64,000 nucleotides of DNA from Ignavibacteriota bacterium (GCA_963701295.1 OY969585.1:1440001-1504000), one strand, 5' to 3'; numbered from the stretch's first letter, positions 1 to 64,000 are shown. Notes: a model not told the origin generated them from the sequence alone. Translations and numbers: made by a program.

Positions 1-1719
1 AAGATCGGTTATTGGTTCTTGCACAAGATATGCGAGCGAGCGATGTATCAGCGGCACAAACAATCCTTTCAAAGGTAAGTCAGACCATTTCGTATTTGCA
101 GCGACACTGAACATCAAAGCGCGGCCATTATCAATGCGTTCATCGATCAAGAAAGGATATCCGTTCGAAAGTGTAATCACTGTCTTTGAATGCGGAGTCG
201 GTATGAAGCGGAGTGATATCAGCACGCGCGGCGATTCCAGAATTCGCTGGCTGTGTAATGTACCTGCCGACTGTTTTGTTTCGTCCTTTTCAAACATTCC
301 GGCAAACAGCGGATGACGAAGATCCACTTTTTCGAATTCAACAGATAAACCCGTTCCTTGTGATGTTCCGAATTGGCTGTCAACTGCAGCAATCGTCGAG
401 AGACCGAGTGCAGCGGCAATGCTCATGTTGAATGCGTTCACTGTTGTATGAGCACCGGGAAAGATCAATATACCGCCGCCATTTTGAAGATATGTTTTCA
501 GAATAGACGTTTGACCCGATGTCAATTCCGGCGGATCGGAAAGAACTATGACGTCGATATTGCTTAAGAGCGATGTCGATAAACGATCTAATGCGGACTC
601 GGTCATTTTGAGACTGGCGCTGGTATCAGAGAGCCTCGTACTCAGAGCAAGCCGGAGATATGTAAGATCGGATGAGTTACCTATAAGAAGCACTCGGTTC
701 TCTTCCGGGATATGCACAGTGAAGAACCGTCTGTTGTCAAATTCGAGGTCGTCATCTTCTAGCTCGATTGTTCCCTCAAGAAACCCTGTGTGCTTGGGAA
801 CAAGTGTGAAATCCGTTTCAACTGATTGTCCTGAGCGAATGTCAACTCCTTTTTGTGCCACACGGATTCCATCTTGATAGATACTGACTACATGGTTCTG
901 CACATCAGAAGTGGCATGATTCACTAGCTTTGCTTTTACGACAAAGGGTTTATGTACTTCAAAAATTGTATTCGGAATTTCAATTGATTCTATAGCAACA
1001 TTTTGCAGTTCATGTTTTCCCAGCGGGACGAGGAAAAATTGAGTCGTCGCTGCAAAAAGACGTTCGGCAGCTTTCGATGCGCTTAACTTTGATTCGAGCG
1101 AACCCGATTGAAAGTCCGAAATTACATATACTTCTTTATTAAAATTGTTCGATGAGGCAAGCAAGCTGGACGCGAAGCGAAGCGCATCTTCTATAGTACG
1201 GTGAATAGATGATGGCTTGATATCTTTGAGCGTGCTACGAATCTCGGGGAAGTTACGTCGGGACGATGGTATCTCTTTTGTTCCATCGGAAGGAACATCT
1301 GAGAGTTTTACGAGGAAAACTTCATCTCCGTCTTTAAGGAGATTGATGATTGATGTGGTAGAGTTTTTTGCCTGCTGTAAAAGTTCTCCTTTCTCATCGC
1401 TTGCGGTCATGCTCTGTGAGTCGTCAAAAAGAATTACTGCTGTTGTCTTAGCTTGTTCGGCTAAACTGCCGGAGAGTGATCCTTTCGATGTCGGACGAGA
1501 AAATGCTAAGACAATAAGAATTACTAATAATATTCGAAGGAAGAGGAGTAACAGTTGCCGAAGTTTCAACCTGCGGATTTTTGTTTTTTGCAATTCTTTT
1601 AGGAATGACAATGTACTGAACTCAATCGTCTGCAGTTTGCGGAGATTGAAGACATGAAGCAGGATAGGAATGGCCGCTGCTGCAAGTCCGAACAGTACAA
1701 AGGGATTAAGAAAAGTCAA
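1..1719 (-). CDS. BatA-type N-terminal double-transmembrane + vWA-like domain protein (partial, runs off the window start)
   Basis: Not in the ORF track. Manual translation from TTG at 1719 gives MTFLNPFVLFGLAAAAIPILLHVFNLRKLQTIEFSTLSFLKELQKTKIRRLKLRQLLLLLLRILLVILIVLAFSRP (BatA N-terminal motif), then AVILFDDSQSM (vWA DxSxSM). AAGGA RBS upstream. Confidence 0.85.
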   Translation of the reverse strand, partial: MTFLNPFVLFGLAAAAIPILLHVFNLRKLQTIEFSTLSFLKELQKTKIRRLKLRQLLLLFLRILLVILIVLAFSRPTSKGSLSGSLAEQAKTTAVILFDDSQSMTASDEKGELLQQAKNSTTSIINLLKDGDEVFLVKLSDVPSDGTKEIPSSRRNFPEIRSTLKDIKPSSIHRTIEDALRFASSLLASSNNFNKEVYVISDFQSGSLESKLSASKAAERLFAATTQFFLVPLGKHELQNVAIESIEIPNTIFEVHKPFVVKAKLVNHATSDVQNHVVSIYQDGIRVAQKGVDIRSGQSVETDFTLVPKHTGFLEGTIELEDDDLEFDNRRFFTVHIPEENRVLLIGNSSDLTYLRLALSTRLSDTSASLKMTESALDRLSTSLLSNIDVIVLSDPPELTSGQTSILKTYLQNGGGILIFPGAHTTVNAFNMSIAAALGLSTIAAVDSQFGTSQGTGLSVEFEKVDLRHPLFAGMFEKDETKQSAGTLHSQRILESPRVLISLRFIPTPHSKTVITLSNGYPFLIDERIDNGRALMFSVAANTKWSDLPLKGLFVPLIHRSLAYLVQEPITDL

Positions 1720-1793
1720 TGAGTGTCCTTCTTCTATACAAATTCTGTACTAACTTAATCTGAAGATGCGCGAAAAGCAAGAAGATGGGAGAA

Positions 1794-1839
1794 CCTTCCG
1801 AAAGTTGTTTGCGCGAGAACAAAGAGAACTTTCGGAAGG
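1794..1839. repeat. 13-bp perfect inverted repeat (CCTTCCGAAAGTT-N20-AACTTTCGGAAGG), REP-like or operator
   Basis: Directly visible between divergent genes. Confidence 0.55.
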
Positions 1840-1883
1840 ATGCTAATTATTTTATATCTTAAGACAGGAAAAAGGAGAACAAC

Positions 1884-2660
1884 ATGTTAAAGATTGCAAT
1901 TGAAGCCGCTCTTGAAGCAGGAAAATATCTCAAAAAGAACGTTGGAAAAATTCGCCATATTGAGCGAAAGGCAGGACAAGAAACCAATCTGGTTACTGAG
2001 ATTGATAAAAAGGCAGAAGCGACAATCATCGGCAGAATAAAAAAACACTTTCCGGACCATGATTTTCTTGGTGAAGAGTCGGGAGCTGCAGAAATTAAAT
2101 CAGAATACCGATGGATCATTGATCCGTTGGATGGAACAGTAAACTATACCCATGGCCTTCCTATTTTTTGTGTCTCGGTTGGTTTAGAACACAAAGGAAA
2201 GATTGTGCTCGGTGTGGTATACGATCCGAGTCTCGACGAATTATTTACCGCTGAGAAAGGAAAAGGCGCTTGGTTGAACAAGAAACGTATTCAGGTCTCG
2301 AAAACATCAAAACTGATTGAAAGCCTTGTTGTTACAGGATTCCCTTATACAATCAACAAAAATCCGGAACCAGATATAACACATTTCAGGAATTTTGTTA
2401 TTGAAGCGCAAGGAGTAAGGCGGCTCGGTTCGGCGGCACTCGATTTATCGTATGTTGCTTGCGGCCGCTTCGATGGTTTCTGGGAGGGATCGCTTAATCC
2501 ATGGGATATGGCTGCTGGTGTGTTATTAGTAATGGAAGCAGGAGGCAAATGGACGGATTACCATGGAGTGCCTTCTACTGTGTACAATAAACAAATGCTT
2601 GCAACGAACGGGTCGATACACGAACAGATGATAGCAGTGTTGAAGAAAGCTTATCAATAG
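1884..2660 (+). CDS. suhB: Inositol monophosphatase family protein
   Basis: GEE, WIIDPLDGTVNY, RRLGSAALDL and PWDMAAG motifs. Confidence 0.93.
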   Translation: MLKIAIEAALEAGKYLKKNVGKIRHIERKAGQETNLVTEIDKKAEATIIGRIKKHFPDHDFLGEESGAAEIKSEYRWIIDPLDGTVNYTHGLPIFCVSVGLEHKGKIVLGVVYDPSLDELFTAEKGKGAWLNKKRIQVSKTSKLIESLVVTGFPYTINKNPEPDITHFRNFVIEAQGVRRLGSAALDLSYVACGRFDGFWEGSLNPWDMAAGVLLVMEAGGKWTDYHGVPSTVYNKQMLATNGSIHEQMIAVLKKAYQ

Positions 2661-2744
2661 ATCAATCTATGAGCCTCTGAGTAGCTGAGTAATAGACCAT
2701 TGATGTGAGTTTATTGCAGATCCTATGTTTTGGGTTTTAAACCT

Positions 2745-4118
2745 TCAACTTTGCACTTTCATTTCTGTAATTGTTCTTTCCCACTTCCTCACACCGTTCT
2801 TATCAACAATATCTAGAATCATTGACTTGCGTTCCGGTTGTGTGCCTGTAACCTTGAATGCCTTTGATATCCGGCTGCGAGCGGTTGCAAGAACATCTTC
2901 GCTGTCGGTATAGAAAACGGCGAGTGAATCGCCGACATCAACCGCATCGCCAACTTTCTTTTTTAAAACAATTCCTGCTTTCACGTCTATGATATCATCT
3001 ATCTTTTCCCGGCCGGCACCGAGCGAAATGTTGGTCATGCCAAGTTCAAAGGAATCTATCTCGCCGATAAACCCGGGTTCGCTGGATTTGATTTCCATGG
3101 CAAACTTCGAAAGAGGATAACGCTCGAGATTTTCTATCGCATCAACATTTCCCCCTTGTGCACGAATGAGGTCGAGTAGTTTGCGATATGCAGAACCATC
3201 TGCGATGCTTTTCCTACATTTCTCAATTCCCTCTTCAATCGACTTCGCTTTCTTGCCGAGATAGATCATTGCACCGGAAAGCACATACGTCACTTCCATT
3301 AAATCTGCTGATGTATCATTATACCCGATTGCTCCGCGCAAGCACCCAACTGCTTCTACTACTTCTAACCAATTGCCGATAGCGACACCGAGCGGTTGAT
3401 TCATATTGGTGATGAAACCGATGGTTTCTTTTCCGAATTCATTACCAATGTCGACCAGCGTTTTTGCCAGTTCCAGTGAGCGTTCATGCGTGTACATGAA
3501 AGCGCCGAGTCCGGTTTTGACATCTAACACTAATGCATCGATTCCCTCAGCCAATTTCTTACTCATAATGCTACCGGCAATAAGCGGGATGCATTCAACG
3601 GTCGCTGTTACATCACGGAGAGCGTACATTTTTTTATCTGCAGGTGCAATTTCTTTCGTTTGTCCGATCATTACGACCCCGACATCACGAATGACGCGCT
3701 TGTATTCAGAAATTGTCAAATCGGTACGGAAGCCGGGAATAGATTCTAATTTATCGAGTGTGCCGCCTGTGTGCCCGAGGCCGCGGCCGGAAATCATTGG
3801 GACAGGCACACCGCACGCTGCAACCATCGGTGCGAGAATAAGCGATACTTTATCGCCAACACCACCGGTGGAATGTTTGTCTACTTTGATACCGGGGATT
3901 TCTGAAAGATCAATTACTTCACCAGAGTGCAGCATTAATCGTGTAAAGCTTGACGTTTCTTCACGACTCATTCCCTGGAAATAGCATGCCATGAGGAATG
4001 CGGACATCTGGTAATCGGGAACTTCACCTTGGACATAGCCGGCAATAAGAAAGCGGAATTCTTCTTCAGTGAGAGAATTGCCTTCGCGTTTTTTCCGTAT
4101 CAACTCAACAACGTTCAT
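2745..4118 (-). CDS. pdp: Pyrimidine-nucleoside/thymidine phosphorylase
   Basis: DKHSTGGVGDK, ISGRGLGHTGGTLDKLESIPG and SIMSKK motifs. Confidence 0.95.
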   Translation of the reverse strand: MNVVELIRKKREGNSLTEEEFRFLIAGYVQGEVPDYQMSAFLMACYFQGMSREETSSFTRLMLHSGEVIDLSEIPGIKVDKHSTGGVGDKVSLILAPMVAACGVPVPMISGRGLGHTGGTLDKLESIPGFRTDLTISEYKRVIRDVGVVMIGQTKEIAPADKKMYALRDVTATVECIPLIAGSIMSKKLAEGIDALVLDVKTGLGAFMYTHERSLELAKTLVDIGNEFGKETIGFITNMNQPLGVAIGNWLEVVEAVGCLRGAIGYNDTSADLMEVTYVLSGAMIYLGKKAKSIEEGIEKCRKSIADGSAYRKLLDLIRAQGGNVDAIENLERYPLSKFAMEIKSSEPGFIGEIDSFELGMTNISLGAGREKIDDIIDVKAGIVLKKKVGDAVDVGDSLAVFYTDSEDVLATARSRISKAFKVTGTQPERKSMILDIVDKNGVRKWERTITEMKVQS

Positions 4119-4323
4119 AATGAGAACCTGAAAAAAACTTCTTCAATAATTAAGTCGATGAAGCAGCTTGGATACAATCGTTCGGTCTTAATCGTTTTTG
4201 ACCGCGGCATTCGAAATGGGTGAAATGATCATTAGGGTCACAAATGCCAAGAGACTGTTCCAAAGATAGAGTGAGAATCCGTTTTCGATCACTTGTTGAA
4301 GTCGGTCAATCGTACTTGCTTTC

Positions 4324-4905
4324 TCAATAATTTTCTCTGCTTCCTGGTTTTACTGCAATGCTTCCGGATTTGCACATGGGGCATTCCTGGGGCTGGTGAG
4401 TCACTGCTTCCATTAACAAGACAGCGAACTGTTTCGTATTAAATTGTACTTTACCGTTACTTCTATCGACAATACATCCGGTGCCGACAACACTTCCTTT
4501 TGCATTATTGACAAGGTTGATTACTTCTTTCGTGGAACCGCCGGTTGTTACAACATCCTCTACAACGAGAACGCGTTCACCCGGGATGATTTCAAATCCT
4601 CGGCGCAGTTCCATCTTTCCGTCTTTCCGTTCGGCAAAAATAGTGCGAGCGCTTAACATTCGACCAACTTCTGTTCCGACAACGATACCACCGATCGCAG
4701 GTGAGAGTACAACTTCGACTTCGCTGTATTCAAAGTGCCGTGCAATTTCTCCGCAGAGGAGGTGGAGATGCTTGGGAAATTGTAATACGCGGGCACATTG
4801 GAAATACTGAGAACTGTGCAATCCTGAAGTAAGTTGAAAATGGCCTTCAAGAAGTGCTTTTGTCTCCCTAAAAATGTCGAGGATTTGTTCCTTAAGTAGT
4901 TTCAT
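4324..4905 (-). CDS. pyrE: Orotate phosphoribosyltransferase
   Basis: GHFQLTSGLHS; PRPP loop VVEDVVTTGGS; C-terminal KPGSR. Confidence 0.95.
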   Translation of the reverse strand: MKLLKEQILDIFRETKALLEGHFQLTSGLHSSQYFQCARVLQFPKHLHLLCGEIARHFEYSEVEVVLSPAIGGIVVGTEVGRMLSARTIFAERKDGKMELRRGFEIIPGERVLVVEDVVTTGGSTKEVINLVNNAKGSVVGTGCIVDRSNGKVQFNTKQFAVLLMEAVTHQPQECPMCKSGSIAVKPGSRENY

Positions 4906-5059
4906 ACTTCATGCACTTTAATTTGTGATTGGTGAAAAGATACGAAGAACTCGCATGATGCGCAATTTGTCGAGTTTGTTTTCTTATAGTGTCCCATCAT
5001 CTCTTGTACCAGTAAAATTCAAAATATTTTGCACCCTTTGAATTTATAACTGATATCTT

Positions 5060-7261
5060 TTATTTTTGTTTTTTTATTTCTTCAATATTTTTTTTAAACT
5101 CTTCTGTTTCACTACGTACCTGTCTAATAAAGCTATTGTCCTCAATTGTTCCGACAGCCGCGGTCATTTCTGCTATATTCCGGTACGTATTCTGACGGAA
5201 TATGTTTTCATAATCCTTTTTCCGTGAGATGTACACCTGATCACGGATGAATTCCTGTATGGTCGTCGCTCGATCGAGTGCAGCATTCCATTGTTCTTGT
5301 GTTACATCATCTGTTCCAAGTAAAGCACAGAGGGAAGCAAAGGCATGTTTTTGCTTCTCAAGAGGATACTGTTGCCACAATGTGTTATATCGATCGTGAA
5401 TATCTTTCCATCCGGCAAGCTTTCCTGATCCGATGTCTGACCGCATCTGATCCACATCTTGTTCAGGAACCAATTGTCCGCCAAGGTTAGTCCATTTTGT
5501 TTGGCGGCTGCCTTTCAATGTTTTGCACATAGCTGCAAATGTACTGCCAGAGTTCGTGTTCAAATATTCTATCAGGTTCTTCACAGCGTAATAATGGACC
5601 ATATCTGCATACGCATGATAAGATTTATGTGCTTTGAGAATGACAGTTCTCCGATCCGACTTTTCTATATTTTCGCCGAGAATATCTAACTGAACAATTT
5701 CCTTTTCTGCCCCGGAAAGGAGTTCTCGTCCAATTCGGATAAGTTCTTTTTCATTGTTCTTGATTGAAAAACTCTGTTGGCGAAGCTTAGCTTTCGCTGT
5801 CCAGATTTCTAAAAGGTGGCGGGCATGAAACATCTCTTCAACCGTGTCAGGTGCGAGCGAATCAAATTCAATATTCTGAATTTTATTTTTTCGCTTGTCC
5901 CGGTTCTGGTATTTCCATGTATTTCGTGCGAGTGCGTACATATTGTACAGCCACCAGAAAGCAGGCAGTACTTCAAGCTCGTCTTTGGCTGCGTTGTTGT
6001 TCAGCAAAGAAAACGGTAGCGGAATATCCATTTCTGCCGGATAGTCTGCTTTAGATAATAACACAAACGATGCGAATCGACAAGAATGCTTGAGGCTGGA
6101 ACATAATCCCGGCCAGAACCCGCGGCCTGCTTGAACCTCATTATCATTTGCGCGGCTGTTATGATTGGAACCAATGGTGGCTCCAGCGGCAATGTTGCTC
6201 TGTCCTAAAAGGACTGAAGCGATTAAAAACGAATTGTTGTGATGTTGTTCGTGTGCTGGAAAAATGAGATTGTTCATTACTTCACAGCACGAAATTGTAG
6301 AATTGTCTCCGAGGAAAGAATGAATCAGTCGTGCCCCGTATTTGAGGTTGGAGTTGTTCCCCAAAATGAAACGAACTGCTTTGGAACCATAAGAAATGTG
6401 ACATCCATAACCGGTAATACCGTTTACGAGTTCAACTCCTTCTCCGATTTGTGTTGGTTCATCTTCAGAGGAGTTGATCGTGAGATTCTTCAGCTTGTTG
6501 GCACCTCTGATATAACAGTGTGAGCCGACTTTTATATCTTTGAGAATACCGGAGTTTTTAATCACGCATTGATTCTCAATTGTACCATAGAATCCACGGC
6601 CCTTGTCAAAACTATTTTGTGTTATTGAAATTAATTTATCTTGCAATGCAGTGTCGTCCCGATACTTTGCCCAGAGGTATGCATCTGCCGGAATGATGCC
6701 ATCGAATGGCAATATGCGGCGACACCCAGCTTCATTCATTAGTTCAAGCCAGACACGGACGTCTTCTGGTTCTCCCTCTTTAATAATACCGTTCCCAAAT
6801 TTTGCATAGTTTGTAGTATGCATTTCATCGATATTGAGCAGCATACATTGGTCACCGATGATGAAATGTGCCAGATACCGAACGTGATGAATAGCTACGT
6901 TATCTCCAATGTCACAGGCGATGATGGTACTGTTCGTGATCCCTACTGGTACCTGTAAATCGTGATGTTCGAGAAGCACGTTTTGGATACGTCCAATCCG
7001 GACGAGGCCGAAAAATGCAGTGTCCTTGATTCTCTTTGGATCGAATGGGTCTGTGACGAGAATTTCTTCCCAGTTGTCGGATGTATTGTTGTTTTGGATA
7101 AGTAGTTCCACTTCGTCTGCCCGCAGACGGCGCCACCTATTTTGCGGCCATGGAACTTGTATGTTGCGATGGAAATACTCGTCTTTGCCGCTTGGAATAA
7201 ACTCTTTTGGGATAAAATTTCTTCCGATGCTGTTTGACGGAAGAATGGATACGTTGTCCAT
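5060..7261 (-). CDS. DUF4954-family protein (LbH/GlmU-like repeats)
   Basis: 733 aa; hexapeptide-like repeats plus HEQHHNNSFL and GATIGSNHNSR motifs, as recalled for DUF4954. Confidence 0.75.
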   Translation of the reverse strand: MDNVSILPSNSIGRNFIPKEFIPSGKDEYFHRNIQVPWPQNRWRRLRADEVELLIQNNNTSDNWEEILVTDPFDPKRIKDTAFFGLVRIGRIQNVLLEHHDLQVPVGITNSTIIACDIGDNVAIHHVRYLAHFIIGDQCMLLNIDEMHTTNYAKFGNGIIKEGEPEDVRVWLELMNEAGCRRILPFDGIIPADAYLWAKYRDDTALQDKLISITQNSFDKGRGFYGTIENQCVIKNSGILKDIKVGSHCYIRGANKLKNLTINSSEDEPTQIGEGVELVNGITGYGCHISYGSKAVRFILGNNSNLKYGARLIHSFLGDNSTISCCEVMNNLIFPAHEQHHNNSFLIASVLLGQSNIAAGATIGSNHNSRANDNEVQAGRGFWPGLCSSLKHSCRFASFVLLSKADYPAEMDIPLPFSLLNNNAAKDELEVLPAFWWLYNMYALARNTWKYQNRDKRKNKIQNIEFDSLAPDTVEEMFHARHLLEIWTAKAKLRQQSFSIKNNEKELIRIGRELLSGAEKEIVQLDILGENIEKSDRRTVILKAHKSYHAYADMVHYYAVKNLIEYLNTNSGSTFAAMCKTLKGSRQTKWTNLGGQLVPEQDVDQMRSDIGSGKLAGWKDIHDRYNTLWQQYPLEKQKHAFASLCALLGTDDVTQEQWNAALDRATTIQEFIRDQVYISRKKDYENIFRQNTYRNIAEMTAAVGTIEDNSFIRQVRSETEEFKKNIEEIKKQK

Positions 7262-7375
7262 ATCATGCCTCTTCTATCGATTCAGAATGGTAATGTGTCC
7301 GTAATAATTTTCTTAATTTATCAATAAGAATATCTATCGCTCTTTAAAAAAGAAATGTTGTATAGATTTTTGACT

Positions 7376-8191
7376 TTAACTTAAGAAACCTTCAACACGA
7401 TGCACTTTACCAAGTGTTGTACCGAGAAATCGTTCACCTATCTCCGCAAACTTATGCGGTACGTCGCTGACGAAAAACTGCAGGTTAGGTTTCATTGTAC
7501 TAGTATTTTCTAAATGTAATTCCGCTAACATTTTCTTCACACGGATAGCAGTGGCCTCTCCGGAATCAATCAGCAAGACGTCGTTGTGTAGCACCTTATT
7601 GATGACTTTCCGCAGAATGGGATAATGCGTGCATCCAAGCACGAGCGTATCAATTTTGTCAAGAGTCAGAGGAAACAAATATTCCTTAGCGATCAATTCT
7701 GTCGCTTTATGGTCAGTCCAGCCTTCTTCAGCGAGAGGGACAAAAAGGGGGCATGGTTGTCCGAATACTTTGATTGCTGGATTAAGCTGGCGAATGGCAT
7801 TTGTATACGCATTACTAAAAATCGTGCCCAATGTTCCGATGACGCCAATCCGTTTCTTTTTTGAAGCCTGTACGGCCGCTTCTGCTCCCGGAAGGATCAC
7901 GCCAGCCACAGGTATCTTCGCACGTTTTTGAACAATATCGAGCGCAACTGCAGAAACTGTGTTACATGCGATAACGATGAGTTTGACATCATGTTGAAGC
8001 AGGATATCGGTATCTTGCAGTGCATACTCGCGCACCACCTGCGGTGATTTTGGGCCGTAGGGAACGCGCGCGGTGTCGCCAAAGTATACAATATTTTCAT
8101 GCGGCAGGTGCTGCAGTAATGCATGCACGACAGTCATGCCGCCAATACCGGAATCAAATACACCGATGGCTTGTGTGTTATTCATAATCAT
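7376..8191 (-). CDS. murI: Glutamate racemase
   Basis: FDSGIGG, PYG, IACNT and LGCTHYP motifs. Confidence 0.96.
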   Translation of the reverse strand: MIMNNTQAIGVFDSGIGGMTVVHALLQHLPHENIVYFGDTARVPYGPKSPQVVREYALQDTDILLQHDVKLIVIACNTVSAVALDIVQKRAKIPVAGVILPGAEAAVQASKKKRIGVIGTLGTIFSNAYTNAIRQLNPAIKVFGQPCPLFVPLAEEGWTDHKATELIAKEYLFPLTLDKIDTLVLGCTHYPILRKVINKVLHNDVLLIDSGEATAIRVKKMLAELHLENTSTMKPNLQFFVSDVPHKFAEIGERFLGTTLGKVHRVEGFLS

Positions 8192-10834
8192 TTAAGTTGT
8201 GGTTGATGGTACTAGTTCCGATTCAGACAGACTTCGAATGGTTGTGAGGATTTCTTGTTTCGCTTGCTCTCTTCGCTCCGGATTATCAAGTTTCTTTCCC
8301 TCGTTATCCAGCAAATAGAACGAATCAACGATACCGTCGACGCGCGTGGAAATCTTTGCGAATGTAATGTTGAGTCCAAGTCGTGATATCGTTTCTGTGA
8401 GACGATAGAGAAAGCCGAGTGTGTCCGGTGCATATACGTCAATAATAGTGAACTTTGGGTGATCCTCAAACTTTACATCGCAACGAACATTCAGATTCAT
8501 TGGTTGGGTGCGGCGTTTCCATCGCATTCGGTGGCGTTCCATCAGCTTTGAAATTTCAGTACGGCCTTCTGAAACTTCTTTGATATTGCGAGAAATTTGA
8601 CCGCACAATTCTTCCGAAAGAGGGATATGCGAGACAAATTCCACTACCCGGAACTTGTCTATGACGATGCCATCGCGTCTTGTGAAAACCTGCGCATCAA
8701 AAATGTTTGCATCATTTGCTGTCAGTACAGCACAAAACTTGGAAAGTACACCGGGAGAATCGCGGGAGATAAATGTGACTTCAGTGAAATTGCCGGATTG
8801 CTGAAAAAGTGCTGTGACCTGATCATGCGTACGGATGATCTGAAGATGTTCGGCAATCTCTTCGGGCTTGAACGTCGCAAGGTATGATGTATCTGAAAAG
8901 AGTGCAAGGTGTGTATCTACTTCTTCGGGAGGGAATTCTGGAATAAGGCTCCGAAGAATATCTGCGCGTGTCGCTTCTGCCTGCTGCACGGAGCGTTCGT
9001 GAACCTGCTCGCTTGTCATCCGTTCTTCCATGATATTCCGGGCTTTTCGATATAATTCCCAAAGAAGAAGTTCTTTCCATTCTGTCCAGACGTTCTTATT
9101 CACTGCTGAAAGATCGGCATAGGTCAATACGTATAAATAATCGAGTTGTTCTATCCGTTCGAACATGCGTGCGAAATCGACAATGGTTTGCGGATCGTTG
9201 AGGTTGCGCCGGAATGCGATCTGTTCCATGAGAAGATGATGACGGACAAGGAATGAGACGTCATCGATGAGATCATCGTACATAATACGTTGGAGGAATC
9301 GCCGGGCAATCGGTATTCCTTTGATTTCATGTTTTCCAAGGAGGGAAGGCTTTGCAATATCATGAAACAAACAGGCAAGATACAATGTGTCTCTTCGAGA
9401 CAGGGAACGAAATACGTTCCCAAAAGAGGAAGGAGACTGTTCTAGTGCTTCAGCATTGGCGAGAACAATCAATGTGTGTTCATCGGCAGTATAAAAATGA
9501 TATTGGTTATGCTGGAAGAATGATACCATTGGTTTCCATTCCGGTATCCATCGTTCGAGTAACCCAAGATCATTCATTTTGTGAAGCGCATTGGCTACTC
9601 CATTCGGTCGATGGAGAAGAAGCCGGAAGAGATTTGTTTCTGTTTGCGATTTCAAAGGTCTCATGGAATGCAAACGCCTATGAATGGCATCTTCTAACGC
9701 GTAAGAAAATTCCACCCGCCGTTCGCTTCTCAGCAAGAACGCGTTGAGGAGAATTTCATTTGTGATATGTATGCTGCGTTTTGCGCAATGAATGCGTCCA
9801 TCACGAAGAATAAATGTGCTGCCGATCTTGGTTGTTTTTGTCTTTGAGGCTTCAGCAGGCCAACGGTGGTTTGCCCAATCAAGGATCCGTGAGCAGAAAA
9901 GAGCTATTGTCTTTGATGCAGTATAGTAGTCCTGCATAAAACGATCGGCTTGCGTTCTTTTCGACCTCGCACGATAGCGCAGATGTGAAGCAATGCGCGG
10001 CTGAAGACCAAATTCAAGCGTATCGTGCAGTGCTTTGGATTGGAAATGCATCTCGTTGCGTACTCGGAGAAGAGTATCGAAGGCAGTTCGTGATTCTGTA
10101 AGAAACGATGAAGTGAATTGTTGTTTGACAAGCGGTGACTTGAGAAGATGAAGAATCGCCGTTTCTGTTGTACGAAGAGTTTTGGGAAGCGGGATCGCAC
10201 CTGTTCCTCGCATCATCCAAAGTGCAGAATGAATATCGCGTAATCCTCCTGCGCTGTTTTTGATATTTGGTTCCAGTAATTTTGAGGAACTTCCATATTT
10301 CTTATGGCGAGTATACTGCATCTCAGACATTCTCTGTACGAATGCAATTCGATTTTCTTCTTGAATTTTCTGTTTCACTACAGTCTGGAATTTTGCGAAT
10401 GTCTCTCGATCACCGCAAACATAACGTGCTTCGATGAGTGACATCCACGACTCCATATCCTTTCCCGCTAGCGCGATGCATTCATGTGTCGTACGAAAAC
10501 TGTGACCGACATCGAGGCCGATATCCAAAAGCCGATGCAGAAATTCCTGTACAGCGGGAGTAGTCTCCTGTTGAAAGCGTTCTTCAGAAATGAGAAACAT
10601 GACATCGGTATCGGAAGAGAAGCATAATTCTTTTCTGCCGTATCCTCCTAACGCAACAATTGTCAGATGCCTCGAATCGTTCTCGAGATGTTGATGAATC
10701 GTTTGGAGAAGTGTATCAAGCCGTAGTGTCAGTGCAAGTGCAACTTGTATTCCTCCAGCGCCGGCTCGGTGCAGTTGAAGAATATCCTGAGTGCTTTTTT
10801 CGTAATTTTTTTTAAGGTGCTGCAGTGTCATCAT
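8192..10834 (-). CDS. glnD: [Protein-PII] uridylyltransferase/uridylyl-removing enzyme
   Basis: ALGGYGR..L...SDTD NTase, EPNIKNSAGGLRDI, YHFYTADEHT and HDIAK HD domain, two C-terminal ACT domains. Confidence 0.94.
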   Translation of the reverse strand: MMTLQHLKKNYEKSTQDILQLHRAGAGGIQVALALTLRLDTLLQTIHQHLENDSRHLTIVALGGYGRKELCFSSDTDVMFLISEERFQQETTPAVQEFLHRLLDIGLDVGHSFRTTHECIALAGKDMESWMSLIEARYVCGDRETFAKFQTVVKQKIQEENRIAFVQRMSEMQYTRHKKYGSSSKLLEPNIKNSAGGLRDIHSALWMMRGTGAIPLPKTLRTTETAILHLLKSPLVKQQFTSSFLTESRTAFDTLLRVRNEMHFQSKALHDTLEFGLQPRIASHLRYRARSKRTQADRFMQDYYTASKTIALFCSRILDWANHRWPAEASKTKTTKIGSTFILRDGRIHCAKRSIHITNEILLNAFLLRSERRVEFSYALEDAIHRRLHSMRPLKSQTETNLFRLLLHRPNGVANALHKMNDLGLLERWIPEWKPMVSFFQHNQYHFYTADEHTLIVLANAEALEQSPSSFGNVFRSLSRRDTLYLACLFHDIAKPSLLGKHEIKGIPIARRFLQRIMYDDLIDDVSFLVRHHLLMEQIAFRRNLNDPQTIVDFARMFERIEQLDYLYVLTYADLSAVNKNVWTEWKELLLWELYRKARNIMEERMTSEQVHERSVQQAEATRADILRSLIPEFPPEEVDTHLALFSDTSYLATFKPEEIAEHLQIIRTHDQVTALFQQSGNFTEVTFISRDSPGVLSKFCAVLTANDANIFDAQVFTRRDGIVIDKFRVVEFVSHIPLSEELCGQISRNIKEVSEGRTEISKLMERHRMRWKRRTQPMNLNVRCDVKFEDHPKFTIIDVYAPDTLGFLYRLTETISRLGLNITFAKISTRVDGIVDSFYLLDNEGKKLDNPERREQAKQEILTTIRSLSESELVPSTTT

Positions 10835-10864
10835 AGAATCAATATAATCAATGGTGAAGAATGG

Positions 10865-13408
10865 TCAAAACATGAATCCCATCGTTGCATAAAATGCGAT
10901 TTTATCCTCAGAACGTGCGAGAGAGAAATTAGCGATATATTCAGGCTTGATGACGGAGACCCATAGTCCGCCGCCGATGACGTTGTGCCAACGATTGGAG
11001 TGTTCGCTAGCAAGGAATACACGGCCGGTCTCCATAAATGCCGAAATACCTGACCATAATGGAACGATAAAGGGAATCCGTGCTAATTGTGTACGGACTT
11101 CTGCACTGCCAAAGATGGAAGCGTCACCGGAGAAACGTTGGCGCTCGAATCCGCGCAGTGATTCGTTTCCTCCGAGGAATGCTGATTCAAAGAATGGATG
11201 CTCACCCCAAAGCTTTTCACCCACTGTTCGTAATGCAATTGTTATGGATGGAATGTCTTCCAAGGTGAAATAAGTTCGAAGTTCACCTTGCAGTTTATAA
11301 AATGAATGCTCGTTGTCTAAGAAATTTGGCAAGTAAGATATTTCTACAACACTGTACATCCCTTGTATTGGAAGCTTTTTATTGACTCGAGTATCCCTTT
11401 GAACTTGTGCACTGATATTTAAGTAGGTAAGGCTTTTATTATAGAGAGGGAGTTTCAAGGAGTCTAATAAAGTGCCATACTGTGGATTATTATCAATGAG
11501 TTTCAGAGTACTGCCGATTTCAGTGCTCACTTCAGAAAAAAGTGTATAATCGAGTGCGACATGGAAAAAAATCTGCCGCTGATCCACTTTATAGAATGCG
11601 GCGTCGGCAAGTGATTGGCTGAACTTTGTTTCATTCCCGAGCCCAAAGAAGTTCGAGAGGTCAAGTTGTGATGCATGGAACTGGAGAAATGTGCGGACAC
11701 CACGGAACCAATCTCGGAATTCTCCGGTGGCGTCAAGTCGGTACCGATTGGTTCGGGTTGCCAATCCGGCGCGTACGCTCATTTGTTGTGTATAAGGTTC
11801 CATATGATATTCATATTGCGTATACACCGGTCCTCCACCAATAAAGAGACCGTCGTCCGGATTGATATCGAACCACGGACTAAAACTCCATTCGCTGCCC
11901 CAGTCGCGATGCGAAAAGCACATCGTTTTGTTCCGGTCATCTACAACATTCCTTGATTGATCATGAATAATTTGAATGTCGCTGTGTGTCGTTATGTGAT
12001 ATTCCGGATCACTCGTATAATAGATCGTTCCACGTGACGAAAGTGGATTAAGAGAGGCAAACAAATTTCTACTCTTGGTCTTGTCTATGAGTTCATTTTT
12101 TCCGTCGCCGCCATCAATAATGATTTTGATAGTACTGCTTTCTTCGCCTTCAAGAGCGATGATGTCATTGCCGCCAAGTAACAGGATTCGAATTTCTTCA
12201 GTGTAATCATCATGAAATAATCTTTGAAAGAGTTGTGTTCGCGTTGTATCCTCTCGATCGAATATTGTTACAGATACGATGTGTCGTCCTATTCGGTGTA
12301 TCTCTGCGCGTTCTGCTTTGTTGCTGCCATGCACTTCTACGTTCGCCGACAACAGCTTATAAAATTCCTCAGCAGCTTTCGGTAATTGTGCTCGTCGCGA
12401 TTGAAGAAGATGAAAAAGCTTTGTTCCTTCTTTTTCAAAAATTGAAATAGGAAGTCGTCTTAGAGCTTGCATGAGAACTGAATCAGAAAGTTGGGTTTGG
12501 ATCCAAAGCGCCAGCGAGTCCCATGTTTGCTTGGTAAAGGAGACCAGAAGTCTTCTATCAAGAGATCGTCCTGTGAGCGTGAGATTCTCGACGCCGGAAA
12601 TATTCTCGCCGCAATGTTCTAACTCAGGAAGAGCCATATCTGCGATAGTGGGAAGGATGCCGTTCAGCCGGACAAAAGCCTGCTGATGATTGAGTGGTAC
12701 AGGTTTCCAGATGATCCGACCATTCCTATAAACACTGACCCATTGCCATTGATCTGCCGAACGATTCCATTCACCGAGGAGAATATCAATGAAGCGGGCT
12801 TTTAAATATTGGAGCTCATCAATGCAGGCGCGATTATCCCCTTCCAGCGAATCCAGCATTTGTAGAGTGCCGACAAATTTATATGAAATAGAATCATATT
12901 CATCGAAAGAAATATTACACCATGGTTCTTCAAGAATTCCAAGGTGAGTGTAAACCTGCAAACTTTCTTTCTCAAAGTGTCCTTTTTCGGAAAGTGCAGC
13001 GAGTCTATTCTCTCGATAAGGAAGATTGACAGCACGGAGAATTGGAACGACTATAAGTGGTGCAAACGGATTCAACGCACTGATTTGATCAATCACAATA
13101 TTTCTCGGCAGTAACTCTGCGAGCTCGGGTGGGAGCGATACTGCTGAATCCGGTTTGAATGGAGTGAAAGAATATTCTTTACTAATGGATTCGTCTGAAT
13201 GAATAATTCCTACACGCACCGGAGTTGCCCAGACATCACGCCAGAGCGATCCGAAAAGAAATCGATGAAGTCCGCTTGCCTGGAAATTTGGATTGGCGGC
13301 GAGTGTGATACTGTCGCTTATGGAAAAAGAAGTATGGGTTTGTGCAGTTGCATTTTGTAAAGTTAAGAACGCCAGAATTGGAAAGAGAATATTCAATCTG
13401 AGCATCAA
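10865..13408 (-). CDS. Omp85 (BamA/TamA-like) outer-membrane protein with a large N-terminal domain
   Basis: Signal peptide; LGG..SLRGF..RFSGD barrel loop motif; terminal aromatic GFMF. Confidence 0.8.
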   Translation of the reverse strand: MMLRLNILFPILAFLTLQNATAQTHTSFSISDSITLAANPNFQASGLHRFLFGSLWRDVWATPVRVGIIHSDESISKEYSFTPFKPDSAVSLPPELAELLPRNIVIDQISALNPFAPLIVVPILRAVNLPYRENRLAALSEKGHFEKESLQVYTHLGILEEPWCNISFDEYDSISYKFVGTLQMLDSLEGDNRACIDELQYLKARFIDILLGEWNRSADQWQWVSVYRNGRIIWKPVPLNHQQAFVRLNGILPTIADMALPELEHCGENISGVENLTLTGRSLDRRLLVSFTKQTWDSLALWIQTQLSDSVLMQALRRLPISIFEKEGTKLFHLLQSRRAQLPKAAEEFYKLLSANVEVHGSNKAERAEIHRIGRHIVSVTIFDREDTTRTQLFQRLFHDDYTEEIRILLLGGNDIIALEGEESSTIKIIIDGGDGKNELIDKTKSRNLFASLNPLSSRGTIYYTSDPEYHITTHSDIQIIHDQSRNVVDDRNKTMCFSHRDWGSEWSFSPWFDINPDDGLFIGGGPVYTQYEYHMEPYTQQMSVRAGLATRTNRYRLDATGEFRDWFRGVRTFLQFHASQLDLSNFFGLGNETKFSQSLADAAFYKVDQRQIFFHVALDYTLFSEVSTEIGSTLKLIDNNPQYGTLLDSLKLPLYNKSLTYLNISAQVQRDTRVNKKLPIQGMYSVVEISYLPNFLDNEHSFYKLQGELRTYFTLEDIPSITIALRTVGEKLWGEHPFFESAFLGGNESLRGFERQRFSGDASIFGSAEVRTQLARIPFIVPLWSGISAFMETGRVFLASEHSNRWHNVIGGGLWVSVIKPEYIANFSLARSEDKIAFYATMGFMF

Positions 13409-13414
13409 TTTACT

Positions 13415-15097
13415 TTAGGTTGTGACTGGTTTCTGTAGTGCAATAATTTCTGCTGCGCGGGATAAAGCTTCATCGAGACTGCCGATGAGATTGTCTTCGC
13501 CAATCGTATCAACAAACTGCGACCGCTGCATCGCGAACAGCGGTTGTGCATGCACACCGACGAGCAGAAGGGCAGTCTTTCCTTTCCGAAGACGTTTTAA
13601 TAAATCTTCCAATGCCTGGAGTCCCGTTGCATCGATTGTGATGACGTTGCGCATTTCAAGAATGAGTACTTTCGGCGCTTTTTCAATGCGCTGGACAGCA
13701 TCACGGAATTGTTCGATGGCACCGAAGAAGAGCGAACCGCTAATAGAAAATACTTCAACACCGGCAGGTACATTCCGTCGTGCTAATGTCGGTTCTTCTT
13801 CTTCTTTTTCTTCATCCTTCAAATCTTTTGTGATAAGGCCGATTTGTGTTGCATTCGACATGCGCTGCAGGAAGAGGAATGCCGCAAATACAACTCCTAC
13901 TTGAATAGCAACGGTCAGATCGATGAACACCGTAAGCAAAAATGTTGATATCAAGACGACAACATCACCCCGTGGTCCGCGAAGGAGTTTCCCAAACGCA
14001 TGCCACTCGCTCATAGTGTAAGCAACATAGATGAGAATGGCGGCGAGTACCGACATGGGAATGAGTGCTGCCCATTTGCCTGCAATAAGAAGAATGAGCA
14101 GAAGAACGACGGAATGAATGATTGCTGAAACTGGTGTACGGCCGCCGTTTCGGATATTCGTCGCAGTGCGCGCGATAGCGCCGGTTGCCGGAATGCCGCC
14201 GAATATTGGCGATAGAATATTGCCGATGCCCTGCGCTATCAATTCCATATTGGAACGGTGCCGCGTGCCGAGCATTCCATCAGCAACGACAGCAGAGAGG
14301 AGCGATTCCAAAGCGGCAAGTAACGCGATTGTGATGGCAGGTGAAAACATCTTGGTTGCTAACTTCCAGCTTATATGTGGAATATGCGGTGAAGGAAAAT
14401 GACTTGGCATACCGCCGAACTGCGATCCGATTGTTTCAACAGGCAGGCGAAAAATCGCAACCACAGCAGTCGCGATAATAAGTGCGATCAATGAACCCGG
14501 AATACGCTTTGTTATACGCGGCCAGAGTATAATAATGAGAAGCGAACCTAACCCGACAATCAAACTTGGAAAGTGAACTGTTGCGATGTTTTCTCCATAT
14601 GCCATCCACTTATCTAAGAACTCAGCGGGGACATCGTCCATCCGCAAGCCAAAGAAATCACGCATTTGCGAGGAGAAAATAATGAGTGCGATTCCGCTGG
14701 TAAATCCGACAACAACAGGATAGGGAATAAATTTTAGGAATACGCCCGCGCGCGCGATACCCATCACGACAAGCATAAGTCCAGCAAGAAATGTGGCGAT
14801 GACTAGACCGTTATAACCGTACTGATGCACAATGCCATAAATAATAACAATAAAAGCTCCGGTTGGACCGCTTACCTGCGCTCGGCTTCCGCCGAATATG
14901 GCAATAAAAAATCCAGCAATGATGGCAGTGTAAAGGCCTTGTTCAGGTTTCACGCCGGATGCGATAGCAAATGCAATCGCCAGCGGCAGCGCAACAATGC
15001 CGACAATAATGCCTGCCGTCAGATCTGAGGTAAAATCTTTTACAGAATACCCTTTACGGAGGATGGAAAAAAGTTTTGGTTCAAGACGCTTATTCAT
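13415..15097 (-). CDS. SulP/SLC26 anion permease with STAS domain
   Basis: GIIVGIVALPLAIAFAIASG, QVSGPTGAF, GAIARTATN; STAS DATGL motif. Confidence 0.93.
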   Translation of the reverse strand: MNKRLEPKLFSILRKGYSVKDFTSDLTAGIIVGIVALPLAIAFAIASGVKPEQGLYTAIIAGFFIAIFGGSRAQVSGPTGAFIVIIYGIVHQYGYNGLVIATFLAGLMLVVMGIARAGVFLKFIPYPVVVGFTSGIALIIFSSQMRDFFGLRMDDVPAEFLDKWMAYGENIATVHFPSLIVGLGSLLIIILWPRITKRIPGSLIALIIATAVVAIFRLPVETIGSQFGGMPSHFPSPHIPHISWKLATKMFSPAITIALLAALESLLSAVVADGMLGTRHRSNMELIAQGIGNILSPIFGGIPATGAIARTATNIRNGGRTPVSAIIHSVVLLLILLIAGKWAALIPMSVLAAILIYVAYTMSEWHAFGKLLRGPRGDVVVLISTFLLTVFIDLTVAIQVGVVFAAFLFLQRMSNATQIGLITKDLKDEEKEEEEPTLARRNVPAGVEVFSISGSLFFGAIEQFRDAVQRIEKAPKVLILEMRNVITIDATGLQALEDLLKRLRKGKTALLLVGVHAQPLFAMQRSQFVDTIGEDNLIGSLDEALSRAAEIIALQKPVTT

Positions 15098-15310
15098 AAT
15101 AGTAACTTTGCAAACTTTCTAAAAATCAATTTCTGGGAATGAAACAACTAGTTTATGATTACTCAATACTTCTTAAAAATACGGAATTCTTTCGGCTTTA
15201 TCATCAGCTAAAAAATGAAAAGGTTTTCATTTCCCGAAGGCAATTATTCCAAAAAATCCGTACGTTATCACTACGAAAAAAATAAAATTATATCTAAAGG
15301 AATTAATGTT

Positions 15311-16867
15311 ATGGCATTGAAACCTTTTAAGAATGAGCCGCCGACCGATTTCTCCAAACCGGTTAATCGAAAAGCGTTGGAAAAAGCGCTCGCCAAAGTC
15401 AAGGCTATGCTTGGAAAGCAATATCCGCTTGGCATCGGTGAGGAAGAAATTTTCACTGATGATAAACTGAAATCCATTAATCCCTCGCGGCCGAGCGAAG
15501 TAGTTGGAGTATTTTCTAAGGCAAATCCGGAGCTAGCAAATAAAGCTATTGAGACTGCGGCTGCAAAGTTCGATGAATGGAAGTGGGTCGATCCGAAAAA
15601 GCGTGCAGACTATCTCTTCAAAGCGGCGAAGCTCATGCGGCAAAGAAAACACGAATTCAGTGCGGTAATGATCTATGAAGTCGGCAAGACCTGGCCCGAA
15701 GCCGATGCAGATACAGCTGAGGCGATCGATTTTCTTGAGTTTTACGCCCGCGAAATGCTTCGCTTTGCGGCAAAGCAGCCGATCACAAAATTTCCGGATG
15801 AAAAAAATGAATTGTGGTATATCTCGCTCGGTGTTGGGGTTGTTGTGCCGCCCTGGAATTTTGCTCTCGCGATTCTCACTGGCATGACCTCTGCCGCTAT
15901 CGTTACGGGTAATACTGTGGTTTTAAAACCCTCAAGCGATTCTCCATTGACCGGCTGGATGTTCTTTAATCTGATGCGTGAGGTCGGTTTACCGGCTGGT
16001 GTGATCAACTTTGTTACCGGCTCAGGTGCATCGGTCGGTGATATTCTGGTTGGGCATCCAAAGACGCGTTTTGTGTCTTTCACTGGATCGAAGGAAGTCG
16101 GCATACACATTAATGAACTGGCAGCGATAGTGCAGCCTGGGCAAAAATGGTTGAAGCGTGTCGTTATTGAAATGGGCGGGAAAGATTCCATCGTGATCGA
16201 TGATCAAACGGATCTTGAAGCAGCGGCGCAAGCGACGATGGTGTCTGCATTTGGTTTTCAAGGACAGAAATGTTCAGCAGCTTCACGCGTTATTGTGGTA
16301 GAAAAAGTGTATGACAAATTTCTCGATATTCTGAAAACCAAGATTGACAAACTTACAATCGGTGAATCAGATAACCCGGAAAACTATATGGGTCCGGTTG
16401 TTAATAAGAGTTCGGAAGAGAAGATTCTTTCGTATATTTATAATGGAATTCAAGAAGGCGGTTATGTGATTTGTGGCGGGGTCAAAGCAGCGGGAGAAGG
16501 ATATTTCATACAGCCGACCATGATTGCGGTGGTCAATCCAATGGCAACGATTGCGCAGGAAGAAATTTTCGGACCGGTACTTGCGGTTATCAAAGCGAAA
16601 GATTTCGATCACGCACTTGAAATAGCAAACAATACCGAGTTTGGACTTACCGGCGGTGTGTGGACGAGGAACAGAAAGAAAATCGAGAAAGCAAAAAAAG
16701 TGTTCCATGTGGGAAATTTCTATGTGAATCGTAAGATCACCGGAGCGCTCGTTGGTGTGCATCCGTTTGGCGGATTTAATATGTCCGGCACAGATTCAAA
16801 AGCAGGTGGAAGAGATTATTTACTCCTCTTTATGCAGGCAAAAGCATTGTCGGAAAAAGTCAAGTGA
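15311..16867 (+). CDS. pruA: L-glutamate gamma-semialdehyde (P5C) dehydrogenase, RocA/PruA type
   Basis: PFKNEP, PPWNF, FTGS, EMGGK, FQGQKCSA, EEIFGP, PFGGFNMSGT. ATG at 15311 chosen for its AAAGGA RBS (ORF track begins at 15215). Confidence 0.92.
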   Translation: MALKPFKNEPPTDFSKPVNRKALEKALAKVKAMLGKQYPLGIGEEEIFTDDKLKSINPSRPSEVVGVFSKANPELANKAIETAAAKFDEWKWVDPKKRADYLFKAAKLMRQRKHEFSAVMIYEVGKTWPEADADTAEAIDFLEFYAREMLRFAAKQPITKFPDEKNELWYISLGVGVVVPPWNFALAILTGMTSAAIVTGNTVVLKPSSDSPLTGWMFFNLMREVGLPAGVINFVTGSGASVGDILVGHPKTRFVSFTGSKEVGIHINELAAIVQPGQKWLKRVVIEMGGKDSIVIDDQTDLEAAAQATMVSAFGFQGQKCSAASRVIVVEKVYDKFLDILKTKIDKLTIGESDNPENYMGPVVNKSSEEKILSYIYNGIQEGGYVICGGVKAAGEGYFIQPTMIAVVNPMATIAQEEIFGPVLAVIKAKDFDHALEIANNTEFGLTGGVWTRNRKKIEKAKKVFHVGNFYVNRKITGALVGVHPFGGFNMSGTDSKAGGRDYLLLFMQAKALSEKVK

Positions 16868-16935
16868 AATTGAGAGATTTTGAGATGGTTGATTTGATGA
16901 TTTTCAAATCGAAAATCTACAACCGGATAATATAA

Positions 16936-17445
16936 ATGTCTGAACTAATCAATTGCCATTACTGCGGAGATGAGGTTACAGTTGACAGTGATTTCTGTCC
17001 GCACTGCGGTGTATTGTTTGCCGAAGCTGGAGAAGTTTTTTGTGATGAACATTTGCAGGAATCAGCGATATGTGTCTGTATTATCTGTCGAAAAGTATGC
17101 TGTGAAGATTGTGGAGTGAAAGTTGCCGGGCGCACTTTTTGCCAGGCACATCGCAAAGTAAAAGTGCAAGAGGATTGGGCTGAAGTATTTCGGTCCACTG
17201 AAGTTGCAGATGCAGAATTGGTAAAATCCCTGCTGGAATCGACCGGCCATAAAGTTCTCTGTCAGAATTTTAATTCGATTGGTTTTGTATGGGATGGCGG
17301 CGGCGATTCGCCAATCTCACGCAGCAATATTAATAAACCTGCAAAAGTATTTGTGCCGATTCCGGAATATCTCCAAGCCATAGAAGTTGTATATGATTGG
17401 CGCTCATCACAGGCAGTGATACAGTTTGACGAAACTGGAATGTAG
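16936..17445 (+). CDS. Cys-rich protein: zinc ribbon + B-box-like zinc finger + DUF2007-like domain
   Basis: CxxC-x10-CPHCG; CDEH...CIIC..CC..C...C..H; C-terminal [12 protein letters not shown]...KVFVP..Y..A. Confidence 0.6.
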
Positions 17446-17470
17446 TTCAGACAAAGAGACGGTGTCTTTT

Positions 17471-18634
17471 ATGAAAATTCACGAATATCAGGGAAAAGAG
17501 ATTCTTAAAAAATATGGTGTTGCCGTACCAAAAGGAGAAGTTGCCTTCACTATTGATGAGGCAGTGAAAGTAGCCGAAAAAATCGGAGGCAGCGTGTGGG
17601 TTGTGAAAGCACAGATTCATGCCGGCGGCCGCGGCAAGGGCGGCGGTGTGAAGCTTGCATTAAGTTTTGAAGAAGTCCGTGAGCGAGCAGGAGAAATTCT
17701 CGGGATGCGCCTTATTACGCATCAAACTGGTCCGGAAGGGCGTATCGTCCGGCGGATTCTTGTTGAACAGGGGATGAATATTGCGCGTGAGTTGTATGTC
17801 GGAATTACACTTGATCGTCAGCGCACACAAAATGTTGTTATGGTTTCCACGGAAGGCGGAATGGAGATCGAGAAAGTCGCCGCGGAGACTCCGGAGAAGA
17901 TATTAAAAGAAGCAGTTGATCCCGCTTTCGGGTTACAGCAATTTCAAGCACGTTCACTTTGTATTCGGCTCGGCTTAACGGACGATGCATTGAAAAATGG
18001 CGTAAAATTCCTGATGGCTCTCTACAAAACATATGAAGCTTCCGATGCATCGCTGGCGGAAATCAATCCGCTTGTGATTACACAGGAAGGGCATGTCATT
18101 GCACTTGATGCAAAGATCAACTTTGATGATAATGCACTGTTCCGTCATCCGGAGTATGAGAATTTAAGAGATATCGACGAGGAAGACCCGCTGGAAGTCG
18201 AAGCATCAGCTTCAAATCTTAATTATATTAAACTCGATGGAAATGTCGGCTGTATGGTCAATGGAGCCGGACTTGCGATGGCGACGATGGATATTATCAA
18301 GCTTGCCGGTGGGATGCCGGCAAACTTTCTCGATGTCGGCGGCGGTGCAAATGCGCAAACCGTAGAAGCTGGATTCAAGATTATCCTCAAAGATGAGAAT
18401 GTGAAAGCGATTCTCATCAACATTTTCGGTGGGATTGTCCGCTGTGATCGTGTTGCAACGGGTGTGGTTGAAGCGGCAAAGAAAGTTGATGTGCAGATTC
18501 CGATCGTTATTCGTCTTGCCGGAACGAACGCAGAACTAGCTGCAGAGATTCTGCAAAACTCCGGATTGAAATTCTTAGTCGCACGCAATTTAAAAGAAGC
18601 GGCACAGAAAGTAACACGTGCAATTGCGGCGTAA
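17471..18634 (+). CDS. sucC: Succinyl-CoA synthetase beta subunit
   Basis: [45 protein letters not shown]. Confidence 0.97.
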
Positions 18635-18664
18635 AGTGCTCGATTTGATAATCGATTTTCTGTT

Positions 18665-18702
18665 ATCTCAATTACTCATATACTCATTATCTCATTGACT
18701 CT
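18665..18702. repeat. Degenerate 8-bp-period tandem array (ATCTCA/TACTCA + 2 nt)
   Basis: atctcaat tactcata tactcatt atctcatt gactct, in the sucC-gatB spacer. Confidence 0.7.
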
Positions 18703-18705
18703 ATA

Positions 18706-20163
18706 ATGTCTTGGAATGATCATTACGAACCTGTGATTGGGCTTGAAGTTCACGCACAACTCTTGACCAAATCGAAGACATTCTGTAGCTGCTCGACAAA
18801 ATTTGGGAATGAGCCGAATTCTCATGTGTGCCCCATCTGTCTTGGAATGCCGGGAGTGCTGCCGGTGATGACCAAGAATCACGTAGAATATATTATGAAG
18901 ATGGGATTGGCGACGAATTGCACAATTGCACCAAAATCGATCTTTGCACGGAAGAATTATTTCTACCCCGATCTTCCGAAGGGCTACCAGATTTCGCAGT
19001 ACGAAGAACCTATTTGCATCAACGGCTGGCTGGATGTTGAACTGAAGGATGGCTCAACCAAGCGTCTCGGTATCACACGCATCCATATGGAAGAAGATGC
19101 GGGCAAGTCAATACACGATCAGGATATCGACACGCTAGTGGATGTGAACCGCTGCGGTGTTCCGCTTATTGAGATTGTTAGTGAACCGGATATGCGCTCA
19201 CCGCATGAAGCATATCAGTACCTCTATAAAATTCGCCAGCTTGTGACCTATCTCAATATCTGCGATGGTAATATGGAAGAGGGAAGTTTACGGTGCGATG
19301 CAAACGTTTCGGTGCGAAAAAAAGGAGAAACAAAGCTTGGAACAAAAAGGGAAGTAAAAAATCTGAACTCATTCCGGTTTGTCGAAAAAGCATTGGAGTA
19401 TGAAATTGAAAAGCAGATAGAAACGTTAGAAAACGGCGAAACCATTGTTCAACAGACATTATTATGGGATTCCAGTAAAGGGATTTGTATTCCGATGCGT
19501 TCGAAGGAAGAAGCACACGATTATCGCTATTTTCCTGATCCCGATCTCGTCCCGGTATTGGTTAGTCAAGAGTGGGTCAACTCCGTGAAAGCGACGTTGC
19601 CTGAACTTCCAATGGTACGCCGTAATCGTTATATCACTGAATTTAAATTGCCGAAGTACGATGCCGACATCCTTACTGCCGAACATGAACTGGCGGATTA
19701 TTTTGAAGGTGTTGTTACTTGTCTCAGCAAAAAAAATGAAGAAACGTACAAGCTCGCGAGCAACTGGACGATGGTGGATGTTCTGCGGGTTGTGAATGAT
19801 CAGCATATCTCGGTTTCCCATTTTCCAGTTTCACCCAAAAATTTATCCGAGATGATCGATTTAATTGTCGATGGAACAATCAGCGGTAAGATTGCCAAAG
19901 ATGTCTTTGAGGAAATGTTGAAATCGCAGGATTCACCCAAATCGATCGTGGAAAAGAGGGGTTTAATGCAGGTGAGCGATGAATCTGTAATTGGAAAAGT
20001 GATCGATGAAATTCTTGCGAACAATCAGGGACAAGCAGAACAGTATAAAAGCGGAAAGCAGCAGGTCTTTGGATTTTTTGTCGGTGCGACAATGAAAACG
20101 ATGAAGGGGAAAGCGAATCCGAAAGTGGTGAATGAGGTGTTGAGGAAGAAGTTGAGTAGTTGA
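18706..20163 (+). CDS. gatB: Asp/Glu-tRNA amidotransferase subunit B
   Basis: [45 protein letters not shown]. Confidence 0.97.
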
Positions 20164-20205
20164 GATATTGAGATGATAAGATAGTGAGATAAAAGATTTT
20201 GAGAG
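20161..20205. repeat. 8-bp-period TGAGAT array upstream of the four-helix-bundle gene
   Basis: tgagatat tgagatga taagatag tgagataa aagattt tgagag. Confidence 0.75.
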
Positions 20206-20215
20206 GGCAAAATCA

Positions 20216-20581
20216 TTGCATAACTTAGAAGAACTACAGGTGTATCATAAAGCATTAATCTTTACAAAAACGGTTAGAAAGATAGTGAAGGCTTTTCCAA
20301 AAGACGAATTGTTTGGATTGATTTCTCAATTTAAGCGGGCGGCTGATTCAATTGTTCTTAATATCGCTGAAGGAGCAGGTAATTCTTCAAATAAAGAATT
20401 TATTCATTTTCTTGACTATTCTATTCGTTCATCTTTTGAATGCAAAGGATGTCTGGATATAGCACTTGAAAATAGTTTTGTCAATGAGGATGAGCATCAA
20501 AAAATGATAACTAATGCAAACGAACTTATTGCAATGCTTTATGGACTCCAAAAGCATCTAAAACAAAAACAGAAATCTTAA
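20216..20581 (+). CDS. Four helix bundle protein (23S rRNA intervening-sequence protein/Avd-like family)
   Basis: LEELQVYHKA...FPKDELFGLISQFKRAADSIVLNIAEG...EFIHFLDYSIRSSFEC. TTG start. Confidence 0.92.
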   Translation: MHNLEELQVYHKALIFTKTVRKIVKAFPKDELFGLISQFKRAADSIVLNIAEGAGNSSNKEFIHFLDYSIRSSFECKGCLDIALENSFVNEDEHQKMITNANELIAMLYGLQKHLKQKQKS

Positions 20582-20586
20582 ATTAC

Positions 20587-20623
20587 ATCTCATAATCTCA
20601 ATTTCTTATAATCTAATATCTTA
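20587..20623. repeat. 8-bp-period ATCTCA array downstream of the four-helix-bundle gene, inverse of the upstream array
   Basis: atctcata atctcaat ttcttata atctaat atctta. Confidence 0.75.
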
Positions 20624-20648
20624 TTCAACTAAACAGAAAGAAAGCATC

Positions 20649-21407
20649 ATGCGTCTCAAAGTAATCGCCGGTAACTGGAAAATGAACAAAGACTTGAATG
20701 AGTCAGCAGAACTCATCAATGGTCTCAAATCGAAACTTACAACGTTGCCGAATGGCGTGAAAGCCATTGTCTGTCCACCGTTTATATCTCTTGCACTTGC
20801 AAAGGAACTGCTCAAGGGATCGCCCATCGAACTCGGTGCACAGAATATGTATTATGAAGACGAGGGAGCATTCACGGGAGAAGTTTCGGCAAAAATGCTC
20901 AAATTAGTCGGATGTAAATATGTTATCCTTGGCCATTCTGAACGTCGCCAGTACTTTAAAGAATCGGACGAGTTCATCAATACAAAAGCAAAGAAGGCTC
21001 TTGCATCGGGATTGATTCCAATCATTTGTATTGGCGAGACGTTGCAGGAGCGCGAAAAGAATATTACAAATCAGGTGGTAACAACTCAAGTCGCTGGATG
21101 TCTGAAAGGTATTCAAGCATCCGATGTCGAAAAATCGATTATAGCATACGAGCCGGTATGGGCAATTGGAACGGGAAAAGTTGCGACTCCACAGCAAGCA
21201 CAGGATGTGCACAAACTCATTCGTGGGCTTGTTGCTCAATTGTACAGCTCTGCAACGGCGGAGAAAGTCGTTATTCAGTACGGCGGCAGCGTGAAGCCGG
21301 ATAATGCAAAAGAACTTTTGCATCAGCCCGATATTGACGGCGCACTCGTTGGCGGCGCTTGTCTGAAAGCGGATTCGTTTGCTGCAATTGTACAAGCAGC
21401 GGCTTAA
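20649..21407 (+). CDS. tpiA: Triosephosphate isomerase
   Basis: AGNWKMN, GHSERR, AYEPVWAIGTG, YGGSV, LVGGA. Confidence 0.98.
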   Translation: MRLKVIAGNWKMNKDLNESAELINGLKSKLTTLPNGVKAIVCPPFISLALAKELLKGSPIELGAQNMYYEDEGAFTGEVSAKMLKLVGCKYVILGHSERRQYFKESDEFINTKAKKALASGLIPIICIGETLQEREKNITNQVVTTQVAGCLKGIQASDVEKSIIAYEPVWAIGTGKVATPQQAQDVHKLIRGLVAQLYSSATAEKVVIQYGGSVKPDNAKELLHQPDIDGALVGGACLKADSFAAIVQAAA

Positions 21408-21432
21408 GTTAGCTTGTCGAAATATAAAAGTT

Positions 21433-21470
21433 AAGAGGCGGCACTTGAAGAGGTGCTGCCTCTTTTTTTT
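21433..21470 (+). terminator. Rho-independent terminator after tpiA
   Basis: AAGAGGCGGCAC...GTGCTGCCTCTT followed by a T tract. Confidence 0.85.
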
Positions 21471-21525
21471 ATCTTCACATTAGATTAACGCGTGTTTCTT
21501 GGATGTTACGGGAACTTTCCGTAAA

Positions 21526-21554
21526 TTTCGACTGTTTAACTAATATAGTCGAAA
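21526..21554. promoter_or_regulatory. Candidate TetR operator (TTTCGACT-N13-AGTCGAAA)
   Basis: Inverted repeat immediately 5' of the tetR start and RBS. Confidence 0.55.
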
Positions 21555-21562
21555 GGTCAATC

Positions 21563-22183
21563 ATGGAAAATAAGCTTTCGAGAGACAAAGAAGAACTCAT
21601 TTTGCATGCCGCCCAGCGCCGGTTTGCCGCGTATAGTTACTCAAAAGTGACCATGGACGAGATTGCCGATGACATCGGCATGGCAAAAGCTTCTCTCTAT
21701 TATTACTTCCCTACAAAGGAAGCAATTTTCCGGTCAGTGGTTCAGCATGAACAGGAAGAGTTTCTCGCCCAGGCAAAAGAAGTCCTTGCACTTAGTGGTT
21801 CAGCATGCAATAAGATGGTTGAATATGTTCGCCTCCGGATGAAGTTGACTGAACGGCTCAGCAATCTCAGCCAGATTCATCAGCAGGCATGGCACGATGT
21901 CAAACCGATCTTTCAGGAACTCTTCAAGACATTCATTCAGCATGAGCTTCAATATGTAACACAAATCCTTCAGGAAGGCAAGAAATCAGGTGAGTTTCAT
22001 CTTGAAGAACCCAAAAAAAATGCATCCATGATTTTGCACGTCCTGCAAGGACTTCATCTCAGATTCTTTCAAGGATATGATCAACAAGCAATCAGTGAAT
22101 CGGAACATGAGTTATTTGAATATGAAACTCTACTTTTTGTAAATACCATTCTTCTCGGTCTTTGCAAGAAATTAAAACATTAA
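21563..22183 (+). CDS. TetR/AcrR family regulator of the efflux operon
   Basis: HTH ILHAAQRRF...TMDEIADDIGMAKASLYYYFPTKE. ATG at 21563 with GAAAGG RBS. Confidence 0.92.
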   Translation: MENKLSRDKEELILHAAQRRFAAYSYSKVTMDEIADDIGMAKASLYYYFPTKEAIFRSVVQHEQEEFLAQAKEVLALSGSACNKMVEYVRLRMKLTERLSNLSQIHQQAWHDVKPIFQELFKTFIQHELQYVTQILQEGKKSGEFHLEEPKKNASMILHVLQGLHLRFFQGYDQQAISESEHELFEYETLLFVNTILLGLCKKLKH

Positions 22184-22205
22184 TACAGCGAAAGGATATT
22201 CTTTT

Positions 22206-23219
22206 ATGCCACAGCAAGACGACAAAGTTGTAAAACAAAAACCTCAATTATCCGAGCAACGTGAAATCAATACTACGAACGGAAACGATGCAGCGCCGAT
22301 TGAATCGGTGCCCCTCTACAGAAATGTAAAAGTAGTTATACCGCTTTTTCTTGTAGTACTGGCGATTGCCATTTTTGCATGGCAGTATTATGTGACGTTA
22401 CGCGACTTTGTCTCGACGGACGATGCATACATAGACGCAGACAGGGTTTCTGTCAGTGCGAAAATACTCGGGAGGATAGATCAACTGACCGTCGACGAAG
22501 GAGATTCAGTTCGGCAAGGACAAATTCTGGTAAGGTTGGATGACAGCGACTTGCGTGCGCAGGAAGCACAGGCGAAAGCCTCGCTCGCGTTTGCCCGGGA
22601 AAATATATCACTTGCAAAAGTTAACTTGGAGAAAGCGCAGCTGGATTATCAGCGGGCATTGTCACAATTTAACCAGAACATTATTCCAAAAGAGCAGTAT
22701 GACCATGCGCAAAGCGAATTTGAATCGACCAAGGCGCGGCTCAATATTGCCAATGCGCAGACAGCAGCCGCACAGGCACAGCTTGGCGTGATCCAAACAC
22801 AATTGACGAACACCGTGATCGAATCACCGATGACAGGTGTTGTTTCTAAGCGCTGGGTTTTGACAGGTGATGTTGTGCAGCCCGGTCAATCTATTTTCAC
22901 AATCTATAATGTGAAAGACGTTTGGGTGACGGCAAACCTGGAAGAGACGAGTCTGTCTAATTTGCGCCTCGGTGATAAAGTGGACATAAGCGTTGACACC
23001 TATCCCAATATAAAATTTATCGGGACTATTCTACGTCTCGGTTCCAATACAGCATCGCAGTTTTCTTTGATTCCACCTAATAACGCATCCGGGAATTTCA
23101 CAAAGGTAACCCAGCGTGTTCCGATAAAGATCTCTATCGAAAAGGTAGACAGCGATCATTCTCAACATGTCGAATTACTGCCCGGTATGTCGGTTGAAGT
23201 CAAGGTGAAGGTTCGTTGA
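22206..23219 (+). CDS. emrA: EmrA/HlyD-family periplasmic adaptor
   Basis: STDDAY; FSLIPPNNASGNFTKVTQRVP; LLPGMSV. Confidence 0.92.
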   Translation: MPQQDDKVVKQKPQLSEQREINTTNGNDAAPIESVPLYRNVKVVIPLFLVVLAIAIFAWQYYVTLRDFVSTDDAYIDADRVSVSAKILGRIDQLTVDEGDSVRQGQILVRLDDSDLRAQEAQAKASLAFARENISLAKVNLEKAQLDYQRALSQFNQNIIPKEQYDHAQSEFESTKARLNIANAQTAAAQAQLGVIQTQLTNTVIESPMTGVVSKRWVLTGDVVQPGQSIFTIYNVKDVWVTANLEETSLSNLRLGDKVDISVDTYPNIKFIGTILRLGSNTASQFSLIPPNNASGNFTKVTQRVPIKISIEKVDSDHSQHVELLPGMSVEVKVKVR

Positions 23220-23221
23220 CT

Positions 23222-24841
23222 ATGTTTTCAGGAATAACACATCGTTTGAAATTAGGGTTTACTCATCGTGTACCGTCACTTCATCATGAACATACCTCGT
23301 ACCGCTGGTGGGTTCTGGCGAACGTGATGATCGGCACTTTTATGGCAGTGCTCGATGCCACGATCGTGGATGTTTCCTTATCGAAAATTATGGCATCGTT
23401 CGGAATTACTGTTGATAAAGCCGAATGGGTGATTACCGCATACATGCTGGTCTTTGCAGTCATGCTCCCGACATCGGGATGGATCGCAGATCACTTTGGA
23501 TATAAGAGAACTTATTTTTTAGCATTATCATTGTTTACTTTAGGTTCATTTCTCTGCGGGCAGGCTTGGAATGAAAATATGCTTATCATTTTTAGAATCG
23601 TTCAGGCGTGCGGCGCGGGATTGATAATGCCAACCGGCATGGCGATTGTGACTCGCGAATTTCCACCCCAGCAGCGCGGAGTTGCGCTTGGGTTCTGGGC
23701 TATTGCAGCAGCAGCTTCCGTTTCGCTCGGTCCAATGATAGGAGGATATCTCATTGATAATATAAATTGGAATGCAATTTTTAATGTGAATGTACCTGTT
23801 GGCATTATGGGTTTGTTTGCAACGGCGGTCATTCAGCGTGAATATAAAACGGAGCGCACGAGGTCGTTTGACGTGATTGGATTCGTATCGATGGCAACGT
23901 TTCTTTGTGCGCTTCTGCTGGCATTGACGGATGGCAATGCTTCGTGGAATACCGGCGGGTGGTCGTCTCCGTTTATCACTTCGTGTTTTGTTATATCGGC
24001 ATTCGGGCTTATTGTGTTCTTAGTGACGGAACTTACCATTGAACATCCGCTCATTGACTTGAGTTTGCTCAAGGATTTTAATTTTAGCGTAGCAAACGGT
24101 ATTCTCTTTATTTTCGGATTCGGGATGTTCGGCAGCACATTTTTGCTTCCTCTGTATCTCCAGCTGTCGATGGGATATACGGCATTTCAGGCAGGCTCGC
24201 TGTTTTTACCTGTCGGTATCCTTCAAGCGATCACCGCTCCGATTTCCGGCTTTCTGTCGGATAAGGTAAATCCCAAAATTCCTGCTGTTATCGGCATTAC
24301 ATTATTGGCATTGAGCCTTTTCATCAACAGTTCATTGTCTTTGTATTCGGAACGTCATCAGATTATGCTGGCACTGTACATCCGCGGATTTGCCATGGGA
24401 TTGATGTTCACGCCTCTTTCAATGACGGCGCTTTCCAATATTCCGCGGCACAAAATTGGGCAGGCATCCGGGTTATTTAATGTCATTCGGCAATTAGGCG
24501 GGAGCTTCGGCATTGCTTTTATGAGCACATTGCTGCTGCGGCGTACAATTTATCATACAGCAGCATACAGCCAGGTCGTGAACTCTCAATCAGATGCGTT
24601 TCAACAAACTGCACAACATTTAGCGCGTTTCAGCATGAATGCGGTTGGCGGAAATCAATCTCTTGCAGTGATGCGTGCTCATGCTCTTATTGCCTCGCAC
24701 ATTTCTACCCAGGCGTTTATCCGTGCTGTTGGTGACGACTTTTTGGTGGCATCGATTATCACTATTGCTGCGCTTGTCCCCATTTTATTCCTTCGTGTAC
24801 GAAAACGAGAGAAATCCGAACATGTATCGGTAATGGAATAA
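23222..24841 (+). CDS. emrB: DHA2/EmrB MFS efflux permease, copy 1
   Basis: GTFMAVLDATIV, WVITAYML, GPMIGGY; 14-TM pattern. Start at 23216 (TTG) or 23222 (ATG). Confidence 0.92.
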   Translation: MFSGITHRLKLGFTHRVPSLHHEHTSYRWWVLANVMIGTFMAVLDATIVDVSLSKIMASFGITVDKAEWVITAYMLVFAVMLPTSGWIADHFGYKRTYFLALSLFTLGSFLCGQAWNENMLIIFRIVQACGAGLIMPTGMAIVTREFPPQQRGVALGFWAIAAAASVSLGPMIGGYLIDNINWNAIFNVNVPVGIMGLFATAVIQREYKTERTRSFDVIGFVSMATFLCALLLALTDGNASWNTGGWSSPFITSCFVISAFGLIVFLVTELTIEHPLIDLSLLKDFNFSVANGILFIFGFGMFGSTFLLPLYLQLSMGYTAFQAGSLFLPVGILQAITAPISGFLSDKVNPKIPAVIGITLLALSLFINSSLSLYSERHQIMLALYIRGFAMGLMFTPLSMTALSNIPRHKIGQASGLFNVIRQLGGSFGIAFMSTLLLRRTIYHTAAYSQVVNSQSDAFQQTAQHLARFSMNAVGGNQSLAVMRAHALIASHISTQAFIRAVGDDFLVASIITIAALVPILFLRVRKREKSEHVSVME

Positions 24842-24888
24842 AAAAATTTCAATAACAAAGACAGGATTATACAAAAGACTGAAAAAAA

Positions 24889-25017
24889 ATGAATAGAATG
24901 AAAATAGTTTTATCGGTAGTCTTTCTTCTCGACGGTGTTGCCGCAGGTCAAGATTCGATGACAGTCGAACAGGCCGTTCAGAGAGTCCTTCGAATTACTG
25001 CCCGGCATGTCGGTTGA
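24889..25017 (+). pseudogene. Chimeric remnant: tolC 5' end (34 codons) fused to an out-of-frame emrA 3' end
   Basis: Translates as MNRMKIVLSVVFLLDGVAAGQDSMTVEQAVQRVL-RITARHVG*. The first part matches 26708 onward; from 24991 it matches 23171 onward. Confidence 0.9.
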
Positions 25018-25041
25018 AGTCAAGGTAAGGGTTCACTAATC

Positions 25042-26661
25042 ATGTTTTCAGGAAAAACACATCGGTTGAAACAAGGTTTTATCAGCCGTCTACCGTCGCT
25101 TCACCACGAACACACCTCGTACCGCTGGTGGATTTTGGCGAACGTGATGATCGGTACTTTCATGGCTGTGCTCGATGCTACGATCGTGAATGTTGCCTTG
25201 CCGAAAATTATGTCGTCGTTCGGAATTACTGTCGATAAGGCCGAATGGGTGATTACCGCATACATGCTGGTCCTTGCTGTCATGCTCCCGACATCCGGAT
25301 GGATCGCAGATCACTTCGGATACAAGAGAACATATTTTTTAGCGTTGTTCTTGTTTACAGCCGGCTCGTTTCTCTGCGGGCTGGCATGGAATGAAAATGT
25401 GCTCATCATTTTCAGAATCGTTCAGGCAAGCGGCGCAGGATTGCTGATGCCGACCGGCATGGCGATTATAACCCGTGAATTTCCGCTGCAACAGCGCGGC
25501 GTTGCGCTTGGGTTCTGGTCTATTGCAGCAGCAGCTTCCGTATCGCTCGGTCCAATGATAGGAGGATATCTCATTGATAATCTTAATTGGTATACAATTT
25601 TTAACATAAATGTACCGATCGGGATAATCGCTTTATTCGCAACGATGGTCATTCAACGTGAATATAAAACAGAGCGCACACGGTCGTTTGATGTGATTGG
25701 ATTCATATCGATGGCAACGTTTCTTTGTGCGCTGATGCTGGCACTGACGGATGGCAATGCTTCGTGGAATACCGGCGGGTGGTCTTCGCCGTTTATCGTT
25801 TCGTGTTTTGTTATATCAGCGTTCGCACTTGCCGTGTTCTTAATGACGGAATTTACAATTGAACATCCGCTCATTGACTTGCGCTTGTTCAAGGATTTTA
25901 ATTTTAGCGTAGCAAATAGTATTCTCTTCATTTTTGGACTCGGGATGTTCGGCAGCACATTTTTGCTTCCCCTGTATCTCCAGTTATCGCTGGGATACAC
26001 GGCATTTCAGGCAGGCGTGATTTTTTTGCCTGTCGGTATCCTTCAAGCGATCACTGCTCCGATTTCCGGCCTGCTGTCGGATAAGATAAATCCTAAAGTT
26101 CCAGCGGGTATTGGCATTATATTATTGGCATTAAGCCTTTTCCTCAACAGTTCATTGTCTTTGTATTCGGAACACCATCAGATTATGCTTCCACTCTACA
26201 TCCGCGGATTTGCCATGGGATTGATGTTCACACCTCTTTCGATGGCGGCGCTTTCCAATATACCTCGGCACAAAATCGGCCAGGCATCCGGGTTATTCAA
26301 TGTTATTCGGCAATTGGGCGGGAGCTTCGGTATTGCATTTATGAGCACATTGCTGCTGAGGCGTTCCATTTATCACATGTCAACATATAGCGAGGTTGTG
26401 AATCAACAATCGGATGCATTTCGTCAGGTTGCGCAGCATTTGACGCGTTTTAGTATGAATGCAGTTGGCGGGAACCAATCTCTTGCAGCGATGCGCGCCA
26501 CAGCGTTAATTGCATCGCACATTTCTACTCAGGCATTTATCCGTGCTGTTTGCGACGACTTTTTGGTAGCATCGATTATCACTATTGCTGCGCTTGCTCC
26601 CATTTTATTCATCCGTGTACGAAAACGAAATAAATCTGAACATATATCGGTAATGGAATAA
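25042..26661 (+). CDS. emrB: DHA2/EmrB MFS efflux permease, copy 2
   Basis: Close paralog of 23222-24841 at an 1820-bp offset. Confidence 0.92.
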   Translation: MFSGKTHRLKQGFISRLPSLHHEHTSYRWWILANVMIGTFMAVLDATIVNVALPKIMSSFGITVDKAEWVITAYMLVLAVMLPTSGWIADHFGYKRTYFLALFLFTAGSFLCGLAWNENVLIIFRIVQASGAGLLMPTGMAIITREFPLQQRGVALGFWSIAAAASVSLGPMIGGYLIDNLNWYTIFNINVPIGIIALFATMVIQREYKTERTRSFDVIGFISMATFLCALMLALTDGNASWNTGGWSSPFIVSCFVISAFALAVFLMTEFTIEHPLIDLRLFKDFNFSVANSILFIFGLGMFGSTFLLPLYLQLSLGYTAFQAGVIFLPVGILQAITAPISGLLSDKINPKVPAGIGIILLALSLFLNSSLSLYSEHHQIMLPLYIRGFAMGLMFTPLSMAALSNIPRHKIGQASGLFNVIRQLGGSFGIAFMSTLLLRRSIYHMSTYSEVVNQQSDAFRQVAQHLTRFSMNAVGGNQSLAAMRATALIASHISTQAFIRAVCDDFLVASIITIAALAPILFIRVRKRNKSEHISVME

Positions 26662-26707
26662 AAAAATTTCAATAACAAAGACAAGATTATACAAAGGACT
26701 GAAAAAT

Positions 26708-28006
26708 ATGAATAGAATGAAAATAGTTTTATCGGTAGTCTTTCTTCTCAACGGTGTTGCCGCAGGTCAAGATTCGATGACAGTTGAACAAGCTGTTCAA
26801 CGAGTTCTCCAAACCCACCCGGCTATTGAACAAGGATTGGCTAATACACGTGCCGCCGAAGCGCGTGTCCAACAAACATCAAGTATGCGCATGCCGGATG
26901 CAGACATTGAAGCATCGTATGCTTACCTCGGTCCCCCTATTCCTTTTTATTTCGGAGTTTTGGGGCCATTTCAGTTTTATCCAAACAATAATTATGACGC
27001 TCATGTCGGAGCTGGTTATATGCTGTACGATTTCGGGAAGACAAGTGCTGTCATCGACGCAGCACAATCTCACGTTCAATCTGCGCGGAATATGGTTGAG
27101 TTAACAAAAAACGGATTGGGTTATCAAACCATTCGAACATTTTATACGATATTGTTTCTCCAAAAATCAATCCAGGTGGCGGATGAACAAATTGAAACGT
27201 TCAACGAACATCTCTCTCTTACTCGGAAAAAGGTCAACGTCGGAACTGCGACAAGTTTCGATGTCCTGACAACTGAAGTTCGTGTCGCCTCTGCTCAGAA
27301 TCAAAAAGTAGAATTGGAAAATTCTCTACACCAGCAAGAATCTATATTGCGCCAGTTACTCGGTGAAAAAGAAGCATCTCCGATTACACTTGTCGGCGAA
27401 TTTACAATGACTCCTGTAGCGCTAAATGCCGATTCACTTATAGAACAAGCATTCGCACAGCGCGTGGAACTGAAACTTGATCGGAATGCTCAAACGACTG
27501 CCGACCTCCAGTATAAAGTGGCATCCCGCAGCAATGTACCGTCACTCCATATCAACGCAGACTACGGCATAAAGAACGGGCTCTATTTTCCCGACCTTAA
27601 CGTCATTCGCGGTAATTGGGCTCTTGGCGCACAAGTACGCGTGCCTGTGTTCGACGGCTATCGCGTTGACCATATGGAAGAAGAAGCGCAAGCGATGATA
27701 CGTGCGGAACAGGCGCATGCGCAAAATACGGAACGGCAAATTCGATCAGATGTTGAACAGTCCGTGGCTGATGTTCAGGCATCGTGGTCGAATGTTCAAA
27801 TTTCAGACGTGCAGCTTCAGCAGGCACATGAAGCGGTCGCTATCGCACGAACGCGGTACGAGACGGGTTCTATTACTAACCTTGATCTTTTGGATGCAGA
27901 GACTGCCGAATCGACATCAAAGCTTATGAGTTTACAAGCACTCTATCGCTACGTCATCAGCAAATATGAGCTTGAACATGCGGTTGGCGCATCGTTTTCT
28001 TATTGA
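26708..28006 (+). CDS. TolC-family outer membrane efflux protein
   Basis: Signal peptide; repeated OEP motifs (GTATSFDVL, RYETGSITNLDLLDAE); position in the efflux operon. Confidence 0.9.
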   Translation: MNRMKIVLSVVFLLNGVAAGQDSMTVEQAVQRVLQTHPAIEQGLANTRAAEARVQQTSSMRMPDADIEASYAYLGPPIPFYFGVLGPFQFYPNNNYDAHVGAGYMLYDFGKTSAVIDAAQSHVQSARNMVELTKNGLGYQTIRTFYTILFLQKSIQVADEQIETFNEHLSLTRKKVNVGTATSFDVLTTEVRVASAQNQKVELENSLHQQESILRQLLGEKEASPITLVGEFTMTPVALNADSLIEQAFAQRVELKLDRNAQTTADLQYKVASRSNVPSLHINADYGIKNGLYFPDLNVIRGNWALGAQVRVPVFDGYRVDHMEEEAQAMIRAEQAHAQNTERQIRSDVEQSVADVQASWSNVQISDVQLQQAHEAVAIARTRYETGSITNLDLLDAETAESTSKLMSLQALYRYVISKYELEHAVGASFSY

Positions 28007-28016
28007 CACATAGGTT

Positions 28017-29495
28017 CTAGTAAACATTTTCCAATTCGAACCACCGCTGAACAATTTTATGATTGGATTCCGAAAACCTTTTATGTGAGAATTCATTGGT
28101 GTGTACATTGTATTTGTAATCTCTCTCCCACTTCCGGACGTTCTTACGCAATGATTGCAATGCACTCAGAATCTCAGCAACTTCGTCATCGGTTGTGGTC
28201 GGATGAATGGACAGTCGCACCCAGCCGGGTTTGGTTGAGAAATCGCCGTGATCGATACGGTTTGTTATCTCGTCTGAATGCCGTGGATCAACATGAAGTA
28301 AATAATGTCCATAAGTGCCCGCACAATCACATCCGCCTCGAACTTGAATACCAAATCGATCGTTGAGAATTCTTACGACAAGATTGTAATGGATATCGTC
28401 AAAATAAAATGAAATTATTCCAAGTCGATCTTCGATATTATCTGCAAGAATCTTTAGACCGGATATTGTGCGCATTTCTTTTAGGAGAACGGGAATAATT
28501 TCTTTTTCCCGCTTGAGCATTTTTTTAACATTCATTTGATCCTTCAATTCCACTGTCAGAGCCGAACGAATTGCCTGCAGAAATCCCGGTGTGCCGCCGT
28601 CTTCTCGCTCTTCGATGTCGGGCTTGTAGCGATAAATTCCCCATGGGTTTGTCCAGAGAACAGTTCCGCCGCCGGGCTGATCGGGAGATTTGAGATCGTA
28701 CAATTCGGAATCAAATACCATCACACCTGATGAACCAGGACCACCTAAGAATTTATGGGGTGAGAAGAATATCGCATCCAACCGTTCCATCGGATCGGTG
28801 GGGTGCATGTTGATGTTCACATACGGAGCAGACGCTGCAAAATCTACAAAACAGATTCCGTTGTGTTCATGCATCATTCTTGCGAACTGATGGTACTGTG
28901 TCTGAATACCGGTCACATTGGAACATGCTGTGAACGAACCGATTTTGAGCGGACGATCCTTATACTTGTGAAGAGATTCCTGTAAATGATTAACATCAAC
29001 AAGTCCCTCTTGTGTCGGTAGAATAACACAAACATCTGCAATCGTTTCATACCACGATGTATGATTGGAATGATGCTCCATATGCGTTACGAAGACAATC
29101 GGTCTCTTCTCGGGAGGGATGGAAACAAATTGTTCCAGCTGATCCGGATATTTCAATCCTAACATTCTTTGAAACTTGATCAGTGCAGCGGTCATGCCAA
29201 ATCCGACATTCAACAAAGCATCTTTCGGTCCTGCGTTTACATGCCGTTTGATGATTTCATGCGCCTGATGGTATGCGTGTGTCATCATCGTGCTGGTGAT
29301 GTTTGTTTCCGTGTGTGTGTTGCCGACAAACGGGCCGAACTCCTTGAATATTTTCTGCTCGATAGGAGCGTAGAGCCTTCCACTTGCAGTCCAATCTGCG
29401 TACACGATATTTTTCCTGCCGTACGGTGTTTTAAAGATTTGCCGCAATCCGACAATATTCTTGCGGAAGGGAGAAAAATATTTTTCGAGATTCAT
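28017..29495 (-). CDS. Aminotransferase class V PLP enzyme (cysteine desulfurase-like)
   Basis: YADWTASGR, EHHSN, SNVTG, SPHKFLGG, RGGCDCAG. ATG at 29495 (ORF track begins at 29519). Confidence 0.88.
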   Translation of the reverse strand: MNLEKYFSPFRKNIVGLRQIFKTPYGRKNIVYADWTASGRLYAPIEQKIFKEFGPFVGNTHTETNITSTMMTHAYHQAHEIIKRHVNAGPKDALLNVGFGMTAALIKFQRMLGLKYPDQLEQFVSIPPEKRPIVFVTHMEHHSNHTSWYETIADVCVILPTQEGLVDVNHLQESLHKYKDRPLKIGSFTACSNVTGIQTQYHQFARMMHEHNGICFVDFAASAPYVNINMHPTDPMERLDAIFFSPHKFLGGPGSSGVMVFDSELYDLKSPDQPGGGTVLWTNPWGIYRYKPDIEEREDGGTPGFLQAIRSALTVELKDQMNVKKMLKREKEIIPVLLKEMRTISGLKILADNIEDRLGIISFYFDDIHYNLVVRILNDRFGIQVRGGCDCAGTYGHYLLHVDPRHSDEITNRIDHGDFSTKPGWVRLSIHPTTTDDEVAEILSALQSLRKNVRKWERDYKYNVHTNEFSHKRFSESNHKIVQRWFELENVY

Positions 29496-29559
29496 ACGAT
29501 TGCTTCTTTCATATATCACAAGGCAGGGATGTTCAATTGAACGTCCTTATAAGCCAAAA

Positions 29560-30831
29560 TTATACATGCGCTAATGCTTGATCCAAATCCCAGATAATAT
29601 CTTCCGTCGCTTCTACCCCCACCGATAGACGTACGAGATTGTCAGCGATTCCAAATTCTTTTCGCTTATGCGGTTCTACGGCAGAATGTGTCATTGCTGC
29701 TGGATGTTCAGCAAGCGATTCGGTGCCACCTAAACTGACAGCAAGTTTCACCATCTTCAATGAATCAAGAAAACGGAACGATGCTTGTTCGCCACCTTTG
29801 ACGAGAAAGCTGATCATTGCTCCGGGTGAGAGACATTGTTTTTTATAGACAATGTACTGCGGATCATCCTCTTTCAGTAACCCAAGGTATAATACTTTTT
29901 CAACTTTGGGATGTGTTGAGAGCCAGAGACCAATTTCTTGTGCACTCTGTGCAGCAGTCGTCATACGCATCTTGAGCGTCTCAAGGCTCCGCAGGAGCAG
30001 CCAGCCCGTCAGCGGACTCGCCATTGATCCGAAAACACTGCGCATAGATTTGACGCGGTTGATCAATTCTTTTGATCCGAGACATGCACCGGCAACGACA
30101 TCGCAATGACCGCCGATATACTTGGTTGCCGAATACAAAACAAGGTCAATACCATGCTTCAAAGGGTGTTGAAAAATAGGACCAAGAAAAGTGTTATCCA
30201 ATGCCGTCAGAACTTTGCGGTCCTTAGTAGAAAAATGTTTTGCAATGTCTACACACATTTCGATATCGATGAGGCAGTTCGTCGGATTGGCAGGAGTTTC
30301 TAAAAAGATCATCCCAAGTTTGTTTGTTGCGCCACCTCGTTCCACCATATCGATGATTTGTTGCCGCGTGTGCTGTACACCAAAATTAATAGTCTTAATG
30401 CCGAATTTTGCTAGCACGGCTTCAAAAAGATATTCCGTGCCTCCATAAATAGGTTCGCTGCTCAGGAGAACATCACCTGGCTTCAGTAGCTCAAGCACTG
30501 CTGTACTGATTGCTGCCATTCCGCTGTCAAACACGGCGCATGCTTCTGCATTGTCCCAAACAGTAAGACGGTCTTCGAGAATCTCCAGATCCGGGTTGTT
30601 GATGCGGCTGTAAATGAGTCCGGCGCCATGTGTACCCGGCTCACGCACCCCGTGTGCCATTTCGAAGAATTCCTTACCGTCTCTAGCATTTTCAAAGACA
30701 AACGTAGAAGTCTGAAAAATGGGACACTTTACGGCTCCTTCCGACCACTCGGGTTTATATCCATATCCCATCATCAGAGTCTCGGGTTTCAAAATTTTCT
30801 TTTTTCCGTTGGAAATAAGTTCTTTATCCAT
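29560..30831 (-). CDS. Cys/Met metabolism PLP enzyme (cystathionine gamma-synthase/methionine gamma-lyase family)
   Basis: PIFQTSTF, YSRINNP, SGMAAI, ETPANP, SATKYIGGH, AVSLGG.ESL. ATG at 30831 with GAGG RBS. Confidence 0.9.
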   Translation of the reverse strand: MDKELISNGKKKILKPETLMMGYGYKPEWSEGAVKCPIFQTSTFVFENARDGKEFFEMAHGVREPGTHGAGLIYSRINNPDLEILEDRLTVWDNAEACAVFDSGMAAISTAVLELLKPGDVLLSSEPIYGGTEYLFEAVLAKFGIKTINFGVQHTRQQIIDMVERGGATNKLGMIFLETPANPTNCLIDIEMCVDIAKHFSTKDRKVLTALDNTFLGPIFQHPLKHGIDLVLYSATKYIGGHCDVVAGACLGSKELINRVKSMRSVFGSMASPLTGWLLLRSLETLKMRMTTAAQSAQEIGLWLSTHPKVEKVLYLGLLKEDDPQYIVYKKQCLSPGAMISFLVKGGEQASFRFLDSLKMVKLAVSLGGTESLAEHPAAMTHSAVEPHKRKEFGIADNLVRLSVGVEATEDIIWDLDQALAHV

Positions 30832-31095
30832 AAAGCACCTCGTTAGATTTAGGTGAGACAAATATTGTGGCAAAAGGTACGAGAATATTTTTAAAAATCA
30901 ATTGCCGTGAGAATGACTTGATTCTCCGTTGATGCATTCGTAAGTTCTACAGTATTAATTTGGAATCTATGTTATTTGGAAAGAGGCTTTTTTGATACAT
31001 ACTTCAATTATTTTTTAGATTTCCACAATAAAAGGATGTTAAAATATCTCCAATAACAAGAGTATCCACTATCACACATCAAGAGGAGTAATACC

Positions 31096-32103
31096 ATGAA
31101 TCCTCCGTTCCCACCATTAACACTAGGCGATATCTTCGAGAAAACATTTTCACTCATCGGGAAGACATTTTTTCGCAATCTTTGTATTGCAGTACTCATT
31201 CTTTTGTTTCCAATCATTCTTATGGCAATCGCTACAGATGATTTTTATTCATCCCTTGCCGATATGCAGTATTCAATTCATCAACAGCAAAGTGAGCCTG
31301 GATTAGATATGCTAGTATCGATTCTTAGTATGCTCTCTTTTTTCTTAATAGCAACTCTTGTTTTTGCACTTGGTGTTCTTTTTGCAGAGATCGCCATTAG
31401 TATTGTTGTAAGCAATGAAATATTGTCTCATCGAATTACGTTCTTGGATGCATTAAGTGAATTGTTTGATCTCAAATGGTTGTATGGTATCGGACAAGCA
31501 GTTCTGAAATTTTTCATCTTCGTCGGCGGGATAATAATCCTGAGTATCATACTGGCAATTTTTGCCGCTCTATCGAAACTGCTCATGGGATTGATCGCTG
31601 TTCTTTGTTTGCTCGTTCTCATCCCGGTCATCGCCTATATTGCTTTAAAGTGGTACTTTTCACTCACTGCTATAGCGGTGGACGATCTCACCGTCATAGA
31701 ATCGTTGCGAGCGAGCTGGTATTTAGTCGAGGGGTATTGGTGGAGGACCTTTGGTATACTGTTGCTTCTTTCCATTCTTACGCAATTTGCTATCTCTATT
31801 GTATCATTGCCAATTACTTTCGGAAGTATGTGGGATGTATACAAAGAATATTTTACTATGCTCGGAAAAACTGGCGGAAATATTAATCCAGAAATGTTAA
31901 AAAATTTGGAAAGATCATTTGGACCAGGAATTGCTATCGGGAGTGGTATCAGCGCTTTACTCTCCTTGTTGGTTACTCCAGTCTATATGGTTGTACTATA
32001 CTATGATTTGCGGGCGCGTGAAAACAGCGGTACAACAATTCAGCAAAATCCAACTGTTATTCAAGATGCTTCACAGGAGCCGATTGACTTAGGGCAGCTT
32101 TGA
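31096..32103 (+). CDS. Multi-pass membrane protein (GDPD membrane-anchor-like)
   Basis: Hydrophobic helices; SLRASWYLVEGYWWRTFG and YYDLRARE motifs. Confidence 0.65.
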   Translation: MNPPFPPLTLGDIFEKTFSLIGKTFFRNLCIAVLILLFPIILMAIATDDFYSSLADMQYSIHQQQSEPGLDMLVSILSMLSFFLIATLVFALGVLFAEIAISIVVSNEILSHRITFLDALSELFDLKWLYGIGQAVLKFFIFVGGIIILSIILAIFAALSKLLMGLIAVLCLLVLIPVIAYIALKWYFSLTAIAVDDLTVIESLRASWYLVEGYWWRTFGILLLLSILTQFAISIVSLPITFGSMWDVYKEYFTMLGKTGGNINPEMLKNLERSFGPGIAIGSGISALLSLLVTPVYMVVLYYDLRARENSGTTIQQNPTVIQDASQEPIDLGQL

Positions 32104-33047
32104 TGGAACATCTTAATGAAGAATCCTTAGAAACAACAACACCGATTTTCGATGGTTCTTGGGAACGGGCACATCGCAATATAACAACAGCAGCGTTTCT
32201 AGGTTTGATCATCACCGGTGTAGTATATTTTTACGCACAAACAATTATTACTGGAATATTGTTCTTTCTCAACGTATCAGGAACGCAGGAAATATTAAAG
32301 GCGAAAACATTTTTTGAACGAATTTCGTACACAATGACAGTACTAAAAAATCCCTTGCGTTACTCTTTGATCGCCTCTCAGTTCCTTTTTATGCTTGTGC
32401 CGATAGTATGGATTATTAAACGCTGGCATACGATTCATGTACTTTCATATGCTCGGATTGCACGTATCTCTCCTCTCGAACTCGTTGTTGCCGTCGCCGC
32501 TACCGTCTGTTTTGTTCCTGTGAGTGGAGCCATAAGCGAATTCTTTATTAGGAAATTGAATATTCCAGATTTCTTAGCTCAGTTGAATGCTCAAATATTT
32601 ACATCGTATAGCTCGCAGGAATTACTTTTCCTGATTGTTGCTGTGTGCATAACTCCGGCGGTGTGTGAAGAGATGCTTTTTCGCGGGTATGTTCAGCGGA
32701 CCTTGGAACGCACCCTAGGAATGAAAAGCGTATTTATTACAGGCGTAATTTTTGGACTTTATCATATGCAGCCGTTAAATTTAATGTCGCTCTCTTTTCT
32801 AGGAATTCTCATTGGATACTTTTATTATCGAAGCAAAAGTCTGGTACCGTGTATCTTTGCGCATTTTACAAACAACCTCCTTGCTGTTCTATCTCTCTAT
32901 AAAACAAAACATGAACAAACAGTTTTTCGTGTTTTTGATTTTGAGATAACCTTTTTAGGGTGCATAGGTGCACTGTTGTTTACAAGTGCATTGATTTTTC
33001 TATATCATGAAATAACAAAAAAGAACTTTGTAGAACAGTTCGGTTAA
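32100..33047 (+). CDS. CPBP/Abi (CAAX protease-like) intramembrane metalloprotease
   Basis: EEMLFRG, FGLYH and HFTNN motifs. Confidence 0.9.
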   Translation: MMEHLNEESLETTTPIFDGSWERAHRNITTAAFLGLIITGVVYFYAQTIITGILFFLNVSGTQEILKAKTFFERISYTMTVLKNPLRYSLIASQFLFMLVPIVWIIKRWHTIHVLSYARIARISPLELVVAVAATVCFVPVSGAISEFFIRKLNIPDFLAQLNAQIFTSYSSQELLFLIVAVCITPAVCEEMLFRGYVQRTLERTLGMKSVFITGVIFGLYHMQPLNLMSLSFLGILIGYFYYRSKSLVPCIFAHFTNNLLAVLSLYKTKHEQTVFRVFDFEITFLGCIGALLFTSALIFLYHEITKKNFVEQFG

Positions 33048-33198
33048 ATTAGTATCAAAAACCTATTCCTTTTAGCCGTTGGATATTTCTTCGTTTGGAT
33101 GGAACGTGCAGAAGAATGGAAATTACTCTGCTGTTAGCGGTTTCTCGTTTCTCTCTGAATAGTGAGAAATTCTTTCGCATTGAAAATTGAGTTGAAAC

Positions 33199-33234
33199 AA
33201 AAAAAAGACGGCATCAGAATGAAGCCGCCTTTTT
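33199..33234. terminator. Terminator between the convergent CPBP and serC genes, probably bidirectional
   Basis: A8-GACGGC...GCCGCC-T5. Confidence 0.75.
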
Positions 33235-33254
33235 CTAATTACAGAATTATCTGT

Positions 33255-34340
33255 TTACTTGTTCGCCTTGTAGAATTCTTCCATATACTTCGCCAGAAGC
33301 TCAACCGATTCTATCGGGCAGGCATTATACATTGAAGCACGCATGCCGCCAACTGAACGATGGCCTTTCAGCCCGAGCATCTTTTTCGGTTTTGCCTCGG
33401 CAATAAATTTTTCTTCCAACTCCGGTGTCGGCAAGTTCCAGGTGACGTTCATCAGCGATCGATCTTCTTTATTGACGACTGAGCCTTTGTAGAATTCCGG
33501 ATGTGCATCGAAGATATCATAAATAAGCTTTGCTTTCTTTTGATTGCGCGCCTGAATAGCTTCGAGTCCGCCTTCTTTGATAATCCATTTCAGTGTTCTA
33601 CCGACCACAAATATCGGCAGGCAAGGCGGCGTGTTGTACAACGAACCCGCATCCACATGTGTTTTGTATTTTAACATGGACGAAATGTTTTGTTTTGCTT
33701 TCGCTTCCATCCACGCTTTCTTGATAACTACCATAACAACACCCGCAGGGCCAAGATTTTTTTGTGCACCGGCATAAACGAGACTATACTTTTTAAAATT
33801 CCGTTTGATGCCAAGCATGTCAGAAGACATATCAGCAATCAAAGGCACATTGCCAACATCAGGATCAGTTTTCCACTGTGTACCAAAGATTGTGTTGTTC
33901 GTTGTGATATGGACATAATCCGCATCACCGGAATATTTGATTTCCTTCGGCAGCTGATTGAAGTTCGTTGCTTTTGAAGATGCGACCTCAGTTACTTCTC
34001 CGAGAATCTTTGCTTCTTTTATCGCTTTCGATGCCCATTCACCTGTATTGACATAATCAGCTTTCTTGTGGAGAAAATTCATCGGAACCATAGCAAATTG
34101 TAGGCTTGCACCCCCACCGAGGAACACGACGGCGTATTCATCTGCCGAAAGCCCCATAAGAGCAAGAGCGTCTGTTTGCGATTCTGTTACTACTTTTTCA
34201 AATGCTTTATCGCGGTGGCTGATTTCCATAATTGAAACACCAAGTCCGGCAAAATCCATCACGGCATCTCGCGTCTCTTCAACAACGGAAAGCGGTAAAA
34301 CTGCCGGTCCAGCAAAGAAGTTGTGTGCACGTGCCATCAT
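33255..34340 (-). CDS. serC: Phosphoserine aminotransferase
   Basis: HNFFAGPAVLP, EISHR, DMSS, YAGAQKNLGPAG, GHRSVGG.RAS.YNA. Confidence 0.96.
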   Translation of the reverse strand: MMARAHNFFAGPAVLPLSVVEETRDAVMDFAGLGVSIMEISHRDKAFEKVVTESQTDALALMGLSADEYAVVFLGGGASLQFAMVPMNFLHKKADYVNTGEWASKAIKEAKILGEVTEVASSKATNFNQLPKEIKYSGDADYVHITTNNTIFGTQWKTDPDVGNVPLIADMSSDMLGIKRNFKKYSLVYAGAQKNLGPAGVVMVVIKKAWMEAKAKQNISSMLKYKTHVDAGSLYNTPPCLPIFVVGRTLKWIIKEGGLEAIQARNQKKAKLIYDIFDAHPEFYKGSVVNKEDRSLMNVTWNLPTPELEEKFIAEAKPKKMLGLKGHRSVGGMRASMYNACPIESVELLAKYMEEFYKANK

Positions 34341-34746
34341 TATGACCCTTTCTGAATTATTTATTCAAGTACATTCGGTAGGTGAAACGATTATCTAAAC
34401 ATACTAATATTTTTTTTCAGTGTCTACATTCTTTTTCAGAAATATGCATTTATTGGAGATAGGTTCTCTCTGGAAAGAAACACATAGAAATAGGTTGTTG
34501 TTGAGGCGTTGAATTCTACCACATCGTTGCAATGGAATAGCCACATAATGCAACGAATCGTCGATGGCGAAAAAAGAAGGTTTAAAAAGAATTGTTTGGT
34601 TGCTGGTTAGAATATTTTTTGGTATAATCAGAGAACCAAAACTGTTTGATTTTTCCTTCGATCTGCTCGGCAAACCGTAGCAATCGGTGGTTGGACAGGA
34701 TAAACAACTATAATTCTTACTCATCATTATCTTACAGGAGTATTCT

Positions 34747-35667
34747 ATGAAGATTCTCGTGACTGATGGTATTACGTCCGAAGGCGCAAAGATCCTTACA
34801 GATGCCGGACACCAGGTAGACAAAGTGAAGCTGACACCTGAAGATCTATTGAAAAAGATCGGTGATTACGATTGCATCATCGTCCGCTCCGCAACAAAGG
34901 TAACTAAGGAAGTAATAGAAGTTGGGAAAAAACTCAAAGTGATTGCTCGTGGGGGTGTTGGGCTGGACAACATCGATGTGCCGGTTGCCGAGAATAAGGG
35001 TATTAAAGTCTTGAATACACCAGCTGCATCAACTGTGTCCGTTGCAGAGCTCGCTCTCGCGCATATGCTTGCTGTGTCTCGCTTCCTGAATGTCAGCACG
35101 ATGGAAATGCGACAAGGCAAGTGGCCGAAAAAGGAATATGGAGAGGGCATTGAATTGTACAAAAAGAATCTTGGCATTCTCGGTCTCGGTAATATCGGAA
35201 AAGAAGTGGCACGACGCGGATTAGCATTCGGGATGCATGTATTGGCATACGATCCGCCATTCACTCCAATGGATTTCTTCGTCGAAATTACGACAAAGGA
35301 AAAAGTGCTTGTCAATGCCGACTTCATCACACTTCACCTCCCGTACAATAAGAAGGAGGGTCCAATTATCGGGAAGAAGGAATTTGAGATGATGAAAAAG
35401 GGTGTGGTCATCGTTAACTGCGCACGCGGTGGTGTAGTAGATGAAGCCGCTTTATTGGAAGCATTAAACTCTGGTAAAGTTGCTGGAGCAGGATTGGACG
35501 TGTTCACGAATGAACCACCGACCGAGGCTCAAAAAGCCCTGATCAATCATCCACGTGTGAGTGTGTCGCCGCATATTGGCGGTTCGACTGTTGAAGCTCA
35601 GGAACGCGTTGGCGCAGAGATCGCGCAAAAAGTAGTGAAAGCATTCAGCGCTCAAGAACACTCATAA
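34747..35667 (+). CDS. serA: D-3-phosphoglycerate dehydrogenase (short form, no ACT domain)
   Basis: VRSATK, RGGVGLDNID, GLGNIG, NCARGG, SPHIGGST; serC/DUF1015 context. Confidence 0.85.
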   Translation: MKILVTDGITSEGAKILTDAGHQVDKVKLTPEDLLKKIGDYDCIIVRSATKVTKEVIEVGKKLKVIARGGVGLDNIDVPVAENKGIKVLNTPAASTVSVAELALAHMLAVSRFLNVSTMEMRQGKWPKKEYGEGIELYKKNLGILGLGNIGKEVARRGLAFGMHVLAYDPPFTPMDFFVEITTKEKVLVNADFITLHLPYNKKEGPIIGKKEFEMMKKGVVIVNCARGGVVDEAALLEALNSGKVAGAGLDVFTNEPPTEAQKALINHPRVSVSPHIGGSTVEAQERVGAEIAQKVVKAFSAQEHS

Positions 35668-35683
35668 TAAATTTTGGAAGTGT

Positions 35684-36925
35684 ATGGCAACAATCCGACC
35701 GTTTAAAGCATTTCGGCCGAAACCGGAATTTGCCGGTGAAGTCGCTGCTCGACCGTACGATGTGCTCAACTCCGATGAAGCACGCAAAGAGGTGAAGGGA
35801 CATCCTCTCTCTTTTTTGCATGTTGGTAAACCGGAAGTTGATCTCGATCCGAGCATTGACCTCCACGACAAACGAGTCTATGAGAAGGGAAAAGAAAATC
35901 TCCAGAAACTCATCTCTCAAGGAGTTTTGGTGGAGGATTCAATGCCTTCACTCTATGTTTATGCACAGACAATGGATCATCGCACACAGTACGGTCTTGT
36001 CGGATGTGCGTCGGTGGAAGAGTACTGGAATGAAATTATTAAGAAGCACGAATATACACGTAAAGACAAGGAAGAAGACCGTTGTCACCATGTACGTGTA
36101 ACGAATGCGCATTCCGGTCCGATCTTTCTTACGTATCGCAACAACGCAGAAATTGATACCATAGTCGAACGCGTAACAAGTCATCCGCCTGAAAACGACC
36201 ATGTGGCACTTGATGGTATTCGGCACCAAAGCTGGGTGATCAAAGACAAAGCGATGATTGAAAAGATTACTTCAATCTTCCGAACGATTCCATACTTGTA
36301 TATTGCGGACGGACATCATCGCTCAGCAGCGGCCGCAACCATTGGCAGAGAACGTGCCAAGGCAAACCCCCACCATCGCGGCGATGAGCAGTACAATTTC
36401 TATCTCGCAGTATATTTTCCATCAAATCAGCTTCGGATTATGGATTATAATCGTGTCGTCAAAGATTTGAACGGATTGACGAAAGTAGAATTTTTTGACA
36501 AGCTGAAATCAGATTTTAACTTTGTCGAATCTTCAGCATCAGTCAAGCCAGCAAAAAAAGGCGACTTTGGGATGTACCTCGATGGCAAGTGGTACATCCT
36601 CACTGCAAGTCATTCATTGCAGTGTATCACAGATTCTGTGCAATGCCTTGACGTTTCGATTCTTCAGGATCATGTACTTGATCCTATCCTCGGTATCAAA
36701 GATCCTCGCATAGATAAACGAATTGACTTTGTTGGTGGTATCCGCGGATTAAGTGAATTAGAGCGACGGGTAAATTCCGGCGAAATGAAGGTCGCGTTCA
36801 GCATGTATCCCACATCTCTCGATGAGCTTATGACCATTGCGGACGATGGGAAAGTGATGCCTCCAAAATCAACATGGTTCGAACCGAAACTCCGCGACGG
36901 ATTGTTTGTACACTTCTTAGATTGA
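35684..36925 (+). CDS. DUF1015 family protein
   Basis: PYDV, IKKHE, YIADGHHR and MPPKSTWFEPKLR motifs. Confidence 0.92.
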   Translation: MATIRPFKAFRPKPEFAGEVAARPYDVLNSDEARKEVKGHPLSFLHVGKPEVDLDPSIDLHDKRVYEKGKENLQKLISQGVLVEDSMPSLYVYAQTMDHRTQYGLVGCASVEEYWNEIIKKHEYTRKDKEEDRCHHVRVTNAHSGPIFLTYRNNAEIDTIVERVTSHPPENDHVALDGIRHQSWVIKDKAMIEKITSIFRTIPYLYIADGHHRSAAAATIGRERAKANPHHRGDEQYNFYLAVYFPSNQLRIMDYNRVVKDLNGLTKVEFFDKLKSDFNFVESSASVKPAKKGDFGMYLDGKWYILTASHSLQCITDSVQCLDVSILQDHVLDPILGIKDPRIDKRIDFVGGIRGLSELERRVNSGEMKVAFSMYPTSLDELMTIADDGKVMPPKSTWFEPKLRDGLFVHFLD

Positions 36926-36938
36926 AACGATAAAACGG

Positions 36939-37646
36939 ATGAAATATATCGTATTCTTGTTTTTCCTGCCAGCTTGTCTTTTCGGACAAGCTCGTTCGCC
37001 TGTAAAACTATACAAGATCGAAGATTCTGTCTGGGTGCACACCACGTACAAATTGTACAATAATATCAATCTGCCTGCGAATGGATTGATCATCCAGACA
37101 TCGGCTGGATTGGTATTGATTGACACTCCGTGGGATGATTCACTGACGACTGAACTGCTCGATTCAACAAAGAAGCGATTCAATCAAGATGTTGTTTTAG
37201 CAATCGTTACTCATGCGCACGAAGACCGAATCGGAGGTATCCGCACGCTTCATAAGAAAGGAATAAAAGTTGTCAGTATTGCCCTTACGTGTCAGAAAGC
37301 AAAAGAGCTTGGGTATGAAGTTCCGGAGCCGGTCTTCTCAACAGATACAACATTTATTTTTGGAAACGAACAGATTGAGTATTTCTATCCCGGTGCAGGG
37401 CATACGATTGATAACAGCGTTGTTTGGTTTCCAGAAAGAAAAATTCTCTTTGGGGGATGTTTGGTGAAATCTGCATCCTCAACCAATCTCGGCAATATTG
37501 CAGATGCCGATCTCAAAGAGTGGCCTCGGTCCATTCATACCTTGATGGAAAAATTCCCCACAATTCATGTGATTGTACCCGGTCATGGTGAATGGGGAAA
37601 CTATACGCTACTGCAACACACATTAGATCTGCTGTCGATGCACTAA
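36939..37646 (+). CDS. Subclass B1 metallo-beta-lactamase (secreted)
   Basis: Signal peptide; ANGLI, LIDTPW, HAHEDRIGG, GAGHT.DN, FGGCLVKS, LGN, VPGHG. Confidence 0.88.
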   Translation: MKYIVFLFFLPACLFGQARSPVKLYKIEDSVWVHTTYKLYNNINLPANGLIIQTSAGLVLIDTPWDDSLTTELLDSTKKRFNQDVVLAIVTHAHEDRIGGIRTLHKKGIKVVSIALTCQKAKELGYEVPEPVFSTDTTFIFGNEQIEYFYPGAGHTIDNSVVWFPERKILFGGCLVKSASSTNLGNIADADLKEWPRSIHTLMEKFPTIHVIVPGHGEWGNYTLLQHTLDLLSMH

Positions 37647-37786
37647 GTAAATTCTTGTTCTCATTGAACAAGTACTTTCCCTTCGCTGGTAATCCACACT
37701 CACTGAATAATCATCTTTTTCCTTCCTTGCTGTAGTATTCTATACGCTCATTTATGAGAGAAAAACCGGATTTTTAGAAGGAATAA

Positions 37787-37827
37787 GCTACGGAACATTC
37801 CGTAGCAATCTACGGAACATACCGTAG
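37787..37827. promoter_or_regulatory. Tandem palindromic operators (TACGGAA-CA-TTCCGTA and TACGGAA-CA-TACCGTA), 22-bp spacing
   Basis: gctacggaacattccgtagc aat ctacggaacataccgtag, about 120 bp upstream of the 37946 start. Confidence 0.7.
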
Positions 37828-37945
37828 GTTGAAAAATACTGGAATCACCCGATGTAATTCAAATGGTGCTGGAGTATCTTAATACCAGTTAGAATAAGTT
37901 AAAATTAACTCAACGATATACTAACAATCTTTAAAGGAGATACAA

Positions 37946-38431
37946 ATGAAAAAGCTTCTTTTAGTCGCCGTCTTATTGATGGTTGTCGCTGTTGCGTCGT
38001 ATGCGCAAGTACAGACTGCAAATATAACAGCAAATGTTAATGCAACTGTGACATTGGCAAAACTTACTGATCTGGCAACCCTTACTGCAAATCAAGGGCA
38101 GACAGTATCCTTTGCATCAAACACTGCGAACGCTGCATCATTTTTAATGACAGGAGCAGCACTTGCTTCAACAACAGTAGTCGTTGCATTTCCTGCAACA
38201 TTGTCTGATGCTGCCTTAAACACTATGACATTTACCGGACAAATCCCGCGAACAAATATTGTAGCTGGCGCTGCGACATCTACAGCATTAGCTGCGCTAA
38301 CCGGCGGGACCGCAACCACATCTGCTGGTGGTCAATTGTGGATATATGCTGGCGGCGGCGTAACAGCAGCTGCAGCACAACCGGCGGGACAATATACCGG
38401 CGTAGTTACAGTTACAGTTTCACAGCCGTAA
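37946..38431 (+). CDS. DUF4402-like secreted protein, putative major pilin
   Basis: Sec signal; Ala/Thr-rich beta-type sequence; DL...G, A.F..TG, IYAGG.V and Q.AG.YTG.VTVTV C-terminal strand; strong AAGGAG RBS. Confidence 0.75.
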   Translation: MKKLLLVAVLLMVVAVASYAQVQTANITANVNATVTLAKLTDLATLTANQGQTVSFASNTANAASFLMTGAALASTTVVVAFPATLSDAALNTMTFTGQIPRTNIVAGAATSTALAALTGGTATTSAGGQLWIYAGGGVTAAAAQPAGQYTGVVTVTVSQP

Positions 38432-38455
38432 CGCAAACTTCAATACGCAGAATAA

Positions 38456-38498
38456 CAAAAGCTCGGTTGCCGAAAAGGCGGCTGAGCTTTTGCGTTTT
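38456..38498 (+). terminator. Intra-operon hairpin/terminator after the putative major pilin
   Basis: CAAAAGCTCGGTTGCC...GGCGGCTGAGCTTTTG followed by CGTTTT. Confidence 0.8.
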
Positions 38499-38554
38499 AA
38501 GTTTCTTGGAAGTATCTTAAATGCAATGAAGACTTCAAATTCGGTACGATCAAC

Positions 38555-39043
38555 GTGAATACCAGAATGATACTACTCTGCGCATGGGTACTGGCATTGT
38601 TCAGGATAGGAATTATCCCGACTGAAATGTTTGCACAGGATGGATTGACTGCTGTTAAACGCAGCGATCTGAGCATCGGCAATATCAATATCGGTCAATC
38701 GCTGCGCATTCTTCCTCAGAGTCCGGCAGCGGCAAAGTTTGAAATACGAAGCACATCCGAAACGGATATCTTCATACAAATTGTCCTTCCGGATCATTTA
38801 CAGGAGATTGGCGGGAAAAGCGAATTGGGTGTCACGTTTAGTACGGATTGTGCGCGATGGTCGCTGAACGATAATGTAGAAAACTCAACGTCGTTCGATC
38901 CACATTCTCCTCTCCGTGTACATTTAGGAAAAAACCAATCGGTGATTATCTGGCTTGGAGCATTTGTCGCTCCCCCGTCGAATCTCCAGGCCGGGCATTA
39001 TATATCGTCTATTACTCTCACAACAACTTCGGTGGCGAAATGA
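38555..39043 (+). CDS. Second DUF4402-like secreted protein, putative minor/tip pilin
   Basis: Signal; SDLSIG, AAKFEI, IWLGA and AGHYISSITLT parallel the motifs of the first pilin. Confidence 0.65.
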   Translation: MNTRMILLCAWVLALFRIGIIPTEMFAQDGLTAVKRSDLSIGNINIGQSLRILPQSPAAAKFEIRSTSETDIFIQIVLPDHLQEIGGKSELGVTFSTDCARWSLNDNVENSTSFDPHSPLRVHLGKNQSVIIWLGAFVAPPSNLQAGHYISSITLTTTSVAK

Positions 39044-39870
39044 AATATCAAATTCTTTTTTCTTTCTTTATCCCTTCTGTTCTGATTTCATTGAACGTTG
39101 TTGATGCGCAGGTCACTGTTGCGCCGCCGGTTGTTTTCATGAGTCCGGAGAATCGTTTCGATGTGCTGATGCTTGAGAATCGAACGTCCAACACACAGGA
39201 AGTGTCTGTGGAATTTAAATTTGGTTATCCGACCTCAGATTCACTTGGAGTTGTTGCCATGCAATATGCGGATTCGAGCGCAGAGCGGCAGTATTCTATC
39301 GCATCGTGGTTAAAAGCATTTCCAAAAAGATTTGTGCTTGTTCCCGGGGAACAGCAATCGGTGCGTCTTGCATTGATGGCGCCGCCGTCGCTTGCCGATG
39401 GTATATACTGGACACGCATTGTCACCACTGGTGCGCCTCAGCAAAAATTTGTGGATACAGTGCGGGCAGGTATCGTTACCCAGCTCAATTATGTATTTCA
39501 ACAAGTCACAACTGCTGCATTTGTCAAAGGAAAGATTGTTTCACAGCTTGCCATACAAGGAAAGGGTGTTCAACGTGATACCTCTGGAATTGCAATTCTC
39601 TGGTATGTCAACCGAACGGGAAATGCTCCGTACTTCGGCACTGCCGTAACGAAGATATTCAACCAGAGCGGCGATCTTGTTGATGAGATAAAAGAAACAT
39701 TGGCAATTTACTTTTCCATGATGAAGCGTTCACTCTTTTCCATTGCCAAAGTGAAACCGGGTTCGTACTCTGTCGAGGTATCGCTTCTCCCGGAGCGTAC
39801 TGACATTCCACATGATCAATTAAAACATTTCGATTCATTTTCACAGCGGTTCAATGTAACCATTCCGTAG
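39040..39870 (+). CDS. PapD-like periplasmic pilus chaperone
   Basis: Signal; V.P..V start; FPKRFVLVPGEQQSVR (PapD_N-like); G.YW; second Ig domain RTGNA. Confidence 0.75.
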   Translation: MKYQILFSFFIPSVLISLNVVDAQVTVAPPVVFMSPENRFDVLMLENRTSNTQEVSVEFKFGYPTSDSLGVVAMQYADSSAERQYSIASWLKAFPKRFVLVPGEQQSVRLALMAPPSLADGIYWTRIVTTGAPQQKFVDTVRAGIVTQLNYVFQQVTTAAFVKGKIVSQLAIQGKGVQRDTSGIAILWYVNRTGNAPYFGTAVTKIFNQSGDLVDEIKETLAIYFSMMKRSLFSIAKVKPGSYSVEVSLLPERTDIPHDQLKHFDSFSQRFNVTIP

Positions 39871-39888
39871 AGACGGGGCAGCGAACCG

Positions 39889-42486
39889 ATGTATTTCCTG
39901 AAAACCGGGTTCGTACTATTGATTGCTTCAATTCTTTTTTCTCCATTCGCACAACCGCAGCAAGTATCATCGACTACTCCTGAGGAAGTATTTCTTCTCT
40001 TTCGTTATCAGCAGGGGAATGTGAATGAGATTGTTGTTGCCCAATATTTGAATGGAACTGTCTACCTGCCGTTTGGTGATTTATTTCACCTTCTGCAGAT
40101 CAATTATGCAGTTGACAGCGGAATGACCCGTATAACAGGTTTCTACCTTACTCAGCAGCGGCAATATGATTTAGATACTAAGAAGCTTCTTGCTCGCATC
40201 GATAATAAGGCAGTAGTACTACGGGAAGGAGAAATATCAAAAACTGATCTTGAGATCTATACACTGCCTTCTGTCTTTGAGAAAATATTCGGATTGAGAT
40301 TCACTGTAGATCTTCGCCATTTACAATTATCGCTGGAAACGGATGAAGTTCTACCTGTCGTAGCAGAACAAGAGCGTGAACAGCGAAAACAGATGTTGAA
40401 TGCTCTCAAGCAAGGACAAAAAGATTATCCATTGTTGTATGGACGTAGTCGCAGCATGTTTCGTGCAGGTGTGCTCGATTATTCGTTGACCGGGACACGC
40501 GAAAACGGATCGACGTCCTCAATGTATAATTTTGAAGGAGGCGCAGAAGTGTTCGATGGTGAATTGAACGCATCGATAAATGGAGCCCACGATCAGAATG
40601 GCTGGGGCAATGCGCAGCATGATCTCCATTGGCGCTATGCGTTCGATGAAAGGAAAGAGATCACACAGGCATCGGTCGGAAACTTACAAGGATTCGGAAT
40701 AACACAATCTCCATTCACCGGTGTCAGCGTCTCGAACGAACCGCTTGTGCCAAGGACGATGTATCAGACGATGGTCGTGGAAGAGCAAACTCAACCATAT
40801 TGGATGGTAGAGCTCTATCTCAACGAGCAGCTTACCGCTTCGGCACGTGCCGACGAGATGGGACGGGTTCGTTTTGAAATTCCGTTGACATATGGCACAA
40901 ACGTATTTTCTTTGCGGATGTATGGACCTTCAGGAGAAGTGCTGACAGAACGGAAACGTATTCAAGTGCCGTTCACATTCCTTCCATCGCATGAACTCAA
41001 TTATTCGATTAATGCCGGCAGACTACAAATCGGAGGGTTTCCACTCTATCAAGCGCAAGCAATCTATGGCTTGAGCAATGTCCTCACGAATCGAATTTCT
41101 CTTGAATATCTCCGCGATACACTGCGTCAGAGACCTGTGTTGACCGATGTCGTTTCAGCTCGCGTCGGCGAGAGTATGCTGCTTGCGTTCGAGGCATCTC
41201 CAACTGTCCGCTACCAAGCAAATATGGAAGTAATGTACCCGTCACAAATTTCGTACGATGTCACATACACCAAATTCGAGCCTGATCTGCTATACAATCC
41301 TTTGGCACAACGACATGCAATCCAGGCTGATGCTACAATCCCCTTTGAAGCCAATCAGGTTCATTATGTGCTTCGCAGCACGGTGAACCGGACAGATCTT
41401 GTTCATGGTTCAAATTTGTATTGGACAATCGGTGCATCGGTGTCGCATGGTCCGTTTATGGAATCTTTGGAAGAAAGATATTCTGAACTTGATGACGGAC
41501 AGGGAGGGATTTCGAGGAAACCAGCCCTCTATGCATCGGTGTTGTATACTGTACACCAGTTTGATGGACTGCCATTGGATATTAATTCATTTCTTCTCGG
41601 TGCAACAGCAACGTACGATCAATCTTCCAGACAGATAAGCGAGGTCACGTGCGATATTTCTGCAAATATTTTCAAGCAAGGACGTTTTCGCATCGGGTAC
41701 CAAAAGGATCTTTTATTGAAAACCACAACCGGCTTCCTCGAGCTTACATTCGATTTTGATTTTACCCGTTCGTCAACGTCGCTGTATACCGGAAACCGAA
41801 ATGCATTCAGCCAATCGGTAAGCGGTGCGTTGGTTTACGCAAGCGATGAGAATATACTTTCAGTCTATGGCAGGCAATGGAACGATAATACCGGTGCGAA
41901 CTTCCGCATGTTTCTCGATGAAAATGGAAATGACAAGTACGATGAGGGGGAAAAAATAATTGAAGGCGCTTCTGTCAGTATTGGGCAGTCTGCATCATAT
42001 CAGAAAAGCAGCGGTGGATTAGTGAAGGTCTGGGAACTGTTGCCATATGCACGCTATCAAGCAGAATTGCTTGATATTTCAATGGCAAATAGTCTTTGGA
42101 TTCCGAAACATAGGTTATTTGCATTTATCACCGATCCACACCGAGCGAAAACCATGGATGTTCCGTTTACGGCTGTCGGTATGATCGAAGGTACTGTTCT
42201 TCGTATACGAAAGGAAGAGAAAGTCCCGGTTCCGGGATTGAAAGTCCAAGTGGTCGAAGTAGGAGGAGCACTGAAGAAAACAATCTCTTTGTTCCAAGAT
42301 GGGTCGCTGTATTATGTCGGCTTGGCACCAGGGAAGTATATAATTTCCGTAGATTCGGTACAGCTCGTCATGCTAGGATTGATTGCAAAACCGATGATGC
42401 GTGAATTCATTATTAAAGCAACTGCTGAAGGGGATGCTGTCAGTGGATTAGATTTTATTCTTGTCGAATCAGATAACAAGAAATAG
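39889..42486 (+). CDS. Usher-like outer-membrane protein with C-terminal SdrD-B/carboxypeptidase-regulatory-like domains
   Basis: 865 aa with signal; plug-like VELYLNEQL...G...FEIPLTYGTN...YGPSGE; amphipathic strands; FLDENGNDKYDEGE; GLAPGKY. Confidence 0.7.
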   Translation: MYFLKTGFVLLIASILFSPFAQPQQVSSTTPEEVFLLFRYQQGNVNEIVVAQYLNGTVYLPFGDLFHLLQINYAVDSGMTRITGFYLTQQRQYDLDTKKLLARIDNKAVVLREGEISKTDLEIYTLPSVFEKIFGLRFTVDLRHLQLSLETDEVLPVVAEQEREQRKQMLNALKQGQKDYPLLYGRSRSMFRAGVLDYSLTGTRENGSTSSMYNFEGGAEVFDGELNASINGAHDQNGWGNAQHDLHWRYAFDERKEITQASVGNLQGFGITQSPFTGVSVSNEPLVPRTMYQTMVVEEQTQPYWMVELYLNEQLTASARADEMGRVRFEIPLTYGTNVFSLRMYGPSGEVLTERKRIQVPFTFLPSHELNYSINAGRLQIGGFPLYQAQAIYGLSNVLTNRISLEYLRDTLRQRPVLTDVVSARVGESMLLAFEASPTVRYQANMEVMYPSQISYDVTYTKFEPDLLYNPLAQRHAIQADATIPFEANQVHYVLRSTVNRTDLVHGSNLYWTIGASVSHGPFMESLEERYSELDDGQGGISRKPALYASVLYTVHQFDGLPLDINSFLLGATATYDQSSRQISEVTCDISANIFKQGRFRIGYQKDLLLKTTTGFLELTFDFDFTRSSTSLYTGNRNAFSQSVSGALVYASDENILSVYGRQWNDNTGANFRMFLDENGNDKYDEGEKIIEGASVSIGQSASYQKSSGGLVKVWELLPYARYQAELLDISMANSLWIPKHRLFAFITDPHRAKTMDVPFTAVGMIEGTVLRIRKEEKVPVPGLKVQVVEVGGALKKTISLFQDGSLYYVGLAPGKYIISVDSVQLVMLGLIAKPMMREFIIKATAEGDAVSGLDFILVESDNKK

Positions 42487-42576
42487 ACCTTAAGAGGTGC
42501 TGCTTCTATCGAATGCTCGAAGTTTGTAGATATTTCAATATCTTCTTTCACATCGTCATTCCTTTAAATCAGTTAT

Positions 42577-42656
42577 TGACAAAAACCCAAAGAAATGGGG
42601 CTTTTGTCAGCCGGTCCAAGCCACTTTAAGAGATTTTGAACTGGAATATCCTTTGC
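42577..42656 (+). promoter_or_regulatory. Candidate sigma-54 promoter (TGG-N10-GC, 42642-42656) with upstream inverted repeat TGACAAAA...TTTTGTCA
   Basis: ctGGaatatcctttGC has exact -24/-12 spacing. The inverted repeat at 42577-42609 could be an enhancer site or a terminator. Confidence 0.5.
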
Positions 42657-42680
42657 GACATCTTCTCATAGCAAAACGCT

Positions 42681-43034
42681 ATGAGAAGACTCTGCACCAT
42701 ATTAACACTAAGCACACTGTTGATGCTTATTATTCCTTGTTCGCTTACCGCGCAGCACCAGGCTCATTCTTCGGCGAATATAACGGTAACAGTTCTGCCG
42801 GCGGTTGGTGTGGAAGTGCAGGAACGAATCTCTTCATCGCACGAAAAGGGAAATATTCAATCTGAATTTCTTGTAAAAGTGAATGACTCAGGAAAGTATT
42901 CCCTCCGAATTCTTGACGAATCAAATACATCATCCACACTTTCGAAAGTGCTCGATGCAAATAGTGTCTACCGTCTCCAGGGAAGAAAATTAAGCTCGAA
43001 GAAGATTGTCCAAGTCGCTCTTCTCAGCAGTTAG
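42681..43034 (+). CDS. Small secreted protein with a pilin-like N-terminal strand
   Basis: Signal ending ...SLTA; SSANITVTV resembles the major pilin's TANITANV. Confidence 0.55.
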   Translation: MRRLCTILTLSTLLMLIIPCSLTAQHQAHSSANITVTVLPAVGVEVQERISSSHEKGNIQSEFLVKVNDSGKYSLRILDESNTSSTLSKVLDANSVYRLQGRKLSSKKIVQVALLSS

Positions 43035-43367
43035 CGGTTCCTTCCCGCATTTTGTTGGTCATCATAATCTTGTTGAGTAATTCACTAAAGAATTCATTTC
43101 TATATCTTCAACTGATGTACATTCAAGGGCAGATTTGCACGGAATAGCGTTGACATGAAGCAATCGAAAATGTCCATACTCACGTATGGATATCCTTCGC
43201 ACTCAGTCTTCTTTTTTCTTGCTATAAGAAGCCGCACACTATCATCGTTAATGCCTATTTATAGATATTTGGTGCAATAATTTGTAACTTAAGTTGAAAA
43301 TAGCATCACCTAATATTATCATTATTTTTTCCTTTGAAAGGATTCAATTGAACAAGAAGAGTGATGG

Positions 43368-43607
43368 ATGGCTGAAATTGTAAAAAAAGTTAAGGGAACG
43401 GTCGTTATCGTGAACGAACGATGCAAGGGCTGCGGTTTTTGTGTCGAGTTCTGTCCGACAAAATGTTTGGAACTTTCCGGTCAATACAATTCAAAGGGAT
43501 ATCATCCTCCGGTACTTGTGCGGAAGGATGATTGCACAGGCTGTGATATTTGCGGAATGGTTTGTCCGGATTTTTCCATCTATGGTTTTATGAAAAAGAA
43601 GGAGTAG
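43368..43607 (+). CDS. 2x[4Fe-4S] ferredoxin, delta subunit of 2-oxoacid:ferredoxin oxidoreductase
   Basis: CKGCGFCVEFCP and CTGCDICGMVCP. Confidence 0.93.
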   Translation: MAEIVKKVKGTVVIVNERCKGCGFCVEFCPTKCLELSGQYNSKGYHPPVLVRKDDCTGCDICGMVCPDFSIYGFMKKKE

Positions 43608-43611
43608 GAAT

Positions 43612-44769
43612 GTGCACGATGATTCAGAAGTATTAACAGGAGCACACTTTATCGACGGTGATCATGCATGCAGCGAAGGTGCTATTGCGGCAGGTTGTCG
43701 GTTCGTTGCAGGTTATCCGATTACACCATCCACAGAAATTGTGGAACGTATCGCGGAACGGTTCCCATTTGTCGGCGGAGTGTTTATTCAGATGGAAGAT
43801 GAAATTGCTTCGTCTATAGCAATCCAAGGTGCTGTGTGGGCGGGGAAGAAGGCCATGACCGTCACGTCGGGTCCCGGTTTCTCGTTGATGATGGAACACA
43901 TTGGGTTTGCTGCGATGACAGAAACTCCCTGTGTCTTTGTCGATGTACAGCGCGCGGGCCCTTCTACGGGCTTGCCAACGATGCCGGCGCAAGGTGATAT
44001 GATGCAGGCACGTTGGGGTTCGCATGGTGATTATGGCATTATTGCTTTGTGCCCAAATTCGCCGCAGGAATGTTTCGATTTGACAATTAGAGCATTTAAT
44101 CTTGCAGAACAATTCCGCGTACCGGTTTTGCTAATGATGGATGAGTGCGTCGGTCACATGATCGAGCGTGTTGTTATCCCTCCTACGCGTGAAATTCAAG
44201 TTTTTAAACGGCGCTACTATCATGGTCTAAAGAATGAGTTACTGCTATTTCAGCCAGATAACGATCTTGTTCCGCCTATGGTGAAAACAGGCGAAGGATA
44301 TCAGATACATGTGACCGGCTTGACGCATGATGAAAAGGGTTATCCGAACATGACGGTCGGTGCACAGGCTAAGCTTGTAACCCGGTTGGTGAACAAGCTT
44401 CGTGTCAATGTTGATAAGATCGTTGATTTTCGGGAAGATGGTGTTGAAGGTGCTGATATTGTTGTTGTGACGTACGGCATTACATCGCGCACTGCAATTC
44501 CCGCTATTGAACAAACACGGAAGGAAGGTATGCGTATCGGTCACTTACGACTTGTAACCGCATGGCCTTTTCCGGAAAAACGGATTCGCGAATTAGCATC
44601 CAAAGTAAAAACATTTGTAGTACCTGAACTTAATCTCGGACAAATGGTTTATGAAGTTGAACGACTTGCTAGCGGTAAAGCAAAAGTCGAACTTGTTCCG
44701 CACGCTGGCGGTACGGTGCACAATCCAAAAGAAATTTATACAACAATTAAACATTCGGTGAAAGGATAA
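43612..44769 (+). CDS. korA: 2-oxoacid:ferredoxin oxidoreductase alpha subunit (KorA-like)
   Basis: AGYPITPS, QMEDEI, TSGPGFSL, QRAGPSTGLPT. Confidence 0.9.
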   Translation: MHDDSEVLTGAHFIDGDHACSEGAIAAGCRFVAGYPITPSTEIVERIAERFPFVGGVFIQMEDEIASSIAIQGAVWAGKKAMTVTSGPGFSLMMEHIGFAAMTETPCVFVDVQRAGPSTGLPTMPAQGDMMQARWGSHGDYGIIALCPNSPQECFDLTIRAFNLAEQFRVPVLLMMDECVGHMIERVVIPPTREIQVFKRRYYHGLKNELLLFQPDNDLVPPMVKTGEGYQIHVTGLTHDEKGYPNMTVGAQAKLVTRLVNKLRVNVDKIVDFREDGVEGADIVVVTYGITSRTAIPAIEQTRKEGMRIGHLRLVTAWPFPEKRIRELASKVKTFVVPELNLGQMVYEVERLASGKAKVELVPHAGGTVHNPKEIYTTIKHSVKG

Positions 44770-44774
44770 AGCCG

Positions 44775-45683
44775 ATGGGAGAAGATGCATTGTATACCAT
44801 TGACAATGTCGTTCCTCCAAATCCAATTGAAAATTTATTACGGGTGGATCGCATTCCGCATATCTGGTGTCCCGGATGTGGTATCGGTTCAACTGTCAAT
44901 TGTTTTGTGCGTGCCCTGCAAACCAGCGGATTGAATTTGGACAAAGTAGCGATTGTCTCTGGTATCGGCTGCACAGGCCGTGTTGCCGGTTACATCAAAC
45001 TGGATTCTTTTCATACTACGCATGGCCGTGCAATTCCATTTGCAACCGGATTGAAGCTGGCAAATCCGGAATTGAAAGTCGTTGTCTATAGTGGTGACGG
45101 CGATTTGACAGCTATTGGCGGCAATCATTTCATTCATGCAGCACGTCGCAATGTGGATATGACTGTTATCCTCATCAATAATATGGTTTATGGAATGACC
45201 GGCGGACAAGTTGCGCCCACGACACCGATTTCTGCAACAGCATCGACGACCCCGTATGGGAATTTCGAACAGACATTTAACCTGCCGTTCCTTGCCGAGT
45301 CCTGCGGGGCGGTGTACGTGGCGCGATGGACAGCGTTTCATGTGCGCCATGCTACAAAGTCCATCAAAGAAGCGCTTACAAAGAAGGGATTTTCGTTTGT
45401 CGAGATTCTTGCAGCATGTCCAACATTATACAGCCGCCGCAACAAACTTGGCGATGGTCTCGATCAGATGGTTTATTTTCGCGAGCAGAGCGAAATTAAG
45501 AACGGCGCCGACACGAAATCGGTTGCGCTCAACTTCCAGGGTAAAATCATAATTGGAAAATTTGTCGATATCGAACGACCTTCATATCAACAATCAATGT
45601 ACGATCATCTCAGGAAAAAACTCGGGGATCAATATATACCCTCAACAGAAATGAAGAACGTCTATGGCAAGAACAGAAATTAA
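44775..45683 (+). CDS. korB: 2-oxoacid:ferredoxin oxidoreductase beta subunit (KorB-like)
   Basis: WCPGCG, SGIGC, HGRA, GDGD...GGNH, YGMTGGQ. Confidence 0.9.
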   Translation: MGEDALYTIDNVVPPNPIENLLRVDRIPHIWCPGCGIGSTVNCFVRALQTSGLNLDKVAIVSGIGCTGRVAGYIKLDSFHTTHGRAIPFATGLKLANPELKVVVYSGDGDLTAIGGNHFIHAARRNVDMTVILINNMVYGMTGGQVAPTTPISATASTTPYGNFEQTFNLPFLAESCGAVYVARWTAFHVRHATKSIKEALTKKGFSFVEILAACPTLYSRRNKLGDGLDQMVYFREQSEIKNGADTKSVALNFQGKIIIGKFVDIERPSYQQSMYDHLRKKLGDQYIPSTEMKNVYGKNRN

Positions 45684-46227
45684 GATCGGCGGATTTGGAG
45701 GGCAGGGAGTTATTCTCAGCGGTTATATTATCGGTCGGGCTGCTTCTATCTATGATAATAAGTTCGCAACGATGATTCAAGCATTTGGGCCGGAGGCACG
45801 TGGAAGTTCTACCAGCGCTCAAATTATTGTTTCGGATGAACAAATCACCTATCCATACATCACTGCTCCGAATCTTATGGTGCTGATGTCTCAAGAGTCC
45901 TACGTAAAGTTTTCCGGCGAGCTTGTTTCCGGCGGCACTCTTATAACAGAAGAAGATCTGGTTACACCTCGTAGTCTACCCAATGATATCAAGCACTATT
46001 CAATTCCTGCAACTCGTTTTGCTGAGGAGTTAGGGAAACGTATGGTGTTGAATATTGTGATGATGGGGTTCACTACTGCTATTACTAGAATTATCGACGA
46101 ACGGGCGATGGGGGAAGCCGTAAAAGTCTCGGTTCCTAAAGGCACGGAAGAGTTAAATATCCTGGCGTTTATAAAAGGGTTGGAATATGGAAGGAAACTC
46201 ATTGAAGAAAAAAGTGCCCTTGCATAA
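45664..46227 (+). CDS. korC: 2-oxoacid:ferredoxin oxidoreductase gamma subunit
   Basis: GFGGQG, GPEARG, NIVMMG. Confidence 0.88.
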   Translation: MARTEIKIGGFGGQGVILSGYIIGRAASIYDNKFATMIQAFGPEARGSSTSAQIIVSDEQITYPYITAPNLMVLMSQESYVKFSGELVSGGTLITEEDLVTPRSLPNDIKHYSIPATRFAEELGKRMVLNIVMMGFTTAITRIIDERAMGEAVKVSVPKGTEELNILAFIKGLEYGRKLIEEKSALA

Positions 46228-46479
46228 TACTCCTGATGTGATGAATTGAAGATTTATTTTCGAGAGGAAATAGATTGAATTATCGACAACGTTCGGTTTC
46301 CTTCCATTAGTTTTCTAACCATTTGTAAATTCTTAAACCGTATTGTGCTTTAAACCTATCGAAGTTGATTGTTTTTCAATTTATAGGAGATGGTTTTTCT
46401 ACTTTCGATCCTAAGATATGGCAAGACTTTACACTTAAGGGTAATTTATAAAACTGCTATCTTGGAAACGGATTGATAT

Positions 46480-46608
46480 GAACAAGCCGTGATTGAAGCT
46501 ATGAAAGTCTCTGTCCCGAAGGGAACAGAAGAACTTAAGTTGAATTCGTTTCTCAAAGGACTTGAGTAGGGCAAAAAAATTCTTGAAAACAAGTATCTAT
46601 CAACGTGA
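46480..46608 (+). pseudogene. Diverged remnant copy of the korC 3' end with an in-frame TAG
   Basis: EQAVIEAMKVSVPKGTEELKLNSFLKGLE*GKKILENK versus KorC ERAMGEAVKVSVPKGTEELNILAFIKGLEYGRKLIEEK. Confidence 0.85.
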
Positions 46609-46645
46609 AGAGAGATTATTGGTTAGCCGTCTAGTACCTACGTAA

Positions 46646-46681
46646 GGGCAGAGCTTAAGACATAATCTTTAAGCTCTACCC
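46646..46681. terminator. Hairpin between convergent units
   Basis: GGGCAGAGCTTAAGA...TCTTTAAGCTCTACCC; no clear U tract. Confidence 0.45.
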
Positions 46682-46709
46682 ACAGACATAGCCTCTGAGA
46701 AGCCTCTTT

Positions 46710-49700
46710 TTATTTCGTCAACATCATTTTTCTGATTTGTACTTTTCCTTCAGCTTTCAATCTCGCATAATACATTCCACTCGCAAGATTATTCGCATTG
46801 AAGGTCACAGTGTGATGTCCTGCTTGTTGTACTTGATTCACAAGCGTTACAATTTCTTTACCTAGGATGTCGTAAACGATCAACCGTACTTCAGCAGTTG
46901 TGCTTAGTTGATAACCAATCTCTGTTGAAGGATTGAACGGGTTTGGGAAATTCTGTTCCAGCAAGAAGCCGCTCGGTACTTGCACAGTTGATTCTACAGA
47001 TGTGGTTAATGATTCATAAACACCGAGTTCGAAAAATGAAATACCCAATTGAGTACCGCGTTGAATACCGATCAAACGCACATACCGTGCATTAACGGGA
47101 TCAAAATTTAATTCTATAGTATCCGGTCCAGAAGCATATCCAGTTACTACATCAGTAAAGATTAGACCATCCAACGATGTACTAATCGTAAATTGAGAGG
47201 CGTATGAACTATCCCATGTGATAGTGATATGGTCGATAGTTGTTATATCCTGAAGATCGACCTGCCACCATTGATTATCTGTATACGCAGAACTCCAGCG
47301 AGTGGTTGGATTTCCGTCATTTGCTTTATTTGCTTCGTCTCCTGTCAGTTCAACGGTGGAAGCAGTGCTTGGCATATCGAGCGCTTTATTTCGAGATAAT
47401 TTTTGTGGCCTTACATAGACTTTTTTTACGTATGAAGTATTTCCATTGATATTAGATAATATCAAAGTAAATCGAGTCGTAGCTCTTATAATTCTCGTAA
47501 TAGATCCATTTGTAACGACCGTTCCGATCCCATTATTGATAGAAGCAGAAGAAGCATTGGAAGAAGTCCAGGTGAGTGTGACAGAACCACCGCGTTCTGG
47601 GAGTGTATCAGATGATGCGATGAATGTTCCAGTGGGTGGAGGCAAGTCTGATAATCCATTTCCACTCACAAACACACTTTTTGTCACTGCGCCCCCTCCA
47701 CCAATTGTGATGGAATCTGAGTATGATTGCACAGTCGTTGGAGAAAACCTCACATAGATTATTTTCGGTATAGGTTGGAGTGTTCCGCTTGTATATGCTA
47801 TTCTTTTTGATGAAGTAAAGCCTGAGCTACTATCAGTTGATATTGTAAATCCCGATGGCGCTGTAATGGTAAGTGAGTCAGATGCAGGCGATAAATTCAA
47901 TCCCACTAACGTATAAGTCAGTTCACTTGATATCGTATTGATGGTAACATTTCCGAATGATAAAGATGTCGGGTTTACCGTCAGCGCGGATGCCGTAGCA
48001 GAGATGCCTGTTCCGGTCACTGCGACATTCTGTGTTGTTGCACCGCCTCCTGCATTCGTGATATTGCCAGTATAACTCTGCACTGCCGTCGGAGAGAACC
48101 TAACATAGATTGTTTTCGCAGAAAGTGTTCCACCTGTATATGCTATTCTTTTTGATGAAGTAAAGCCTGAGCTACTATCAGTTGATATTGTAAATCCCGA
48201 TGGTGCTGTAATGGTAAGTGAGTCAGCTGCAGGCGACAAGTTCAATCCCGTTAACGTATAAGTCAGCTTACTTGATATCATATTGATGGTAACATTCCCA
48301 AATGATAAAGATGTCGGGTTTACCGTCAGAGCAGGTGTTGGTGCACTAATACCGCTACCGGTTACCGCAACATTCTGTGTTGTTGCACCGCCACCTGCAT
48401 TTGTGATATTGCCAGTATAACTCTGCACTGCCGTCGGAGAGAACCTAACATAGATTGTTTTCGCAGAAAGTGTTCCGCCTGTATATGCTATTCTTTTTGA
48501 TGAAGTAAAGCCTGAGCTACTATCAGTTGATATTGTAAATCCCGATGGCGCTGTAATGGTAAGTGAGTCAGATGCAGGCGATAAATTCAATCCCACTAAC
48601 GTATAAGTCAGTTCACTTGATATCGTATTGATGGTAACATTTCCGAATGATAAAGATGTCGGGTTTACCGTCAGCGCGGATGCCGTAGCAGAGATGCCTG
48701 TTCCGGTCACTGCGACATTCTGTGTTGTTGCACCGCCTCCTGCATTCGTGATATTGCCAGTATAACTCTGCACTGCCGTCGGAGAGAACCTAACATAGAT
48801 TGTTTTCGCAGAAAGTGTTCCACCTGTATATGCTATTCTTTTTGATGAAGTAAAGCCTGAGCTACTATCAGTTGATATTGTAAATCCCGATGGTGCTGTA
48901 ATGGTAAGTGAGTCAGCTGCAGGCGACAAGTTCAATCCCGTTAACGTATAAGTCAGCTTACTTGATATCATATTGATGGTAACATTCCCAAATGATAAAG
49001 ATGTCGGGTTTACCGTCAGAGCAGGTGTTGGTGCACTAATACCGCTACCGGTTACCGCAACATTCTGTGTTGTTGCACCGCCACCTGCATTTGTGATATT
49101 GCCAGTATAACTCTGCACTGCCGTCGGAGAGAACCTAACATAGATTGTTTTCGCAGAAAGTGTTCCGCCTGTATATGCTATTCTTTTTGATGAAGTAAAG
49201 CCTGAGCTACTATCAGTTGATATTGTAAATCCCGATGGCGCTGTAATGGTAAGTGAGTCAGATGCCGGCGATAAATTTGAGCCTTGCACGGTATATGTTT
49301 TTTTGCTCGAAATCGTATTCACGATTACATTGCCAAAAGAAAAGGATGATGGAGTGATTGTCAATGTTCCTGTTGGTGAACTTGCATCCGAATTCCATAC
49401 TGATCCCGATTCGAGTCCTGTCGCTGCTTGGAATGCTGATAATGACGTGTAAAATACTTCATTAGGATACGGCGTTGCATTAAACCGTCCCGGACTATGG
49501 AAGCTATTATTTATGGATGTTAAGCCAGTAGTAGCATCAAATTTATCCAAGTTAGAATTCGATTGCTGTCCGGTAACATCGTTATGTTCAAATAATATTG
49601 TAGCAGAAGTGCCGAAAACAGATTCAACGCCTTGTCCTGTCGCAAAACAGTTTATCGTATTATTGTAAATATGGTCTTGACCTGTTCCACCTAATTGTTC

Positions 49701-50900
49701 TACTGTTCCTGCTTTACAAAGAGTGACACTTATCGCGGGGCCAATATCACCACCCGTGATGATATTATTATTATGGGCTACCCACTGTTCCCCGTGCAGA
49801 TAAATTCCACCTTGCATCCCGATGAAAGTGCAATATCGAACAGTGTCTCCTAAATTTAAATACGTATCAACACCCGAATCAATCACATTCTCCACAAGGC
49901 AATGATCTGCACCACAAGCATTGTCGGATTCAAAACCTAATCCGCACTGTTCTCCACCTTGTGAGATTCCTAACACGCCGTCCATCTCATGATTTACTGT
50001 GTCATATTTAAACCAGTTGCGCGAACCAAAATAATTATAGATACAAGTCCTGCTTGTTGAATCACAATAACACGAATCAATAAGACAATCATGGGTGCCG
50101 GTGGAAAGGAACATGGCTTCATTCATACAATTCAACGTCTTGATATGCCGCCAAATCAAATGGTCGCCCGTGAGAGCTTTCAGTGCCGTCCGGTAATTTC
50201 TAAACTCTAAGTTCTGTACGGTGACGTAACTTCCATCTGCAAAACTACCCTCTCGGAAGATGTGTAGTTGTCCTGGTGCATTGCTGTCATTTGTCCTTAC
50301 CCATATTGTGTCTGAACCGCCAGCACCTGGGCCATAGCTTGAAGCCACAAAGCTATCCAGAAATTTCCTTAGGCTATCGGCATTGGACAAATAAAACTGA
50401 ATCTCTCCCTCTTGATGTGTCATTTGCTGCCACGCGCCTGAATAATACTCATATCCATACGTCTCCACCGTGCGTCCGCACCACGTTTTGTAATAACCAA
50501 CTCGCCCGGGAACGGCTGTCCATGTATGAAATGACATATCTCCATAGATTATCGGTTTCCCACCTGTGCCATACGCATCTATCACTATACGATTAGATGA
50601 TGTTCCTGTGAATGTTTGAGATATCTCTCCTTCAAAAACGTCTCCCCGTTTAAGCAAAATATGATCCCCCGCATTGAAACTTGACCGCGATATTTTGGTC
50701 AATGTTTGCCACGGAGTCGTTGTGGATGTCCCATTGTTCCCATCATTCCCACTCGATGAACTAACGTAATACGTCGTCTGAGCTAAAAGTGCGACGGGAA
50801 GAATCAACATCAAAAAAAGTAAGCTGATCATTCTTGCCTTTGCAACAGTTGCCAAAGTCTGAGAAAGGATGGTTGAAAAAACCGTTCGTTGAGTTTTCAT
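46710..50900 (-). CDS. Large secreted T9SS-cargo protein: right-handed beta-helix + five Ig-like (ASH/choice-of-anchor-D-like) repeats + F5/8 discoidin (CBM32-like) + T9SS CTD
   Basis: TYYVSSSSGNDGNNG...PWQT...AGDHILLKRG; P..LSFG.V repeats; DGNPTTRWSS...WWQVDL...ARYVR; QNFPNPFNPST CTD. ATG at 50900 (ORF track uses GTG at 50909). Confidence 0.85.
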   Translation of the reverse strand: MKTQRTVFSTILSQTLATVAKARMISLLFLMLILPVALLAQTTYYVSSSSGNDGNNGTSTTTPWQTLTKISRSSFNAGDHILLKRGDVFEGEISQTFTGTSSNRIVIDAYGTGGKPIIYGDMSFHTWTAVPGRVGYYKTWCGRTVETYGYEYYSGAWQQMTHQEGEIQFYLSNADSLRKFLDSFVASSYGPGAGGSDTIWVRTNDSNAPGQLHIFREGSFADGSYVTVQNLEFRNYRTALKALTGDHLIWRHIKTLNCMNEAMFLSTGTHDCLIDSCYCDSTSRTCIYNYFGSRNWFKYDTVNHEMDGVLGISQGGEQCGLGFESDNACGADHCLVENVIDSGVDTYLNLGDTVRYCTFIGMQGGIYLHGEQWVAHNNNIITGGDIGPAISVTLCKAGTVEQLGGTGQDHIYNNTINCFATGQGVESVFGTSATILFEHNDVTGQQSNSNLDKFDATTGLTSINNSFHSPGRFNATPYPNEVFYTSLSAFQAATGLESGSVWNSDASSPTGTLTITPSSFSFGNVIVNTISSKKTYTVQGSNLSPASDSLTITAPSGFTISTDSSSGFTSSKRIAYTGGTLSAKTIYVRFSPTAVQSYTGNITNAGGGATTQNVAVTGSGISAPTPALTVNPTSLSFGNVTINMISSKLTYTLTGLNLSPAADSLTITAPSGFTISTDSSSGFTSSKRIAYTGGTLSAKTIYVRFSPTAVQSYTGNITNAGGGATTQNVAVTGTGISATASALTVNPTSLSFGNVTINTISSELTYTLVGLNLSPASDSLTITAPSGFTISTDSSSGFTSSKRIAYTGGTLSAKTIYVRFSPTAVQSYTGNITNAGGGATTQNVAVTGSGISAPTPALTVNPTSLSFGNVTINMISSKLTYTLTGLNLSPAADSLTITAPSGFTISTDSSSGFTSSKRIAYTGGTLSAKTIYVRFSPTAVQSYTGNITNAGGGATTQNVAVTGTGISATASALTVNPTSLSFGNVTINTISSELTYTLVGLNLSPASDSLTITAPSGFTISTDSSSGFTSSKRIAYTSGTLQPIPKIIYVRFSPTTVQSYSDSITIGGGGAVTKSVFVSGNGLSDLPPPTGTFIASSDTLPERGGSVTLTWTSSNASSASINNGIGTVVTNGSITRIIRATTRFTLILSNINGNTSYVKKVYVRPQKLSRNKALDMPSTASTVELTGDEANKANDGNPTTRWSSAYTDNQWWQVDLQDITTIDHITITWDSSYASQFTISTSLDGLIFTDVVTGYASGPDTIELNFDPVNARYVRLIGIQRGTQLGISFFELGVYESLTTSVESTVQVPSGFLLEQNFPNPFNPSTEIGYQLSTTAEVRLIVYDILGKEIVTLVNQVQQAGHHTVTFNANNLASGMYYARLKAEGKVQIRKMMLTK
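47790..49265. repeat. Intragenic tandem repeat, 345-bp unit, apparently perfect at 690-bp period
   Basis: CCTGAGCTACTATCAGTTGA recurs at 47821, 48166, 48511, 48856 and 49201. Confidence 0.95.
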
Positions 50901-50953
50901 GTTATTCACTCCTTTGGTTTGCTACAATGTTCTTTACATGCGCGTTGCATGCA

Positions 50954-50968
50954 TCAAGCGGAGTTCCA
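50954..50968 (-). promoter_or_regulatory. Sigma-54-like promoter (TGGAACTCCGCTTGA)
   Basis: GG-N10 spacing, with GA instead of GC at -12; about 55 bp upstream of the start. Confidence 0.35.
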
Positions 50969-51256
50969 TGAAAAGTAAAGCGAGTGAAAACGCTCAAAAT
51001 TGATGAAAAACGGATAAAACTGTTGGTCTAAAGGAAAAAGAAGTGAAGGTAGGAAAACGCTGATTGTAGAAAGGTAAAAAAAACTTACAAAGGATAGGAT
51101 AAGGTTGAGTCTGAACTCTTTAAATGTATGGTTATGGAAGAAGTGAGGTGAGAAATCGGTATTGAGAAAGCCTTTCGGATATAAAGAAGTTGCTATCTGA
51201 CGTAATTCATTTTATAGTATTTCAAAACAAGTAAATCACAAGTGCATTTTAGTGTT

Positions 51257-52159
51257 TTACTTTCTTTCCCATCGTGTTGGCTCGAACACAAATCGAACCC
51301 ATTGTGCAAAAAATTCTAATCCATGACTCCGCCAGCGGTTCATAGGATCATTGATGTCTAGATTTGCAGGAGGGAGAACATCGGTCCGCCCAAGTGCAGC
51401 ATCTCTTTTATATTCTTCTACTAATCTCTGTGCTTCGTACTCCGGATGTCCAAGGTGCATCAAGAAGCGATGATCGGTACTTTCAAAAATTGTATAACCA
51501 CCATTTTTAGAATGAGCAAGAAGATTAACTATCCCCTTCGCTCGTGCGGCATCAAGATCACTGTCAGAAATTCCGGAATGCCGGCTTTGCACACACCAGA
51601 AAACATCATCTAAATCACCGGTGATGGGATGAGATCGCTCAAGGTTGCGTGTTTCAAAGACGCCAAAGAGTTTATGCTGATACATCTCTTTTTCAATTTC
51701 CAATATTTTTGCTAACGCTAATCCTCCCCAGCAAATACCGAATGTAGAAGTGATGTTTTGTCTTGCAAAAGCCAGAATGGTCGTGATTTCATCCCAGTAA
51801 TTCACATCTTCATACTTCATTTCTTCCACAGGAGCCCCTGTGAGGATGAGCCCGTCGAGAGGGGACTTCGAGATAGCGTTCTCGAAGTAGTCGTAGTAAA
51901 GCTCAAGGTGATTCTGGTCTGTGCTTTTATAATTATGGGAATGAAGACGAAGCCATACTGGTTCAACTTGAATAATAGTACGGCTTAATGGATAGAGGAG
52001 CAGTGGTTCGTACCATTCTCCTTTTGGCATGATGTTTAAGACGCCGACACGCAGTGGACGGATGTCAGCACGGTTTGCCTCTTCTTCTGAGACACAGAGG
52101 ATACCGCGCTGTTCCAGTTTGCTTCGATGTTTATATTCATTAGGAAGTATGACACTCAT
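51257..52159 (-). CDS. metA: MetA-family homoserine O-acyltransferase, probably O-acetyltransferase
   Basis: VLNIMP, ITGAPVE-type motif (LTGAPVE; Glu here indicates acetyl-CoA preference), ICWG, SRH, GHPEY. Confidence 0.9.
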   Translation of the reverse strand: MSVILPNEYKHRSKLEQRGILCVSEEEANRADIRPLRVGVLNIMPKGEWYEPLLLYPLSRTIIQVEPVWLRLHSHNYKSTDQNHLELYYDYFENAISKSPLDGLILTGAPVEEMKYEDVNYWDEITTILAFARQNITSTFGICWGGLALAKILEIEKEMYQHKLFGVFETRNLERSHPITGDLDDVFWCVQSRHSGISDSDLDAARAKGIVNLLAHSKNGGYTIFESTDHRFLMHLGHPEYEAQRLVEEYKRDAALGRTDVLPPANLDINDPMNRWRSHGLEFFAQWVRFVFEPTRWERK

Positions 52160-52170
52160 AAGATGTCCTG

Positions 52171-54620
52171 TTAGTTCATGGAATGTGATACGTTCACGAT
52201 ATCATTGAAGATACCTGACGCAGTGAGCTTTGCTCCAGCACCGCTGCCGCGTACAACTAATGGTTGACGATACAGACTTCGTGTTGTCAGCGAGACAATG
52301 TTATCGTTGTCGGAGAGATGATAGAACGGATGTTCTGGTGCGATCTCTTCCACACCGATGTGTGCTTTATGGTTGTCGAATCGAGCGATAAACATGAGCG
52401 AACAACTGCGCTTTCTTGCGGCGGCTTTTTTCTTCTCGAGTATCTCATCTGATTCACGCAACGCAGCATCAATATTGGTTCCGTCAAAGATACTTTGTGG
52501 TAGATAGGGCTCTACAAAAATATCGCGCATTTCCATTATGAATCCAGCTTCCCGCACTAAAATAAGAAGTTTACGAGCGACATCTGTTCCGCTGAGATCG
52601 AGACGTGGATCCGGTTCTGTGTAGCCGCACTTTTGTGCTTCTCGCACAGCCTCGCTGAATTTCTTTCCAGCATTCAAGCTGTTAAAGATGAAACTTAGTG
52701 TGCCGGAGAGAACTGCTTCAATCTGTTCGATAGAGTCACCATTATGGACGATGCTTTTAATCGAGTCAATAATAGGAAGGGCTGCGCCAACATTTGTGCT
52801 GTACCGAAATTGTACCCATGTTGCGCAGAAACAATGCGAAGTTGTTTGTAGAAATCGTAGGAAAGTGTGTTTGCAACTTTGCTGGATGTAATGACGGAGA
52901 CACTTGCACCAAGGAGTGTGAGATACTGTTGAACTACACTTTCTACACCGGTGCAATCGATGACAATGGAATTGGCGGCATTGAACTGCTGAACTCTTTT
53001 GGAAAACTCTTGAGGATCTGATACTTGTAGGCTTTCGGCAAGGAGCCGGCTCCATTTTGTAAGATCAATTCCTTGTTCGTTAAAAATCATTTTTTGGCTA
53101 TTTGCTATCCCTATAATTTTAAAACGTGTGCGGAGCGCTGTCCGTGCATATTCCTTCTGATCCTGCAAAAGTTCGAGGAGAGCAGATCCGACAAGACCCG
53201 AACCCAACAGGAATATATTAAGAGTCTTTTGCTGCGACAAAAACAAATTATCATGAAGTGCATTCATTCCTTTCTGCAAGTCGGTTTGTTGCAAGACGAG
53301 TGCCAGATTACGTTCCGATGAACCATATGCAATGGCTCTTGGCTTAATACCGTTGCGTCCAAGGGTCTCAAACACTTTGCCTGTGACACCAGGGATGTTA
53401 TACACTTGCTCACTCACAACAGCAATAATGGAACAATCATTTTCTATTGTAATCGCGGATATCTGTCTGTGGTGGAGTTCTACACGGAATTCCAGTTCTA
53501 CTACTTCGCGTGCAGTACGAATGTGTTCGGATGCAATCGCTAGACAGATGCTATGCTCTGATGAGGATTGAGTTATCAATGTTACTTCGATATCTCTCCT
53601 TGCCAATGTTGCAAAGATGCGCGATGCAATACCGACAGTACGCAAAATGCCTTCACCGGTTACTTTCAACAAGCTGATTTTGTCGATGCATGCTATGCCT
53701 TTTACAGAGCTTCGCTCTGAAGAAGAAGGTTGATCGGAGATCAAAGTGCCCTTGAATTGTTCATTGAACGCATTTCGAATTCGAATAGGAATACGTTTTT
53801 GCAATACTGGAAGTATAGTTGGCGCATGTATGACTTTCGCACCGAAGTGTGACAACTCTAGTGCTTCCTCAAATGTCAATATCTCCAAAGATAAAGCGGA
53901 AGAAACCATTCGAGGATCCGCTGTCATGACGCCATCCACATCTGTCCAGATTTCAATTTCTTTCGCATCGAGAGCCGAACCGAGAATCGAAGCCGTATAG
54001 TCTGAGCCACCACGACCAAGAGTCGTTGTTTCATTGTCAGGACCGCAGGCGATAAATCCCGTTACGACTTGAATTGCATCTCTTTTCTTAAAATGATTGA
54101 GAATATTCCAATTTGTCACATTAAAATCAACTTGTGCAGCTCCGTACGTCAAGTCGGTACGAATAAGTGTGCGGCTGTCAACGTACTCGGCGACAAGACC
54201 GGAGCGATTCAACACATCTGCAATAATAGTACACGAAAGTTTCTCGCCATAACTCATTACATAATCGAGTGTGCGATTAGTAATTTCTCCTAATATCCAG
54301 ATACCATGAATGAATTCACGAAGTTCATGAAATGATTGAACGATAAACCGATGGGAATGTGAATCACTGTTAAACCCTAGAAGTATATCCGCTATAGCTA
54401 TGTGGCGATTCTCTAATTCTCTCAACGCGTTTTCATAGTTTTGGTCTCCGCGGAATGCTTGCTTGCTTGCATCAATAAGTTGATTGGTTATTCCTTCCAT
54501 TGCAGATGCAACGACAGCAATTTCACCGTGTTCTTTTTTCGATTGCTTAATAATGTTGACGACGGATGTAATGCGTTCAGGTGTACCAATGGAAGAGCCG
54601 CCGAATTTCAATATCTTCAT
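52171..54620 (-). pseudogene. thrA: Bifunctional aspartokinase/homoserine dehydrogenase (ThrA/MetL-like), split by a single-base frameshift near 52816
   Basis: KFGGSS, LGRGGSD, DVDG, two ACT domains and G.G.VG are in one frame; TNVGAALP, LSGTL, GYTEPDPRLDLSG and GSGAG are in another. Could be a sequencing error. Confidence 0.85.
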
Positions 54621-54738
54621 TTCGATTTCCTTTCTACGACTATACCCGCTCAATTACAGCTTTAAGAGAAGGGAAGAGGTGTACACTCTTCCCTCGGATT
54701 AATGTTAAACATACTTTTATTTGTTCGAATGAGCACCT

Positions 54739-56064
<1,326 letters not shown>

Positions 56065-56094
56065 TTATTATAGGTTTTTATGTGAAACGTCTAT

Positions 56095-56136
56095 AAAACG
56101 AAAAAGCCTCGTCGGGAAGATTTCCTGAAGAGGCTT
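56095..56136 (-). terminator. SAM riboswitch expression-platform terminator
   Basis: Minus strand: AAGCCTCTTCAGGAA-ATC-TTCCCGACGAGGCTT-TTTCGTTTT. Confidence 0.85.
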
Positions 56137-56147
56137 GGGAGCATCTT

Positions 56148-56269
56148 CTCTTATCTATCCCTCGACGACCTGAGTGTCGCGGGCAGGATTTAGCACCTGC
56201 ATTCCGCTCGTGCGGAACCGGTTGCTAAGGCTTCAACGGGCCTGTTCCCTCAGCCTTTCTTTATAAGAG
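56148..56269 (-). ncRNA. SAM-I (S-box) riboswitch aptamer
   Basis: Minus strand: CTCTTATAAAGAAAGGCTGAGGGAACAGGCCCGTTGAAGCCTTAGCAACC...GGTGCTAAATCC...AGATAAGAG, upstream of met genes. Confidence 0.93.
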
Positions 56270-56332
56270 GCATATTTCGGATTATATCGTTTTTCTAATC
56301 CGTGCGATAATCGTTGTGATCGTCGCTATTAT

Positions 56333-56361
56333 AATATACAACACCTGAGAGCTTTTGTCAA
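56333..56361 (-). promoter_or_regulatory. Sigma-70-like promoter for the met leader
   Basis: TTGACA-17 bp-TATATT. Confidence 0.6.
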
Positions 56362-56460
56362 GTTCCCTTAAAAAATTATTCTTGGCCTGTCTGATTTTGA
56401 TTTCCCACCGAAAAGTATAAAAGCTGCAATTTTTTCTCAATATAATTAGAAATAAAAATT

Positions 56461-56558
56461 AAAAAGCTCAAATAATTGCTCTGTTGGGCTTTTAAAAAAA
56501 CTTCAAGATTCAGATGTTCTTTTGTTTCTTCTGCAACAGGATCAAAGGATTCCTATTT
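56461..56558. repeat. Degenerate direct copy of the hppA 3' end + terminator (58461-58558)
   Basis: Ungapped match at exactly 2000-bp offset; 81/98 identities by my manual count. Confidence 0.88.
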
Positions 56559-56792
56559 ATATGACTAGATAGTCTCATCGATGGTGGATATTCTTAAGAA
56601 GAATTAGGATAATGCCAGTCAAATCCATGCAGTGACAGTAAAGTAGAGCAATATTGTAAGAGAGGAAAGGAAAACAATCGTCTTATTAATGGGGTTCGAC
56701 ATTGTTTCTTGGATTTCCCTGCATCTTGCCATATATTAACTAATACAGTCGCTGAAAATGAATGACCTATTAATGATAAGGAACTGATTTCA

Positions 56793-58475
56793 ATGAGAAA
56801 TATTTTTAATTCGTTGCGCGATTGGCACATAGTAATTGCAATTACCATATTAGTCATGCTCGTCTTTGGGAGGAGTCTGACCTATGAATTTACCAACACC
56901 GATGATACCCAACTGCTCGTTGTTGATCAAGAATATCTTGGAAACCTAGCAAATATTCCCAGACTATTTACTGCAGACGTATTTATCTCGAAGCCGCACC
57001 CATTTGTCTTTTATCGTCCGCTGTTCAATCTTCTATTTATGGTCGAACTGCAATTTGAAAAGAACGGTACGTGGTTGTTTCATCTTACAAATGTTTTGCT
57101 TCATTTTGGATGTTCTGCTATCCTTTTCTTCCTTTTCAAAGAATTAAAAATACCACGGTTGACGGCAGGAATGGCAGCGTGCATATTTTGTGTTCATCCG
57201 ATCAACACTTCGGCGGTGGCCTGGATTCCCGGAAGAAATGATACACTACTGACTCTCTTCATTCTTAGCTCGTTCTTTTTCTTTATTCGTTGGATGGAAA
57301 CGGAGAAAACGTGGCAGTTCTTGTGCCATTGGTTTCTGTTTTTTTTCGCCCTTCTCACGAAAGAATCGGCGGCTTTATTCCCAATTCTATGTTTGAGCTA
57401 TGGATTATATGTGCGCAGGGAAAACCTGGGACGATGGAAAATTATCCTTATGATCGTCACATATTCTTTTGCAACTGCGATATGGATAGCTCTACGAAGC
57501 TTGGTTCACCAAACATATGAAGTACATGATACAAGTATCCAGTTGATAATGGAATCACTTAAAAAATTTCCGGCTCTCGTTTTGTACTTTGGAAACATTT
57601 TTCTTCCGTTTAATCTCTCTGTGTATCCTAACTTTGAGGATCACTCTTTGATATTAGGAGGAATAAGTATTGTTGTGATTGCTGCTTTGGTGCTTGTTAA
57701 GCAGCCTTATCGAAGAGCGATCTTTTGGGGTTTTGCTTGGTTTTTACTTTTTCTTGCTCCCACTTTGATATATGGGACAAATTTTTATGAACATCGTGCG
57801 TATTGTGCTACGGTCGGAATTCTTTTTACTCTCACACAGCTTCGACCGATTCGGGATATAGATTTCTCGAAAACGCCTTATGTAGTAGGATTCGGTGTCC
57901 TCATTTTTTTCTTTTCAATCCTCACGATTTTGCATGTGGAGCATTTCCAAAACCGCCTTACATTTATGACAAGCGCATACCGCTTAGATCCAAGTATCGA
58001 TGAGTCGTATGCGGGTCTTGCCGGAACTTACATGGACGCTGGGGATGATGAGGCTGCTCTGAAAATACTGCAAGCTGGTATATCTCGAAAGCAGGATATG
58101 ATAATTGTTCATAGTATGCTTGGCGATATCTATGCCAACCAGGGAAATTACTCACAAGCGGCTCAAGAGTATAAGGCTTCTCTTCGGATAGAACCGTTGC
58201 GTCTCTTTACCTATCTCAATTACGGCAAATCATGTTTGCAAACAGGCAACTATGATCAGGCAGCGAAACTTTGGAAAACATCGGTGGCAATCAAGCCGGA
58301 ATTTGTTCTCGGCTATTATTATCTGGCAAATTTTTATGTTCACACAAAAATAGATCCTGATTCAGCAATGATCTATGTTCGGAAAATTCAAAGGCAGGGT
58401 GTGGTTGTGATGCCTGAATTACTTGAATCCATTGAAGCTGTAAAAAAACTGCAGAAAATAAAAAAGCCCAACTGA
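56793..58475 (+). CDS. TMTC-like GT-C membrane glycosyltransferase with C-terminal TPRs
   Basis: F...DD acidic motif, YRPL, HLTNVLLH, HP....VAWIPGR, LLTKESA, EHRAY; TPR helices. Confidence 0.82.
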   Translation: MRNIFNSLRDWHIVIAITILVMLVFGRSLTYEFTNTDDTQLLVVDQEYLGNLANIPRLFTADVFISKPHPFVFYRPLFNLLFMVELQFEKNGTWLFHLTNVLLHFGCSAILFFLFKELKIPRLTAGMAACIFCVHPINTSAVAWIPGRNDTLLTLFILSSFFFFIRWMETEKTWQFLCHWFLFFFALLTKESAALFPILCLSYGLYVRRENLGRWKIILMIVTYSFATAIWIALRSLVHQTYEVHDTSIQLIMESLKKFPALVLYFGNIFLPFNLSVYPNFEDHSLILGGISIVVIAALVLVKQPYRRAIFWGFAWFLLFLAPTLIYGTNFYEHRAYCATVGILFTLTQLRPIRDIDFSKTPYVVGFGVLIFFFSILTILHVEHFQNRLTFMTSAYRLDPSIDESYAGLAGTYMDAGDDEAALKILQAGISRKQDMIIVHSMLGDIYANQGNYSQAAQEYKASLRIEPLRLFTYLNYGKSCLQTGNYDQAAKLWKTSVAIKPEFVLGYYYLANFYVHTKIDPDSAMIYVRKIQRQGVVVMPELLESIEAVKKLQKIKKPN

Positions 58476-58493
58476 TTGCTCAATTGGGCTTTT
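58461..58493. terminator. Bidirectional terminator after hppA, overlapping the TMTC-like stop codon
   Basis: AAAAAGCCCAA...TTGGGCTTTT. Confidence 0.8.
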
Positions 58494-58516
58494 GAAAAGA
58501 CTTCAAGAATCAGATG

Positions 58517-61066
58517 CTACTTTGTTTCTTCTGCAACGAGATCTCCGGATTCCTTTTTGCTTTGATAGATTGCCCAGCCAATAGCTGTTGCAGCAATAAC
58601 AGCAACAACGATACCGGTTAGCAGATCAGTCCCGGCAATATTTGGCTTCGTAATGTTGAATTTCAGCACCAATCCAAGCGTCAGTAAGCTGACCATGTTC
58701 ATAACTTTGATCAACGGGTTAAGTGCAGGTCCCGCAGTGTCTTTTAATGGATCGCCAACGGTATCTCCGGTAACAGCGGCTTTGTGTGCCTCTGAACCTT
58801 TACCGCCATACAATCCGTCTTCAATCATTTTCTTAGCATTATCCCATGCACCGCCGGCGTTTGCCATAAACACGGCAAGCAGTTGGCCGACAAGGATAGT
58901 ACCGGCAAGGAATCCACCGAGCGCGTACGGTCCAAGGATAAATCCAACAAGAATCGGAGTCATAATGGCGAGGATGCCCGGTCCAATGAGTTCTTTCTGG
59001 GCAGTGTTTGTACAAATATCGACCACACGGCCATAATCCGGTTTCTTGGTGCCTTTCCAGATTTCAGGATCGTGGAATTGGATGCGGCATTCTTTGACAA
59101 TCCAGAATGCGGCACGACCGACGGCGCGAATAAGCATTCCGCTGAAGAGGAACGGCACTGCGCCACCAAGCATGAATCCGATAAACACGGTTGGATCTGC
59201 AACGGTGATCTTACCGGCTTCTGCGAAATACTGTGAAACTTTCATCAGGTTAATTTTCTCTTCACTACCGACTGCAATGACGGCGATGAAACTTGCGAAC
59301 AATGAGACCGCCGCGATAACGGCAGAACCGATGGCAATACCTTTGGTTTCAGCTTTTGTGGTATTACCGACTGCATCGAGATCGGCAAGTATTTGACGGG
59401 CGCGTTTGTAACTGCCAGGTTTTTCTTTTTCCATCTCATCTTTTTCGTAACCCATTTCGCCGATACCATTTGCATTATCTGCTACTGGTCCAAATACGTC
59501 CATCGAAATGGTATTACCTGTTAATGTCAACATACCGATACCGGTCATGGCAACGCCATAGGCGATGAAGAGTGGAGGAGTGCCAGCATACACGAGCACA
59601 GAAAGGAAAATTGCAACAGCAATAACAACGATTGCTGCAACGGTGCTTTCATAGCCGAGTGCAAAACCCTGGATGATATTTGTGGCATGTCCTGTAGTGC
59701 AAGCTTTTGCAAGACTTTTCACCGGTGCATGACTTGTATGTGTGTAATAACTTGTGACCTTATTCAATGCAACGGCAAGGAAAATACCGATCATGCAAGT
59801 AAGTGCCGGACGCAGATCGAGTCCAGGAATACCAAAGTTTGCGAACCAACCTAATTGCGATGGGTCGCCATTCGGGAATCCAGCGTAAGCTGTTGGGTTG
59901 CTTGCGAGATATGCGGCATCAAAATAGAGATAGCCGAATCCGAGTCCGACAAAACCAACAATACTGATGATTGAACCGATCCAGAATCCGCGATGAACGC
60001 TTTTCAGAGCTGTGTCTGAAGTGTCATCGGCACCGGCTTTCACCGTGTAAGTGCTGATGATGGAACCAAGAACGCCGATACCACGAACGAGCAGTGGGAA
60101 AATGACACCCTTGTGTCCGAAGCTTGCCATACCGAGAATCATTGCGGCAACGATGGTGACTTCGTAGCTTTCGAAAATATCTGCTGCCATTCCAGCGCAG
60201 TCGCCAACGTTATCACCAACATTATCGGCAATCGTGGCTGCGTTGCGCGGATCATCTTCCGGAATATCTTTTTCGATCTTACCGACAAGGTCGGCACCGA
60301 CGTCTGCGGCTTTCGTGTAGATGCCGCCGCCAACGCGCATGAACAATGCGATCAGTGTTCCACCGAATCCGAATCCTAACAAGGCTTCGTATGCATGTTC
60401 ACCGAAGAGCATAAAGATCAAGGTTCCGCCAAGCAAACCTAAGCCATCTGTGAGCATACCGGTGATAGTTCCCGTGCGGTAGCCGAGCTGAAGAGCTTCG
60501 CCATAACTGCGTTTTGCAGCAGCTGCGACACGAAGGTTTCCCTGTGTGGCAAGGCGCATACCGACAAATCCGACGAGGAAACTAAAAATTGAACCTACGA
60601 GGAACGCGCCTGAACGTCCCCAACGGAAGGCGTCGATCGTTCCTGTGTAAGTGAAATAAAGGAACAGAGTGATAATAATGATCAATGGTCCGATCTTCTT
60701 AAACTGCGCTGCGAGGTAGGCGTTTGAGCCTTCACGGACAGCGGCGGCAATTTCCTGCATTTTCTTTGTGCCTTGGTCGGCTTTACGCACTTGCTTTACG
60801 AGCAAGAGAGCATAAAGCAAGCCGGCAACGGCGATGCAAAGCACTGTAAGAAGTCCATAGATTTCAATGGGTTTGAAGTTGCTTTCACTGCTGAAAAGAG
60901 CGAATGGGTGAAATGATTCTTGAACAACCGTTGGTTCGGTGCTTTGAGTGTGGCCAGTGTATGGTATGAAGACATGCGCGGCAACAAAGAAGATCATCAT
61001 CGCAATGAGATAATTGCGGCGTGTCGTCTTCGATGAATTGACAAATAAATTGCGTAAGGTGTTCAT
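58517..61066 (-). CDS. hppA: Membrane-bound ion-translocating pyrophosphatase, K+-independent H+-PPase signature
   Basis: GGIYTKAADVGADLVGK.E..IPEDDPRN, DNVGDNVGD, GNTTKA (Lys marks K+-independence), GDTVGDPLKDT. Confidence 0.95.
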   Translation of the reverse strand: MNTLRNLFVNSSKTTRRNYLIAMMIFFVAAHVFIPYTGHTQSTEPTVVQESFHPFALFSSESNFKPIEIYGLLTVLCIAVAGLLYALLLVKQVRKADQGTKKMQEIAAAVREGSNAYLAAQFKKIGPLIIIITLFLYFTYTGTIDAFRWGRSGAFLVGSIFSFLVGFVGMRLATQGNLRVAAAAKRSYGEALQLGYRTGTITGMLTDGLGLLGGTLIFMLFGEHAYEALLGFGFGGTLIALFMRVGGGIYTKAADVGADLVGKIEKDIPEDDPRNAATIADNVGDNVGDCAGMAADIFESYEVTIVAAMILGMASFGHKGVIFPLLVRGIGVLGSIISTYTVKAGADDTSDTALKSVHRGFWIGSIISIVGFVGLGFGYLYFDAAYLASNPTAYAGFPNGDPSQLGWFANFGIPGLDLRPALTCMIGIFLAVALNKVTSYYTHTSHAPVKSLAKACTTGHATNIIQGFALGYESTVAAIVVIAVAIFLSVLVYAGTPPLFIAYGVAMTGIGMLTLTGNTISMDVFGPVADNANGIGEMGYEKDEMEKEKPGSYKRARQILADLDAVGNTTKAETKGIAIGSAVIAAVSLFASFIAVIAVGSEEKINLMKVSQYFAEAGKITVADPTVFIGFMLGGAVPFLFSGMLIRAVGRAAFWIVKECRIQFHDPEIWKGTKKPDYGRVVDICTNTAQKELIGPGILAIMTPILVGFILGPYALGGFLAGTILVGQLLAVFMANAGGAWDNAKKMIEDGLYGGKGSEAHKAAVTGDTVGDPLKDTAGPALNPLIKVMNMVSLLTLGLVLKFNITKPNIAGTDLLTGIVVAVIAATAIGWAIYQSKKESGDLVAEETK

Positions 61067-61560
61067 TGTACATCCTATAAAGTGAATAAAATGGTTGTCA
61101 ACAGAGCTAATGTGTTAAACGGGTGAAAGTATAACCTCCGCTTATGCTCAAACTTTACTAAAATGCACGAAAATTCCTTAAAAATCAATCTATTTATTTT
61201 TCTTGGACAATACTAAAAAGAGGCTGTGAAATGTCTTTCTTAAACTGGTGTAGATTATCGAGCACCATTTTCTCAAGTAGTTCTTGTCTAACTCAAAATG
61301 CTTTTATTTGAAGTGACGTAGATTACACCATTCTGTCCAAAAGCTAGTTTACATCTCTAGGCAGGATGATTATGGACATTGAGAATCACTCATTCTTTCG
61401 CGTTTGTAATCAATAACGAATATTTCTCGCAAAAAGACCGTCTATAAATATTGATCATTAATGTGATAAAAAAATTTTATACATTAAAAAAAGCATCTGC
61501 ATAGAATTGCTTTTTAATCTCATAGCCCAAAGTCAAATAGATGGGAAAGGAGATCAACAT

Positions 61561-62811
61561 ATGAAAGTTGAACAAAGAAGGTTGGAGCAGGCATATGCTG
61601 AAATGGAGAAGAGAGTAGAGGAGCGGATCGCCGAGTTGCAGCGAGAAATTGCTGAACGAAAGCGCACAGAAGAGGCACTCGCTCAAGAACAGTATCTCCT
61701 CCAGACTCTCTTGGACAATTTACCTGACAATATTTATTTTAAGGATACCGATAGTCGATTCATCAAAATCAGCAGGTCTATAATTGAGAAGTTTGGATTA
61801 AGCGGTTCTGCACAGGTTGTGGGCAAAACGGATTTTGACTTTTTCGCTGAAGAGTATGCTCAGACAGCATTTGAACGTGAGCAGGGGATTATGAGGACGG
61901 GACAGGCATTCATAGGGCTAGAAGAGAAGGAGACATGGCCTGACGGGAGCGAGACATGGGTAACTACTACCAAGATGCCTCTGCGAGATAAAAAAGGACA
62001 GATTGTAGGCACGTTTGGTATTTCCACGGATATTACCGAGCGCAAACAGATAGAAAAGAGACTACGCAAATTGAACGAAGAATTGGAACTTCGAGTCATC
62101 GAGCGCACAACTCAACTGGAGGCATTGAACAAGGAACTTAAAGCGTTTGCATATTCAGTTTCGCATGACTTGCATGCACCACTACGAGCTATTGACGGAT
62201 ACACGAAAATTCTTGAAGAAGACTATAAGCAGTTTCTGGATGAGGAAGGCAAGCGCGTGTGTGCCATCATCTGTAGCGAGACAAAACGTATGGGTCAAAT
62301 AATTGACAATCTTCGTTCGTTTTCTCAAATCAGCCATGCCGAGATGCAGGTTTCTCCGATCAACATGGAAGCAATGGCCTATTCGGTGTTTGATGAGTTA
62401 ACGACGCCGGAAAATCGGAAACGCATTGATTTCCGTGTTGCTTCTTTACCATCGGCACTTGGTGACCTCACGTTAATACACCAGCTGTGGATGAATCTCC
62501 TCTCCAATGCTATAAAATTTTCATCCAAACGGGAACGTGCGGTGATTGAAGTGGGATGTCAACAAGACGGACAAAGAAATATTTACTCAGTGCGAGACAA
62601 CGGTGTTGGCTTTGATATGCAGCGTGCAGAAAATCTCTTTACCGTTTTCTGGCGCTTGCACAGTAAAAAGGAATTCGAAGGCGCAGGAGTCGGTCTGGCT
62701 ATTGTTCAACGTTTGATTCATCGTCACGGCGGAGAGGTATGGGCTAAGAGCCAGATAGATAAAGGTGCCACATTTTATTTTACAGTACCACAGAAAAGAA
62801 AAGGGTCTTGA
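61561..62811 (+). CDS. Cytoplasmic PAS-domain sensor histidine kinase
   Basis: PAS/PAC (IYFKD...GKTDFD...TTKMPL); H-box FAYSVSHDL.APLR; NLLSNAIKF, DNGVG and GVGLAIV boxes. ATG at 61561 with AAGGAG RBS. Confidence 0.92.
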   Translation: MKVEQRRLEQAYAEMEKRVEERIAELQREIAERKRTEEALAQEQYLLQTLLDNLPDNIYFKDTDSRFIKISRSIIEKFGLSGSAQVVGKTDFDFFAEEYAQTAFEREQGIMRTGQAFIGLEEKETWPDGSETWVTTTKMPLRDKKGQIVGTFGISTDITERKQIEKRLRKLNEELELRVIERTTQLEALNKELKAFAYSVSHDLHAPLRAIDGYTKILEEDYKQFLDEEGKRVCAIICSETKRMGQIIDNLRSFSQISHAEMQVSPINMEAMAYSVFDELTTPENRKRIDFRVASLPSALGDLTLIHQLWMNLLSNAIKFSSKRERAVIEVGCQQDGQRNIYSVRDNGVGFDMQRAENLFTVFWRLHSKKEFEGAGVGLAIVQRLIHRHGGEVWAKSQIDKGATFYFTVPQKRKGS

Positions 62812-62814
62812 AAA

Positions 62815-62966
62815 ATCTTTTGATAGAGATAATCTTCAGAATGCCGAGTTTATGATAAAGGCGTTTAAGTGTATGTAATGGAAAATTGTTAGTCACCCAT
62901 GGATTCGCGGAAGCTATGAGCCAGCTTGGTCTCTATTGGTTGCTGGTAAATACAACTCCCAAATGA
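62815..62966 (+). pseudogene. Decayed receiver-domain response regulator
   Basis: Frameshifted LLI(E)DNLQNAEFMIKAFK, then GFAEAMSQLGLYWLLVNTTPK*; the middle is missing. Confidence 0.7.
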
Positions 62967-63063
62967 TAGAAGAAATCCTTACGTTTTTAGACTATGAATG
63001 GCATGTGAGAGAAATTCGGCAACACCTAATGATGAAACACAAAACAGTACAATATATATGATT

Positions 63064-63660
63064 TTAAGGAATTAATGAGAGAAGACCATGTTTAATGAAG
63101 AACTTTGCGTTTTGACGAACGCGTTGCAATGGCAGAGAATGTGATTGTTGCGACCAAAGACGCAGCACGCTCCGCAGACCGCCGGTGATGAATTGTCGAA
63201 AGAGTTCTATATCGACATCTGGGTTGAATACTTTTCTTTGAACTCCCTCACGTATGATCTCTTCTGCAAGGTCAAGAAAGTCGTTATAATGCTTTGCCAC
63301 AATGCCACGTTTGTCTTTGATGAGAAGATATTGTTCGTTGACAAATACCAACGCGAGAGAAGGATTCGTAATAAAGATATCGAAAAATTGATCAATCACT
63401 AAGTCGAGTTTTTTTGATGGATCAATGTCGGTCTGCTGGACAGTACTTCGAAGATTATCTGTAAGCCCTACCCATAACTGTTCAAAAATTGTAAGCAGGA
63501 TTGCTTCTTTGTTTTTAAAGTACAGATACACACTGCCTGTTGCTATTCCTGCCTGTTCTGCAATAGAAGATATCTTTGTCCGGTGATACCCGCGTTGGGC
63601 GAAGATTTTTATAGATGCATCGAGAATCGCTTTTTCCTTATTTCCTTCACGTTTTCTCAT
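63064..63660 (-). CDS. TetR-family regulator (FadR-like)
   Basis: ILDASIKIFA..GYH..KISSIA..AGIATGSVYLYFKNKE. Confidence 0.9.
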   Translation of the reverse strand: MRKREGNKEKAILDASIKIFAQRGYHRTKISSIAEQAGIATGSVYLYFKNKEAILLTIFEQLWVGLTDNLRSTVQQTDIDPSKKLDLVIDQFFDIFITNPSLALVFVNEQYLLIKDKRGIVAKHYNDFLDLAEEIIREGVQRKVFNPDVDIELFRQFITGGLRSVLRLWSQQSHSLPLQRVRQNAKFFIKHGLLSLIP

Positions 63661-63675
63661 TGAATTATTTTCTTT

Positions 63676-63693
63676 AATGAATTCCTATTCAAT
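63676..63693. promoter_or_regulatory. Possible TetR operator (ATGAAT-N4-ATTCAA)
   Basis: Imperfect palindrome just upstream of the tetR start. Confidence 0.35.
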
Positions 63694-63888
63694 AATACGA
63701 ACCAAATAATGAAATATCAAGCGATACGCAGGTTATGGTCCTTTTTTATGATTTGCTTGAATGGAGACTCTTACTTTCATCCATGATACTGATTATGTGA
63801 GTTCCCTCGGAGAATTTCTTGCCATATTTTTATATACTATAAGCGGAAAAGTTCACCATAGTATTTAAATCAAAGAAGAGGATAAAGA

Positions 63889-64000
63889 ATGTCTATTGAA
63901 AAGTCGCGCGATATTCTACAGAGCGAAAGCAAACAATGGATTGAAGGCATGTACACGAAGTCAATCGAAAAGTTTCCAGAGCGGGAAAAAGAATTTACTA
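63889..64000 (+). CDS. Probable acyl-CoA (methylmalonyl-CoA) mutase large subunit, N-terminus only
   Basis: MSIEKSRDILQSESKQWIEGMYTKSIEKFPEREKEFT resembles the W...PER..FT start of these mutases; GAGG RBS. Only 37 codons visible. Confidence 0.5.
   Translation, partial: MSIEKSRDILQSESKQWIEGMYTKSIEKFPEREKEFT

Follow-up and report, generated by a model that had tools for sequence, protein, structure and literature searches.

Four-helix-bundle (FHB) proteins of the PF05635 family have, to our knowledge, been without an assigned function for three decades. Among the closest described systems is the 23S rRNA intervening sequence (IVS) that Coxiella burnetii carries in helix 45, in which, according to the accessible text of the report, tandem GACAGAT heptamers precede an S23p ORF and RNase III cuts the stem (PMC4990558). 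A second is Avd of diversity-generating retroelements (DGRs). In the accessible description the five Avd protomers all make contact with a single RNA stem-loop, whose flipped-out bases sit in the inter-protomer crevices (bioRxiv 10.1101/2023.10.23.563531), and the likeness of the FHB family to Avd is noted in the available part of another paper (PMC10053308). The closest solved relatives of the protein described below, Xcc0516 (2GSC) and BT_0352 (2RLD), are S23-family proteins of unknown function with five chains per entry, and their accessible descriptions mention neither a ligand nor flanking arrays. FHB genes are also scattered inside cas loci (PMC3936711) and found in rRNA insertions of CPR bacteria (bioRxiv 10.1101/2024.02.27.582315), the accessible text of both papers making no mention of flanking arrays. 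Intergenic heptameric repeats of Xanthomonas and Nostoc, often convergent inverted pairs, are described as over-represented and unexplained in the accessible part of a further study (PMC4692102), the main text of which mentions neither 'four helix' nor 'S23'. In a literature search that covered mainly the main texts of freely accessible papers, we found no account of FHB genes with inverted periodic arrays on either side.

Such an arrangement occurs between gatB and tpiA of an Ignavibacteriota bacterium. The locus lies in a 64,000-nucleotide stretch of DNA (GCA_963701295.1 OY969585.1:1440001-1504000), which we call the window and from whose first letter positions are counted unless they are given for the genome. 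Its features are as follows.

16869..16887, + strand: possible two-word 5'-type remnant after a P5C-dehydrogenase-like gene (weak)
18664..18702, + strand: orphan octamer arm of 3' type immediately ahead of the gatB start, left over at the neighbouring junction
18706..20163, + strand: gatB, host gene (ORF listing and family scan)
20150..20207, + strand: 5' arm, purine-rich 8-nt-period array of the word T-R-A-G-A-T-n-n (word positions, duplex)
20216..20581, + strand: gene for the FHB protein (PF05635/TIGR02436), 121 aa, 'AGAT' allele, octamer clade (HMM, model)
20586..20631, + strand: 3' arm, reverse-complement array of ATCTCA-like words (word positions, fold, duplex)
20649..21407, + strand: tpiA, host gene (the predicted stem stops just short of its start region)

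The rocA/pruA label of the P5C-dehydrogenase-like gene comes from its translation rather than from a family scan. Downstream of tpiA, two tandem and closely similar DHA2-type MFS transporter genes (23216-24841 and 25042-26661) lie in a TetR/membrane-fusion/TolC-like efflux cluster, labelled from translations with TetR alone family-scanned. One congener has a second, partial tpiA C terminus 1.2 kb past tpiA (L013; G010:C7:94795-94923).

The gene and its inverted 8-nt arrays are a real feature, with the start of the 5' array corrected to a position inside gatB. The FHB ORF has a TTG start, encodes 121 aa and lies on the + strand between co-directional gatB and tpiA. The 5' array consists of five words in exact 8-nt register (TGAGTA 20153, TGAGAT 20161, TGAGAT 20169, TAAGAT 20177 and TGAGAT 20185, spanning 20153-20190), then takes one 7-nt step and ends in two weaker words at 20192 and 20200. 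The initial annotation had placed about five TGAGAT-nn units directly after the gatB stop. The 8-nt-period array is there, but it begins within gatB and supplies its stop, the last gatB codons being word 1 and the TGA itself word 2. At 20 of 32 occupied gatB sites, among them every one of the genus's 13 full-length loci, a TRAG word supplies the gatB stop through its TRA. The 5' arm ends in the SD-like GAGAGGG (20201-20207) of FHB. The 3' array had been described as about five ATCTCA-nn units after the FHB stop; five reverse-complement words are present (ATCTCA 20587, ATCTCA 20595, TTCTTA 20603, ATCTAA 20611 and ATCTTA 20618), but only two of the five are perfect. Arms and gene together make a cassette of ~480 nt.

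The encoded protein matches both family models over its full length, with 109.7 bits against PF05635 (cut-off 33.8) and 101.7 bits against TIGR02436 (cut-off 24). Its structure model (pLDDT 95.9) has helices at residues 8-24, 29-54, 59-85 and 91-120 and is a four-helix bundle that matches pentameric 2GSC with a TM score of 0.91. TM scores are 0.79 against 2RLD and 0.76-0.79 against the Avd chains 4DWL, 8UB7 and 8UBE, the latter at 7-10% identity and Foldseek E values of 0.13-0.4; by sequence, 2GSC (E 3e-9) is closer than 2RLD (E 4e-4). By analogy with 2GSC, 2RLD and Avd, the FHB protein is likely to be a homopentamer. Within alleles (defined below) the median dN/dS is 0.07 across 26 pairs, which indicates purifying selection and therefore that the protein is made and matters to something.

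In the accessible account this unit and the Coxiella IVS share a PF05635 protein, complementary termini over the ORF, tandem AG-containing repeats before it, sporadic presence and similar size, 428-444 nt against ~480 nt (PMC4990558). At gatB-tpiA, the closing of a stem over the ORF by complementary termini is by prediction only (z -2.5 and -2.9), and presence among relatives is sporadic (14/16, 0/9 and 3/15 genomes; see below). Unlike the Coxiella element, which lies in rRNA, has a 28-bp near-perfect stem and carries an ORF reported as decaying, the present cassette lies between protein genes, would form a bulged stem of period-8 repeats and encodes a protein under purifying selection (PMC4990558, accessible text). 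Membership among rRNA IVSs proper was rejected because the cassette is not in rRNA: the single 23S gene of the genome is elsewhere (genome 457535-460552) and overlaps none of its eight FHB loci, and an Rfam scan of 19900-20900 returned no family (best E 3.1).

Avd shares the fold, and its pentamer contacts an RNA stem-loop with five protomers in the accessible report (bioRxiv 10.1101/2023.10.23.563531). In DGRs, however, Avd has a reverse transcriptase partner, whereas here there is none and the flanks are periodic inverted arrays. A DGR was rejected on the finding of 0 matches to PF00078 in the 99%-complete genome (3 of 14 control genomes were positive). The initial annotation's remark that no transposase or reverse transcriptase is nearby holds, none being recognised among the ORFs listed in 14000-27000, five of them family-scanned. 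An insertion sequence or MITE was likewise rejected: FHB is the sole ORF, and comparison of occupied with empty junctions by eye gave no target-site duplication. The Xanthomonas and Nostoc repeats resemble the arms in being short-unit intergenic tandem repeats in inverted pairs; in the accessible text they are G-rich 7-mers studied as quadruplexes, whereas the units here are 8-mers tied to one protein clade (PMC4692102). The gatB-tpiA unit would thus work like an ORF-bearing IVS yet outside rRNA, and is neither a DGR nor an insertion sequence.

The layout is not peculiar to this junction. All eight FHB genes of the genome (one frameshifted) have, by eye, a purine-rich periodic array on the 5' side and a pyrimidine-rich one on the 3' side, the word differing from locus to locus. 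Within the genome the cognate arm was the best inverted match at six of the eight loci by 5-mer sharing (permutation 5/40320) and at four by duplex energy. Relatives and public genomes together yielded 203 FHB hits, of which 157 were kept after partial, edge and duplicate ones had been dropped. Across these loci, related ones among which are not independent, inverted 5-mer sharing was 16.3 for cognate arms, 8.5 for non-cognate arms and 7.2 on the same strand, and the cognate arm fell in the top tenth at 107/157. A held-out metagenome set (57 kept from 83 hits) gave 15.4 against 8.5, with 28/57 in the top tenth. The association of FHB genes with flanking inverted arrays therefore extends to other loci (6/8 in this genome, and the further sets of 157 and 57). 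Both neighbours are co-directional at 162 of 185 FHB loci with enough flank, compared with 259/499 size-matched genes, by a crude ORF rule and with this genome alone as baseline. A scan of viral contigs for FHB cassettes returned one locus, hence no sign of phage carriage at that sensitivity.

Two observations concern individual loci of the collection. In several alleles (genome FHB loci 3382824, 1029290 and 1027001, and relatives) the 3' arm starts within the FHB frame, so that the repeat encodes the protein's tail. A close FHB cassette at L191 sits in a Bacteroidota-like context on a contig labelled as a Synechococcus bin and is possibly mis-binned.

We then turn to pairing of the two arms. 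In the predicted fold of 20150-20650 the arms close over the FHB gene (z -2.52, 2/100 shuffles as good), and the arm-arm duplex has an energy of -32.9 kcal/mol against -22.6 +/- 3.6 for shuffled arms (z -2.9, 4/500 as good). The proposal that the arrays are reverse-complementary and could pair over the gene is thus borne out by prediction, the stem being bulged and of moderate stability. Raw duplex energy, with no correction for composition, ranks this locus 102 of 3092 genes. As a marker of FHB loci it was abandoned in favour of cognate against non-cognate comparisons, only three of the eight loci falling in the top 3.3% and five being unremarkable, because the arms are AT-rich. Nor does pairing energy alone need allele-matched arms, since 5' arms of the TC allele pair better with 3' arms of the CC allele (-53.5) than with their own kind (-41.2).

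The orphan arm at 18664-18702 is kept in most congeners and could pair with the cassette's 5' arm, looping out gatB instead (-29.6 kcal/mol, z -2.0, 18/500 shuffles); pairing of the 16869..16887 remnant with the orphan arm was not significant (z -1.6).

The period of the arms follows the protein. Among the 157 loci it is 7 in 84, 8 in 38 and 6 in 8, with 27 unclassified. A quick tree was built of 121 of 214 proteins, those sharing an EGAG-type motif. On it the present FHB belongs to a clade of 47 (SH-aLRT 97), of which 41 have period 8, five are unclassified with a best lag of 8 and one has period 7; outside that clade period 8 occurs in 2/74. It also appears with a few unrelated proteins, seven of the 38 period-8 loci lying outside the clade. 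The 8-bp period first ascribed to the arrays therefore holds here but not for the family as a whole, in which 7 is usual and 8 is the property of a clade. All five period-6 loci on the tree form one clade; L203, L209, L307, L309 and L310, with a DHE[RK]L-like N terminus and 6-nt arms, group together (SH-aLRT 100). No residue separates period 8 cleanly from its period-7 sisters, F74 and position 109 being best, with exceptions. Octamer-clade sites include gatB-tpiA, other junctions of the same operon (before sucC, and sucC-tpiA) and unrelated sites.

Arrays of this kind are uncommon between genes. In a strict periodicity scan, which missed this locus's own 3' arm and lacks the sensitivity for a listing of other cargo, 4/2307 intergenic gaps passed, and the present 5' gap was the sole one of period 8. 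When the genome was scanned for TRAG arrays, period 8 was not enriched at >=3 words (15 against 1-15 at other periods) and was enriched only at >=4 words (5 against 0-2). Further intergenic TRAG arrays of 8-nt period, with no FHB gene beside them, occur at genome positions 200076, 476883, 783256, 1092128, 1367228, 1533702 and 2252082 and at 2670-2690 of the window. Some are of AGCC/AGTC type, matching no present FHB of the genome, and these FHB-less arrays were likely left by other alleles. In another genus, the FHB-less gatB-tpiA gap of L029 holds a 3'-type octamer array with a different, ATCCATTA-like word, which also frames the unrelated long-branch FHB of L147; the L029 and L147 arrays are a second octamer system.

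Occupancy of the gatB-tpiA site is patchy. We found tpiA in 41/41 genomes, 16 of them from the genus, which holds no more. The cassette is at gatB-tpiA in 14 of these 16 (FHB in 13/15 congeners, one copy 5'-truncated); of the other two congeners, one retains the 3' ATCTCA arm, FHB and the 5' arm having been lost, and in the other no gatB adjoins tpiA. In other genera of the family it is present in 0/9, eight of which have a direct gatB-tpiA junction of 10-172 nt, and in other families it occupies the site in 3/15 examined genomes (G035 left out). Empty sites thus exist in relatives, and the gene is not fixed.

Among carriers the words of the two arms change together (AGAT/ATCT, AGTC/GACT, AGCC/GGCT and AGTA/TACT). 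Alleles were labelled from these words at 16 sites, the truncated one being left out. The AT, TC and CC alleles are found in four genomes each, each with its own FHB lineage. On the FHB tree they are starred clades that require four changes, the minimum, and 0/200 shuffles were as low. On the host tree, which is made of the two genes gatB and tpiA only, they require 10 changes (shuffled mean 9.9), and an AU test rejects each clade. The closest host (DNA identity 93% in gatB and 87% in tpiA) has an FHB only 60% identical and a different word, and in the three closest host pairs of different allele (synonymous difference 0.21) the FHBs are just 57-66% identical. Pairs of the same allele (26) differ at synonymous sites by 0.31 in FHB and by 0.43 in the host genes; for pairs of different alleles (94) the values are 0.51 and 0.45. 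In some same-allele pairs from distant hosts FHB has diverged about half as far as the host genes (0.21 against 0.46, 0.18 against 0.36 and 0.20 against 0.48). The flanks showed no co-conversion: up to the final 10 codons of gatB and the initial 10 of tpiA, distant pairs were equally divergent whether they shared an allele (21 pairs) or not (50 pairs), and the exchanged block therefore ends in or at the arms. Since the alleles are discordant with the host tree, the cassette has likely been swapped between species as a single block, protein and word together. The 'minimal mobile unit' of the initial annotation gains direct support from this discordance.

At the sucC-gatB junction three congeners (L214 4019-4601, L223 4049-4481 and L224 4049-4679) carry a two-gene insert, a small ORF plus a DUF6036/DUF2204 nucleotidyltransferase (family-scanned in L214 and L224; shortened in L223). 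Its 3' arm is made of 8-mers, and L223 and L224 also have a 5' arm, of 7-mers; these hybrid arms recur in other congeners with nothing enclosed. The arms thus bracket non-FHB cargo too.

The arm words themselves bear on possible recognition by the protein. At 46 loci, with a median of 5-5.5 words per arm (range 2-15), the AG core is fixed and the spacer bases vary; word detection allowed 1-2 mismatches, and only comparisons between positions count. An AG-containing core predominates across the arms of the FHB family. In the 3' arm, C>U changes in the core that keep a G-U pair were seen in 5/278 cases, compared with 7/284 in the 5' arm. That the core is fixed although wobble would be free suggests that the word is read, not merely paired. 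Across 80 loci a wobble test gave no excess, G-U-making changes numbering 101/2057 and mismatch-making ones 91/2103. The R position alone leans towards RNA (G:A 203:76 in the 5' arm and 153:108 in the 3' arm, p 6e-4, the loci not being independent), and a coding-strand C>T bias would give the same lean. Recognition of the word in duplex form fits the wobble, core and pairing results.

Residues that might specify the word were also sought. L4 goes with AG-A in 8/8 and E2 with AG-C in 8/8, with two independent changes each, which is not significant; N3 gave a median p of 0.5 over five starred pairs, and the held-out set added no further independent L4 case. No general amino-acid-to-base code could be made out, the mutual information being diffuse and its columns clade-driven. 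Linkage alone would suffice for the covariation of protein and word, and a residue-to-word code is suggestive at most.

A search of sequencing runs gave no run with >0.12 of the words. Relatives' contigs, which cannot show RNA ends, contain no gatB-tpiA joint that skips FHB. An RNA library yielded one 668-nt contig that extends from gatB across a 5' arm into FHB; it may be uncut RNA or DNA. The genome has an RNase III gene.

The reading we favour, to which we would give an even chance, is that of an IVS-type cassette at an mRNA junction, exchanged between species, whose ring protein, likely a pentamer, would read its own paired words. The interpretation given in the initial annotation is partly upheld: the predicted pairing, the association at other FHB loci and the unfixed site all stand, the mobile unit gains support, and the 'mRNA intervening cassette', with a protein that may bind the repeats, is a predicted reading. 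The cassette would have no promoter of its own and be read from host operons, which would account for its co-directional seat at stop-to-start junctions. Within the transcript of the operon, a bulged stem of ~35-40 bp is predicted between the arms, and RNase III would possibly cut it, as it does the stem of rRNA intervening sequences. A cut at the junction would spare both host cistrons, much as a cut in an rRNA loop spares the ribosome. Judging from the homologues, a five-subunit ring may read one AG-centred word per subunit interface, with the N-terminal residues and the helix 2-3 loop, which topology places at one end of the bundle, likely setting the word. Movement would most likely be by host recombination at the outer words, because neither cassette nor genome supplies a reverse transcriptase and no flank travels along.

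The foremost rival, though on balance an unlikely one, acts at the level of DNA. The arms would be inverted arrays of binding sites at the ends of a mobile unit (as dsDNA or single-strand hairpins), bound by FHB and cut by a host or trans enzyme, with RNA pairing a by-product. It would explain the strand symmetry of the arms, which behave like copies of a single word with the AG core fixed in both and no excess of wobble, and why exchange is precise and without flanks. The same clade's presence at unrelated sites and at further junctions of the operon, as well as the arms around the nucleotidyltransferase gene pair next door, would also be expected. It sits poorly, however, with RNA binding by the homologue Avd, with an orientation that is strongly co-directional with host genes rather than random, and with the lack of target-site duplication, by eye, between occupied and empty junctions. 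No catalytic partner was found either, and a 7-8 nt period falls out of phase with the B-DNA helix.

We also entertain, with comparable doubt, the possibility of a nuclease-free mobile cassette whose ends are bound, sequence-specifically, by FHB, the FHB alleles being specificity groups that displace one another precisely at fixed junctions, in a homing-like manner without an endonuclease. The N-terminal residues would then choose the word and the clade would set a period of 6, 7 or 8 nt, while specificity groups would replace one another across species ~25% apart in DNA.

Improbable, in our estimate, is a TRAP-like switch, in which the ring would wrap the single-stranded 5' array near its own RBS, autoregulating or tuning tpiA coupling, with the 3' arm as an antisense sequester. 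A TRAP-like geometry of a fixed core word with variable spacers, ~5 words per arm, a 5' arm ending in FHB's own SD-like GAGAGGG and purifying selection on FHB would all suit such a switch. Where wobble would be free, however, the core of the 3' arm is no less strictly kept than that of the 5' arm, and absence from the site in 9/9 sister genera, together with insertion between unrelated gene pairs, is a poor fit to a host regulator.

We hold it still less probable that the arrays are neutral repeats, with slippage making 7-8-mers, inverted-repeat conversion copying one arm to the other and FHB hitchhiking without recognition. Copy number does shift by whole units (a relative's contig has an 8-nt deletion at 20159, and arms range from 2 to 15 words), and template switching would give exact Watson-Crick symmetry. 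Against this, whatever the host or site, period and word track the protein tree (period 8 in 41/47 within the clade and 2/74 outside, period 6 in one clade), AG-containing cores predominate in the family and few other intergenic gaps have such arrays. Finally, that there was no exchange at all, the genus ancestor having had several tandem cassettes of which each lineage lost all but one, is very improbable: the alleles are old (median dS 0.95) and FHB and host divergence correlate weakly within alleles (Spearman 0.46, 26 non-independent pairs), but two FHB genes occur at gatB-tpiA in not one of the 16 genus genomes, FHB has diverged about half as far as the hosts in several same-allele pairs, and nearly every lineage would have to have lost cassettes at least three times in parallel.

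To the described FHB systems this site adds the octamer clade and three protein-word alleles. It is a natural experiment, in which sister species carry, at one chromosomal position, three old alleles that are each marked in both arms by an 8-base word of their own, and a clean case, in that these protein-plus-word alleles are likely exchanged there without their flanks. Binding specificity is therefore directly testable. Should the cassette prove nuclease-free, with FHB as its end-binding factor, this would account for the rRNA IVSs and for many unexplained 7-8-nt bacterial repeats. If its members are ring-shaped readers of periodic nucleic acid whose word and spacing can be retuned, the family would link rRNA IVSs, Avd and periodic repeats; such a reader would offer a route for precise gene movement without a recombinase of its own, and a compact, programmable scaffold for binding RNA or DNA.
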